A DNA stretch of 63,871 bases, filler included, from Octopus bimaculoides (Eukaryota), in assembly GCF_001194135.2 (NCBI RefSeq). It is 8 parts of 7 records of this genome, joined end to end, with 100 filler letters (N's around TTAATTAATTAA, not from the genome) between each part and the next. Parts side by side here need not be neighbours in the genome. Positions count along the whole stretch, not along the records: positions 25,836 to 40,601 come from NC_069000.1; 7 more parts are not named here. The stretch is one strand, 5' to 3'. This document shows, piece after piece, positions 1-63,871 of this stretch (its first letter is position 1; every line of letters begins with the position of its first letter). The notes under the pieces were generated by a model that had not been told where the DNA came from, made no database searches, and saw only the letters and a list, made by a program, of their open reading frames with translations. Position numbers and translations under genes: made by a program.

Positions 1-165
1 CACTACACTCTCTGAGTGGTTGGCGTTAGGAAGGGCATCCAGCTGTAGAAACTCTGCCAAATCAGATTGGAGCCTGGTGTTGCCATCCGGTTTCACCAGT
101 CGTCAGTCAAATCGTCCAACCCATGCTAGCATGGAAAGCGGACGTTAAACGATGATGATGATGAT
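1..165 (+). mobile_element. 3' tail of an RTE-related LINE/SINE ending in (GAT)n
   Basis: GGTTGGCGTTAGGAAGGGCATCCAGCTGTAGAAAC...GGAAAGCGGACGTTAAACGATGATGATG; the same sequence recurs inverted at 7500-7690 and 22626-23142. Confidence 0.75.
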
Positions 166-179
166 GATATATATATATA

Positions 180-215
<36 letters not shown>

Positions 216-319
216 CATATATATACATATATATACATACATATATATAGATATATATATACACACACACACACACACATATATATACATACATATACAT
301 AGATACATATACATACACA

Positions 320-535
320 CACACATGTGTGTCTGTGTCTGCGTTTGACCCCCCCCCCCATCACTTGACAGCTGATGTTGGTGTCTTTATGTCGCCATAA
401 TTTGGCAAAAGAGACGGATAGAATAACTGCTAGGCTTAGAAAGGATAAGTCCTGGGGTTGATTTGTTCCACTAAAGGCGGTGCTCCAGCATGGCCGCAGT
501 CAAATGACTGAAACAAGTAAAAGAATAAAAGAACT
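320..535 (+). mobile_element. 3' half of a tRNA-derived SINE
   Basis: Ends CGGTGCTCCAGCATGGCCGCAGTCAAATGACTGAAACAAGTAAAAGAATAAAAGA; similar copy at 57940-58135, tail fragments near 9360 and inverted near 47925. Confidence 0.7.
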
Positions 536-877
536 TACATTCATACACACACGTTACGTACACACACATATATGTACACACATACATCCATATATATATA
601 TATATATACATAATATATATGCATATATATACACACACACACACTGCACCTATCAGTGTGCATGCATGCATTCATAATATACACACTCCCTCGCAGCTCA
701 CATATATCTATGAGTTACAATGACTTGTGAAGTGAGTGGTGACATTGTGTTGGTGTTTGGAAGGGAGGCAGGTGTTTGTGCTGGGGTAGATTCAGTGAGT
801 GTGTCTGTGTGTGCTAATTGCTTATCTTCTTTTTCTTCTTCTTCACCTTTCCTCTTATCTCTCCCACTCTTTGTTCC

Positions 878-888
878 TCTCTCTCCCT

Positions 889-938
<50 letters not shown>

Positions 939-1037
939 TGAGGATTTGTTTCAGTGTTGAATGGAGGGAGTGTTATCACTGAGTTTCAAGTATTTATATC
1001 TTTATTTCATTGTAACCAACAGCAAAAGACTAGAGAA

Positions 1038-1077
<40 letters not shown>
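878..1077. repeat. (CT)n tract followed by a (GA)n tract in inverted arrangement
   Basis: CT-rich tract 878-935 and GA tract 1041-1077 seen directly. Confidence 0.9.
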
Positions 1078-1081
<4 letters not shown>

Positions 1082-1231
1082 CGTGTGAGACAGTGTGGTG
1101 AGAGTGGATAAGGAAGAAAATTGAGAAAGAGGGGGGGAGAGAAGGAGGGGCGGGAGAGAAGGTGGGGCAGGAGTGATAGTGAAAGAGAGGAGAGAGAGCA
1201 AGAGCTGCAGGAAATCGAGAGGACGAAAGAG
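1024..1231 (+). other. possible non-coding exon of the host gene
   Basis: Strong donor AAGAG|GTAAGT at 1232; candidate acceptor CAACAG at 1023; no long open frame. Confidence 0.25.
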
Positions 1232-1708
1232 GTAAGTGTACCTGGACAGGACTTTACAAACATTTGTACACACACACACACACACAGACACACACACAAG
1301 TCATTTAGACACAAGTTATAGTTAAACAGTGAGAGTGTAACAAAGAGGTGAGGTGTTTTATAGTATAGAACCTTGTGCAAAGAACAGTGGAATATCACAT
1401 GAAGTATAACAGAAAGTTGGGATTTGCATAGAAGATCCTTGAGACTGGGTGAGTATACCACAGCTGTAATTGTACACTCTCTCCCCAGTTATTGTGGAAT
1501 ATCCAATTGGAGATCTTTTAAGCTTGGTTGACAATATATATATGTGTGTGTGTGTATATATATATATATACACATACCTGTAATTTTACAAGGCTTACTT
1601 CAAGAACCATTGGATATCCGTATGAAGATATCACTACATGAAAATTAACATTATTGTTTAACCAGTAAGTGATGAAACCTCTTCTTAAATGTTTATTATC
1701 TGTTTTAG

Positions 1709-1737
1709 GGACTAATTAATGCCTTTGTTTCTTTACT
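1709..1737 (+). other. possible 29-nt micro-exon
   Basis: TTATTATCTGTTTTAG| acceptor and |GTGAGT donor. Confidence 0.3.
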
Positions 1738-1836
1738 GTGAGTTTCTTTTTCTTTCTGTTGTCAACTCTGATCACAAATACCAACTATTTGCAACCTTTT
1801 TGATCCACAACACATTGAATAATGTGTTCAAGGTAT

Positions 1837-1913
<77 letters not shown>

Positions 1914-2879
1914 CTTACTTTAAAAACTTAAACCACATCTGTTGATCATATGTAGTATACTTGTTGTAGATCATATGTGATTTAAAAAAAAAGTGCTTTG
2001 ATAAAATGATTGTAAACATTATGATCAAAGATGTTTCTAACCCCAATCTTTTCCATCATTCCTCACATATAGCTCAGGCCACTTTGTCCAATATGTAATC
2101 CCTTTCTTTAAAAGTCAGTAGTGTGTTTCATGAGCTGGTGTTGACCCAAGGTCAACCATGAGAGAACATACCTATAAGCAAAGGCACTCCATCCATGATA
2201 ATTTCATTGATTTAGTGATATCTTGGACTGTTAGCCATTGTGTCCTTCCTTTTTCAAGATAGTTGATTTGAGTAAGATTTGTCTGCTATTTCTAGCAGGT
2301 CAAACAACTATGTAGGGGCTTCCTTGTCACCTCATTTGCTGTTTGTTTGTTGTTGTTACCTCAGCCTAGGTCATCCCTGGTTGAGCAAACAATAGGCTTC
2401 ATCCATTGTTTGGTTGTTGTTCTTATTGTTATTGTTCTTATTTAGCCTTGTGTTAGTCCTAATCAAGCAGACCTATAGTAAGAGACATTCCCACCATGAC
2501 CTTCCCATAATTTTTAGGAATAACCTGGATTAACCATATCCAATTTATCCTTTCCTTATTCAAGTTTTGTAAGCTGTTGATTTGTGGGAGATTTTGTTGC
2601 TATTTCTAGTAAGTTTATTATTGTTTAATAAGTTGGTCAGAGGTTGGGATATTTATCTTGTTCGATAGGCAGTAGGGTGTATTTCTGTGATTTTCTTTTG
2701 TTTTTGTTTTTTGGTGGGGGAAGAGTTTGTTCTTACTTTTTGTTTTGCCTATTTATAACTTTGTTTTTCTGTTCATCATCATCATCATTGTCATTTAGTG
2801 TCCACCTTCTATGCTAGCATGGGTGGGATGCCTGTTCATTTGTTTTAATTATTTAGACTCTACTATTAATTTTGATTAA

Positions 2880-4087
2880 AAAAAGAATTAGTTTAATTAA
2901 AGAATACCTTAGCTGTTAGTGGAAAGATTGTATCTGCCTAAACAGTTTGCCGAAGTTTGAACCAATGTGGTCTTCATGGATGCATTCCTTGTAGGAAGCC
3001 TCTCCTCACTACCAGGCATAGATCAAGTCGTCTTTCTTTTGCCGAAACCTCTGTGAGTAAGGGGAAGGGGTTTGAGAATAAAATTCTTTTTTCTGACGAG
3101 ATTAAAATCAACTTGTTTAGATCAGATGGTATTAAACGAGTACGGTGATGACCAGGTGAAGATAATAGTGACAAATACACCATGCCTACTGTGAAACATG
3201 GTGGCGGAAGTGCATGAGTGTGGCTGGTGTGGGAGGAGTCACATTTATTGAGAGAACAATGGATTCGTGGCTTTATTGTGACATATTGCAGAAAACAATT
3301 TTGGAAAGCATCAAGGAACTTGGAAGACATTCCATGTTCCAACATGATAATGATCCTAAACACATTTCAAAGATGACAACTAAGTTTTTATCAGATAAAA
3401 AGATAAAGGTATTACTTTAGCCTACCATGTCACCTGATTTAAAACCAGCAGAACATCTGTGGAGTGTTTTGAAAAGGATGGTTGCGCAGCGTAAAACCTC
3501 GTAATATGGTACAGTTGAAAAACATCATTCAGGATGAATGGAGGTTGATTCCATCGGTTATATGCAGAAATTTAGTTGACTCTCTGCCCAGAAGACTTAA
3601 TGCAGTCATTGAAAGCAAGGACAGTTACACCAAATATTGAATATAGCAAATACCGTAATCCCTCGCCATATCATGGTTCACCTATTGCGGTTTATCATTT
3701 TGATTCCTCCATGGTGTTGTTTTACATTTATAATAATATAAACATGTACAAGTTATCAAAATAATAAAAAAAACTATGCAGTACAATGCTGTTTCTACTT
3801 CATGGATTTTCACTTATCACGGGGTGGGGGTTGGAACAAAACACCTGTGAGAGTTGAGGGATTACTGTAATTTTTTAGAGTGTACATATTTTTGTATTGT
3901 TTGAAAATTAATATTTTGTTCATATCTTTGAAAATGTTTATTGTTTTGTATTCCAAATTTGTATAATATTTGCGTGTATAATATATTTTATTTAGTATAA
4001 ATTTCATTTGATTTCCTTCAATATTATCAGAGTAATGACAATTTTACTGATATTTTTTAGGGGTGTACATACATCTGTGAGATAGTG
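2880..4087 (+). mobile_element. Tc1 (DD34E) transposon remnant, 5'-truncated, with right TIR
   Basis: Broken frames read GLHGCIPCRKPLL, ILFSDE, PTVKHGGGS, FQHDNDPKH...SPDLKPAEHLW (34 residues between D and E), RLNAVIESK..YTKY*; right TIR GGGGTGTACATACATCTGTGAGATAGTG at about 4060-4087. Confidence 0.92.
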
Positions 4088-4097
4088 TGTATGTATG

Positions 4098-4140
<43 letters not shown>

Positions 4141-5511
4141 GGTGTCAATTGGACTTCTGCTCCATGAAGCTTTGGGTGAAATGAAGATCAGTCCCTGTCA
4201 AGGTGGTAAAGTGGACCACTGCTAATGGTGAGGTGAGAGCATTATGGATGGCAGTGATCCCACCGAGATTGGAACTACTGTTCCAATGTAGTGTGAAGCA
4301 CTATATTGATACAGGAGATTGAGAAACCAGCTCAAAGGGTAGAACCAGAGCAGTATAAAGAATTGGAACTTTCTGAAGGAGAAGTCAATGGGGAAAATGT
4401 TTGAGAGATAAAAGAAATGTGGAGTCAGAATTGTAAAACTTTCATCAAAAAGAGACTAAATCCTTCCACGAAGTCAAAGAAAAGCATACACACCATTTGC
4501 AGGAATGTGATAAGAAAAACCTGAACCAGAAAATGGGTAATTTAATGGAAGAAAATGAGAAACTAAAAGAGCAAGTGTTCTCACTGAACAGTGGCATCAG
4601 CAGATTGTCACAAAGTGAATTTCAGCTGATCTGGGAAATCAATGAATGAGAGATGAATATTTTACAAAACAAAAAAATGGATGAGATGCGGCACTACATA
4701 TGTAAAAGCTTGCTGCAGAAAAGAGGGAATATTGTAGCGTACTTGTTGTGCCTGCTCAGGTCATTTCAGGGCTAAACATAAAAGGTTTGGAAGGGATGAA
4801 GCGGGCAGCTACAACGTACAAAACACAACAGCCCTTAATGGAAGTCATGAAAGATATATAAGGAGCTCAACTGACAGGACTCTTCCTATTTCCCCTTTTT
4901 GGCAGTCAGCTCGCCAACTGCCCACAGCTAGGACTGCTAGCTCTCTTTCTTTGCTTCAACGTCCTACATGTGGTGTTGTGATGCCTCTGTCACAGTAGGT
5001 ACTTTCTGACAATATATTCGCTCACTCTGTTTTTTAAACGGTACATGCCAGAATGCCATAACATTGTTATATTTAGTGAGTGTCTATTCTTCATTTACAT
5101 GCCACCCACACCTAATCAGCACATCACTAACCTAACAGTGTAAACACTCATATACTCACTAAAATATCTTCTAACTCTCAAGATTTTGAATTGAAATTAC
5201 AGAGTTTAAGATGGAAATTATTTCACTATGGTGGAAGTAAAGCAGCTTCAATTTACAGAAAATAATTATCAAAAGTTATACATTGTCGGGAGGGGGAGGG
5301 TAGTGTTATGAATAGAAAATTATATTCAGATAATTTCTTATTCATATGACATGAATTAGAACACTGATCTTTGGTTTTGCAAGCAAAGACGAAAAAATAA
5401 TTCTTTGTGGTCAACTGACTGTTGAATGTATAGGCAGTATGATTTTGGCACAGTTTTTACTCTGTGGATGAACTATAAAGGTTACTAGTGAACATGTGGC
5501 AAAGTTAGTTT

Positions 5512-5601
5512 GTGCTGGAAGCCGATGTGAATGGGTGGCAATGAAGTATGTGCTGGAAGCCAATGTGAATGGGTGGCAATGAAGTATGTGCTGGAAGCCA
5601 A
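5512..5601. repeat. 38-bp tandem repeat, about 2.3 copies
   Basis: GTGCTGGAAGCC(A/G)ATGTGAATGGGTGGCAATGAAGTAT starting at 5512, 5550 and 5588. Confidence 0.9.
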
Positions 5602-6744
5602 TGGCATTGAACAAGTGGTTCGAAGTCTGCTGGAAGACAGTGTGTGATGTTGATGTATGATGTGAGGAAAATCGATGCGAGCGGTCTTATGTTGTAGTTT
5701 GGTGCCATGCAGTCGATGTGAGGCTGTTGATGTGGGTGATGGTGCTGGGCAAATTTTTGTGGAACAGTTGACACAGTATTTGGTGCAGAGTGTGAAGTTG
5801 GTTTTGGTGGTTAATGTGAACAGTGGACGGTTGTGAACTTGGCAACATAAAGAAAGCAGAGTATGAAGTTGGTATCAGACTAAAGCAAATTCAAAAGTAA
5901 CAACAGAGTCCAGTCGAAAAAAAAAAAGAAAAAGAAATAAAAAGAGAAAATAAATCATTAGACTGGTGAATAAAAGAAGAACTCACCAAAAGAAGTCTAC
6001 ACATTTCAGAGGTGGATGAAAGAACTCTCTAAAAACTCTTTAAAGAATTGTCTTTTTTTTTTTATAAATGTTTATTGCCCTCTTAATTAAAGTTCTTTTG
6101 TTTTGGTTATACTCAACGGTTTTGTTCATTATTCTCAACTCTCCTGATTCCTTTGACTACTGCTTCTGCTCTAAACAAGTTGGTTTGCTGAGCTGACCCG
6201 TGGTCTTCTGAGCTATCGGACACAGACTGTTGGAGCCTGTTGGGAGGTCACGTGGAGTATAACAATATTTAGTTTTATCCATGAATTACAATTTCCCCAA
6301 TAGCAGCACACATCCCGATCAAATGCCAATTAGGAGAGATGAAGAGCATATGGGGTTAGGGCTTCAGGTTGACCAGGGAGAGAGGATTAGGGTGGCTACA
6401 CAGCAAGGGTTAAATAGTCCACATGTATATGTATACCCAGGTTATACACTTATACTTGTATTTAGCAGTTATACACATGCATACAAGTATATGTTAGGGG
6501 AAGAGTCATCAAACTATCATAATTCATACACGCAGGACATAATGAGTTGCCAAGGAAACAACTCTTGCACGTTTAAATGAAAATCGTGGAACAGTGGTGG
6601 TGGGATTACAAAGAGGATCACTGTTTTTAGGGTTTACGAGAATCGTTTGTTGTCCCTTCATTATTACATGAACTTGAGAAAGATTTAGTAATTTCTAATT
6701 ATCAATACTTTTAGGAGATTATACTAACAAATTTAGTAATCATG

Positions 6745-6870
6745 CATGCACACACAACACGTATGCACATGACACACACACACACAACACGTATGCACAT
6801 GACACACACACACACAACACGTATGCACATGACACACACACACAACACGTATGCACATGACACACACACA
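6745..6870. repeat. minisatellite of about 30 bp, 4 copies, with a variable (CA)n core
   Basis: Repeating CACAACACGTATGCACATGACACACAC. Confidence 0.85.
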
Positions 6871-7499
6871 TACAGTTTTGGTGATGCAAACAAGAAAATA
6901 GAACTGAAAACATGAGTCCATATGCGTCTTTTATCACCATTGTCACCAGTATAGAAATGCATGATTTGAAACCAGTCTGATAAGTGCCAACGCATAAAAC
7001 TCTCCATCACTCTGTAACTTTTGCCAATTATTAATGTGTACACACACACACATGCACATACATGCACACACGTTTGTCCCTATTTCCACCTTTATGTGCC
7101 TCTGATATCATCTCTGGCATTGAGAAGAGTTTTGTATGTTAGCACACGCAAACAAAAGAAGAAACTTTGTTCTTTTATTTGTTCAAGCAGACATTCAAAA
7201 ATTGCCTTTTTAGTGCGTGTGAATATTTATTTTACCGTTTTAATATATATTTATATATATTCATGTATGTGTGTGTGTGTGTATTGCTGTATTGAAGTAT
7301 ACACAAAAACAATTAGACCTCAATATATCAAAAAGAGGATAGTTTAAATAAAATATCAGGATATACGATGTCATAAAATGAAACTCTGAATTTCAAATAA
7401 CCCACAATGGTGGATTATCATCTTCAACCAATGTCTATAACAAAATTATATTTTATTCAAAATATGTAGAAGAATATATTTTACAAAAGAAAAAGAAAA

Positions 7500-7690
7500 C
7501 ATCATCATCATCGTTTAACGTCTGCTTTCCATGCTGACATGGATTGGACGATTTGACTGAGGACTGGCAAGCCAGAAGGCTGCACTGGGCTCCAATCTGA
7601 TCTGGCAGAGTTTCTACAGCTGGATGCCCTTCCTAATGCCAACCACTCCGAGAGTGTAGTGGGTGCTTTTACGTGCCACTGGCACGAGGG
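7500..7690 (-). mobile_element. RTE-related 3' tail
   Basis: Reverse complement of the 1-165 element. Confidence 0.75.
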
Positions 7691-7699
7691 CCAGTCACA

Positions 7700-7930
7700 A
7701 AGTAATGGCAGGTTTTCATCAAGACAATTGCAAATTCTTTTCAACCAGCTCTCATGTTCTGACGTCCCCTTCGTCATCTCTCAGCTTCTCTCTACTGTCC
7801 TTGAACCTCTTATGCCAGTGAAAAAGTTAATCCATAAGCAATCTGCTGCATTTCATAAGTTTCTGTAGTATTTTTGCCCAGTTTAACACAAAACTTTATT
7901 GCAAAGCAAGCTTCCAAACATCCTAACTAC
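7700..7930 (-). mobile_element. mariner transposase N-terminal fragment
   Basis: Minus strand reads FAIKFCVKLGKNTTETYEMQQIAYG and, after a frameshift, FHWHKRFKDSREKLRDDE. Confidence 0.8.
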
Positions 7931-8613
7931 ATTCTGCAAACTAGTCACCTGTGACAAGCAGTGTTTAGTAGGATGTATTCAAAGCTGTTTGCTTCAATCT
8001 GGAATGGCAGAAGTTGGCGGGTCAGCTTATAAGGATATACTAAAATTATAATAATGTAGGACTATTATAACTGTCCCTCCTAAAAAAAAACACCTCAAAG
8101 CTTCTGGAAAGCACCATGTATGTCTGGGTTTTCCTATTTCAATAGATGGAGTAAATATACTTTAAGAACCATAAAACATTTATGAAGAAGACAACTATAA
8201 AATCTTTTTGCTGATTTTAGAAACTCATAACAAACCAGTAATTTATTACAATGCCTGAAAACAAAAAAAATCATTTTTCCGATTCTTTTTTTCTAATCCT
8301 TCTTCTTCCTTGACCAGTTAATTCTCAACAGTGGTTTGTTTTTGTTTCTAATATGTAAAAGTGATTTTGTGAGCAATTTTGTGTAAGTACAAATTCTAGG
8401 TAATTCAAGATACTCAGCAAATGACTTTTATACATAATTCTGATGTGCCTGACTCATCACATACCATTTCCACAATTCAAAGGACACCTTGATAACAGTC
8501 AACAACTGCATATATATCATTGCATAACAGCTAGATTGATAAAATCAAATTCAGATGATGCAATTGTAAATTGACATATTAAAAGGACTGGCTTCCACTA
8601 TTCTTTTTGTTTG

Positions 8614-8661
<48 letters not shown>

Positions 8662-9510
8662 NNNNNNNNNNATATATAAACTGTGTATCACTCTTTATTG
8701 CAGGTCAAATTTTTGTTGATATTTTGAATATAGTGCCAGTGAAATGTAAAAAAAAAACAAAGTATTCAGTCAAAACTATGGAGTTGATGGTGTTAGGACA
8801 TCCAGCCATAGAAACTTAGTCTTTAGACCAATAGTATCACATCTAACCTTCCAGTCCATGCAGCCATGAAACATTGGACATTATTAAGGAATAAATCTAC
8901 TTATATACACACTTGACTGTGTCTCAGTCTACATTTGCTCTATAAAAACATATTCTACCATTTTGGAATCAGGATGATCCCAGAATTGAAAATCTGCCCT
9001 TCATTTGGTTCTTGAACATCCAGCATTGGGATCTGATTGAAAAGCATTTGGGTTGCTATTTCTAGCAGGTAAAGCTTGGCTGATTCATGCCATCTTGCTT
9101 GGCATTTGTCAGATGACATCAGAAATGAAAGGGGGAAATAAATGACATTCACTTCATTAATTTTATGTTGAGATAAGAACACTGGGACAAATTGGTGAAC
9201 AGTTGGAATTCAACTTGGGACTGGAACAATAGAATAATTGCATTACAGAATGAATTCTCATCTGTCCTTAACCACTGGGGTATATAGTCATTATAGACAT
9301 ATTGTAGTCATGCTATTTAGCTCTCTTTAGGTTTGGAGTGCAAGCCCCAATTTGCCGAAATGACTGAAACAAGTAAAAGAATAAAAGAGTAAAGGAATAT
9401 TTACGCCTACTTCTAGATTCATTATGATGCTTGTTTATGATTTTAAATAGTCTGATATATTGTAATTAGAGATTAATACAGAGAATAGTTCATAATTCCA
9501 AAGTATAACA

Positions 9511-10272
9511 AACTAGAAAAGCACTCGGAGAGTGCAGACCTCTGCTAAACAGCTCATTTCCACCCATATACACGCATGGTGGAAATCGCCCAATTTCCCA
9601 AACCAATGCTACCAAAAAACATAACCTCCTTGGAGGGGGTAAAAAAAAAATAACACAGCCAAATGATTTTAAGAAAAAAAGCCCTTTTGAAAACAGGAAT
9701 CATCTGAAGCAGTTCACAATCACCAGCACCATCAGCAGCATTGTTATTGCTTCCACTTCCACCACACACACCGCCATCAGTGACGGTTACCTTGACAGTC
9801 ACTTTCACCACCACAACCAATATAACCACTGCAATACCACCATCACACAACTAACACTATCATCAACACCATTACACATCACACTGCTCCTGTTGCCATT
9901 ATAACCACCGATACTATTTTATCCTCCTCCTCCCATACTTATCTTGACCATCGTCATCATCATCACTGTCTCTAAACAGCAACGCCACCATAGGTTACAT
10001 GGAAACGATGCGTTTTCAAGGGAGATAATCAAAGAACGTAACATTGTAATACTTCATGTAAAGTAAATATAACAAATGAAAAATCCTTCAAAATCCATAA
10101 AAATTCTCGGATCACTTCCAAAATTTCATCATCTGTTCCTTGTGCCATTACCAACATATCCTGTAAATTTCATCAAATACCGTTCACAATCTTTTAAGTT
10201 ATTTTGCACACAGACGGACAGACAGACAAACCAACGCCAATGTAAACATGACTTCGTCCTTGGTGGAGGTAA
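9511..10272 (+). mobile_element. non-autonomous Helentron/HINE-like element with two 3' ends
   Basis: 5' subterminal ACCTCTGCTAA is complementary to 3' TTGGTGGAGGT; 3' motifs AACATAACCTCCTTGGAGGGGGTAA (9619-9642) and AACATG...CCTTGGTGGAGGTAA (to 10272); internal (GACA)n. Confidence 0.6.
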
Positions 10273-10520
10273 CCTTATCTTATTGACAAGTAGCAATCAG
10301 GCATTCATGTTAACACCCATGATAAAAACAGAAGATAAAATAACTTGATAGGGTATTAATGCGAGTCAATAGCAGACAATACCATGCAGCATAGGATATC
10401 AAATTTCAAATGAATAGTTTTAATACTGAGAATACTTTAGAAAAACATAATATTGCTTAGTTACGATTAACAGTTGAGTCATGATCAGCTAAATAAGGAT
10501 AATTTTGAATAATTGATTAA

Positions 10521-10714
10521 CTCTTTAGCATTGGAACTAGTCATAGCTAGCCCAGATATTCCACCTGTTTTATGTTCAGACTAGACAGAGCTGGCTTCCC
10601 ACTTGTTCCGTACAATGACATTCTAAAAATAAACAATTACATCATGAATATCTTGAAGCTAAAAGATAATGGATGATAAAATTAAAACTATGAAGTAATC
10701 TGAATGCTAAAGGG
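10521..10714. mobile_element. piggyBac-type MITE
   Basis: TTAA|CTCTTTAGCATT ... AATGCTAAAGGG|TTAA: 12-bp TIR with one mismatch and TTAA target duplication. Confidence 0.85.
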
Positions 10715-10861
10715 TTAAGTTAGAACAATTGGTTGAACTCTAATTTCTGTGATAGCCTATCTGAATGTAACAATGAACTACAATAATCGAGAACCATTGC
10801 ATGTAAACTGTATTTAAAATTAAAAATGCTATTTATGATATTATTTTCAAACTGATTTTAG

Positions 10862-10879
10862 ATAAAGTCAGATACATCA
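10862..10879 (+). other. possible 18-nt micro-exon
   Basis: TATTTTCAAACTGATTTTAG| acceptor and |GTAAGT donor. Confidence 0.3.
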
Positions 10880-11629
10880 GTAAGTATATGTACCTATCAT
10901 AGTACTGAACATTTCTAGTAGAAGCTGATTTGAAGTGTAAGTGTTAAAATACATCGGAATAACCAATAAAATTACTAACAAGCAAAAGTTGAATAAAACT
11001 GACACTAGGAAGTTATTACTTCTAAACTGTAATTTTTTCATACTGTATCATTGATGTGATTAATATCTGTAAGCAGAACTAGGAAAAGCGATTAGCACAT
11101 GCATAAGTTTACATTTATATAGTTTCAATTATAATTAATATAAATCATGTGGATCCGATCCTATACCATCATATTCATTATGTTCCCTGCTTTAAAGATG
11201 TTCACATAAGCTTAACTACATGTAATGTTTTCACATAGACACAGTAGTATTTTGTACCCAGCAACAACAACAGCTATATGTGTGATTAGATATCTCTTGT
11301 CAATAGTAGAAATCAGTTGGAAGTTATGTGGCAACAGTGGGGTTGCTAGAGGATAGTTTGTAATCTGTCTGTGAACAATGAGACAAATCACTACCTTCCA
11401 TTCTGGAATGTATTTCCATTATCTTCAAACCTGATATCATAGCAATAAAGTCCATTCTCAGACAAGCAGCTCTCTCTCTCTCTCTCTTTATTTCTTTCTC
11501 TCTTTATCTTTCTCCCTCTCTCTTTATCTCTCTCTCTTCTCTTTCTTCTTCCCCCCTCCCTATTTCATTCACCCTCTACTAGCTATCCATTCCTGCATTT
11601 TTTGCTCTTTCTATCTTTGCTTTTATCTT

Positions 11630-11800
11630 TATATATGAAACTGAGAATGTGTGTCTCTCTCTCTGTCTGTCTGCCCGTCTGTCTCTTTGTCTGTCTGTAT
11701 GCATGCATCACTAAAACTCAAGAACTATCCAGCCAATTTCATTCAAATTTTGCACATGCCTTACTTACGGTCCATGCAGTGTCAGGGGTCAAAGAAAGTT
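11630..11800. mobile_element. HINE/Helentron-like internal fragment
   Basis: (GTCT)n followed by ACTAAAACTCAAGAACTATCCAGCCAATTTCATTCAAATTTTGCACA, reminiscent of the body of 9511-10272 in the opposite orientation. Confidence 0.4.
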
Positions 11801-11955
11801 TCAACTTCTTGCCTCATGCAAGCCTGGAGCAATCTCCTATCTCTTACACTATTTCAGTATTACATCTCAAAAGTGAAACAATAACATCTCTATTGTCATG
11901 TGAGATAATACTTTCAGTTTTAATAAGGAAACTATTAATACTTTCACTATGTATG

Positions 11956-11991
<36 letters not shown>

Positions 11992-12170
11992 TCATTTCTA
12001 TTACTTCCACTATGATATATTTATGTATGTATATGTATGTATGTAAATGTATGCATGTATATGTATGTATATGTATGCACATATATGTAACTATGTCTAT
12101 GTATGTACACACATATAAGTATGTATATATTTATATATGTATATTTATGTGTATATATATATATATATAT

Positions 12171-12365
12171 ATGGGAGAATATACAAATAATAACAACAGA
12201 CGAGGACAGGTGGTGTAAATAACAAAAGTATATATTAGTATGACGCTCGGGAATACGGAAAGTCTTTGACGTTTCGAGCTACGCTCTTCAACAGAAAGAA
12301 TACGGAGACAAGGAGAAAAACACGGAGAAAAAAAATTGAATAGTGTTCAGTCAACGGTCAAGGGT
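12171..12365 (-). mobile_element. short (about 190 bp) Penelope-LTR-like element between TA-rich microsatellites, family 2
   Basis: Alignable by eye with 18048-18240; carries a hammerhead-like motif. Confidence 0.6.
12263..12299 (-). ncRNA. minimal type I hammerhead-like motif, variant core (CUGU at positions 3-6)
   Basis: UCUUU-CUGUUGA-A-GAGC(GUA)GCUC-GAAACGU-C-AAAGA: stem I 5 bp, stem II 4 bp, palindromic ACGU stem III, GUC triplet. Confidence 0.6.
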
Positions 12366-12816
12366 ATATATATATGTGTGTGTATATGGTATATATATAT
12401 ATATATANNNNNNNNNNNNNNNNNNNNNNNNNNNNNNNNNNNNNNNNNNNNNNNNNNNNNNNNNNNNNNNNNNNNNNNNNNNNNNNNNNNNNNNNNNNNN
12501 NNNNNNNNNNNNNNNNNNNNNNNNNNNNNNNNNNNNNNNNNNNNNNNNNNNNNNNNNNNNNNNNNNNNNNNNNNNNNNNNNNNNNNNNNNNNNNNNNNNN
12601 NNNNNNNNNNNNNNNNNNNNNNNNNNNNNNNNNNNNNNNNNNNNNNNNNNNNNNNNNNNNNNNNNNNNNNNNNNNNNNNNNNNNNNNNNNNNNNNNNNNN
12701 NNNNNNNNNNNNNNNNNNNNNNNNNNNNNNNNNNNNNNNNNNNNNNNNNNNNNNNNNNNNNNNNNNNNNNNNNNNNNNNNNNNNNNNNNNNNNNNNNNNN
12801 ATATGTGTGTGTGCAG

Positions 12817-13085
12817 GAGTGGCTGTGTGGTAAGTAGCTTGGTTACCAACCACATGGTTCTGGGTTCAGTCCCACTGTGTGGCACCTTCGGCAAGTGTCT
12901 TCTACTATGGCTTCAGGCCGACCAAAGCCTTGTGAGTTGATTTGGTAGACAGAAAGTGAAAGAAGCCTGTCGTGTATATGTATGTATGTATGTGTGTGTG
13001 TGTGTGTGTGTGTCTGTGTGTGTGTGTCTGTGTGCGTGTGTATATGTTTGTGTGTCTGTTAGTTCCCCCAACATCACATGCGCTG
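12817..13085 (+). mobile_element. tRNA-derived SINE with CORE-like domain, 5' half plus internal microsatellite
   Basis: Head TGGCTGTGTGGTAAG...GGTTCAGTCCC (A/B-box-like), ACCTTCGGCAAGTGTCTTCTACTATGG, then (TG/TA)n and the start of the 320-535 type tail. Confidence 0.75.
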
Positions 13086-13258
13086 TAGAGTATCTTGGAA
13101 TAGCGGATGCTTATCAAAGTTTATTCATTTGTTTTCACACTGGTATAAAGGCCTACTTCAACTCAAATAGTGCTGCATTAAAACTGATTCCAGTGCACAA
13201 CGGTGCAGTCATAACTGTTCATGCATTTAAGGACAGTGATTTAGGCTTCTTTATCCAG

Positions 13259-13328
13259 AAGTAGCTAAAACAAATATTAAACATCAGTTGGGAATTTTTT
13301 TATATCTGGTAGAGAAGTGCTGGTAAAG
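13259..13328 (+). other. probable 5' UTR exon of the host gene
   Basis: CTTCTTTATCCAG| acceptor and AAAG|GTAAGT donor; stops in all three frames; next strong acceptor is the ATG exon at 14130. Confidence 0.45.
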
Positions 13329-14216
13329 GTAAGTCTTATTATAGCAAATGCCTCATTAAGTACAATATACAATATATTGGTCATGTTGTATAATTCCAAG
13401 ATTCTGGAGAAATTAGTTCTTGATAAGTATCCCCAGCATAAAGTAACTTTATGAAGTCACAAAGAACAACCTTAATTCCTTGAGCATCAGTACTGTTTAT
13501 TGGGAACATCTTATACTGAACTGAAGTAAAATGTGTCCTATAACTAGGAACAAAAGCTTGAACTTCAAGAAAATATAAATCGCCCATCAAAGAGTAAAAT
13601 TTAATGCGTGAAAACTGCATGCCAATCTGGGGTTGCATTACCCTTTTAAAAGCTGAATATTTTTGGTATGTAAGGTCATAGATTGCTGTGTAAATGGAGA
13701 AAACTTCGTGAGAAGCTGGATTCATGTTTTTGTTTGTCTCTGTTAATTGTTAGCCTGAGGATTCAAAGTGTTTTATAACAATGTAGCATAGTTTTTCTCC
13801 ATAATTTGTGATTTTGCACCATTCTTTTGTTGTATGTTTTGGGTAAATTTGAAATAGGCAAATTTAATACTCCATTTATCATTGGATCTTAGGAGTGGTC
13901 TCTCAACATTATAAAGTTGGCTGCGTAGGAGAATGTTGAGTTACATGAGTAATCCATCCAAGTTGAGACTGAATGCCACATTTCCTGGAAAGATCAACAT
14001 CATGAATTCTGCATTTATACTTTCTAAATTTTTCTTTAGCCATTCTAAGATTCTTAACACAGTATATTTAATGATTTTAACTTTCACTATCATTAATTTT
14101 TTAAAAAAATATTTTAAATAAATTTTCAGGCATAACAAGAAATTTCATCTACAGCATCAAAGAGTAGCAGGAAAAATAAAAACAAGAACAACTTCAACAA
14201 CAAAACCAAATTTACT

Positions 14217-14292
14217 ATGATGGCAATGAACATTTGTTTTGTACAGTGCATCTTTGTGCTATTTGGATTGGTTCATTTTGCTTCTGCAGCAA
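14217..14292 (+). CDS. host gene coding exon 1 (exon starts 14130): signal peptide MMAMNICFVQCIFVLFGLVHFASAA
   Basis: AATTTTCAG| acceptor at 14129, A-rich leader, ATG at 14217, hydrophobic core with A-S-A cleavage motif, phase-1 donor |GTGAGT at 14293. Confidence 0.75.
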
Positions 14293-14394
14293 GTGAGTTG
14301 ACAATATTTTATGTCTTTAGTAGTAGTAGTAGTAGTAGTAGTAGCAGCAGCAGCAGCAGCAGCAGCTGCTCTTGTTGCTGTTGCAATAGTTTAA

Positions 14395-14622
14395 AGGCGG
14401 TGAGCTGGCAGAATCGTTAGCATGCCGGGCAAAATGCTTAGCAGTATTTCGTCTGCTGTTACGTTCTGAGTTCAAATCCTGCCGAAGTCGACTTTGCCTT
14501 TCATCCTTTCAGGGTCGATTAAATAAGTACCAGTTATGCACTGGGGTCGATGTAATCAACTTAATCCTTTTGTCTCTCCTTGTTTTTCCCCTCTATGTTT
14601 AGCCCCCTGTGAGTAGTAAAGA
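14395..14622 (+). mobile_element. tRNA-derived SINE with Nin/Deu-like central domain
   Basis: Head GGCGGTGAGCTGGCAGAATCGTTAGCA...GAGTTCAAATCC; central GTCGACTTTGCCTTTCATCCTTTCAGGGTCGATTAAATAAGTACCAG; many other copies in the window. Confidence 0.75.
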
Positions 14623-14789
14623 AAAAAAAAAGTTTAAACCTAGGTCAACCTTCATGGAGCAGATCTTATGACGAAAGGCGTTCTAGTGTTAAATAGTTGA
14701 TTTTTTTTTGTATGGGTGTGATTTGTTATGCAAGTGCATAGAGACTTCCTTGTTGGTAGCAATAGTAGCTACAATAGCAGAGGTAGTAG

Positions 14790-14820
<31 letters not shown>

Positions 14821-15554
14821 TTGCATTTTTTAAAACTTCAGAGTATGACTTTGAGAAAGATTTGGTTGCTGTCTAGCTGATCAAGTGACCACAGGTTCCC
14901 TCAATTGCTTGATATCTTTTGTAATTGTCTAAGGTTCTGGGTTCAGTTCCATGTCTAGCAACATTTATTAGGGCCTCAAGTTGACTCAAGCTTTGTTAGT
15001 GAAACTGAATCTCCAGAAACTTTTCAGAAGCCTATCAGATGGACCATTATTTCAAAGACCCCAGCCTCATTGCGCATAATGACAATCTGAGTCTATAGAA
15101 AGATTAGATGAAAGGTACAAACGTCTGTGGGATACTCAGCTATTTAAAATAGCTCACAAATTATGAACTTGTATTTTATTGTGGGTCTCACTTGGGTTCT
15201 GTACCTCAGCTAACTTAGTTGTAGGAAATAAATACAAACTGTGGGAGCTGTATTCCAGCTTCTTTACCTCTGGTCATTTATTCTCAGGAGCAGATCCCGG
15301 AATCATATTTTAGTGTGTGTCTCACTCATTTGTGTGCTTCATGTCACTTTGCTGTTGGGAAAAAGTACCAGATTCACAGAGATAGGCAAGTATCCTATCC
15401 AAAGAAAGATTGATTTCTTATTTCAGAGAAAGAAAAGAGAACAAAACACCACATCAGTTTGTATGAGGCTCTTTCCTGAGGTGGGAAATATTTACATAGA
15501 ATAAGATGTTTACTATTTAAGTGTTTTATTTATCTATTTTTGTTTTTATTTCAG

Positions 15555-15605
15555 ATTGTGCAAATACACAGTTTGTAAGATTAAATGATAACCCTATCGA
15601 AACAG
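15555..15605 (+). CDS. host gene coding exon 2: (N)CANTQFVRLNDNPIET
   Basis: TTTTTGTTTTTATTTCAG| acceptor, ACAG|GTATGA donor, 51 nt phase 1-1; the only open frame matches the phase of exon 1. Confidence 0.75.
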
Positions 15606-16026
15606 GTATGATATGTTTTTGATATGTTTTTGATATTTTTTTTATATCTTTCCAATATTTTTACAATTCTCCCTCTTTTTCTTTCTCTGCCTTCCCACTC
15701 CTCCTCCTCTTCATCTCTATACTACCACACCTGCTACCAACAACAAAACCAACAACACTTCCTGTTATGGGAGAATCCTGAACACACCCACATGACTGAA
15801 GGTGGACTAACCAATTACAATAAATAAGAACTGAGTGAACTGTTACCAGAATAGTGGACGGTGTTAGTTTGAAGGTAGAGTCCATGTTGTGCGTTTAGTC
15901 ATTTTGACCTGTGTAAGTCGCTTTGTTGATCACTTGTTGAAGGCCTCCCATTCCTATTGTTAATTGTTGAATTGTTGAATTGTTATTTTTGACTAATTGT
16001 TTTCTTCCCCATTTATGGGTGAAACG

Positions 16027-17690
16027 ATGGAGAGCTAACCAGTTCCAGCTGGAAGTTATGCTGCAACAACTGGAGGAAAAGGGTTGACTGCTGATATGTT
16101 ACAAGAGAAGTAGAAATAGATGAAAAGAAATTGAAGAAGTTTAATGAACTTGTAGTAAAGGAAGGTGCCAGCCTAAGGTTGACCCCCACCTAAAAAAAGT
16201 GACAGAGAAGACAACTAAAAGGACAGTAATTTATAGAACGCTGTCCACAGCAACCGAAAAGATTGAAATAGCTACTGTGGAAGCAGTAGCAGAATGTCTA
16301 AAGGACATTAAAAGCCTCACGACATTCTATACTAGAGGCAAGAAGTATGGCACAGTGGAGGTTCGGTTCGTGCGCGAAGAAGATCCGATAAAGCACTCCT
16401 CTGTGCCATTGAGATCATCAGAGTGGGTGCTGCTGCCAACCTAGTGTGGCAATCGTGTGGCCAGAGTTAGGATTGGCAGATTGCCCCTGGAGATTGACAA
16501 GGCGTGGCTGGTGGCAGCCATCCTCTACAATACGGAGGAAGAAACGAAAGTTCTGAAAGTCATAAGAACAACAGAACAATAACAGAAAGTCACACGAACA
16601 ACATTGGGGATATGACCTGAAGGTGATGGTCCGAATCAGTTTAGCATAAAATTGCAGAGGAGGTCATATTGCCCGAGGAAGAGAGACTAAAAGTGGTGGT
16701 GGAGGGAAGACCGCCCATCTGCTACCAGTGTGGAGTACGGGGACACATGAAGGCGAGGTGTTCCCAGAAACATGAAGAGGAAGTAGAACAGGAGCAGCAG
16801 GGAGAGGAAGAGGAACAAAGAGTTGAGGAGCAAAATTAAGTAGGTGAAAAAAATACAGAAAATGTGGGAGAAAAATATACGGTAGGAAAGATAGAAGAAG
16901 AGAGAGCGAAGCACGAACTCACCACCTAAGAGTCTGCTGAAGAAAAGAAAGGAAAAACGTAGAGGAGACTCAGTGTGTGAGACCAGCTATATGAAGGGGA
17001 ACGAACATGGAGGAGAAAGTGAGTGTGCAGAAAAGAAAGGAAGATAGAAGAGAGATGCCAACAACAACATTGTGTGAGAGAGATGCAGAGAAGAAAGAGA
17101 TGCCGATACCAGTAACATCAGAAGAGACTAATGATAGAAAACAGGAAGAAGTACAGAAAGGGAAACACTTATGGACTATGATAAGATTTTTTAAAAGTGT
17201 GGAAATTGAGAAAAAAGTCACCAAGATGAAACATGTGATTAAGGTTAAATTATTGGAGAGTGAGTGCAACGAAGGCTTCAAAGCAGTCTTGCTTGAGGAA
17301 GAGAGAGAAGAGAGGTTGAAGGAAGTGTTTGGAGAGAGGATAGAAATATTGATGATACGGGTTCGGTTTGACGAATTGCTACCAGTGGTGGCATTTGAGG
17401 ATTTAATACAGTATATGGTGCAAATGAAAGTAAGTAAAATTTTAAAAAAAGTGACTTTAAAAAAAAAGATACAAAAAGAATAATGAACCGAGTGTTAAAT
17501 GTTACACGTAAACAGTTAAATGACACTGCCTGTGAGTGGGAGGGGAGCAGGTAAGACATTTCATTTCCATTTTATCATTATAATTCATAATTTCACTCGT
17601 TATATGTTTTGTGTACCCCACTGTGTTGTGTTGTCTGTCCATGTGTCAGCCCTTCTTTGTATGAGCCTGTGTGCTTAAAATAAAGAAATA
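16027..17690 (+). mobile_element. decayed non-LTR retroelement with gag-like ORF1 (CCHC knuckle) and 3' tail, no ORF2 seen
   Basis: ATG at 16027 then SYAAT, VRIGRLPLEIDKAWLV, VVVEGRPPICYQCGVRGHMKARC (C-X2-C-X4-H-X4-C near 16715-16760); frame ends 17483; tail ends AATAAAGAAATA near 17690. Confidence 0.75.
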
Positions 17691-18047
17691 GGTGTTAGTT
17701 TTACTGTTACCCTGTTACCCTGTTACTCCCCATAGAAAAATTAACCCACCAATTAATATTTTAAGTTTAGTCATTTACTCAACGCCCTGAAGCATCAGAT
17801 ATGCGAAATGGTATGATTTAATATATTAAGCCTTTCATCTTCTTCTTGAGGCTCTTCCTCTTTTCTTTTCTGTATTTTTCTTCACTCTGATGAAGCTCCA
17901 TGTTCCAGATCAGATGTGTTACCAAATATGATGAATATTATTTTCAGAATTTTCAATGGCAAACACAATCTGTATCACGTCCTCAGGTTGTTGTTTTTTG
18001 TTGTTGTTTTTTTTGTCTTTTTCCTTTTTTGAACTTATATATATATA

Positions 18048-18240
18048 TAGGGAGAATTCACAAAAAAAAACAAAAGATGAAGACAGGTGGTGTAGGAAAC
18101 AGATGTATTAGTATAACGCTCAGGAATTGAAAAAGTCTTTAACATTTCGAGCCTACGCTCTTCCACAGAAAGAAACAAGGAGAGAAACAAGCAGAGAAAA
18201 GAAATGTGTGTAGTGGTTAGTGATCTATTATGGCGAATAT
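18048..18240 (-). mobile_element. short Penelope-LTR-like element, family 2, second copy
   Basis: Similar to 12171-12365 and also bounded by (TA)n. Confidence 0.6.
18136..18173 (-). ncRNA. minimal hammerhead-like motif, family 2, CpG-decayed stem III
   Basis: UCUUU-CUGUGGA-A-GAGC(GUAG)GCUC-GAAAUGU-U-AAAGA. Confidence 0.5.
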
Positions 18241-18251
18241 ATATATACATA

Positions 18252-18940
18252 CGAGGAAGTACCCAAAAGTAACTAGAAATGTTCTCTGTAGTTGAGGCTT
18301 CTGCAGCTAGAAGCCATTTGATGTGATCCTTGGACATCTGTCTACTATCTGGTAGCATCCAGTGAGGTCATACTGCCACGTGGGTGTGTCTTTGTTTTGC
18401 AGTGCTTCCCCCCACTTTGCTGATTTTTGCGATTGCTGGAATGAAGGAACAGCATGCTTGCATTAAATTCTGTTTTCTGCTGGGAAAAACGACGGCTGAA
18501 ACAGTTGTCATGTTTCAAATCGCTTACAAGGATGCTGCCATGAGCAAAACACAAGTTTACAACTCGTTTTCAAATGCTTTAGGAATGATTAATTGTTGCT
18601 TGAAGACCAACCTCATTCAAAGCATTCAATGACCTCCTGAAATAAAATGAAAACAGTATGAAAATTCATGAACTGATCTTGGAGGACTGTCATCAAACAA
18701 TTGATGAACTTGTTGTTATGACTGGTGTGTCCTGGAGCTCCTGCCAACAAATTTTGTGTGAGGAATTGCAAATGAAAAGAGTTGCAGCAAAATATGTGTC
18801 TTGCTTGCTCACGGAAATGTGAGACAGTTTTTGATCAAAAATTGCACTACCCCGCTTATCCACCTTTTCTATTCACCTGATCTTGTTCCCTGCAACTTTT
18901 TTTGTTCCCCTGAATGAAAAAAGTACTTAAAAGGGCCATA
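18252..18940 (+). mobile_element. mariner transposon remnant, internally deleted
   Basis: TA|CGAGGAAGTACCCAAAAGT left end; MKEQHACIKFCFLLGKTTAETVVMFQIAYKDAAMSKTQVY; YSPDLVPCNFFLFP*MKKVLKG. Confidence 0.88.
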
Positions 18941-19166
18941 TCAAGAGCTTCAAAGGAAACCTTATGGCTCATTGTCGCTTCATCCCAGATGATCAACCCA
19001 GAGGTTTGCCTTTTATAGAATCACGACCGATGTTGCAGTTTGCCTTCTCTTTCTTGGACAGGTCCAAAGGGAGTTTGAAACAGGAGTGAACTGTGCAGCT
19101 ACCACTTTGCAGTCCCCACCACTAGGAACATTCCCATAAGCAAGAAACTGAAAGAAACCCATTGCA

Positions 19167-19216
<50 letters not shown>

Positions 19217-19539
19217 TATGTGTGTGTGTGTGTGTCTTCTTGTCTTGACATTGTATGACTGTAATGAGTGTCGTTGCCATACAAGCAGTGTCATTCATTT
19301 CCAATATTCTTCAAAAACATGTCTGGTCATCGGGCACATAGCCAGCCCATTGTAACTGGTGGTGGTGGTAGAGGGGGGGGCTTTCTCGATAGCTGGGGGT
19401 ACTGAACAGAACCCTAAAAACCATACTGTTTATAAAATTCAATTATGTTTTTCAAGAAAATTCACAGCACAAAATAATAAAATCAGGTTACATTTATTTA
19501 ATGCAGCTGCAATCTACAGTAATGTAATGCAAAAAATTT

Positions 19540-20570
19540 AAGAAACTCATTCTTGTCTATAATTAATTTGTATTTATTAAGAGAAGCAAGTATCACGAGG
19601 TTTGATTTTTGCGGATGCTTCACATTTCATCAAAAGGGATTCACAATTTGAGTTAGTGTCAAAAACGATGACTCGTATGTGGCTAGACTCAAATGTTAAT
19701 GTTGCTCCATACAATAAATAAACATTTGGAAAGGCATCCTGTACAATATGTTAAGATCCAAGAATATCCAGCAGTGTCATCATAATTTGTTTGGATGTGT
19801 ATTCTTTAGCCACAGTAAGTTCAGACCTGAAGGCTGATTTATTGTAATTAACTAAATTGCTCAAAGTTTTTAATGTATCAAAATCCGAAAATTCCTCGGA
19901 GATTGGTAGTAGGCTTGCCAAGGAAGAATATATGTGGTCATTTTGCTCTGAAAATCTATTATTTAGCTCTCTCAAGCTTTCATCAATGATGGCGAAATAA
20001 ATTTTGCAGCGAAAAATTATCAAGTCATCTTGTGATGATACTGGGACTTCAATGACAATCAGAAAAACGTTGGGACCCACAAGCTTTTCGATGCATGCAA
20101 TCCTCAATAACATTAAATTGATTCATTTGTCTCAGAATTTCATCAAATATTAAAGAGTCTCTTAGTTTGGTTATTTCACTCTTGGCAATCTTGAGAAGCT
20201 CAAGGCCATGAGGTATAATCGCAATTGTGACTCTGAAGCTGTTTGTCTGCTGGTCTAATTATATGCAAAAACTTACTCAGAACAAGGGCTAGAAAAACAA
20301 ACCTTTTGAAACGAACTTGATGTAAAAGTTGCCTCAATACATGTTTTTGAATCTGATGAATCTGTCCACTCGGTTAGCAAACCAACAATCTTGGAGTGGT
20401 TTTCTGTTACAGAAGCAATGGCACTGAAATGTCCTGACCACCTATGCTCCATAAGATGCGGCAATTTCAATCCTTTGCAGAAACTAGCCATCCTTCGCTG
20501 TTTAATAAAATTACGAAGAATATTAATGGTGTTGAAGAATGTTGCTAACTCCAGAATCCACTTTATTGTG
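19540..20570 (-). mobile_element. hAT transposase remnant (ZMYM1-like type), interrupted by microsatellites upstream
   Basis: EHRWSGHFSAI (RW motif), IYFAIIDESLRELNNRFSEQN, AFRSELTVAK, and a C-terminal TNSNCESL resembling the hAT dimerisation motif. Confidence 0.75.
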
Positions 20571-21201
20571 TTGACCCTGTGTGTGTGTATGTGTGCTTTA
20601 CCAGTACCATAAATCTCTCTGTCCTTCTCTCTCTGTCCCTCTCTCTCTGTCCCTCTCTCTCTGTCCCCCTCTCTCTGTCCCCCTCTCTCTCCCTGTGTGT
20701 GTGTGTGTGTATGTGTATATATGCACACACACACACACACACACACACAACATGTGTACCTAGAAGATTTTTGTCACCAGAGATAAAGTAGTCAGTACTC
20801 TTAGACACACCCGCACACATAAGTCTGTCTTCAGTTTATTTCTCCAAAGGGAATTAAGATGGCATTGCTTTCAGTACTGACCAGTTCTATACTACACACA
20901 CTCACACACACACACACACACAACAGAGGGTAGGGGGCACGCCATTGCCCCACCCACCCACACAGCCACATGCCTGCTGGTCATGAAGCCAGGATACAAG
21001 TGAGAGTTTGTGATAGAGAGTCTGACTCAATAAATTCCACTGTGACTCACACAAGCATAGAAGACAATGACGATGATGATGGTGGTGGTGGTGGTGAGTA
21101 GGAGGAGGAGGAGGATGGTGATAATAATTTCTGTAAAAATTCATAAGACACTTAAAATATATATGCATTCAATATTTTAAATTACTTCTTACTCTTTTCA
21201 G

Positions 21202-21359
21202 AAAGTTCAAATGTAACATTCTATGGATTGAAACCATTGGAAAGTGTCTGCCCAATTCATAATTATTGTTTCAATGTATCTGGGCTGAGTGTTATTGGAT
21301 CAGTGCAGCAGGGAAAAAAACTTCTGGAGTTGGATAAAGAAGTGGATAAAGAAGAGAAG
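21202..21359 (+). CDS. host gene coding exon 3, probable cadherin-like EC1 segment: (E)SSNVTFYGLKPLESVCPIHNYCFNVSGLSVIGSVQQGKKLLELDKEVDKEEK
   Basis: CTTCTTACTCTTTTCAG| acceptor, AAG|GTAAAA donor, 158 nt open in the phase set by exon 2; GKKLLELDKEVDKEE resembles the cadherin L.L...LDRE strand. Exon reality is better supported than the family assignment. Confidence 0.7.
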
Positions 21360-21852
21360 GTAAAATCATTTGAAATAATTTGAGACTTATATGAATATTC
21401 TAAACTTCTTTATAGATGTTTCTTTCCAAAAGCATACATTCACAGTTAGAGTTTCACTCAGGGGAAAGCGATGCTTATTGATAAAAAAAAAAAATTAATA
21501 ATTGCTGGAATAATTTTCCTTTGCTGTGTGCATGTTCGAGTTATAGAGAAATGCTATATTTTATAAAAATATTATATTTAAAATACAACAATTACTAAAA
21601 CACAGTTGATGTTAAATAATTACACTGGAGAACACACATTTTATTGACTGATATCTAACACTTGATTCTAAAGAATATGAGTGTGCTGAATACAAACTTG
21701 ATTTGGCTCTATCCGGTCCTGATTCTGGTCAACAGCTTCTGTGTCATTTTCCAGATTTTTTCAAATTAGGACTAAAAAAATTAAGTCACATCTTCAGATT
21801 TATTTTCAAGTTTCACAAACACAAGCAGTTCAAACTACTGTAGCATGGCAGT

Positions 21853-22506
21853 TCACACACATGCATCATAAAATTTACCTTTCACCCTGAATAAGAGGCC
21901 TTTAGTTGCCCGCAGGGGTAGGAACTCCATGAACTTTGCCCAGGTTATACTTACTCTAGTCACTACTCTCTCAGAGCAACCACCTCCACTACAGACTTGG
22001 TCGCCTAGGTAGCAGAAGCTATCAACTACTTCTAGTTTCTCCCCCTGGCATGTGATGGAATCAGTTTTCTGTACATCTTCAGTGTTTATTGCCCCTGTGC
22101 ATCTGCCACACACAAAGACTATCTTCCTGGTTAACCTTCCTCTGATATTGCCACACTTTTTATGTGTCCATAGCTTACACCAGGTACATCGTATAGAGTT
22201 TCTACCCATGCCTTTTCTACAGATCTAGCAGGGCCATCTACCTGAAGGAGTTTATGAGTTGACAGCCTTCCTACTTACTAAGGCTTTGGTTTTTGCTAGG
22301 TTAATCTTAAGGCCCTTTGATTCTAGACCTTGCTTCCACATCCTAAACTTCATCTCCAGTTCTGGCAGTGACTCGGCTATTAGAGCAAGGTCATCAGCAT
22401 AGAGGAGCTCCCAGGCGCAGCCTGTCTTGGACTTCTCTGTTATTGCCTGGAGGACTATAATGAATAAGAGGGTGCTGAGGACTGATCCTCGGTGAACCCC
22501 TACTTC
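21853..22506 (-). mobile_element. RTE-clade LINE reverse transcriptase fragment
   Basis: GVHRGSVLSTLLF, WELLYADDLALIA, GLKINLAKTK, Cys-rich insert CTWC..WTHKKC..CGRC, LEVVDSFCYLGD. Confidence 0.92.
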
Positions 22507-22550
22507 TNNNNNNNNNNNNNNNNNNNNNNNNNNNNNNNNNNNNNNNNNNN

Positions 22551-22625
<75 letters not shown>

Positions 22626-22626
<1 letters not shown>

Positions 22627-23142
22627 CATATATACATCGTCATCATCGTTTAACGTCCGCTTTCCATGCTGGCATGGGTTAGACGGTTTGACTGAGGACT
22701 GACGAGCCAGATGGCTGCACCAGGCTCCAATCTGATCTGGCAGAGTTTCTACAGCTGGATGCCCTTCCTAACACCAACCACTCTGAGAGTGTAGTGGGTG
22801 CTTACACATCCCACCGGCATGAGGGCCAGTCAGGTAGCACTGGCAATGGCCACACTCAAATGGTGTTTTTATGTGCCACCTGCACAGGAACCAGTCCAGT
22901 GTCACTGGCAACGACCTCGCTCGTATGTTGTTTTTCATGTGCCAGTAAGGTGATGCTGGTAACGATCATGCTCGAATGGTGCTTTTTTTATGTGCCACCG
23001 GTATGGGGAGCCACTCCGCAGCCCTGGCCACAATCACACTCGGATGGTGCTCTTAGCGCTCCACTGGCACAGATGCCAGTCATGTGGTGCTGTCATCGAA
23101 GTTGATTTCGATTTCACTTGCCTCAATCGGTCTTTGCAAGCA
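22626..23142 (-). mobile_element. longer RTE-related 3' UTR/tail copy
   Basis: Contains the reverse complement of 1-165 plus about 350 bp of upstream sequence. Confidence 0.7.
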
Positions 23143-23605
23143 GAAACTATATAATTTTTAGTCCAATATATTTAAAAACTTTTCCCATATCCAAGTGGAA
23201 ACTGTGTATACAAATAGATGTATGACTGCTACTGTTATGTTTAATGCTCGTCTTAAATTATCATAATCCAGTCTGCTTTGTGTATTGTTGTTAAGTAACT
23301 TCTTTAATGAGTAGTATTACTGGTTATGAACTACAGAACAAATGTAGGAGAAATAAGAATAAACACAAGCTTCTGTTATTGTTCCAATTCTGATTTCACC
23401 ATTCTGGTTGTTTGGAGCCCAGCAATAGGTGTTCCAAATCCATTTAGATGCTTAATGACAATGGATCATCAGGGAATATTTTATTGCATTATGGGACATA
23501 GTTATCTGTAACTTAATGTAAGGGCTTTAAACCACCAGAATGGTGAAATGAGTATAGGAACCATAACATAAACTTGTGTTTATCCACATTTCTCATAGAC
23601 AGAGA

Positions 23606-23638
<33 letters not shown>

Positions 23639-23647
23639 AGACACACA

Positions 23648-23691
<44 letters not shown>

Positions 23692-23908
23692 NNNNNNNNN
23701 NNNNNNNNNNNNNNNNNNNNNNNNNNNNNNNNNNNNNNNNNNNNNNNNNNNNNNNNNNNNNNNNNNNNNNNNNNNNNNNNNNNNNNNNNNNNNNNNNNNN
23801 NNNNNNNNNNNNNNNNNNNNNNNNNNNNNNNNNNNNNNNNNNNNNNNNNNNNNNNNNNNNNNNNNNNNNNNNNNNNNNNNNNNNNNNNNNNNNNNNNNNN
23901 NNNNTATA

Positions 23909-24250
23909 TTGTGGCACTCTGTTGGTTACGATGACAAGAGTTCCAGTTGATCCGATCAGCGGAACAGCCTGCTCGTGAAATTAATGTGCAAGTGGCTGAG
24001 CACTCCACAGACACGTGTACCCTTAACGTAGTTCTCGGGGATATTCAGCATGACACAGTGTGACAAGGCTGACCCTTTGAATTACAGGCACAACAGAAAC
24101 AGGAAGTAAGAGTGAGGGAAGGTTATGGTGAAAGAGTACAGCAGGGTTCGCCACCATCCCCTGCCAGAGCCTCGTGGAGCTTTAGGTGTTTTCGCTCAAT
24201 AAACACTCACAAAACCTGGTTTGGTAACCACTGGGACATTGCGCCTCCAC
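23909..24250 (-). mobile_element. tRNA-derived SINE (OR-like family), copy 1
   Basis: Closely similar to 27633-28016 and 40251-40601, with part of the head deleted. Confidence 0.8.
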
Positions 24251-24584
24251 TATATATGTATATATTCATGTATATGAGTGTGTCAGTATGTCAAGTGTGT
24301 CTGTATGTGTATGAATGCATGTATATATATGTATACATGTGTGTATTAGTGCATGTGTATATATATTGACACAATGATGCAAACAAATAGATAAAACTCC
24401 TTGGGTTTGATATACAAAATATATACATGTAGATAGCGAAAGCGCTAATATGTGTATAAAATAAATGAAAGAAGTTATTCCAAAATTCTGACGACTTTTT
24501 TTTTTCAATATTTAATTCTGTACATCACACCTAACACTCTACACATACATGTAGATATATACATGTAGATATAAACATGTAAAT

Positions 24585-24929
24585 AAGTGATTCTCAACCA
24601 GGATTCATATGGCCCCTGAGTATCCTTATAAGATTGGGGCAGGGTCCATGCAACAAAATAACAAGTTGGGGATCCACAATAGTATTTTAAAGGCCACTGA
24701 TAAAATATTGCTTTAGATGTATGTAGTGGTATGCATGGCAAGAAAAAGCTAGGTTTCTTTCTCCAATATAGTTGAACCTACACAACTTAATGTGTGAAAA
24801 ATAAAATAGGAATTCAGAAAAATGTTACCATAAAATTAGTTTTTAAACATCACATGGCTATAGGGGTCTACCAGAATAAAATAGTAATTAAAGGGGTCCA
24901 TAGATTTAAAAAGTGGTTGAGAACCACTG
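24585..24929. mobile_element. hAT (Charlie-like) MITE with 8-bp target site duplication
   Basis: TIRs AAGTGATTCTCAACC / GGTTGAGAACCACTG; ATGTAAAT at both 24577-24584 and 24930-24937. Confidence 0.9.
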
Positions 24930-25675
24930 ATGTAAATAAAGAAAAGTCAAAAACTGATCATTTCTAGATGTTTAACATTCAAGTATAAATATATATATAC
25001 TTATATATTAATAGGACAAACTTACTCAGATTATAGACACAGAAAATGAAGGGGAGAAAGTATGGTGGTGTATGTTCATGTGTTCAAATATATTTTTGAT
25101 GTGTGTGTCTGTGTTATGTGTGTAATCATGGTTGTATATGTGCATCTGTCTATGCATGTACTTATGTATAAGTGTGTGTGTGTGTGTATGAGTGTGCAAA
25201 TTTATGATGTATGTTATTATGTATGTGATGTGTGTGTGTATGATTGTTATCAACACATTGCTAAGCATGAGCAGTCTCTCAAATCATAGATTCACTGATC
25301 CACGACCTCTGGCTGTGGTGTATGTTGTATTTCACTCTTAATACAACTCAGATATTCTGCCAAATTCTGAATCATATGAAACTGCAGTTCAAATAGTGTT
25401 GCTGGTTTGGAGAGTAAATTCTGGAACTAAGCATCCTCAGCGTGAAGTTTAGCTTCATCTTAGAGAGCATTTTTTGTCAAAGGGCTTCTAACATGTATCA
25501 TGTATGCTTACTTTTTGTGTTTGATCAAGTAAATTTCTCTGGATATTTTCTTCCTTTGATTTTTTAGCTTAATGGTGATTAAGTTAGAATTCAGTTACAT
25601 TATTTGCTAATGATTTATTTTTTGCTTATTTATTAATGGTTTAATTGGGAACTTGATGCCCAGGAAATGATATCT

Positions 25676-25735
<60 letters not shown>

Positions 25736-25779
25736 NNNNNNNNNNNNNNNNNNNNNNNNNNNNNNNNNNNNNNNNNNNN

Positions 25780-25791
25780 TTAATTAATTAA
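25780..25791. other. assembly join marker TTAATTAATTAA inside a 100-nt N block (also 40646, 53177, 55732, 57859, 60336, 62683)
   Basis: Identical 12-mer centred in about 44 N on each side seven times; it gives stops in all six frames. Confidence 0.95.
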
Positions 25792-25852
25792 NNNNNNNNN
25801 NNNNNNNNNNNNNNNNNNNNNNNNNNNNNNNNNNNTATATATATATATATAT

Positions 25853-26028
25853 GTTCTTTTCATTATTTGCATTATTTACATTCGACTGATATTTGTTCTC
25901 ATCTTGTTTGTTGTTAACACAACGTTTCGGCTGATATACCCTCCAGCCATCTTCAGGTGTCTTGCGGAAATTTCGAACCGGGGTTCTAATTCTTAAGGTA
26001 TTTTTCGATGTTGTTGTTGTTGTTGTTG

Positions 26029-26087
<59 letters not shown>

Positions 26088-26152
26088 GTTCAGGTCATTG
26101 CTTGGAATCGAACTCGGAATGTTGGGGTTAGTAGCCCGCGCTCTTAATCACT
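25853..26152 (-). mobile_element. tRNA-headed SINE carrying a hammerhead motif, family 1 copy a
   Basis: Head with B-box GTTCGATTCC, (AAT)n(AAC)n linker, body AACATCGAAAAATACCTTA..., hammerhead, tail AATAATGAAAAGAA into (TA)n. Confidence 0.75.
25916..25961 (-). ncRNA. minimal type I hammerhead ribozyme motif with intact core
   Basis: GACAC-CUGAAGA-U-GGCUG(GAGGGUAUAU)CAGCC-GAAACGU-U-GUGUU: stem I 5 bp, stem II 5 bp, palindromic ACGU stem III, GUU triplet. Confidence 0.75.
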
Positions 26153-26159
26153 TATTTTC

Positions 26160-26300
26160 CAGTGGTGTTAAAATAATAGACAGAGAACACCACTGGAAAA
26201 TACAAAAAAACTAAAAGAAGCAGCACATATGCTAGGACACAACGACCTCCTAAGCAGACCGAGTGCAACATATGAGCAACATATGGGAACCGGTATTAAG
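26160..26300 (+). mobile_element. probable Penelope-like element C-terminal (post GIY-YIG) fragment
   Basis: GVKIIDREHHWKI, then after a frameshift KLKEAAHMLGHNDLLSRPS, matching the PLE terminal pattern DRE..W..R..KEA. Confidence 0.6.
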
Positions 26301-26305
26301 GAAGG

Positions 26306-26560
26306 ATGTGGAGGCGCGTGGCTTAGTGGTTAGGGTGTCAGCATCCTGATCATAAGATTGTGGTTTCGATTCCTGGACCGGCGACGCGTTGTGTTCTTGA
26401 GCAAAACACTTCATTTCATGTTGCTCCAGTCCACTCAGCTGGTAAAAATGAGTAACGCTGCGATGGACTGGCGTCCCGTCCAGCTGGGGAACACATACGC
26501 CATTGAAACCGGGAAACCGGGCCCATGAGCCTGGCTAGGCTTTAAAAAGGGCGAAAAAAA
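26306..26560 (+). mobile_element. tRNA-derived SINE
   Basis: A-box TGGCTTAGTGG, B-box GTTTCGATTCC, central GTGTTCTTGAGCAAAACACTT; head resembles the OR-like family. Confidence 0.75.
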
Positions 26561-26624
26561 AATTAAGGAGGGATAGAAAAATATTAGATTTATAAGCTCT
26601 AAAATTCACTCCCTAATTGCCCAC

Positions 26625-26846
26625 GGGCATATGGCGTAGTGGTTAAGAGCGCAGCCTACTAACCCCAAGATTCCGAGTCCAAGCTGTGAGAATAGCAACA
26701 ACATCGAAAAATACCTTAGGTATGAGAACCCAGGTTCGAAATTTCCCCAAAACACCTGATGAAGGCTGGAGGGTATATCAGCCAAAACATTGTGTTAACA
26801 ACAAACAAGATGAGGACAAATATCCGTCTAATGTAAATAATGAAAA

Positions 26847-26849
<3 letters not shown>
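26625..26849 (+). mobile_element. tRNA-headed SINE carrying a hammerhead motif, family 1 copy b
   Basis: A-box TGGCGTAGTGG at 26632; body and tail are the reverse complement of copy a. Confidence 0.75.
26751..26796 (+). ncRNA. hammerhead motif, probably inactivated
   Basis: AACAC-CUGAUGA-A-GGCUG...CAGCC-AAAACAU-U-GUGUU; G12 and G16.2 are both changed to A at CpG sites. Confidence 0.6.
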
Positions 26850-26885
<36 letters not shown>

Positions 26886-27632
26886 TTGTCTGTACGTCCC
26901 AGTATTGCATTTTTATGTGTGTGTATTTGTTGTACACAAGTGTAACTTTTTTATTCTCTTTCCTTCATGAATAGACAGCAATTATTTTCCCGTGTTGATA
27001 AAATTTTCTTTTCCTACACAATTTTATTTATATTGAGTTGGTACTTTTTCGATGTTTTTGTTGTTCTTTTTAAAATTTCGTAACCCACATGGATATTGAA
27101 TATCTATATATCTGTGAGAATGCGTACGTGCGCGTGTTTGCACAAGTGTGTGCATGTGAGTGAGTGTGTGTGGATGTGTGTTTGCATGTGTGTGGATGTG
27201 TGTGTTAGTGCGTGTATGTGCGTATTTGGAAGTTTGTGGGCGTGTTCAAGTATCTGTGTGTTATGTGTGTGTGTGTGTGAATGCGTGTGTGCGCGTATTT
27301 GTGAATATGTGTGCGTGTTTACGTATCTGTGGATGCATGTGTGTACGTGTGTGTGTGTGTGCGTGTGTATTTATGAGTATGTGTGTATGCGTGCACGTAT
27401 CTGTGTTTGTGTGTGTGTGTGTGTGTGTATGTGTGTATGTCCGTGTCATTACATAACTTTGTGATGAAAACAGAAGTTTATAAATATCGCGGTTTATTTA
27501 TAAATACCCAATTAACCGACGTTAGCAACTCATTTGTATCCCGCTTAATTACATTTTAATTATTGAAAATGAAAAAGATACATTCGATGGCCCTTGAGTT
27601 TGATGCAATTGATGTTGATTTTATTCTAAATA

Positions 27633-28016
27633 TTGTTGGCACTCCGTCGCTTACGACGACGAGGGTCCCAGTTGATCCGATCAACGGAACAGCCTGCTCG
27701 TGAAATTAACGTGTAAGTGGCTGAGCACTCCACAGACACGTGTACCCTTAACGTAGTTCTCGGGGACATTCAGCGTGACACGGTGTGACAAGTCTGGCCC
27801 TTTGAATTACAGGCACAACAGAAACAGGAAGTAAGAGTGAGAGAAAGTTGTGGTGAAAGAGTACAGCAGGGTTCGCCACCATCCCCTGCCGGAGCCTCGT
27901 GGAGCTTTTAGGTGTTTTCGCTCAATAAACACTTACAACGCCCGGTCTGGGAATCGAAACCGCGATCCTATGACCGCGAGTCCGCTGCCCTAACCACTGG
28001 GCCATTGCGCCTCCAC
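27633..28016 (-). mobile_element. full-length tRNA-derived SINE (OR-like family), copy 2
   Basis: Minus head GTGGAGGCGCAATGGCCCAGTGGTTAGGGCAGCGG...GTTTCGATTCCC; 3' hairpin CGTCGTAAGCGACGG. Confidence 0.85.
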
Positions 28017-28276
28017 TCTAAATATTGATAGATGCAGGAAACGGACAACGAGGTGGGAGAGGAATCTCCGAAGTACAAATATTCCGGAGAGGGTGAGCTG
28101 GCTGTAGAAGTGAATATGTGGTGTTGTTATTACTGGATACGCTACGCCTAGCAAACAGAGAAAAGACGTGTGAGTGTGGTGCACCTAAAATGGAGACCTA
28201 TCAGCTTTAAGGAGCATAGGCCAACGTTATAAAGTCAGAATACATAGAGTATCTGTGGGCAACAGATTAGGGTTTA

Positions 28277-28653
28277 AAGTAGTCGTATGCTGTCAACTTA
28301 ATGTGACAGTCCCCCGAAGGGAATAATACTACTGTTGGTTAGACCTAGGAAGCTGCACCGCTTCCTGTCGGCCTTGACACATTTCCTGTGTCCTTATGTT
28401 TACAAGGGGGAGACAAGCACCTCCACTCAGCTAGGCCCGCATCCAGAGACATATTTCTGAGTCTTTGCTCGTCATCAGTCTGGAGTAGCATGACCTGCTA
28501 GTCGAAGGACACAGGAAATGTGTCATAAGGACATAAGGACACAGGAAATGTGTCAAGGCCGACAGGAAGCGGTGCAGCTTCCTAGGTCTAACCAACAGTA
28601 GTATTATTCCCTTCAGGGGACTGTCACATTAAGTTGACAGCATACAACTACTT
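28277..28653. repeat. long near-perfect inverted repeat (arms 28277-28399 and 28531-28653) around a 131-bp spacer
   Basis: Arms of about 123 bp are reverse complements with very few mismatches; a 21-bp direct duplication lies at 28505 and 28535. Confidence 0.92.
28442..28484 (-). ncRNA. minimal type I hammerhead motif, family 3
   Basis: UCCAGA-CUGAUGA-C-GAG(CAAAGA)CUC-A-GAAA(UAUG)U-C-UCUGGA: stem I 6 bp, 1-bp stem III with tetraloop, GUC triplet. Confidence 0.65.
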
Positions 28654-28929
28654 CATCGTATCACTACTGCATAAATCTTTCTGAGAGATTTAGAAATGTA
28701 TTATTTCTAGATTAGGGTTTGTTGGAAATAACGGATATCTATTTTGAGATGCAGTCTGTCGTTTTACGGTGTTTAGTAGCAGCGCCTCCTCAGATGTGGC
28801 GGCACCAATTTAATTTCGGATTTCTCTTAATACCGCGAAGCATTTCGCCCGGCGTGCTAACGATTCTGCCAGCTCGCTGCCCTTAAGATTATAGATATTT
28901 CCACACCTAGGAACTCACGCATAGGAGGG

Positions 28930-29060
28930 TACGCTGTTTATCTTGATATGAGATCACCATGTCGCGCACATATGGCTGTGATGCATGCACCTGGTGTACT
29001 CTTATCAGACAGGTAGTCATGATGAGTATACTGAGCTTCGTATATTTCACTTTGATGGCA
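28930..29060 (+). repeat. dispersed repeat fragment; longer inverted copy at 38580-39010
   Basis: CTGTTTATCTTGATATGAGATC...GTGATGCATG...CTTATCAGAC...GTCATGATG is shared by both loci. Confidence 0.75.
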
Positions 29061-29078
29061 TGGACTGCTCTCTCACTC

Positions 29079-29115
<37 letters not shown>

Positions 29116-29139
29116 GTAATAATAATAATATTAATAATA

Positions 29140-29331
29140 GAAAAGAAACATAACAAGTAACTGTAGAATATGTGGTGATGGACAAGAAACAATAAATCAT
29201 ATTATCTCTGGTTGCCCAGTCCTGGTTAAGAAGGAATATATTCACAGACACGACAGAGCTGGGACCTATATACACTGGAAGCTATGCCAACACTATGGAA
29301 TAACAACAGAAAAAAGATGGTATAAACACAC
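29140..29331 (+). mobile_element. 5'-truncated R4/Dong-clade retrotransposon (CCHC region) in a (TAA)n tract, running into a gap
   Basis: Open frame CRICGDGQETINHIISGCPVLVKKEYIHRHDRAGTYIHWKLCQHYGITTEKRWYKH; (AAT)n at 29079-29140 and 29695-29753. Confidence 0.85.
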
Positions 29332-29694
29332 NNNNNNNNNNNNNNNNNNNNNNNNNNNNNNNNNNNNNNNNNNNNNNNNNNNNNNNNNNNNNNNNNNNNN
29401 NNNNNNNNNNNNNNNNNNNNNNNNNNNNNNNNNNNNNNNNNNNNNNNNNNNNNNNNNNNNNNNNNNNNNNNNNNNNNNNNNNNNNNNNNNNNNNNNNNNN
29501 NNNNNNNNNNNNNNNNNNNNNNNNNNNNNNNNNNNNNNNNNNNNNNNNNNNNNNNNNNNNNNNNNNNNNNNNNNNNNNNNNNNNNNNNNNNNNNNNNNNN
29601 NNNNNNNNNNNNNNNNNNNNNNNNNNNNNNNNNNNNNNNNNNNNNNNNNNNNNNNNNNNNNNNNNNNNNNNNNNNNNNNNNNNNNNNNNNNNNN

Positions 29695-29754
<60 letters not shown>

Positions 29755-29870
29755 GTTTTTTCTACTCTAGGCACAAAGCCGGAAATTTTTGGAAAGGGGA
29801 CCAGTCGATTGGATCGACCCCAGTACGCAACTGGTACTTAATTTATCGACCCCGAAAGGATGAAAGGCAA
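29755..29870 (-). mobile_element. Nin/Deu-like SINE 3' part
   Basis: TCGACCCCAGTACGCAACTGGTACTTAATTTATCGACCCCGAAAGGATGAAAGGCAAA is the reverse complement of the 14395 central domain. Confidence 0.75.
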
Positions 29871-30841
29871 ATGATAATAATAATCTTTAACAACACAATA
29901 TTATACCATGATTGATTATTTTTATATGAGAATTGATTAAAAATAATTTGCGTGAGTTTTCCATCCTCGCAGCTAAAGAAACATATTCAAGTATATTCAC
30001 TCCGTTTCTTTATTTCGCTATTATCACAGTTTAAATGATTGTTATCATTCAAATCGACTTTTTTAAATGTGATTCTGTTGCTTCTCTCCCCGTTACAATA
30101 GAACAGTTTCGAGGTTTTTCGATCGAAAAATCTTGTAAAAGGAAGTAAAAACAAATAATTAAAGACACAAATTAAGTGGAAAAGAAAAACGCTTTCGCTG
30201 TTGTTGTGGTTAATGGTGGTGATTGTGGTGGTGGTGGTGGCAATGATGAAGATGTTGATGATGATGATGATGGTGGTGGTGATATTGATGGTGATAAGGA
30301 TGATGATGATGATGATTATGGTGATGGTATTGCTGATGGGGATAGTTATGATGAAGATGATAATGGTGACTATGACGACGACGACGATGATGATGACGAT
30401 GATCATGACGATTGTGTTGGTGATGATGATGATAAGTTTATGTCGATCATGTTCTTTTTGTTGTTGATGATGAAGATGATGAAGAGGCTGATGATGATAA
30501 CAAGTTGCTAATAATGATGATGATGGCGGTGGTCGTGATGATGCGACAGAGAAGAGAAAAGTAATAGAAAGCTGTCTACAAAAGATTTAGGAAAACAAAA
30601 GTGAAAAGAATTTGAAAGATGTTGTTTTTGAAGTTCAACTTCAAAGTCAACACTAATAAACGCTCATCAAAAACATTCTAACTGCGACCGTCTCTTATTC
30701 TTCAGTCATTGTGTATTATATTTTAAGACGGTAGGGGCATAATTTGAGGAAATTGTGATTACCATATCTAGCTGTTCGAGCAATTCACCCTGAGCCTTTC
30801 TCGTTGCTTGGAAATGAATATTTCGAATATGTTTAGTTTAA

Positions 30842-31063
30842 GCATTTCGTTACCAACTCGGCTGAAACCGGCCTTGGCTCTGTAGTACAAATGTCTTGTT
30901 TTCATAAGTTTTGAATTAAAATCTTTCACCAAACCTTAGTCACAATTTATGTTCCTAACACCAGCTTTATGTTAAATAAGTTATTTTACTTAATTCTTTG
31001 TTATATTTAACATTAATTGAAAGAGACACAGAGCATCCCAACAGAAATATGGTAACAAAAGGG
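30842..31063. mobile_element. piggyBac-type MITE, copy 1 of a tandem pair
   Basis: TTAA|GCATTTCGTTACC ... GGTAACAAAAGGG|TTAA. Confidence 0.8.
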
Positions 31064-31094
31064 TTAAAATATATAATAAAGGAACAATTCTTAA

Positions 31095-31314
31095 CCCATT
31101 TGATACCAACCCGGCTGAAACCACCTCTGGCTCTGAGTACAAATGTCTTGTTTTCATAAGTTCTGAATTAAAATCTTCCACCAAACCTTAGTCACAATTT
31201 ATGTTCCTAATACTAGCTTAATGATAACCAAGTTATTTTACTTAATTCGTTGTTATAGTTAAAGTAATTGAAAGAAACACAGAGCATGTAAAAATAAATA
31301 CAGTAACGAAAGGG
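31095..31314. mobile_element. piggyBac-type MITE, copy 2 of a tandem pair
   Basis: TTAA|CCCATTTGATACC ... AGTAACGAAAGGG|TTAA; internal sequence alignable with copy 1. Confidence 0.85.
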
Positions 31315-31863
31315 TTAAGGATTGCGATGATATCAACAACCATTCATTTTATGGGTTAATGTAATCGATTTAAGAGTTTAAATGCTTCTGAAGTTGACTT
31401 GGCCGTTTGTAATTACGGAGTCCAGAAAAAAAGTAGCAGGTGAGCACTGGGGTTAATGTAATCGGCTGACCCCCTCTTCTCAAAATTGCTGGCCTTTTGC
31501 CGCAAAACAAATTGAAGGAAAATCATTGTGATCGATTTAATTATTCAGTCTTGTGTTGATAACTGCATGATCAATCCATACCCTCTGGAATAAAGGCTAA
31601 AGGCAAGCGTGTCAGGTTTTGAGATTACAGTGCAAATATAGTTAATTAAATGTCTACCAAGATACTTTTCTTCACAACCTTGCTACCAAGATGGTGGACG
31701 GTCAAAATTTACTCGGAATTAAAAAGTGAAACAGAAGACATACACACATACATAGAGAATATACAAAGAGTTTTCGTCAACTGATGTAATGTGATATGTA
31801 TGTATTGTGTGCTCAGTTTGGTTTACCACTAAAACTCCAGCTTGAGACAATCACAGCCATACT

Positions 31864-31994
<131 letters not shown>

Positions 31995-32069
31995 ACACAC
32001 ACACACACATGTATGTATGTATGTATGTATGTATGTATGTATGTATGTATGTAGATATATGTATGTATG

Positions 32070-32480
32070 TATGTATGTATATCCTTATTCAGTTTTATTT
32101 CAAGATTTCTTGCCAATAGGGAAAGAGCCGGTTTCTAACCTAGATTCAAGGATCCTTCATTGGAATTTTAACATAAACACCAGGGTATGTATATGTGCAG
32201 ATTTGTATGTTTTGCTTTATGTATGTATTCTCATGCATATAGTTGCGTATCTACATATACTCATATATATTTAAATGATAAACTTATGGAACGTTTTACA
32301 GATTTTTTACAGTTCCACTGATGGATTAGATCTGTAATCTTTGAAATCAGCTTTCTCCTTTCTTGTTTTGAGAAGTCTAATTTCTCAAGATTAGAACTTA
32401 AGCAGTGTGTTATATATTCTAGTGCCCCAATAATTACAGGTATAAACCTGAACTTGTAATCTGGATAGAGTAACTGTAGA
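32070..32480. repeat. dispersed repeat abutting (TGTA)n; second copy at 56660-56990
   Basis: Shared TTTCTTGCCAATA...CCGGTTTCTAACC...TTTAAATGATAAA...TTACAGTTCCA.TGATGGATT.GATCTGTA; possibly a LINE 3' end on the minus strand. Confidence 0.7.
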
Positions 32481-32554
32481 TTCTTCAGTAGTTGAGCGTA
32501 TGTATGTATGTATGTATGTATGTATGTATGTATGTATGTATGTATGTATGTATG

Positions 32555-32720
32555 TATACGACGAGCTTCGCTCAGTTTCCGTTTACAAATTTCACTCCCA
32601 AGGCTGTGGTCATCCGGTGATTACAGTAGAAGACAAATGACCAAGGTGCCATGCAATGGAACCGAATCCGGATTCATGTGGTTATGAAGCAAGCTTCCTA
32701 CCAATTAGCCACGCTGCTAG
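32555..32720 (-). mobile_element. CORE-like SINE 5' half, diverged
   Basis: Reverse-complement similarity to 12817-12980. Confidence 0.65.
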
Positions 32721-33861
32721 TGACTTATTGAAAGTTTGTATTGGTCACTCATTGTCAGAATAATGCGTCTGAATAACAATTGTCTTTTATTTATACGATT
32801 TTGTGTAAGCGACTACAAATAAGGGAAAGAGAAATCCTACAAATTCAAAGAATGTTGATTAAGCGTTTAAAGGTGTGAATATCATTGATAAGAAGAATGC
32901 AAGACGATGATAATGAGTTCCGGAGAGCAGCAGTTTGAAGAAGGAAGATGTTAGGCNNNNNNNNNNAAACAAAACAAAAAAAACAAAACTAATAGGAAGC
33001 TGAACAGGGAAGCGAGTGCCTGGGAAGGGAGAGAAATATTAGCATTAATGGTAGTAAGATATAAATTAAACTTGGTTCCGGTAAGTTTTCAACCGTTTCA
33101 TAATGAAAGCATTGAATATTTTGTCAGTGAAAAAGAGGAGTGGAAATTTTGTTCTATTGAAAGTAAATTTCTGATGTACACTGATTCGAATTTCGAAGAC
33201 AGCTTTTAAAGTAGCTTCTGATACTTGTATTGGTATGGTATAGCAAATCTAAAATCACCTCATAAAAAAACAAAAACAAAAATGTGGATTGCAATTTAGT
33301 TCTTGGTTGACCTTTGCGGTAAGTTTCATTTCTCGTCGGAATGTAGTATTTCTCACGCTCAAAACTTTCATTTCATATAATTCATAGTCTTTTAGTTTGT
33401 CGTATACTGAGAGATAGAAACAACATTGTACTAACATGGGTTAATATACTTATAGTTGCCATTTACCGACATAGGTATATGAGCAAGTATACTAAAGACC
33501 ATATATTCATTGACCTATGTATGTATGTATATATGCATCTATATATGTACGTATCTATGTATCTGTATATACACACACACACATATAAAAGTAAATGTAC
33601 ACGTACATACACACACATATACAGATACACATACACAAACATACACACACACACATGTGTAGATTTATAAAGCAATATCCACAATAATCCACAATTTTTG
33701 AAAAATTTTAAAACGAAAAAAAGACACAAATGAAAGCATCGCAAAACGTATGACAAGTACTAAAATATGTCTTGATCTTCTGAATATTCTTCTGAATATT
33801 TTTTGAATATTTATTAATATATAAAATATGCACACCACAACAAAAAATCCATCTATCCATC

Positions 33862-33969
<108 letters not shown>

Positions 33970-34379
33970 CACATCAGTAAAGTAACAAGTATTGAAAACG
34001 GAGAGCTTCTGTCAACGAGAAAAGGTTAAGTAACATCGATACATAGAGAGGTGAAATAAAATAAAATAAAATAAAATACAAAAAATAAAAAGAGAAAATA
34101 AACAAGATGTAGAATACGAGGAGGTATAAGGTGGAGGTTTGATTTTGTGCAATCGTTTTTCTAGATATAATAGGTTGAAAAGTTCTAAAAGATCATGGCG
34201 ATAAAAAAGTTTTTGAACATAAAAATTTAAGGATATAGAGGAGGTTTATGGATCTAGAAGTAGATACATAAATAGACAGAGAGATATATGAATCAATAGA
34301 CAGACAGATAAATCGATAGATAGATGGAAAGGCAGACAGATGGATAGATAGATTGGCAAATTGAAGAACAAAATAATAT

Positions 34380-34775
34380 GAAAAACAACAGAAACCGAGG
34401 AGCAGAGGACAACTAGGTTATCCAGATTAGCTGCCGACAGCGCAAGACTCAGCAGATCGAAACTCAGCAGAAAAGCTTGCGTCCCGTCGGGCAAAAATCG
34501 CTCAAATTACTGCAGCTTCACGATCAAATAAATCTACAGAGGAGCGTGCATTTCGGTTAACGCTGAATACTGCCGCGACTGCTGCCGCAAAAGCTACAAA
34601 GACACCTGACCAGCGCGCATCTCGAAATACATGCAATTCTGCCGCGACTGCTGGCGTAAAAGCTACAGAGACACATGAACAGCGCATAACTCGTACAACA
34701 CGCAGTGCTGCCGTAAGGTTGACGAGCTGATTCAAGAGCAACTTAAACCGTCCAAAGGACAGGTACTTTAGCTAG
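34380..34775 (+). mobile_element. Helitron-like fragment with 23-aa STPR-like repeats and canonical 3' end
   Basis: ETEEQRTTRL, KSTEERAFRL, KTPDQRASRN, ETHEQRITRT with 69-nt spacing at 34530/34599/34668; hairpin ACCGTCC-AAA-GGACAGGT (34747-34764) followed by CTAG|T at 34772-34776. Confidence 0.7.
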
Positions 34776-34835
34776 TATATATATAAGTTAGCTATGCTTT
34801 GATCAAAGATTGGGCTTAGCCATGTCTAGCTAAGT

Positions 34836-34920
34836 AGCCCCGAGTGTGGATGGAGGTCACGACCTTCAGATTCTTCTTATTTGAGATGTGATTATGAGAC
34901 TGATGCGCTGCCTACTGCGC
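34836..34920 (-). pseudogene. elongator tRNA-Met(CAT) pseudogene with a 21-nt intron-like insertion
   Basis: GCGCAGTAGGCAGCGCATCAGTCTCATA[ATCACATCTCAAATAAGAAGA]ATCTGAAGGTCGTGACCTCCATCCACACTCGGGGC matches metazoan tRNA-Met(e); T-arm is degenerate and the 5' acceptor strand is replaced by (GA)n. Confidence 0.8.
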
Positions 34921-34939
34921 GCTCTCTCTCTCTCTCTCT

Positions 34940-34982
<43 letters not shown>

Positions 34983-35798
34983 NNNNNNNNNNNNNNNNNN
35001 NNNNNNNNNNNNNNNNNNNNNNNNNNNNNNNNNNNNNNNNNNNNNNNNNNNNNNNNNNNNNNNNNNNNNNNNNNNNNNNNNNNNNNNNNNNNNNNNNNNN
35101 NNNNNNNNNNNNNNNNNNNNNNNNNNNNNNNNNNNNNNNNNNNNNNNNNNNNNNNNNNNNNNNNNNNNNNNNNNNNNNNNNNNNNNNNNNNNNNNNNNNN
35201 NNNNNNNNNNNNNNNNNNNNNNNNNNNNNNNNNNNNNNNNNNNNNNNNNNNNNNNNNNNNNNNNNNNNNNNNNNNNNNNNNNNNNNNNNNNNNNNNNNNN
35301 NNNNNNNNNNNNNNNNNNNNNNNNNNNNNNNNNNNNNNNNNNNNNNNNNNNNNNNNNNNNNNNNNNNNNNNNNNNNNNNNNNNNNNNNNNNNNNNNNNNN
35401 NNNNNNNNNNNNNNNNNNNNNNNNNNNNNNNNNNNNNNNNNNNNNNNNNNNNNNNNNNNNNNNNNNNNNNNNNNNNNNNNNNNNNNNNNNNNNNNNNNNN
35501 NNNNNNNNNNNNNNNNNNNNNNNNNNNNNNNNNNNNNNNNNNNNNNNNNNNNNNNNNNNNNNNNNNNNNNNNNNNNNNNNNNNNNNNNNNNNNNNNNNNN
35601 NNNNNNNNNNNNNNNNNNNNNNNNNNNNNNNNNNNNNNNNNNNNNNNNNNNNNNNNNNNNNNNNNNNNNNNNNNNNNNNNNNNNNNNNNNNNNNNNNNNN
35701 NNNNNNNNNNNNNNNNNNNNNNNNNNNNNNNNNNNNNNNNNNNNNNNNNNNNNNNNNNNNNNNNNNNNNNNNNNNNNNATCCATCCATCCATCCATCC

Positions 35799-35882
<84 letters not shown>

Positions 35883-36176
35883 CACTAGCTAGCAGGATAG
35901 ATAGCTATCTAATATTTTTGAAAGTGGTCTCCTTCGGTGACAAAAAGAAAAAAAGAAAGTGATGACAACACTTCAAAAAAAAAAAAAAGTAAAAAGAAAT
36001 GATTAAAAATATGTTCTCAGTTAAATTTTATCAATAATAAATATTATCGCTGTCATTTCATCTGTTGTGTCGTCTGCTCTATTTGTCAGTTGCTGTTTTT
36101 ACAATATGGTGGTTCATTCCGCAACATCGAAACAACTTTTACTGATTTTGTCGTCATTACATTTGTTGCACACCAG

Positions 36177-36227
<51 letters not shown>

Positions 36228-36464
36228 CGTCAAACAATCATGCTTTGATCCCTATCTGATGATTTACGGTTCTGATTGTCTTGCTGCGTTGCTTGAGCTG
36301 ATATTATTTTTTTGTTACATCCGGTTCGTAAGTCTCTCTCCACAACATTCTTGTCAATTACAGCTTATAATTACTGTTTGATTATTGCTGTTAACGTTTT
36401 TAAACGAATAAAGTTAATCGAATTTCGTGCGAAGAGTTAATGCTTATACACACACACACACACA

Positions 36465-36517
<53 letters not shown>

Positions 36518-37292
36518 NNNNNNNNNNNNNNNNNNNNNNNNNNNNNNNNNNNNNNNNNNNNNNNNNNNNNNNNNNNNNNNNNNNNNNNNNNNNNNNNNNN
36601 NNNNNNNNNNNNNNNNNNNNNNNNNNNNNNNNNNNNNNNNNNNNNNNNNNNNNNNNNNNNNNNNNNNNNNNNNNNNNNNNNNNNNNNNNNNNNNNNNNNN
36701 NNNNNNNNNNNNNNNNNNNNNNNNNNNNNNNNNNNNNNNNNNNNNNNNNNNNNNNNNNNNNNNNNNNNNNNNNNNNNNNNNNNNNNNNNNNNNNNNNNNN
36801 NNNNNNNNNNNNNNNNNNNNNNNNNNNNNNNNNNNNNNNNNNNNNNNNNNNNNNNNNNNNNNNNNNNNNNNNNNNNNNNNNNNNNNNNNNNNNNNNNNNN
36901 NNNNNNNNNNNNNNNNNNNNNNNNNNNNNNNNNNNNNNNNNNNNNNNNNNNNNNNNNNNNNNNNNNNNNNNNNNNNNNNNNNNNNNNNNNNNNNNNNNNN
37001 NNNNNNNNNNNNNNNNNNNNNNNNNNNNNNNNNNNNNNNNNNNNNNNNNNNNNNNNNNNNNNNNNNNNNNNNNNNNNNNNNNNNNNNNNNNNNNNNNNNN
37101 NNNNNNNNNNNNNNNNNNNNNNNNNNNNNNNNNNNNNNNNNNNNNNNNNNNNNNNNNNNNNNNNNNNNNNNNNTCTCCTTCTTCGTTATTACAAAATGCT
37201 ACAGCCGTCATCATCGTTATCATCATATTTGCCATCTTCTTCATCACGACGACGACGAGGACCACCACCACCACCACCACAAACACCACCAG

Positions 37293-37348
<56 letters not shown>

Positions 37349-37664
37349 CCACCATCATCGTCATCATCAATCTGTCTTCATTATTCCCATCACGTGCGCC
37401 ATCTCCAGATGTTCTTTAATCACAAATAATTGCTAACACCGTTAATAATTTAATATCAATTAGCACCATCTTCATTACCAAAATGATCATCATAATTACC
37501 ATCAACCGTTAGTGCTATCATTAACACCATTAACACCACCGCCGCCACCCCCACCACCACTCACCATCAGTGTTTTAATCATCACACTTTTTACGACGTC
37601 GACGACGCTGACGAGCATCGTCTTCGTCATCGTCATCATCATCGTCATCATCATCATCATTAGC

Positions 37665-37697
<33 letters not shown>

Positions 37698-37874
37698 GTC
37701 ATCATCATCGTCATCATCATCATCATCATCATATCTTGTATCTGGAATATCGTCGGGCGATTACCGTACCCTATCAATTAAGCAACTGGAACGCTTGAGC
37801 TGCCATTCTACGAGAATCTCCAGTCTTATCAGGCCGCAATTGGAGGAAGGCACGACGGTCAGTCAGTTAATATA

Positions 37875-38299
37875 CCGTAAACCTTCGAGTATAATCCGCA
37901 TTTTATTCCCAAAATCTAAAGGTCAAAATTTCTAGTGCGTACCATATACGAGGTTAAAAATGAAAAATATTTTCTAAGCAAAATTTTCCAAGTGATAAAT
38001 ATGTAAAGGCAATTTACTTAATATATATTTTTCACTGACGTTATTACTGTTATTTCTTTATTTTCTGCAAACAAAGTACACAAAAAAGCTACACGTTTGC
38101 ATTATGTGATATATACAATAATAATAAAGCACGTTACCGTATATACGTTTACAAACCAAAGACGTTATATAGACCTCCTTGATTCAAGTTAGAGAAGGGG
38201 TGTGTATTATACACAAGGTTTAGGTTTTTCAGAGGTACAGCCCCCTAAAAATCCCCTGCGTATTATACTCAAGGGCAGACTATACACGAGGATTTACGG
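37875..38299. mobile_element. Tc2/pogo-like MITE
   Basis: TA|CCGTAAACCTTCGAGTATAATCCGC ... GCAGACTATACACGAGGATTTACGG|TA. Confidence 0.8.
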
Positions 38300-39246
38300 T
38301 ATATAAATAATTTAAAATAGGACGGTGCGCTGGCAGAATCGTTAGCACGCCGGGTGAACTTCTTTCTTTGTTGCCCACAAGAGGCCAACAAAGAGGGGAC
38401 AACACAAACACATGTGGGGACACATAGCACAAAATGATTAAAATGAAATTCAAATAAAACTATAATTATGATAATATGGATGAATAACGAGAATGAGAAA
38501 ATGGAAATGTACTGCTTGCCCCACCTCAAGCAGCATCACTCACTTCCTTTTATCTTGGGCTTCCCTTCAATATGAAGACCTCTATACCCATCATGACTGT
38601 CCGTCTGATAAGGGGACCCCAGGCACATGCATCACGGCCACATGTGCGTGACATAGGGATCTCATATCAAGATAAACAGCACATGACCTTGCCGATGGGG
38701 CCCAGTTAGAATTTTATTCAGGTCGAGTATCCCATCCCGTTCAAAGGACCCCTGAATAAGGGTTGTTTAAAGATAATCAACGAAACACCCATGAATTCCT
38801 CTCAACACATGGCTATGATGACTCGCCCCCCAACTACTTCTGCTCATGATCAGAGATGCACATATCGTCAGCCACTAAGGGACATGCTCAAACGGATAAG
38901 GTCGACAAGCAAATCTGTGGTATTGAGCAGAATATTTTCTGTAAGGCCATCTTTTATACCAAGACCAAATATGTAACTTCCAGTCAGTTAAGATCAGAAA
39001 CCATGACAACCACCTCCCGGTATTGCATCAGAGCATCTTACTACTACTACTGCATCATCATCATCATCATCATCATCAAGTACTACAACTTCATAGCATG
39101 TAATAGAAGTACTTTCTCATACTGATACGTCTAGATTACTATCATCATCATCATCATCATCGTCATCATCATCACCATCACCATCATCATCATCATCATC
39201 ACCACCACCGTCACCATCATCATCATCAGCAACCATCATCATCACC

Positions 39247-39277
<31 letters not shown>

Positions 39278-40250
39278 CCATCNNNNNNNNNNNNNNNNNN
39301 NNNNNNNNNNNNNNNNNNNNNNNNNNNNNNNNNNNNNNNNNNNNNNNNNNNNNNNNNNNNNNNNNNNNNNNNNNNNNNNNNNNNNNNNNNNNNNNNNNNN
39401 NNNNNNNNNNNNNNNNNNNNNNNNNNNNNNNNNNNNNNNNNNNNNNNNNNNNNNNNNNNNNNNNNNNNNNNNNNNNNNNNNNNNNNNNNNNNNNNNNNNN
39501 NNNNNNNNNNNNNNNNNNNNNNNNNNNNNNNNNNNNNNNNNNNNNNNNNNNNNNNNNNNNNNNNNNNNNNNNNNNNNNNNNNNNNNNNNNNNNNNNNNNN
39601 NNNNNNNNNNNNNNNNNNNNNNNNNNNNNNNNNNNNNNNNNNNNNNNNNNNNNNNNNNNNNNNNNNNNNNNNNNNNNNNNNNNNNNNNNNNNNNNNNNNN
39701 NNNNNNAAGGAAAGGAGACAAGCATCCTCAGCTGAATTTCCCTGTGTTGGCGTCAATTCATTTCTCTCTGTAAATACAAAATGGTTTATGTCGATCAATA
39801 TAAATCGAAGATAGATTGATAGATTTAATGAAATTAATAAAATCCCCAAAGGTAGCCATTTTATATTTCTTGTCCTTCCATCCGTATCTAATCATACAAT
39901 ATTCTTTGATGTCGTGTTATCGTTTGTGTCTGTTTAAATATTAATTTTCTAACATAGGTACCGCCGATTAAATTAGTCTCGACTGCTGGAACCCAAAAGA
40001 ATAAAAGAGTAAGTCGACCCGACGCGTTTCAAATTTGGAAAGTTAAAGGGCGGCAAGATATTTTCTCCAAAGTTCTGCTTATTCAGATTAATAACTATTT
40101 TCGTTTAAATATTTCTTAAATGTTTAAGTAGGATAAAAAAAGGTTGCCATTCCGTAATAAACCTTTCTACTATAGACACGAGGCTTGAAATTTGGGAGAC
40201 GGGGATAGTCGATTACATCAACCCCAGCAACCAGAGACATTCCGTAATAG

Positions 40251-40601
40251 TTGTTGGCACTCCGTCGCTTACGACGTCGAGAGTTCCAGTTGATCCGATC
40301 AACGGAACAGCCTGCTCGTGAAATTAACGTGCAAATGGCTGAGCACTCCACAGACACGTGTACCCTTAACGTAGTTCTCGGGGACATTCAGCGTGACACA
40401 GTGTGACAAGGCTGACCCTTTGAATTACAGGCACAACAGAAACAGGAAGTAAGATTGAGAGAAAGTTGTGGTGAAAGTGTACAGCAGGGTTCGCCACCAT
40501 CCCCTGCCGGAGCCTCGTGGAGCTTTTAGGTGTTTTCGCTTAATAAACACTCACAACGCCTGGTCTGGGAATCGAAACAGCGATCCTATGATCGCGAGTC
40601 C
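40251..40601 (-). mobile_element. tRNA-derived SINE (OR-like family), copy 3, head cut by a gap
   Basis: Closely similar to 27633-28016. Confidence 0.85.
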
Positions 40602-40775
40602 NNNNNNNNNNNNNNNNNNNNNNNNNNNNNNNNNNNNNNNNNNNNTTAATTAATTAANNNNNNNNNNNNNNNNNNNNNNNNNNNNNNNNNNNNNNNNNNN
40701 NTATGTATATGTATATATATATATGTATATATATATGTGTATATGTGTGTGTGTATGTGTGTATGTATACACGCG

Positions 40776-40809
<34 letters not shown>

Positions 40810-41079
40810 TATGGATATATATTTAATTAGGGCTTGGTTGAACAAAACAGATGCGACACAAATCGATACTAAAATGCATTTACAACGATGTTACAGTTAA
40901 TTGTTTGCTCTTTCAGTTTCCTTCCTTTTCTTGCCGATTGTCTTTCCAACAGCTGGGACAAAGAAACTCACTGCATACATTGCTAGGCCCTTAGCAAGAA
41001 CACGCTGGATTGTTTATTTACAAAATAAAATTACTTGTGTTGAACAAAATCATGTACAGGGTAGGTAGTCATTCTCATA

Positions 41080-42120
41080 TCCACTATGTTTTCAATACGT
41101 TTGTCGCACTCGTTGAAACAATCATTTGCTCTTCTTGCGGGTATGATAAGCCAGGAATCATACTCAATTAATTTCCAGGTCCTTTCTTGATCATTCCTAG
41201 TGCTCCTCCAACCATTAGTATTCTAACCGTCTTGAAATGCCACATTTCTCGATGCCAATGAACAAATCTTTATATTTTCTGAGATTGTCAAATTCTTTTT
41301 CCGAAATATTATCATCACAAGGATACTCGTGTCGATCAAGGAGCAGACTTTAATATTTTGGTCTTTTATAACAACATCGTTTTATTAGTCTTGATGGTTC
41401 CCTCTGTATGTCCTGGTAAGTTTCAAAGAATCGTTGAGTTTTCTCTCTTAGGATGATGCTTATATCACACGTCAACAGATTTGATTTGATAATGTCGGTA
41501 TATTAATCAGTGTAGATACTGGCCAACTCTGTCATGTCTTGATTTATATTCTACTGGTACTTAAGTTTTACATCCTGAGATTAAGTGGTTCACTGTTTCA
41601 ATCTCATCACTGAAGGATCAGCACTTTGGATTTACTCCATTTTTCATCACATTGACGTGGGTGTTCCGTGACTATAAGCATTGATCGTGAGCATTTAAGA
41701 TGAAGCTTTCGCTTTCTACCTTTTGTGCTGAGCTTCGAAGTGTCTCATAGGTGGGCTTCTGGGCAACACCAGCTTGTTTGCTACAAGCCACATAAATGCT
41801 GGGGTTTCTGCTCTCACCCAGAAGCCAGACGAGTTTTCTTGCGTGTTTTACTTCGCCATAAATTTTTCTTTCTTAACAAAACAGTTACCACACTTTCCAC
41901 ATATTTGACAGGTTGGGTATCATTCTTGAAGTCAATAGCAAGTTTTTTCTCTCCTTCATAATGAAATGAGACTTCTTAATCTCTCGTGATTTTCAACGAG
42001 TTTCAAAATCCAGTCGTTAGTTGTTTTAAGTTATATCTGGCCAGTCCAGTTGTTGTGGTTTTGTAAGAAATTTCTAATTGAACCAAACCACTGGAAAGGT
42101 AAAAGCAATTCATGTCTGCC
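41080..42120 (-). mobile_element. decayed R4/Dong-clade retrotransposon C-terminal region (CCHC and restriction-like endonuclease)
   Basis: ESFILNAHDQ, ETVNHLISGC, EYKSRHDRVGQYLH, VIKDQNIKVCSLID, KYKDL, VGGALGMIKKG in broken frames. Confidence 0.82.
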
Positions 42121-42610
42121 TTTCAGTGGTGCGTCTTATTCTAAGCCAGTAGCTGAATTTTTCTATCAATTTTCTATATTTCAATGATATTCCAGTTCAA
42201 CAGATTGAAGCTATAAGTAACATGTACAACTGCTAAGGAATTTATGACAAACTCCTTGTTATGTGCCTTTAACTCAGATTTCAGAAGTGCTTGTACTCTC
42301 CTATAACAATCCTTCCTGGTCTCCTGCCAGTGTCTTTACTTATTCCTAGTTATTTATCGATTTGTTCCTTTATAACTTTTTCAACACCTAACACGACGGA
42401 ATTTCAGGTTATCAGTTTCTCTTTCTTAAAAGTGATCTTCGCACACGTATCAAGGCCAAACTCCATCCAGCTGTCATCACTGAATACTTTCACAGTACGT
42501 AATATTTTCAACACACACACAAATATATATGCAGACATACAAACACAAACACATTCATATATATACATTCATATATATACATTCATATATATATACGTGT
42601 GTGCGTGTGC

Positions 42611-42654
<44 letters not shown>

Positions 42655-42723
42655 NNNNNNNNNNNNNNNNNCACGCATGCATATAAATATATATATATAT
42701 ATATGTGTGTGTGTGCATGTGTG

Positions 42724-42774
<51 letters not shown>

Positions 42775-43369
42775 ATATTCAGGCTCATATGTCCAACCCA
42801 TATGAATATTTCCGCTTTCCAAAAGAGGTCCATTTGAAATCCACAACACCATCGGCGTATGATTGTATTTGTTTTCGTAACACATTATTCTTTACGCTCA
42901 TCAGATTTTTACAAACTGGTGTCTATAGAAAATGAAATTTTATATGCAAATCATATTGTATCTGTGGTGATTAATGTATTAGGCAGTCAAACATTAATTA
43001 GTCTGAAGATCTGAATGAAAGAAATACTATCTTTACCGAAAGTAATATGGAAGATATAGAAAATATTTTGTGTTAATGCATGAATGTCTAACTTGATTTC
43101 TATTTTTAGCCTCTCTTCGTTTTAACTATATTTGTTTTATATATTATTCTATTATTGCTCCAATCTGATTTTTTTTCTTTTCGCTTTAAAGCTATCTTAT
43201 ACTGCATCCACAACACCATCGGCGACAGTCGAGGCAACACCAGCACTACGGTCAGGGATTACTTCTGCAACGACAACCCCAGTGATATGGCCAGACCCAA
43301 GCTCCCTGATAATTGTACCGATGACAGCTTGAGTAACAGCAGCGGCAACAACTCCGGGCTCTGAACCAA

Positions 43370-43730
43370 CAGAAGATATAGCACACGTGTGAACACAACC
43401 AGCGCTCAAGTTCGGAGATATATCCGGTCAGCCGGAACTGAATTTAAGAGGTGCCTATACAACCACAGGTCCTCCATCAGAAGTTCCGGAAAGACGGTAC
43501 GTCACTTTCCAAGCCAGCCATGTATGGTGAATTAAGAATAAAGGAACCCCGTGCGATATTAAATGAAGGTTCATAGAACAGCAGGGGTCCAACATAAACG
43601 GGAGCGTACGATGAAAGCTTTCCATAGCAGAGGGAACAAGCATCCTTAAAGACTCCCTGAACCCAACCTCTATTAAATTCTAGGTATGAGATTTATAGCC
43701 CCGGCCTCCACTACAAACGCAATCTGCTAT
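43370..43730 (+). mobile_element. Penelope-like GIY-YIG endonuclease remnant
   Basis: RYSTRVNTTSAQVRRYIRSAGTEFKRCLYNHRSSIR followed by SHVW*IKNKGTPCDIK*RFIE. Confidence 0.7.
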
Positions 43731-43984
43731 TGATATGGGAACTCCCATCCGTCGATTAAGCCGGAAAAAGCCCTCGCAGACTGGAAACAGTTTAAGGGTC
43801 GAGATTGCCTGTTCACCACTTAAGTCCATAAAATTTACGAACTTAACTGGTCTAAGGAATATAACTTGTTCTGGTTAAACCTCAGACGTTTACAAATTAA
43901 CTGACCGTAACGGATTTCTACCGCCGGTATGAAGTTGGTCATTCTATGACAAGACATATATTTGACTACATGTAAATGTGTGTA

Positions 43985-44051
<67 letters not shown>

Positions 44052-44727
44052 ACGTATCATGAGGGAAGAAAGAGATTGGGAAACATACACAGATAGATCA
44101 GTACTGGAAGATTGGGAGATACCTCATGAAATATAAACGCCAATAAGAAGATATAAATCGATGCTTACTTGATAGATAAATAGATGCATAAATACATAGA
44201 TAGGTACAAAAATAAATATATTGAATACAGAGAACTAACCAGGGACACAGTTAGTTTGATGTATTGAGAGAACGATGTGAACATCATTAACAAGCAAAAC
44301 TATTGCAACAAATATAACGTGTATATTCAAAATAACAATCGCAACAGAAGTATAATTTAAAAAAATAAAAATAAAAATAGAAAGGACAAATAGATGAAAA
44401 TATATATATCAGCCAATATGTAGTACTAACAAGCAGCATCGGCAACTACTAGTAGAACCAAGTACAGCAAAAGCAACAAAACAGGCAAAANNNNNNNNNN
44501 NNNNNNNNNNNNNNNNNNNNNNNNNNNNNNNNNNNNNNNNNNNNNNNNNNNNNNNNNNNNNNNNNNNNNNNNNNNNNNNNNNNNNNNNNNNNNNNNNNNN
44601 NNNNNNNNNNNNNNNNNNNNNNNNNNNNNNNNNNNNNNNNNNNNNNNNNNNNNNNNNNNNNNNNNNNNNNNNNNNNNNNNNNNNNNNNNNNNNNNNNNNN
44701 NNNNNNNNNNNNNNNNNNNNNNNNNNN

Positions 44728-44766
<39 letters not shown>

Positions 44767-45497
44767 TACATGACTATGGTTCTATTTGTGTGTGTATGTA
44801 TGTACATATATTGAGCATATGCAAATGTGTGTATATATGTATATGTAATATGTATATATATGTATTATGTATGTATGTATGCATGTATGCATGTATGTGT
44901 GTGTGTACACATTATAGGAGTGCTCAGAAACGTCGATCGATACGCAGCTCATTAGACACACAAACTCTCTTTCCTATTTTTTCTGTTCTTGTCATTTATC
45001 TTTCGCTTCTTCATATACATTCACTTCCACGCACCTTCCATCCACCATGATATTCTCTCATTTGCTCTCTTTCCGCTCTCTTCGCTTTAAAACTCATAGT
45101 AAGGAGCGTAGCATACATACATAAGAAACTACAAAATTATACGCAGACACACACAACAGATAATACACAGAAGCATAAACGTACTCATATGCTTTTCTCT
45201 TATCCCACGCACATGTCCGACATATTTAAACATACACGTATACATATGCACATTCTTTACTATGCGTGTGTATGTACCATCGTATATAAGTGTGTTGCGT
45301 ATGTGTGTATGCATGTGTGTGCGTTTGTGTTTGTGCGTGTGTGCGTGTGTGTGTGTTTGTGTGTGTGTGTCATGTACAATGATTCTGAGAGCAGAAGAAA
45401 AATAATATATACGTTTATGCATACATATATATTATAGATAAATATGTATACAACACAAACATATATGCCTATATGTATGTTTATATATGTGTGTATG

Positions 45498-45545
<48 letters not shown>

Positions 45546-45940
45546 CATGTACGTATGTATGTATGTATGTATGTATGTATGTATGTAGGTATGTAAGCAT
45601 ACACGCACACACGTAAAGGACATGTGTTCTCCACTCAGTCAATAAATGACTTTCCTAAGATATAGACCTAACTCGTCTCTTCCTTCCATCACGCACTACA
45701 CTTCTCCCAACTTCTTCCAACATTTTGTGCCAGCGAGCGTCTCTTGCTGAGTTTTTCGAATAATGAAGCCACTTACGAATTTGGTACGTGCTTAGTTTGT
45801 AGTCTACTCCGTGAATACATACATCTTGGCATAGATAAATACACACACATACACACATTCATACATACATGCGTAAATAGATGTCTGTATGCATGTATGT
45901 AAGTATATAAATATATACATATATATGTGTGTGTGTGTCT

Positions 45941-45984
<44 letters not shown>

Positions 45985-46857
45985 NNNNNNNNNNNNNNNN
46001 NNNNNNNNNNNNNNNNNNNNNNNNNNNNNNNNNNNNNNNNNNNNNNNNNNNNNNNNNNNNNNNNNNNNNNNNNNNNNNNNNNNNNNNNNNNNNNNNNNNN
46101 NNNNNNNNNNNNNNNNNNNNNNNNNNNNNNNNNNNNNNNNNNNNNNNNNNNNNNNNNNNNNNNNNNNNNNNNNNNNNNNNNNNNNNNNNNNNNNNNNNNN
46201 NNNNNNNNNNNNNNNNNNNNNNNNNNNNNNNNNNNNNNNNNNNNNNNNNNNNNNNNNNNNNNNNNNNNNNNNNNNNNNNNNNNNNNNNNNNNNNNNNNNN
46301 NNNNNNNNNNNNNNNNNNNNNNNNNNNNNNNNNNNNNNNNNNNNNNNNNNNNNNNNNNNNNNNNNNNNNNNNNNNNNNNNNNNNNNNNNNNNNNNNNNNN
46401 NNNNNNNNNNNNNNNNNNNNNNNNNNNNNNNNNNNNNNNNNNNNNNNNNNNNNNNNNNNNNNNNNNNNNNNNNNNNNNNNNNNNNNNNNNNNNNNNNNNN
46501 NNNNNNNNNNNNNNNNNNNNNNNNNNNNNNNNNNNNNNNNNNNNNNNNNNNNNNNNNNNNNNNNNNNNNNNNNNNNNNNNNNNNNNNNNNNNNNNNNNNN
46601 NNNNNNNNNNNNNNNNNNNNNNNNNNNNNNNNNNNNNNNNNNNNNNNNNNNNNNNNNNNNNNNNNNNNNNNNNNNNNNNNNNNNNNNNNNNNNNNNNNNN
46701 NNNNNNNNNNNNNNNNNNNNNNNNNNNNNNNNNNNNNNNNNNNNNNNNNNNNNNNNNNNNNNNNNNNNNNNNNNNNNNNNNNNNNNNNNNNNNNNNNNNN
46801 NNNNNNNNNNNNNNNNNNNNNNTTTTACTCGCATATATATATATATATATATATATA

Positions 46858-46917
<60 letters not shown>

Positions 46918-47828
46918 CACAAATACATATATATGTATGTATATACATAATGACATATGTTGTGATCCTTACTTTGGTGAGATAGCTAGAATATATTGAT
47001 ATACGTTATAAGCACACAGGCACACAACTATCGTAGATGCAGCAAACTGAAAAAGAAGTTATAAAGCATTGCCTTATAACAAAACACATTACTGAGTAAC
47101 AGAATAGGAAATGCAAATATATCTTCGTAAATGACGACATAGACAGAAATTTGTGCATTACCTTCACATAGGGTATGCATAATACGCATAACATAAAGAA
47201 GATTATTTCAACAGAACTACGAATATCTCTGTATGTTTGTGTGCGTGCGTGTATGAGTGTGTGTGTGTGTGTGCGTGTGTGTGTGTGTCCCCCGTGTACG
47301 CGTGTGTGAGTAGTTACTACGTGTGTGTGAGTAGTTACTGCCTCATCCTGTCAGGTGATAGCCTGATTGTTCTGATTTACTTTCACCCTTGTATATGAGA
47401 GTATATCCATTGCGATAAAACTTTATAGAAAACGAAACGGATCAAGAAATGAGACGATAGTGAGACATCCGTACCATTGGATATAAAAGAGATAAAAGCT
47501 TATACAACACTTTTAATCTCTCAGCCAACATAGAAGTACCAGTGACAAGCAGTGCCAGATGATACATATCATTCTGACTGGAAGTTTCGTCAGAATATCT
47601 TTATTCTAGAAGAGCTGCCTTCCCCATTTTGTCAAAAATAATAGGAGTCTTCTCTACCCTGGGAAATCTATTTGAGCCTGAAAAGCACTACCGTTCCGGG
47701 TCAAGACGAGCCTGGAAGTAACGATAATTAAGGAGTGACACCCCGTTTTCCACAACACCAGGACTTCCAACTGCATTTACACGTCCGGATAGACATTAAA
47801 GCTATATCTAGGACAAAGAGTATAAACA

Positions 47829-47889
<61 letters not shown>

Positions 47890-49514
47890 GTCTATCTATC
47901 TATCTAACTAACTAACTATCTTACTCTTTCACTTGTTTCATTCATTTGACTGCACTACTTTAAAGGGTTTCTGTCGAATAAATCGACTACAGGACATATT
48001 GTTTATAAGACTAGTACTTACTTTTTCNNNNNNNNNNNNNNNNNNNNNNNNNNNNNNNNNNNNNNNNNNNNNNNNNNNNNNNNNNNNNNNNNNNNNNNNN
48101 NNNNNNNNNNNNNNNNNNNNNNNNNNNNNNNNNNNNNNNNNNNNNNNNNNNNNNNNNNNNNNNNNNNNNNNNNNNNNNNNNNNNNNNNNNNNNNNNNNNN
48201 NNNNNNNNNNNNNNNNNNNNNNNNNNNNNNNNNNNNNNNNNNNNNNNNNNNNNNNNNNNNNNNNNNNNNNNNNNNNNNNNNNNNNNNNNNNNNNNNNNNN
48301 NNNNNNNNNNNNNNNNNNNNNNNNNNNNNNNNNNNNNNNNNNNNNNNNNNNNNNNNNNNNNNNNNNNNNNNNNNNNNNNNNNNNNNNNNNNNNNNNNNNN
48401 NNNNNNNNNNNNNNNNNNNNNNNNNNNNNNNNNNNNNNNNNNNNNNNNNNNNNNNNNNNNNNNNNNNNNNNNNNNNTATATATATATAGTGTGTGTGTGT
48501 GTGTGTGTGTGTGTATCCGATGGGCTTCTTTCAGTTTCCGTCTACCGAATCCACTCACAAGGCTTTGTAATTTCATTACGCTATTTTAAGGCAATAGGTA
48601 CTAATAGTTTCTTGCTGTTAAGACACGTAGTTAGGGAGATTTTTGTAACTTGCCATTTCTCTCCAAATAATCTTCAGGTTCTGAATGTATGTTTTCAGGA
48701 CACTGGTATATGCATCAACCTTCTTCTCGTTGTTTGTAATGTACCAGCATCTTTATTTTCAAAAACAAAAGAACTATTTAGACGCACAGATATATTAGAG
48801 ACAGCACAGACATAGAGGTTTATGTGTGTATGCAAACATACATTAACCTAGATATATTGGCAAAACAAGGACACAAAACATGTAGACACCTGCTTCACCA
48901 CGTACATTTTGTACATTTTGTGGACCTTACCTGTCTAAAAAAGTAAACTGTGCGCGCGTGAATACGCAATCATATGTACATATATACTAGCAGCATTAAC
49001 CGTTCTTAGCGGGTTTATTACTACATAAAATATGTACACAAATGGGAATTTTAAAAAATATTTTGGATAAATATATTTGATTTTGAAATACTGTTTCTCA
49101 CAACATTTCTGCATCCAAACCATTGAGATGTCTTTTGCTAAGCTTCATCATTATGTGCCAAAAATATATATATAGTTACTAAAATCAAATTTTATTAGTA
49201 TGTTAAAATTAATAATTCACTGACAACACATTTTCTTCCAAATTCTGTACTACTTTACATAATTTGTACAAGTGACTCATATTACTACGCCATATCTGAT
49301 CTTTATATATCTTGCAATATTTAAGGATATCCAGAAATGTTCACTCTAATGATTTACCTCATGAAATTACATTGTTCTTTAAGTAATATTTTAAAGTAAT
49401 AGCTTCAAAGCAATATATGTGCATGAGTGTATTTGTCTGTACGATGTGCGAGCACCTGAGTACATAAGTTGATACGTAAGTACATATGCACACACGTACA
49501 TGTTCACACGTATA

Positions 49515-49555
<41 letters not shown>

Positions 49556-50344
49556 GCACATATCCACATAAACATATGTGTGTGTATGTTTATATGTATA
49601 TTTATGTGTATATGTGCATATGTGTACATATATATATGCATACAGATATACATATATATNNNNNNNNNNNNNNNNNNNNNNNNNNNNNNNNNNNNNNNNN
49701 NNNNNNNNNNNNNNNNNNNNNNNNNNNNNNNNNNNNNNNNNNNNNNNNNNNNNNNNNNNNNNNNNNNNNNNNNNNNNNNNNNNNNNNNNNNNNNNNNNNN
49801 NNNNNNNNNNNNNNNNNNNNNNNNNNNNNNNNNNNNNNNNNNNNNNNNNNNNNNNNNNNNNNNNNNNNNNNNNNNNNNNNNNNNNNNNNNNNNNNNNNNN
49901 NNNNNNNNNNNNNNNNNNNNNNNNNNNNNNNNNNNNNNNNNNNNNNNNNNNNNNNNNNNNNNNNNNNNNNNNNNNNNNNNNNNNNNNNNNNNNNNNNNNN
50001 NNNNNNNNNNNNNNNNNNNNNNNNNNNNNNNNNNNNNNNNNNNNNNNNNNNNNNNNNNNNNNNNNNNNNNNNNNNNNNNNNNNNNNNNNNNNNNNNNNNN
50101 NNNNNNNNNNNNNNNNNNNNNNNNNNNNNNNNNNNNNNNNNNNNNNAAGAAGAAGAAGACGAAGAAGAAGAAGAAGAAGAAGAAGAAGAAGAAGAAGAAG
50201 AAGAAGAAGAAGAAGAAGAAGAAGAAGAAGAAGAAGAAGAAGAAGAAGAGAATGCGGCAGTAGTATGATAGTAGTAGGATGTTAAAAGGTCAAGTGACCT
50301 AAAAGTAGATCGTTGCAGATGATAGTATTGATTGGGACTGTTTT

Positions 50345-51500
50345 GAATGAATACCTCTTCCAGTTATTTTCTATGTAGAGGGAGAATGGGTTGCCGTACT
50401 TTTCTAGTACTTTACGATAAAGACTAATTTCTAGATATCCCATGACTGGGTTAGCGAAGGAGGAGGCCATTCTCGTACCCATCGGAGTCCCCGATTTTTG
50501 TCGATAGAAGTTGCCTTTGAAGACAAAATAGTTATTCTCCAAGATGAATTTTAGCCTTTCTATCACGAATTCTGATTTGGTGCGATGTGAGAGTTCGTTG
50601 GCGTAATTCTCTAGTCAGAATTGAATTGCCTCTATTCCTAGGTTGTGGAGAATATTAGAATAGAGGTTGACTATATCGAAGGATGCTAGTAAGATGTTTT
50701 TGTTTATTGTTTCATGAAGGTGATTGGGCATATCCAGGACGTCCCTTATGTAGCTCTTTGATTGTTGTTTGTCATCTTTTAATTTGTTCAGCTCAACCCA
50801 TTCTTTTTTGCTGAAGTTTGGTTTGTGTTTTTGTTTGGGTGTATGTTGATATGGGTAATTCGAGATGTATTCACAGAAATGATCAAAAGTTTTGTTCTTT
50901 CCTTTTAAGGGGGTTTAGTTACTATTTCGGACTAACAATTAGTCCCCGTTGTATTTGTCATATAGACCCTCAGCGAGTCATAATTTTCTGCAGAATTCCG
51001 CGATGTCTTCTTTCATTTTGTTATAGTTGGGACGTTGGGGGTGTAAACTTGAGCCCTTTGGAGAGTATATTTATTTGGCTTGCTGTTAGTTCTTTGTGTG
51101 TTAGATTGATAATTTCTATCACTTTTTGTTCCTCCTGTCTGTTTGATGCGATCTCGTGTCTCTGTGTTTGCGGATTGGGTCTAAAAAATGATTGAGGTGA
51201 TTGGGACGGTAGCTGTTATGTATTTTTCCTTGCTGTTGCGAGGTTCCCTGTTGTGATTTATGGTGCGTGTTCTTGGAACGGTATTGAAACGTGTGTCCCG
51301 ATATCCCATGTTCGGATGTGGTGTTTTAGGACGCCGTCTTTGGTAATTATTGCGTGTGGTATGCGTTTGTTGTGCATGGATGTTTAGTAGATTGTTGGAA
51401 CGAAAATTTCGTTGGTAACTCCTTATGGGGAGGAGGCTGCAATGTCTATCCTGTGGGTAGTGATATTTCCTTTCTCTTGACTTATTTTCCTTATGCATAG
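50345..51500 (-). mobile_element. Penelope-like element reverse transcriptase remnant
   Basis: IINLTHKELTASQINILSKGLKFTPP, LASFDIVNLYSNI, FILENNYFVFKGNFYRQKSGTPMGTRMASSFAN..MGYLE, WKRY; stops just before the catalytic DD. Confidence 0.92.
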
Positions 51501-51534
51501 CAACTCGTGTGTTCCTTTTCAATCTTCTACACGC

Positions 51535-51599
<65 letters not shown>

Positions 51600-51622
51600 G
51601 AGAGAGAGAGAGNNNNNNNNNN

Positions 51623-51691
<69 letters not shown>

Positions 51692-52305
51692 CGTGTGAAC
51701 ATGTGGCGTGTGCAATATGTGCTTATATATTAACTTATATACGCAGGCACTCGCATATCGTACGGACAAATACACGCATATATATATATATATATATATA
51801 CTTCTTCATATATTCATATACACTTGTTTAGACACACGCATACAGGTTCACATTTTAATTGAACATTTTGAAAGGAACGTTTCTTCTTCGTGAAACATGG
51901 TGGAATTTAAAGTGGCTAGTGCTTATACAAAAAATCTTATGCCTGTGCCTACAAGGTACTAAACACTTTTAGCTCTTGTTCAAATTGTTATTACTTTGAG
52001 TCAAAATTCATAAATTTTCACTGGAACAAATGTTGCACTTCATTTTTGCATTGAACCCATTTCTAGTGTATAGATGTGACTTATCAACAATCGACTGGGT
52101 AATTTCGAAACTGTGAGGGCTGGTCTCAAGCAAGAACCATTTGAGTTTCGAGAAAGTGTTAGCGCCTTTATTTTTATTATTAGCGCTGGCACATGAATGT
52201 CTGTAATTAATCTGTTTTTGAATGTCATTTCAAAGTATGTACATAAATGTATTGTTACATATATACACGTATAAATACACGCACACACACATACAACATA
52301 TATGT

Positions 52306-52345
<40 letters not shown>

Positions 52346-52379
52346 TATAACACAATACTTGTTCCAAGGCAAACTGTTG

Positions 52380-52993
52380 GCGTCAATGAACGAGAGATAA
52401 ATTCCTCAATCTCATGCTGGAACATAATTTATTTCTGTTGTTCGTGGTGACAGTCATCTTGGCGATTATTTGATCACTTGCTACTTCTTGGGATATTTTA
52501 AACAGGTCGTATTGCCTGAGTAAACTAAGAATTATGCTATCATAAGAACCAATTATAGATCGAAGTAACTCTAACACTACGTTCAGCCAAATGTCAGTGG
52601 GTTACTAGAATGGCTGAATTATTTGCTAATGCAAATCGGTTTCAATGATCACAATGAAAATGGAGGAGAAGCTGAGTCTATGGTACATTGAAATCTGAAC
52701 AGAAAGGAATGAATAAAGAAGTATAATGGCTGAGAGGAATGGCAACTTTCTACCTCAAATACACTGATGATAGCTACAGAAATCAATCGTCCGGAAGCAA
52801 ACGGGCTAAAACAATCTCCCAACGTACGTTCAAGTATTTGGACTCACATGGACCGTTTTCTGCACTGTGCAGAAACCGGTCCACGTGAGTCGATCTGTCT
52901 TTATTGCAAGTTGATGCAGGTAGGTTATCCCATCCCATTCCGACTTTTATTTCATGCAATTGAAAAAACCGCATTATTTATGGGATGACCCAA
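52380..52993 (-). mobile_element. mariner-type terminal segment (TIR about 52963-52993) without coding region
   Basis: AAAAAACCGCATTATTTATGGGATGACCCAA|TA matches the TIR at 55644-55675; inner boundary uncertain. Confidence 0.6.
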
Positions 52994-53015
52994 TATATAT
53001 ATATATATATGTGTG

Positions 53016-53053
<38 letters not shown>

Positions 53054-53059
53054 TATTAT

Positions 53060-53092
<33 letters not shown>

Positions 53093-53232
53093 TATACATA
53101 CATATATATATATATATATATGCATATATATANNNNNNNNNNNNNNNNNNNNNNNNNNNNNNNNNNNNNNNNNNNNTTAATTAATTAANNNNNNNNNNNN
53201 NNNNNNNNNNNNNNNNNNNNNNNNNNNNNNNN

Positions 53233-53692
53233 GCGGTCATCCGTCCAACAGCCATCTGCACCAGGCATGGAGCGGGTGATGCGTACATCTCGTCTGTCCT
53301 TGGATCTTGTTAGAACGTAGTCGAGTATGTGCCAGTGTTTAAACCGTGGGTGTTTCCAGGTCGTCTTTTGTCGGGTAGGGAGATGAAATAGGGAGTCGGT
53401 GATGATGAGTTCGGGCTCGGCGCAAAGGCCTAGGAGCAGCTGGCCATTGGCATTGCATTTCCCAATGCCGTGATGACCAAGAATGCCGTTCCACAGGCAA
53501 TGGTTACTGCTGACTCTGCCGTTAAAATCCTCCAACACAAGTTTGTCATGTGCGGGGATTGTCTGAATGGTGCGGTCCAACAGGTTGTAGAACGAAGTCT
53601 TGACGTCGTCTTCAGATGTGAGGGTATGGACATACACAGAGATCAGCGTAAGGTATCTGTCCCGAATGAGCGGGATCCGAACAGTCATCAGG
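53233..53692 (-). mobile_element. RTE-clade LINE apurinic endonuclease fragment
   Basis: TLISVY..T, DFNGRV, GHHGIGKCNANGQLLL, TTWKHPRFKHWHILDYVL. Confidence 0.92.
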
Positions 53693-54287
53693 TGGAAGTG
53701 ACAAAACAGCGTAGTCGGCATATTTTGCTTTATGAGTTCAATAAAGGCAGCAACGCAACGGCAAGTCCGAGGAATATTAATGCAGTATATGGGGATTGGA
53801 CAATAATCATAAGCCAGTGTCAACGGTAGTTCCAGAAATTCTGAGCCTAGAAGATGAGCCACGTCCTGAAAGATCTGTCGAGCTCAACGAAGACATCCTA
53901 AAAGTCCTGGTGGAACAAAATCCCATGGTAATTGTTGAGGAACTAGCTTGGAATTGGTCATTCCACCAATCATTCAAGCCAGCGCTATAAGAAAAACGAC
54001 CATCTTTGGTGGAAGACGAAAGGTGTTCTTCCACCAAGATAATGCTCGGCCACTTACAGCAGGGATGACATTCCAAAGGCTGGAGCAGTTTGAATGGGAA
54101 ATGATGCCCCACCAACCATACTCGCCGGATATTACCCCATCTGATTATCCTTTATTCTGCAATCTTCAAAATCATTTGGACGGAATAAATATGAATTCTG
54201 TAGACGAGCTCAGAACAATACTGGAGGAATACTTTTTGTCACGGACAAGTGAATTTAGGAATAAGAGCCTTGCAAGTCTACCGGATG
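53692..54287 (+). mobile_element. mariner (DD34D) transposase, internally deleted
   Basis: EVTKQRSRHILLYEFNKG, SLEDEPR, FHQDNARP...PYSPDITPSD (34 residues between D and D). Confidence 0.92.
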
Positions 54288-55127
54288 TATGTATATGCAT
54301 ATATATATGTATCTGTCTATCTATATCTATCTTTCTTTCTATCTATTTATCTATCTGTCTTCCTCTATCGTTCTATCTATACCTCTGTCCTGGCCTCTAC
54401 TTCACTGTTATACCCTTCTGTCCCTCCCTCCTTGTTCCACTTCCTCCCTCCACCATCCTCTCTATCTANNNNNNNNNNAAAATACAAAATAAAACAAGAC
54501 AACTAATGCTGTAGTAACAGCAACAATAAAGATACTTTTAGAGTCAAGCATTAAATAAAGTAAAAAACTTATGAGAATTTCCTATTCTTATAAGCTATAT
54601 AGGGTTAAGATACATATTGAGAAAACTAGCCGCAATAGCAGAAGTGGTGTGAAAAAAATCTTCTATGGAGTAAAGTTGAAATCATATTTATCACAAGTAG
54701 ATTAAATGTTAAGGTGAGAGATCAGGAATATATGTTAAAAAGGTTCAATTTCCATTTTAAAAATATGTGCTAATTGATAGTCATAGATGGTCATGGTAGA
54801 AGTTAAAATACTATAATTTGATAACTTTAGCTACTTTATAAAAACTATTTTTTTTTAATTTAAAAGTGCGAGTAGAGGAGTGTGGACATGATACCCTAAG
54901 GTCTAATCTATTATTGATTAGATTAGGATTATTTCTAAGTTTAAAAAATTTTGTGTGTGTGTGTGTGTGTGTGTATACATATATATATATCTTGCATGTA
55001 TGTATGTATGCATGTAAATACGTATATATGTATGCACACACGCACGCACGCGCGCGCGCAAAGAGCATTGCAGAAAATGAAGGAGAGTATATTTTAGTAT
55101 TCTATATTTTTGAGGTTAGGAACTATC

Positions 55128-55584
55128 TACATTATTTACAATGGACAGATAGGTGCCCTCACCTTATTTGTTGTTACCACAGCGTTTCGTCTGATGTACA
55201 CACCAGCCTTCATCAGGTGTTCTGGTGGAATTTCAAACCTAACCCTTTATTTGACTAATGAGGTACTCTGTTCTCATTCCTAAGGTATTCTTTTTTGCTG
55301 ATGTTATTTTTTGTTGATATAGCGTAGTGGATAAGGAAGCGGGCTACTAACCCTGAGATTCTGAGTTCACTCCCAAGCAGGGACTTGGGGAATGATATCA
55401 ACAAAAAATAACATCACCATAAAAGAATACCTTAGGAATGAGAGCAGTGTACCCCGTTAGTCAAATAAAGAGTTGGGTTCGAAATTCCACCAGAATATTT
55501 GATGAAGGCTGGAGAGTATATCAGACGAAACATTGATAACAACAAACAAGGTGACGACACCTATCCGTCCATTGTAAACAAAGT
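55128..55584. mobile_element. family 1 hammerhead-SINE foldback: inverted body (55128-55320), tRNA-like head (55321-55394), body (55395-55584)
   Basis: Arms are reverse complements and match copies a and b; degenerate hammerhead motifs at 55176-55222 (-) and 55494-55540 (+). Confidence 0.75.
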
Positions 55585-55675
55585 ATATTTTAACTTGAAA
55601 AAGAACTTTGTTTATCATAATTTAGAAAAATAAAAGAAGTATTAAAAAAACCGCATTATTTATGGGATGGCTCAA
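55585..55675 (+). mobile_element. mariner 3' end with right TIR
   Basis: AAAAAAACCGCATTATTTATGGGATGGCTCAA|TA; plausibly the end of the 53692-54287 element. Confidence 0.7.
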
Positions 55676-55957
55676 TATACATATATANNNNNNNNNNNNN
55701 NNNNNNNNNNNNNNNNNNNNNNNNNNNNNNNTTAATTAATTAANNNNNNNNNNNNNNNNNNNNNNNNNNNNNNNNNNNNNNNNNNNNATATATATATATA
55801 CACACACACACGAACCTATGTATGCTTCATGTATATACGTATATGCACATGTTCACATGCACAAGTCAATATATGTATATACATGAACATTCATATAAAT
55901 AAATGTATGTATATATATATATATGTGTGTGTGTATATATATGTAGATATATGCGTG

Positions 55958-55990
<33 letters not shown>

Positions 55991-57939
55991 ATGTATACAC
56001 GCACACACACGCATACATGATTTCTGAGGATTTGTTATTGAAGCCTTCGTCTACTTGCACATAGTGTATATGTTGAGCTATGACGACGGGTGTACGCACG
56101 CATGTGTGTGTGTGTCTGTGTGCATAGCTGTATCTTATGTGTATGTGAGTGTGCTAGTATGTATACTAGTGAATATGGTTGTGTCTATGTATGTCTGTAT
56201 ATACGTACCGATAAGTGGGGGTGAGGGCTGTACTGATTTATGAGCAGACATAGGGAACCTATGTTTCGTACTTCTTGTGTACGATGGGGGAGTCAGCGAG
56301 GTCAGTTGGTGCAATTTGGAAAGGGGCCTTGAAGGGGCCTCCGTTTCAGGAAAGAAATCTATAGAAACATTAAGGGATAATATATAAGGAAATGCACAAG
56401 AGCGACCTTCATGGATGTGTATATATGTTTCTATATATATATATATATATATATATACGTGCACGTACACATACATATATGTGTATGTGTATATGGATAT
56501 GTATAGAAATATTTGAATGTATGTATACATATATTTGTATGTATGTATGTATGTAGGTAGGTAGGTAGGTAGGTAGGTAGGTAGGTAGGAAGGTAGGTAG
56601 GTAGGTAGGAAGGTAGGTATGTAGGTAGGTAAGTAGGTATGTAGGTATGTATGTATGTGCGAATGTCATTATTCCGTTTTATTTCAATATTTCTTGCCAA
56701 TACAGAAAGAACCGGTTTCTAACCCAGATCCAAGTCTCCTTCATTGCAATTTCAACATCAACAACAGGCTATTTTTGTTTCTATGTATGTACGTATGTAT
56801 GTATGTATGTATGTATGTACAGATTTGTATGTTTTATGTATGCCTTCTCATGCATATAGCTACATATCTAGAGATGCTCATATATATTTAAATGATAAAT
56901 TTCTGGAAAGTTTTACAGATTTTTACAGTTCCAGTGATGGATTGGATCTGTAGTCTTCGAATTAGCTTTCTCCTTTCTTAGTATAAATTTATTATTCTTA
57001 AACAAGAATAGTGTTGACAGTAACTTCGAACTTTCGACCAGCTAAGCCATTGTCGTTGCTGCTGAAGGTTTTACGCGGTCGGCAAATCCTACCTCAACCT
57101 CGTCTAGTGGCCCCTTTTACGACACGAAGTGGAATCGCTGCGCCTAGCCTTCGACATTCCTGTTCCCACATAATTAAATGAAAATTACTGAGATATCGTT
57201 AATGTGTGACAAATCTTGAGCCAGAAATAATAAGCATTTGACAATGTGAAAGTTTTGTTAATGAATATAATTAAAGTTGTTCATTAGAATATAAGGTGAT
57301 CATGGAATTAGTTGGCCTCTGTTCATTTCAGTTTTAAGAAATTATATACGATCGATATATTCTTTTCTTCCTTTCTTTCTTGCTCTCATATATGCACATA
57401 CATACATATTTACGTATATGTAATGCATATTATATACGTATATATATGAATAAAAATATATATGCGTGCGTATATGATCTATATTCCATTAACAGAAGAA
57501 AATGGTGAGATAAAGGTTAATAATTATTTATTAATAAATTGATAATCATTCATTCCTACAATTGTTTCAATTAGTACTCATTCAATAAATTACAAATTTA
57601 TGCATGTAAATCTGCATTTATAAGTTATGAGCAAAATATCATTACGGAAATATTAGACATTAAAAGGTTACATATTGACCAATCTGCTCTTCCCAGAAGA
57701 CTAAATGTATGGAATTGACTTCATTTGTTAGTGCATAGAGCTAACAGATAAATTTGAATATGACAAATAAAATAGAATAAGAAATAAAATCAAAATCAAA
57801 TAAAAATATAATAANNNNNNNNNNNNNNNNNNNNNNNNNNNNNNNNNNNNNNNNNNNNTTAATTAATTAANNNNNNNNNNNNNNNNNNNNNNNNNNNNNN
57901 NNNNNNNNNNNNNNTATATATATGTATATGTGTGTGCGT

Positions 57940-58135
57940 GTATGTTTGTGTGTCTGTGTTTGTCCCCCCAACATCACTTGACAACCGATGCTGGTATGTT
58001 TACGTCCCCGTAACTTAGAATAAGTACTAGGCTTCCAAACAATATGTCCTGGGGTCGATTTGCTCGACTAAAGGCGGTGCTTCAGCAAAGCCGCAGTCAA
58101 ATGACTGAAACAAGTAAAAGAGTAAAAGAGTAAAG
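57940..58135 (+). mobile_element. SINE 3' half of the 320-535 type
   Basis: Shared body and GACTGAAACAAGTAAAAGAGTAAAAGAG tail. Confidence 0.75.
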
Positions 58136-58685
58136 AGTAAATATTTTTGCGTATTTTAAAAGAAATATAAGAAAGTTATTGCCATAAATATTAGCAAATA
58201 ATCTTATATGGATCACCATGAGTCATATGAACCCTGCATGAGAAGCACTGCGGAAGACCAATGCAGCAAATGGTGATGATGATCATGATCATGGTGAGGG
58301 AGGGGGGAAGAGGAAAAGGAGTTGGCGGAGGATAGGAAGAACTGCCAAAGTTATTCATTAGAAGGTGGTGTGTACCATCTATTTGTTAGATTACGGAACA
58401 TAAGCGATTAACGGATGTCGTGGTGTTCATGGCCTTCATAGTACATTATATTACTAGGATTCTTTCAACGGTGCATTGAAACCAAGTCGTTAACATACAA
58501 TCATTACCATATAGACAGCAAATGCCTACGTGTACGTATGTGTGTATGGTTGCACGTGTGTTTGTGTGTTTGTCTTCATCTCTGTATGTCTTTATCCAAC
58601 TACCGCATACGTCTATGAGAACGTGCGTTTGATGATGTCTTAATACAAATATTTATATAGATGTGCGTATAAGTCTCTGTACATG

Positions 58686-58739
<54 letters not shown>

Positions 58740-59170
58740 NNNNNNNNNNNNNNNNNNNNNNNNNNNNNNNNNNNNNNNNNNNNNNNNNNNNNNNNNNNNN
58801 NNNNNNNNNNNNNNNNNNNNNNNNNNNNNNNNNNNNNNNNNNNNNNNNNNNNNNNNNNNNNNNNNNNNNNNNNNNNNNNNNNNNNNNNNNNNNNNNNNNN
58901 NNNNNNNNNNNNNNNNNNNNNNNNNNNNNNNNNNNNNNNNNNNNNNNNNNNNNNNNNNNNNNNNNNNNNNNNNNNNNNNNNNNNNNNNNNNNNNNNNNNN
59001 NNNNNNNNNNNNNNNNNNNNNNNNNNNNNNNNNNNNNNNNNNNNNNNNNNNNNNNNNNNNNNNNNNNNNNNNNNNNNNNNNNNNNNNNNNNNNNNNNNNN
59101 NNNNNNNNNNNNNNNNNNNNNNNNNNNNNNNNNNNNNNNNNNNNNNNNNNNNNNNNNNNNNNNNNNNNNN

Positions 59171-59202
<32 letters not shown>

Positions 59203-59286
59203 AACGGTTTTCTTTCAATCACTCTCTAGCGGCGTATCTATCTATTTGTTTATCTATATGTCTCTCTGTCTATTATCTATCTATCA

Positions 59287-59332
<46 letters not shown>

Positions 59333-59333
59333 A

Positions 59334-59389
<56 letters not shown>

Positions 59390-59404
59390 AAACTATCTAT
59401 CTAT

Positions 59405-59810
59405 CAAACTATCTAGCTCTCTATATCAACTATGAATAAAAGTCCTAGCGTTATTTATTCAACAAAATATGCCCAACACGTCTCCGCTTTAATTTAATCA
59501 CAAAATTTGAAATTCACTTAATAACCGTCGATAAGTGAATACAAAAGTTAACAGAGAGAAGCTGGTATTGTCACGATCTGATCTTAAACATATACGCATT
59601 AAGAACAGTAGAAAACAATGTAAAGTCAGCCAGCGCTCAGCACACTTCTTTTGTATGTATAAACGACGTACAATCAACCGCATATAAGGATAGTTTTGTA
59701 TGCGTACACGAAGTGGTCTGTGCAGCTTACAATATGGTGTGACTGAAGGGGTGACGGGAAAATTATTAGACACGGACAGTCACACGCGCGCTCTCGCTGT
59801 TTTCATATAT
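59405..59810 (+). mobile_element. possible non-autonomous Helitron-like element next to (TATC)n
   Basis: Starts near TCTATATCAACTATGAATAAAAG and ends with GACACGGACAG..CACACGCGC..CGCTGTTTTCATATAT; termini resemble short Helitron-like repeats but the hallmarks are incomplete. Confidence 0.35.
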
Positions 59811-60391
59811 GTATGTATGTATGCATGTAATGTATGTGTGTATGTATATTTATACATGTATGTACATTTATATTTATATCATGTACGCACGCGTGTATGT
59901 GTGTATGTGTGTGTGTGTGTGTGTGTGTGTCTGTGTGCATACAAATATATATGCATTGATAGAGAGATAAATAGATAGAAAGACAGACAGACAGACAGAC
60001 AGACAGATAGATAGATACATACATACATACATACATACATACATACATAGACAGACACACATACAGATAGATAGATAGCTAGCTAGATAGATAGAGAGAT
60101 AGATAGATAGATAGATAGATACATACATACATACATACATACATACATACATACATACATACACACACTTATACAAACAACACGCATATACACTCTCTTT
60201 CTAACTCACCTTACACGCTAATGGAAAATTATAACTTCTTCAAATTCAAAACCATATATACATTTATATATGTGTGTGTGTGTGTGTGTGTNNNNNNNNN
60301 NNNNNNNNNNNNNNNNNNNNNNNNNNNNNNNNNNNTTAATTAATTAANNNNNNNNNNNNNNNNNNNNNNNNNNNNNNNNNNNNNNNNNNNN

Positions 60392-60432
<41 letters not shown>

Positions 60433-60729
60433 TTACGCTCATTGCAGCACACATTATTTTCTCTCTGATGGCTGGTATATATCATATCTAACGCGTAGAA
60501 TTTTGAAATTAAACGCAATAAGCACCAATTTAAGATAGTCAAGTGCAACAAACCGAGTGGCTATTGTTTTTCTCAGTCTCAAGTTGCTGTTTATCTATAA
60601 CATTATCCTGCGGCGGCTTACGTTCGTTAGTCTTTAACAATGGAATGGAATCAAAGACACAAGTTGTTCTCGACACAACATTTTTTTAATGTTATTCATC
60701 AGACAATTAGTTAGTAATTTCGTTTTCAA

Positions 60730-61980
60730 AATCTGGCACAAGGCCAGTAACTTCGTTGGAGGCGGGTAAGTCGATTACATCGACCTCCGCCCCCTCAAAG
60801 CTCAACTGCTATTTATTTTATCGACCTTGAAAGGATGAAAGGTAAAGTCGGCCTCGGTGGAATTTGAACTCAGAACGTAAAGACGGACGAAATGCTGCAA
60901 AGCATTTTGCTCCGTGTGTTAAATACACACGAACACACACACACAGACATGCTGTATTTTCCCGCATACAAGTTGAGTTTATCAAGCTAAATTTTACGGC
61001 CAAATAAGGTAGGTCGGCTTGTTCATCAAGACGACATTCGACGACCAAAAATGCCATGTAAAATTCAGTAAGATTTGCAAAGATATTGACAATCTTGGAA
61101 TGTTTAAACTACATGTTTGTACAATATATTCTTTTCTACTCTAAGCACAAGGCCTGAAATTTCTGGGGAGGTGGGGGCCAGTCGGTTAGATCGACACCAG
61201 TACGCAACTGGTTCTTAATTTATCGACCCCAAAAGGATGAAAGGCAAAATCTTACCTTGGCGGAATTTGCACAATATATTCTTTTCAACTCTAGGCACAA
61301 GGCCTGAAATTTTGGGGGAAGGGGCCAGTCGATTAGATCGACCCCAGTACGCAACTGGTACTTAACCCGGAATTATGTGGTTGGGAAGCAAGTTTCTTAC
61401 CACACAATACGCGCTTACATGACATACATACATACATATGCATACAAATACATACACATACACACACGCACATATATTCAGAATCCACAATGCAGTGGGG
61501 TAGCAACTGTACTTCTGTCGCTGATACAGTGAGCTGGAGTCCCCTGTCACATTCACTAGTCTTTCATATTGGTTTCAAAGTTTGACACAAGACCAGCAAT
61601 TACGATAAAATAAATACCAGTTTTGTACTGAGGTCGATATAATCGACTGACCTCCATCCCCGAAAATGCTGGCCTTGTACCAAAATCCGAAATCAGTATT
61701 AACATTGTATTAAGGCAGCCCCTGGTGGGTAATAAAAAGATAAACATTGTATTAAGGCGGCGAGCTGGCAGAATCGTTAGCACGCCTGGTAAAATGCTTA
61801 GTGGCCTGTCATCGGTCTTTATTCTTTGAGTTCAAATTCCACCGAGGTCGACGTTGCCTTTTATCATTTCGGGGTCGATGAAATAAGTACCAGCTGAGCA
61901 TTGGGAGTCGATGTTATCGACTTGCCTCCTTCCCCGAAATTACTGGCCTTGTGCCAAAATTTCAAACCAATATTAACATT
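60730..61980. mobile_element. cluster of Nin/Deu-like SINE copies (60730-60925 -, two tandem tails 61130-61345 -, 61570-61700 -, 61755-61980 +)
   Basis: Repeated central domain and GGCCTTGTGCC tail in both orientations. Confidence 0.75.
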
Positions 61981-62366
61981 CTTTTACAAATATCTTTTGC
62001 ATTTTTCCCTCGCCAACAAAGCCCCATATTCCCAGCGCACACAAATCCTTTGAACTTCAAACGCTAATAAATCTAGCAGTTAACATAACTGTTTATGTCA
62101 ACCATAATCCAGACCATTTAAATCTAATACGGTAATATCCTACTTAGTAGATCTACCAGCACTTGACTAAATTTTCAAAGACCTCCTCCTTCGGTTCCAT
62201 TTCTTTCATTCTTTGGGCCATATTTTAGCTGTTCTTCTCCTTTGAGTCTGACAGAAACAAGTAGCACTTTTGATAAATTTGATAAATTCACTTTTTACAT
62301 TCAATACAGTTGATGCTAGCTTAATTTCTACCTTGAATACACACACACACACACAGACAGACACAC

Positions 62367-62442
<76 letters not shown>

Positions 62443-62454
62443 ATGCATATATAT

Positions 62455-62486
<32 letters not shown>

Positions 62487-63871
62487 ACACTCACACTTAC
62501 ATATACATATTACATATATATATTTATATACATACAGTTATATATACTTATATACATATATACATATAAAATTATATACACATATATCTGCAAGTGTGTG
62601 CCTCACTCCTGTATATATATATATATATATATATATATNNNNNNNNNNNNNNNNNNNNNNNNNNNNNNNNNNNNNNNNNNNNTTAATTAATTAANNNNNN
62701 NNNNNNNNNNNNNNNNNNNNNNNNNNNNNNNNNNNNNNAATGAGGGTCTATTATCCATTTTCTAATACATGCACACACACACAAACATGTAAAAATGAGA
62801 GTATGTATGCATGTATGTGTGCATGAATGTATGTATGGATGGATGGATGCATGTATGCATGTATGAACGCATGTGTGTGTAAATGTCCTTGTGCTAGAAC
62901 TGAGCTTGAAGTTTACTAATATGTTATTCTTTAAGAACCTGAGAGCTTGAAATAATAGTTGTGATACCTGAATACCACCAGATGATATACTAATTGAAAC
63001 ATGTGGAGTGCAAGAAAGAGAGAGAGGATAAAGTTACCATCACATGCTATTTTATACTGCTTTAGTTCAATGAACCAACAAGGGAACCACTACATGGTTG
63101 CTTGTCCTGCAAGTAATACTAGGCATATCTTCCTTGAGTTACTCTGTACTGTCTTAAAAGGATGGAGGATATATTGGATAATGTACATCCTAATATATNN
63201 NNNNNNNNTGTCTTAAAAGGATGGAGGATATATTGGATAATGTACATCCTAATATATATAAAAGCAGGATGGACGTTGCTGAAATACTTATGATAATAGG
63301 GCTACTTGACCTGGGTATAGGCTTGGTTGTATAGTTAGGGAGTTTGTTTCACAACTATGAAGTTTAGCTTTCAATCCTATGAAAGCATTGGGAGTTTAAT
63401 TTGTTAGAAAGAAATTATGTGGACGTTCTTGTGAAGGACCATCCCTGTTCTTGGGTGCTAGTCTTAATTCATTGCCCAATTTAACACTACAACCTGGTCC
63501 TTGAGAACCCTTAGAGAAATCTGCTCTGTAATGAGCACTTGGAGTAAGTCTCTAGTTAAAGGATAATTTTTTGCTTTTCTTAACCCTGCTAGTCTCAGAG
63601 TCCCTGAGAAAATACCATACGTGTTACCTTTCCTCCTTTATGACACTAAAAATAGGTGTAGGGTGTTACCTGAGATAGACTGATGTTCTTTCCAGAAGAT
63701 TTATTACTTGAAGCAGAGATGTTATTCTAAATATTTTACAGGAATGTGGTTTTAAATACGAAAAACACCAGAAAAGAATATTGTAGTAAGTAAAATACCT
63801 GAATATATGTTGTACTCTCTGTACTTCAACACTCCATGAATAGTTATGTAATAAAAGAAGTGCATGTGCAA

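What the first reader, a model, noticed from the sequence alone, without database searches (positions are those of the whole stretch)
28277..28653. Young 123-bp inverted repeat enclosing a third, unrelated hammerhead
Seen: near-perfect arms with no obvious TSD or recognisable DNA-transposon TIR. The spacer holds, on the minus strand, a 6-bp stem I, canonical CUGAUGA and GAAA, a 1-bp stem III with UAUG loop (AUAUGU is self-complementary with G-U pairs, one change from the palindrome ACAUGU) and a GUC triplet. A 21-bp duplication sits at the arm/spacer junction. Inference: an inverted Penelope terminal-repeat structure or a retrozyme-like element that would otherwise be mis-annotated as a MITE. 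An extra A before GAAA may impair activity.
Basis: partly seen in the sequence, partly recalled or inferred. Interest (0 to 1): 0.7.

Follow-up and report, generated by a model that had tools for sequence, protein, structure and literature searches.

The report
Inverted Penelope-type retroposon insert with hammerhead
This is most likely an ordinary, dead 433-bp retrotransposon insertion in an octopus-like genome: two truncated copies of the 3' end of a Penelope-type element joined head to head, one of which carries a slightly damaged minimal hammerhead ribozyme motif.

Summary
The arms 28277-28399 and 28531-28653 are 123 nt long and 98% complementary. A 21-nt duplication sits at the inner junction. 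On the minus strand, 28484->28442, lies a hammerhead-like motif: a 6-bp helix I, CUGAUGA, a 3-bp helix II, GAAA, a UAUG loop and GUC. A motif this good is expected about 0.005 times per piece by chance.

It bounds a 433-bp insert in which the inverted repeat sits off centre, 1 nt from the left copy and 55 nt from the right copy.

That layout matches published Penelope-like element (PLE) insertions. Those have two 5'-truncated copies head to head with their 3' ends outward, a tail on one end only, a palindrome at the inverted junction and a short target-site duplication. The hammerhead lies in sense in the longer copy. It has the PLE hallmark of an unpaired base after A9, but also an extra A before G12 and a short helix II, so it is probably weak or dead.

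Retrozyme and MITE readings fail their defining tests. No RT/GIY-YIG ORF and no other copy could be reached, so PLE membership is inferred from architecture alone. New member of a known kind; modest interest.

The parts
28264..28275 (.). Left copy of the 12-nt direct repeat AGATTAGGGTTT, the putative target-site duplication
   Evidence: only 2 matches in the window, 0.11 expected by chance; a shared substring of >=12 nt in the 80-nt flanks occurs in 2 of 5000 shuffles.
28276..28276 (-). Single A (T in element sense) between the duplication and the arm; possibly an untemplated base at the 3' junction
28277..28399 (-). Left arm: the 3'-terminal 123 nt of the longer copy (sense = minus strand), with its 3' end at 28277
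   Evidence: It holds four local palindromes (CTGTCA..TGACAG, CCC..GGG, GGAAGC..GCTTCC, GACACA..TGTGTC), read.
28400..28504 (-). Unique 105 nt upstream of the arm in the longer copy, ending at its 5'-truncation point (about 28504)
   Evidence: It runs on directly from the left arm, whereas the break with slippage repeats lies next to the right arm. The boundary is inferred.
28442..28484 (-). Minimal type-I hammerhead-like motif. Helix I is 28484-28479 paired with 28447-28442. CUGAUGA is 28478-28472. The unpaired C is 28471. Helix II is GAG 28470-28468 paired with CUC 28461-28459, with loop CAAAGA. The extra A is 28458. GAAA is 28457-28454. The loop UAUG is 28453-28450, U16.1 is 28449 and C17 is 28448.
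   Evidence: Helix I and helix II both appear in the centroid folds.
28505..28530 (+). Junction filler: a second copy of the 21-mer AAGGACACAGGAAATGTGTCA plus TAAGG, giving ATAAGGAC twice. It contains the palindrome GACACA-GGAAA-TGTGTC.
   Evidence: (D1, I2). Reading it as a template switch or microhomology join is inferred.
28531..28653 (+). Right arm: the shorter, more heavily 5'-truncated inverted copy of the same 123-nt 3' end (sense = plus strand), with its 3' end at 28653
28654..28708 (+). 55-nt extension ('tail') present only on the right copy; it folds into two small hairpins
   Evidence: Compare the 30-40-bp tail found at one end of PLE inserts (PMC8557442, PMC3846280, PMC11167929).
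28709..28720 (.). Right copy of the 12-nt direct repeat AGATTAGGGTTT

Best explanation
The 433 bp from 28276 to 28708 are one retrotransposition insert made by Penelope-like-element (PLE) machinery in an octopus-like genome.

Two cDNA copies of the same RNA 3' end were primed from the two strands of a staggered target cut, which left the 12-bp duplication AGATTAGGGTTT. Both copies have their 3' ends facing outward. The longer copy (minus sense, 28504->28277) keeps the last 228 nt of the element, including a minimal hammerhead about 165 nt from the 3' end. The shorter copy (plus sense, 28531-28653) keeps only the last 123 nt, but started 55 nt further downstream on the template and so carries a tail. 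The two 5' ends were joined at a short palindrome with 26 nt of templated filler.

The insert was dead on arrival: it has no ORF and only a single ribozyme copy. In the parent element the hammerhead would act as a dimer on tandem or longer-than-unit transcripts. Here it is a passenger, and it is probably weak or inactive because it has an extra A between C11.1 and G12, a 3-bp helix II and no partner copy. If this locus is transcribed, the RNA would fold mainly into a 123-bp hairpin.

Shown: the repeat anatomy, the duplication, the motif and their statistics. Inferred: the PLE machinery, priming on both strands, and the state of the ribozyme's activity.
For: Anatomy.

Target-site duplication: 12 nt, found only twice in the window, p about 4e-4 to 2e-3. 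One copy abuts the arm to within 1 nt.

Arms: both end outward at the same base, and their only two differences are CpG->TpG changes. The arms were therefore identical when formed.

Motif: about 0.005-0.007 expected per piece by chance. By my own multiplication, it falls in the 3.5% of the piece occupied by the insert, and on the strand that the geometry independently makes the sense strand of the longer copy, which brings the chance figure to about 1e-4.

Literature match:
- 'An inverted 5'-truncated copy immediately adjacent', with a 30-40-bp tail often at one end only (PMC8557442).
- A PLE protein cleaves and extends both strands, and two RT start sites define the tail (PMC11167929).

The same piece holds a bona fide min-HHR of this type in an inverted pair of SINE-like copies that end in (TA)n. 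Elements carrying such ribozymes have therefore inserted elsewhere in this genome.
Against: - No RT or GIY-YIG coding remnant in the piece.
- No protein homologue of the insert's ORFs, including the sense ORF that starts just upstream of the ribozyme.
- No second copy of the family was reachable in any collection, so neither conservation of the hammerhead nor fixed termini could be tested.
- The tail is 55 nt, against the usual 30-40.
- Helix II is 3 bp, against 6-8 in published min-HHRs.
- The extra A between C11.1 and G12 is not part of any published consensus that I read.
- The hammerhead region is no more stable than shuffled sequence (z 0.6 and 0.18).
- There is no Rfam hit, although the in-piece control is missed as well.
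Confidence: 0.6

Rival explanations
1. The insert is a retroposon of some other kind, for example a LINE-mobilised SINE or a processed transcript that acquired an inverted duplication by template switching or self-priming during reverse transcription. The hammerhead-like motif is a chance match or a long-dead relic with no link to PLEs.
For: The 12-bp duplication and the lack of terminal inverted repeats at the insert's ends fit any target-primed insertion. No PLE ORF is present. The ribozyme core deviates at the 11.1/12 junction, and helix II is short.
Against: LINE twin priming inverts different segments of the template; it does not duplicate the same 3' end on both sides. There is no poly(A) or microsatellite tail. 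A one-sided tail and a junction palindrome are PLE signatures. The chance expectation for the motif is about 0.005 per piece, and it lies in sense orientation.
Confidence: 0.17
2. It is a MITE or foldback DNA transposon with 123-bp terminal inverted repeats, moved by a transposase.
For: Long, near-perfect inverted arms around a short spacer, and a small overall size.
Against: No duplication directly flanks the ends of the arms: the adjacent bases are AGGGTTTA on the left and CATCGTAT on the right. The only significant direct repeat lies 1 nt from one arm and 55 nt from the other. The ends of the 433-bp unit are not inverted copies of each other: AAAGTAGTCG against the reverse complement AGAAATAATA.
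Confidence: 0.08
3. It is a local inverted duplication produced by replication fork switching or repair at the GACACA..TGTGTC palindrome. It is not a mobile element, and both the flanking 12-mer and the hammerhead motif are coincidences.
For: There is a palindrome and slippage repeats at the inner junction. No other copy lies in the 14.7-kb piece.
Against: It requires two independent coincidences, at about 4e-4 to 2e-3 and about 0.005. It also does not explain why the left arm starts 1 nt from the direct repeat.
Confidence: 0.08
4. It is a functional hairpin-RNA locus, selected for its 123-bp stem as a source of endo-siRNA or as an ADAR substrate.
For: The predicted RNA hairpin has dG -288.5 kcal/mol and z = -32.8. 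I recall, but did not check here, that cephalopods edit double-stranded RNA heavily.
Against: Any young inverted duplication folds this way. There is no evidence of transcription, conservation or compensatory change. The two arm differences both turn a G-C pair into a G.U wobble, and as CpG decay they are more simply read as neutral.
Confidence: 0.04

Closest known systems
Penelope-like element insertions with inverted pseudo-LTRs (Arkhipova et al. 2013, PMC3846280; Craig et al. 2021, PMC8557442)
   Same: Head-to-head 5'-truncated copies with 3' ends outward. A short target-site duplication (8-10 bp reported, 12 bp here). An extension or 'tail' on the 3' end of only one inverted copy. A palindrome at the inverted junction. 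No poly(A). A hammerhead within the repeat, in sense orientation.
   Different: No RT/GIY-YIG ORF or direct pLTR pair is present. Only 228 nt and 123 nt of the element survive. The tail is 55 nt rather than about 30-40. The family's full-length parent is unknown.
Metazoan PLE minimal hammerheads, 'min-HHR' (Cervera & De la Pena 2014, PMC4209133)
   Same: Type-I order of elements, CUGAUGA and GAAA boxes, an unpaired nucleotide between A9 and G10.1, helix III reduced to one pair with a self-complementary loop (which implies action as a dimer), and a GUC cleavage triplet.
   Different: An extra A separates C11.1 from G12. Helix II is 3 bp, not 6-8. Helix I is 6 bp, not 4-5. The loop is self-complementary only if G.U pairs are allowed.
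The min-HHR-bearing tRNA-headed SINE-like pair in the same piece (25853-26150 minus strand; 26627-26850 plus strand)
   Same: An inverted pair of copies with 3' ends outward, each carrying a minimal hammerhead in sense orientation.
   Different: No sequence similarity to the finding outside the core boxes. These copies are full length with tRNA-like heads, lie about 480 bp apart, are 89% alike, and were inserted in (TA)n. Their helix II is 5 bp with a clean G10.1-C11.1 pair next to GAAA.
Non-LTR retrozymes of animals (Cervera & de la Pena 2020, PMC7229834)
   Same: A small non-coding retroelement with a type-I hammerhead and a duplication longer than 4 bp.
   Different: Retrozymes are head-to-tail tandem repeats, each with a hammerhead, so that a monomer can be cut out and circularised. 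Here there is one hammerhead and an inverted arrangement, not a direct one.

Membership tests
Metazoan PLE min-HHR (PMC4209133) | Catalytic boxes CUGANGA and GAAA in type-I order, with a UH cleavage site | tested here: met
   CUGAUGA 28478-28472, GAAA 28457-28454, GUC 28450-28448.
Metazoan PLE min-HHR (PMC4209133) | [quoted passage not shown] | tested here: met
   C28471 lies between A9 and the first G of helix II. The feature is described.
Metazoan PLE min-HHR (PMC4209133) | G10.1-C11.1 pair closing helix II directly next to G12 | tested here: inconclusive
   G28470 and C28459 can pair, but A28458 sits between C11.1 and G12. Read the other way, positions 10.1/11.1 would be a C.A mismatch.
Metazoan PLE min-HHR (PMC4209133) | Palindromic positions 15.2-16.2 and loop 3, allowing a dimeric helix III | tested here: inconclusive
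   AUAUGU is self-complementary only with two G.U pairs. It is one change away from the perfect palindrome ACAUGU (read from the sequence).
Metazoan PLE min-HHR (PMC4209133) | Longer than usual helix II (6-8 bp) | tested here: not met
   Helix II is 3 bp, GAG/CUC, with a 6-nt loop.
Metazoan PLE min-HHR (PMC4209133) | Many copies per genome that form consensus families with covariation | not testable with these tools
   No eukaryotic genome could be searched. There were no hits in metagenome or viral contigs or in the protein collections.
Metazoan PLE min-HHR (PMC4209133) | Self-cleavage, at least as a dimer | not testable with these tools
   This needs an in vitro transcription and cleavage assay.
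Penelope-like element insertion | ORF encoding an RT plus a GIY-YIG endonuclease | tested here: not met
   The piece has no ORF of 90 aa or more that is not low-complexity. Ten stop-to-stop fragments chosen by length and composition gave no Pfam family. This is expected for a heavily 5'-truncated or non-autonomous copy, so it limits the claim without contradicting it.
Penelope-like element insertion | An inverted 5'-truncated copy adjoining the main copy, with 3' ends outward | tested here: met
   Both arms end outward at the same nucleotide. The inner ends differ by 105 nt of unique sequence. That the outward ends are 3' ends is inferred.
Penelope-like element insertion | A short extension ('tail') on one end only | tested here: met
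   55 nt (28654-28708) lie between the right arm and the duplication, against 1 nt on the left. This is longer than the 30-40 bp reported.
Penelope-like element insertion | A short target-site duplication flanking the whole composite insert | tested here: met
   12 of 12 nt are identical; p about 4e-4.
Penelope-like element insertion | A palindrome at the inverted junction | tested here: met
   GACACA-GGAAA-TGTGTC occurs at 28508-28524 and 28538-28554, with its complement at 28376-28392 (I2 and D1).
Non-LTR retrozyme | Two or more head-to-tail repeats, each with a hammerhead | tested here: not met
   There are no tandem direct repeats of the unit. My descriptor finds one hammerhead in the insert and no other of this family in the piece.
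MITE / TIR DNA transposon | Terminal inverted repeats at the very ends, directly flanked by a duplication | tested here: not met
   There is no duplication at the arm tips. The 12-nt repeat is asymmetric, and the ends of the unit are not inverted copies of each other.
Rfam hammerhead families (types I, II, III, HH9, HH10) | A score above threshold against the covariance model | tested here: not met
   No hammerhead hit at E<=1 on the piece or at E<=10 on 161 nt. The models also miss the clean min-HHR at 25961-25916, so the test has no power for this class.

The most novel reading that the evidence does not exclude
The insert represents an undescribed non-autonomous family in octopus that depends on PLE machinery. 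In this reading the hammerhead tolerates an inserted nucleotide between C11.1 and G12 and still cleaves as a dimer. The head-to-head insertion products would then be a regular source of long perfect hairpin RNAs, which could act as siRNA precursors or ADAR substrates in a lineage known for heavy RNA editing.
Probability: 0.08. Interest if true: 0.55.

Novelty: new member of a known kind. Interest (0 to 1): 0.3.

Why it matters
Automated pipelines would label an element like this as a MITE or leave it unclassified. Recognising the signature (inverted 3' ends, a one-sided tail, an offset duplication) assigns it to PLE-type retrotransposition, and adds a cephalopod example of a minimal hammerhead carried in such inserts.

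The junction also bears on the proposal that PLE proteins prime on both strands of the target. It preserves two copies of the same 3' end, two different start points, and templated filler at a palindrome.

Beyond that it is a single dead copy, and nothing suggests a function for the host.

Tried and rejected
- Rfam scans of the piece and of the spacer found no hammerhead. A control scan on the in-piece min-HHR also found nothing, so I treated the Rfam result as uninformative.
- tRNA scan: none found.
- Searches for other copies all came back empty:
  - exact look-ups of three window ORFs;
  - protein search with the 54-aa ORF spanning arm and hammerhead;
  - protein search with the sense ORF that starts 7 nt upstream of helix I, which tested the idea that the ribozyme overlaps the start of a PLE ORF, as in the anole element;
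  - two metagenome scans, one with the ribozyme core and one with an arm 22-mer;
  - one viral-contig scan;
  - a look-up of the single octopus protein hit.
- BLAST of the unit against the piece found only itself.
- A paralogous 'empty site' in the piece: the flanking repeats do not reach the insertion point.
- Pfam on ten selected stop-to-stop fragments found nothing real.
- Thermodynamic support for the hammerhead fold: none. One script crashed and was rerun; the rerun's hammerhead substring was 2 nt out of register, so its numbers for that substring (including the constrained monomer-fold energy) are not used.
- The retrozyme, MITE, Helitron (considered from the sequence only) and twin-priming LINE readings were considered and rejected on anatomy.

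Full report
**1. The observation**

The arms 28277-28399 and 28531-28653 are 123 nt long, 98% complementary and 131 nt apart. The 21-mer AAGGACACAGGAAATGTGTCA occurs at 28505-28525 and again at 28535-28555. Both copies are perfectly complementary to 28375-28395 in the left arm.

The minus strand reads UCCAGA-CUGAUGA-C-GAG-CAAAGA-CUC-A-GAAA-UAUG-UC-UCUGGA from 28484 down to 28442. This has the order of parts of a type-I hammerhead:
- a 6-bp helix I;
- both catalytic boxes;
- a 3-bp helix II;
- helix III reduced to the A15.1-U16.1 pair around UAUG;
- a GUC triplet, which puts the cut between C28448 and U28447.

**2. Is the motif chance?**

I wrote a simple descriptor: CUGANGA, 6-40 nt, GAAA, 2-40 nt, UH, with the flanks forming helix I. 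On the 12.5 kb of non-N sequence it finds two motifs with helix I >=4 bp: this one and one at 25961-25916.

In 1500 order-1 Markov simulations of the piece, the expected numbers over both strands were:

| Criterion | Expected per piece |
|---|---|
| Helix I >=6 bp | 0.032 |
| Helix I >=6 bp and helix II >=3 bp, allowing one unpaired base on each side | 0.005 |
| As above, with helix III spacing also <=8 nt | 0.0007 |

The relaxed criterion was shaped with this candidate in view, so these figures are somewhat generous to it. Chance alone is still a poor explanation.

The fold gives no extra support. The 59-nt and 100-nt stretches around the motif are no more stable than shuffles (z = 0.60 and 0.18), although helices I and II appear in the centroid structures.

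Rfam reports no hammerhead on the piece at E<=1, nor on 161 nt at E<=10. The same test also misses the well-formed minimal hammerhead at 25961-25916. Rfam therefore has no power for this class.

**3.

AGATTAGGGTTT occurs exactly twice in the window, at 28264-28275 and 28709-28720. A shared 12-mer between the two 80-nt flanks of the inverted repeat arises in 2 of 5000 shuffles, and in 1 of 600 equivalent window pairs drawn from the piece.

The left copy ends 1 nt before the left arm. The right copy begins 55 nt after the right arm. The inserted unit is therefore 28276-28708, 433 bp, with the inverted repeat placed off centre inside it. The ends of this unit are not inverted copies of each other, and no duplication flanks the arm tips themselves. 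This rules out a MITE-type reading if the 12-mer is a target-site duplication.

**4. Anatomy of the insert**

Both arms end outward at the same nucleotide (...GCATACGACTACTT in sense). They differ at only two positions, and both differences are CpG in the left arm against TpG in the right arm. The left arm has 4 CpG and the right arm 2. The arms were therefore identical when made and have since undergone ordinary CpG decay. This also argues against an assembly artefact.

The 105 nt at 28400-28504 run on directly from the left arm. The discontinuity lies next to the right arm instead. There, 26 nt (28505-28530) repeat the start of the right arm, giving the 21-mer twice and ATAAGGAC twice. This stretch contains the palindrome GACACA-GGAAA-TGTGTC.

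I read the whole structure as follows:
- a longer copy in minus sense, 28504->28277 (228 nt);
- a shorter copy in plus sense, 28531-28653 (123 nt), followed by a 55-nt tail at 28654-28708;
- the two 5' ends joined through templated filler at a palindrome.

The hammerhead lies on the minus strand, which is the sense strand of the longer copy. The geometry did not force this outcome; the motif could equally have fallen on the other strand.

**5. Comparison with the literature**

This is the published architecture of Penelope-like element insertions:
- Arkhipova et al. 2013 describe inserts bounded by inverted pLTRs with 8-10-bp duplications. [quoted passage not shown]
- Craig et al. [quoted passage not shown]
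- A purified anole PLE protein cleaves and extends both target strands. It starts reverse transcription at two internal sites, and the interval between them is the tail (PMC11167929).
- Cervera and De la Pena 2014 found minimal hammerheads in PLE repeats, and widely as solitary or opposite-strand pairs 100-700 bp apart. [quoted passage not shown]

The candidate has the unpaired nucleotide (C28471) and a loop that is self-complementary with G.U pairs. It departs from the consensus in three ways: a 3-bp helix II, a 6-bp helix I, and an extra A (28458) between C11.1 and G12. I found no published variant with that insertion. From general knowledge of the core, where G12 pairs with A9 and acts in catalysis, I expect the insertion to weaken or abolish cleavage. 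That is an inference.

**6. Context in the piece**

A SINE ORF next to the insert matches an uncharacterised Octopus bimaculoides protein (82% identity, E = 1.7e-15). The source is therefore an octopus or a close relative. Penelope elements are annotated in the giant squid genome, which also carries hammerhead type-I hits (PMC6962438); remnants of Naiad-type PLEs are reported in cephalopods including Octopus spp. (PMC8557442).

About 2.3 kb upstream there is an independent example of the same theme. Two tRNA-headed SINE-like copies lie in inverted orientation, each ending at (TA)n with its 3' end outward, and each carrying a minimal hammerhead in sense. The left one is clean: CUGAAGA-U-GGCUG...CAGCC-GAAA-CG-UU. 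They share no sequence with the present insert beyond the core boxes, so 'unrelated' is fair.

**7. What could not be shown**

The piece holds no RT or GIY-YIG remnant. The insert's ORFs have no homologue, including the sense ORF that starts 7 nt upstream of helix I. I tested that ORF because in the anole element the ORF start overlaps the ribozyme.

No other copy of the family was reachable by exact look-ups, by metagenome or viral scans, or through the one octopus protein. No paralogous empty site exists in the piece.

Membership of the PLE world therefore rests on architecture plus the ribozyme motif. It does not rest on homology or on family-level conservation.

**8. Mechanism and rivals**

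The most likely account (about 0.6) has the following steps:
1. A PLE protein made a staggered cut at AGATTAGGGTTT.
2. It primed cDNA synthesis on both strands from the 3' region of the same RNA species, once from the internal start site and once from the downstream one.
3. Both cDNAs were truncated.
4. Their ends were joined at a palindrome.

The result is a dead composite. Its RNA, if ever made, would fold into a 123-bp hairpin (dG -288.5 kcal/mol, z -32.8) with the hammerhead in the apical loop.

The rivals are:

| Rival | Confidence |
|---|---|
| A non-PLE retroposon with an RT-generated inverted duplication and a fortuitous or relic motif | about 0.17 |
| A long-TIR MITE or foldback element | about 0.08 |
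| A local inverted duplication with two coincidences | about 0.08 |
| A selected hairpin-RNA locus | about 0.04 |

The retrozyme reading fails outright, because there is no tandem direct repeat and only one ribozyme.

**9. Verdict**

This is a new member of a known kind. Interest is modest. Its main values are as an annotation lesson and as a tidy natural record of a PLE-type insertion primed on both strands.

Noticed in passing
window 25853-26150 (minus sense) and 26627-26850 (plus sense): An inverted pair of tRNA-headed SINE-like copies. The 160-nt cores are 89% alike. Each abuts (TA)n with its 3' end outward, and each carries a minimal hammerhead in sense. The left one (25961-25916, minus strand) is CUGAAGA-U-GGCUG..CAGCC-GAAA-CG-UU with helix I GACAC/GUGUU, a clean PLE-type min-HHR. 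The right one (about 26751-26796, plus strand) has G12 changed to A. The left copy has a (GTT)n(ATT)n expansion inside it. A SINE with a PLE-type ribozyme and a (TA)n target would be worth a genome-wide look.
   Followed up: partly
window 27633-28016 (minus sense) and 40251-40601 (cut by the piece's edge): Two copies, 96% alike, of a tRNA-derived SINE of about 385 bp whose head lies at about 28016-27940. ARAGORN calls no tRNA there. An ORF within it matches Octopus bimaculoides protein A0A0L8H1P9 (82% identity), which places the source among octopuses.
   Followed up: partly
window 26308-26565 (+): A third, different tRNA-headed SINE with an A-rich end (GGGCGAAAAAAAAA). It lies between the two inverted hammerhead-bearing copies.
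   Followed up: no
window 30838-31318: A tandem duplication of about 252 bp (two units, 78-92% alike across three aligned blocks). Its nature is unknown.
   Followed up: no
window 28844-28873 and 28933-29030 against 38329-38358 and 38583-38680: Fragments of another dispersed repeat lie just right of the insert. They match inverted fragments 10 kb away (86-97% identity) but are not collinear with them. They stop short of the insertion site, so they give no empty-site control.
   Followed up: partly
window 27329-27399, 31957-32111, 32491-32568, 33507-33666: Rfam 'microRNA' matches (mir-3149, mir-297, mir-1277 and others; E down to 6e-10, all far below the gathering scores) are (CA)n/(ATGT)n microsatellites and not genes.
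   Followed up: yes
window 29226-29700, 34970-35780, 36520-37180, 39280-39700 (approximate): Runs of N (2249 in the piece) are assembly gaps, mostly next to microsatellites. Long ORFs listed across them are artefacts.
   Followed up: no
window 28654-28708: The 55-nt tail folds into two adjacent 6-bp hairpins (AGAAAU..AUUUCU and AAAUCU..AGAUUU in the minus-strand fold). It also repeats the arm-end motif ACTACT. This may be relevant to where reverse transcription starts.
   Followed up: no
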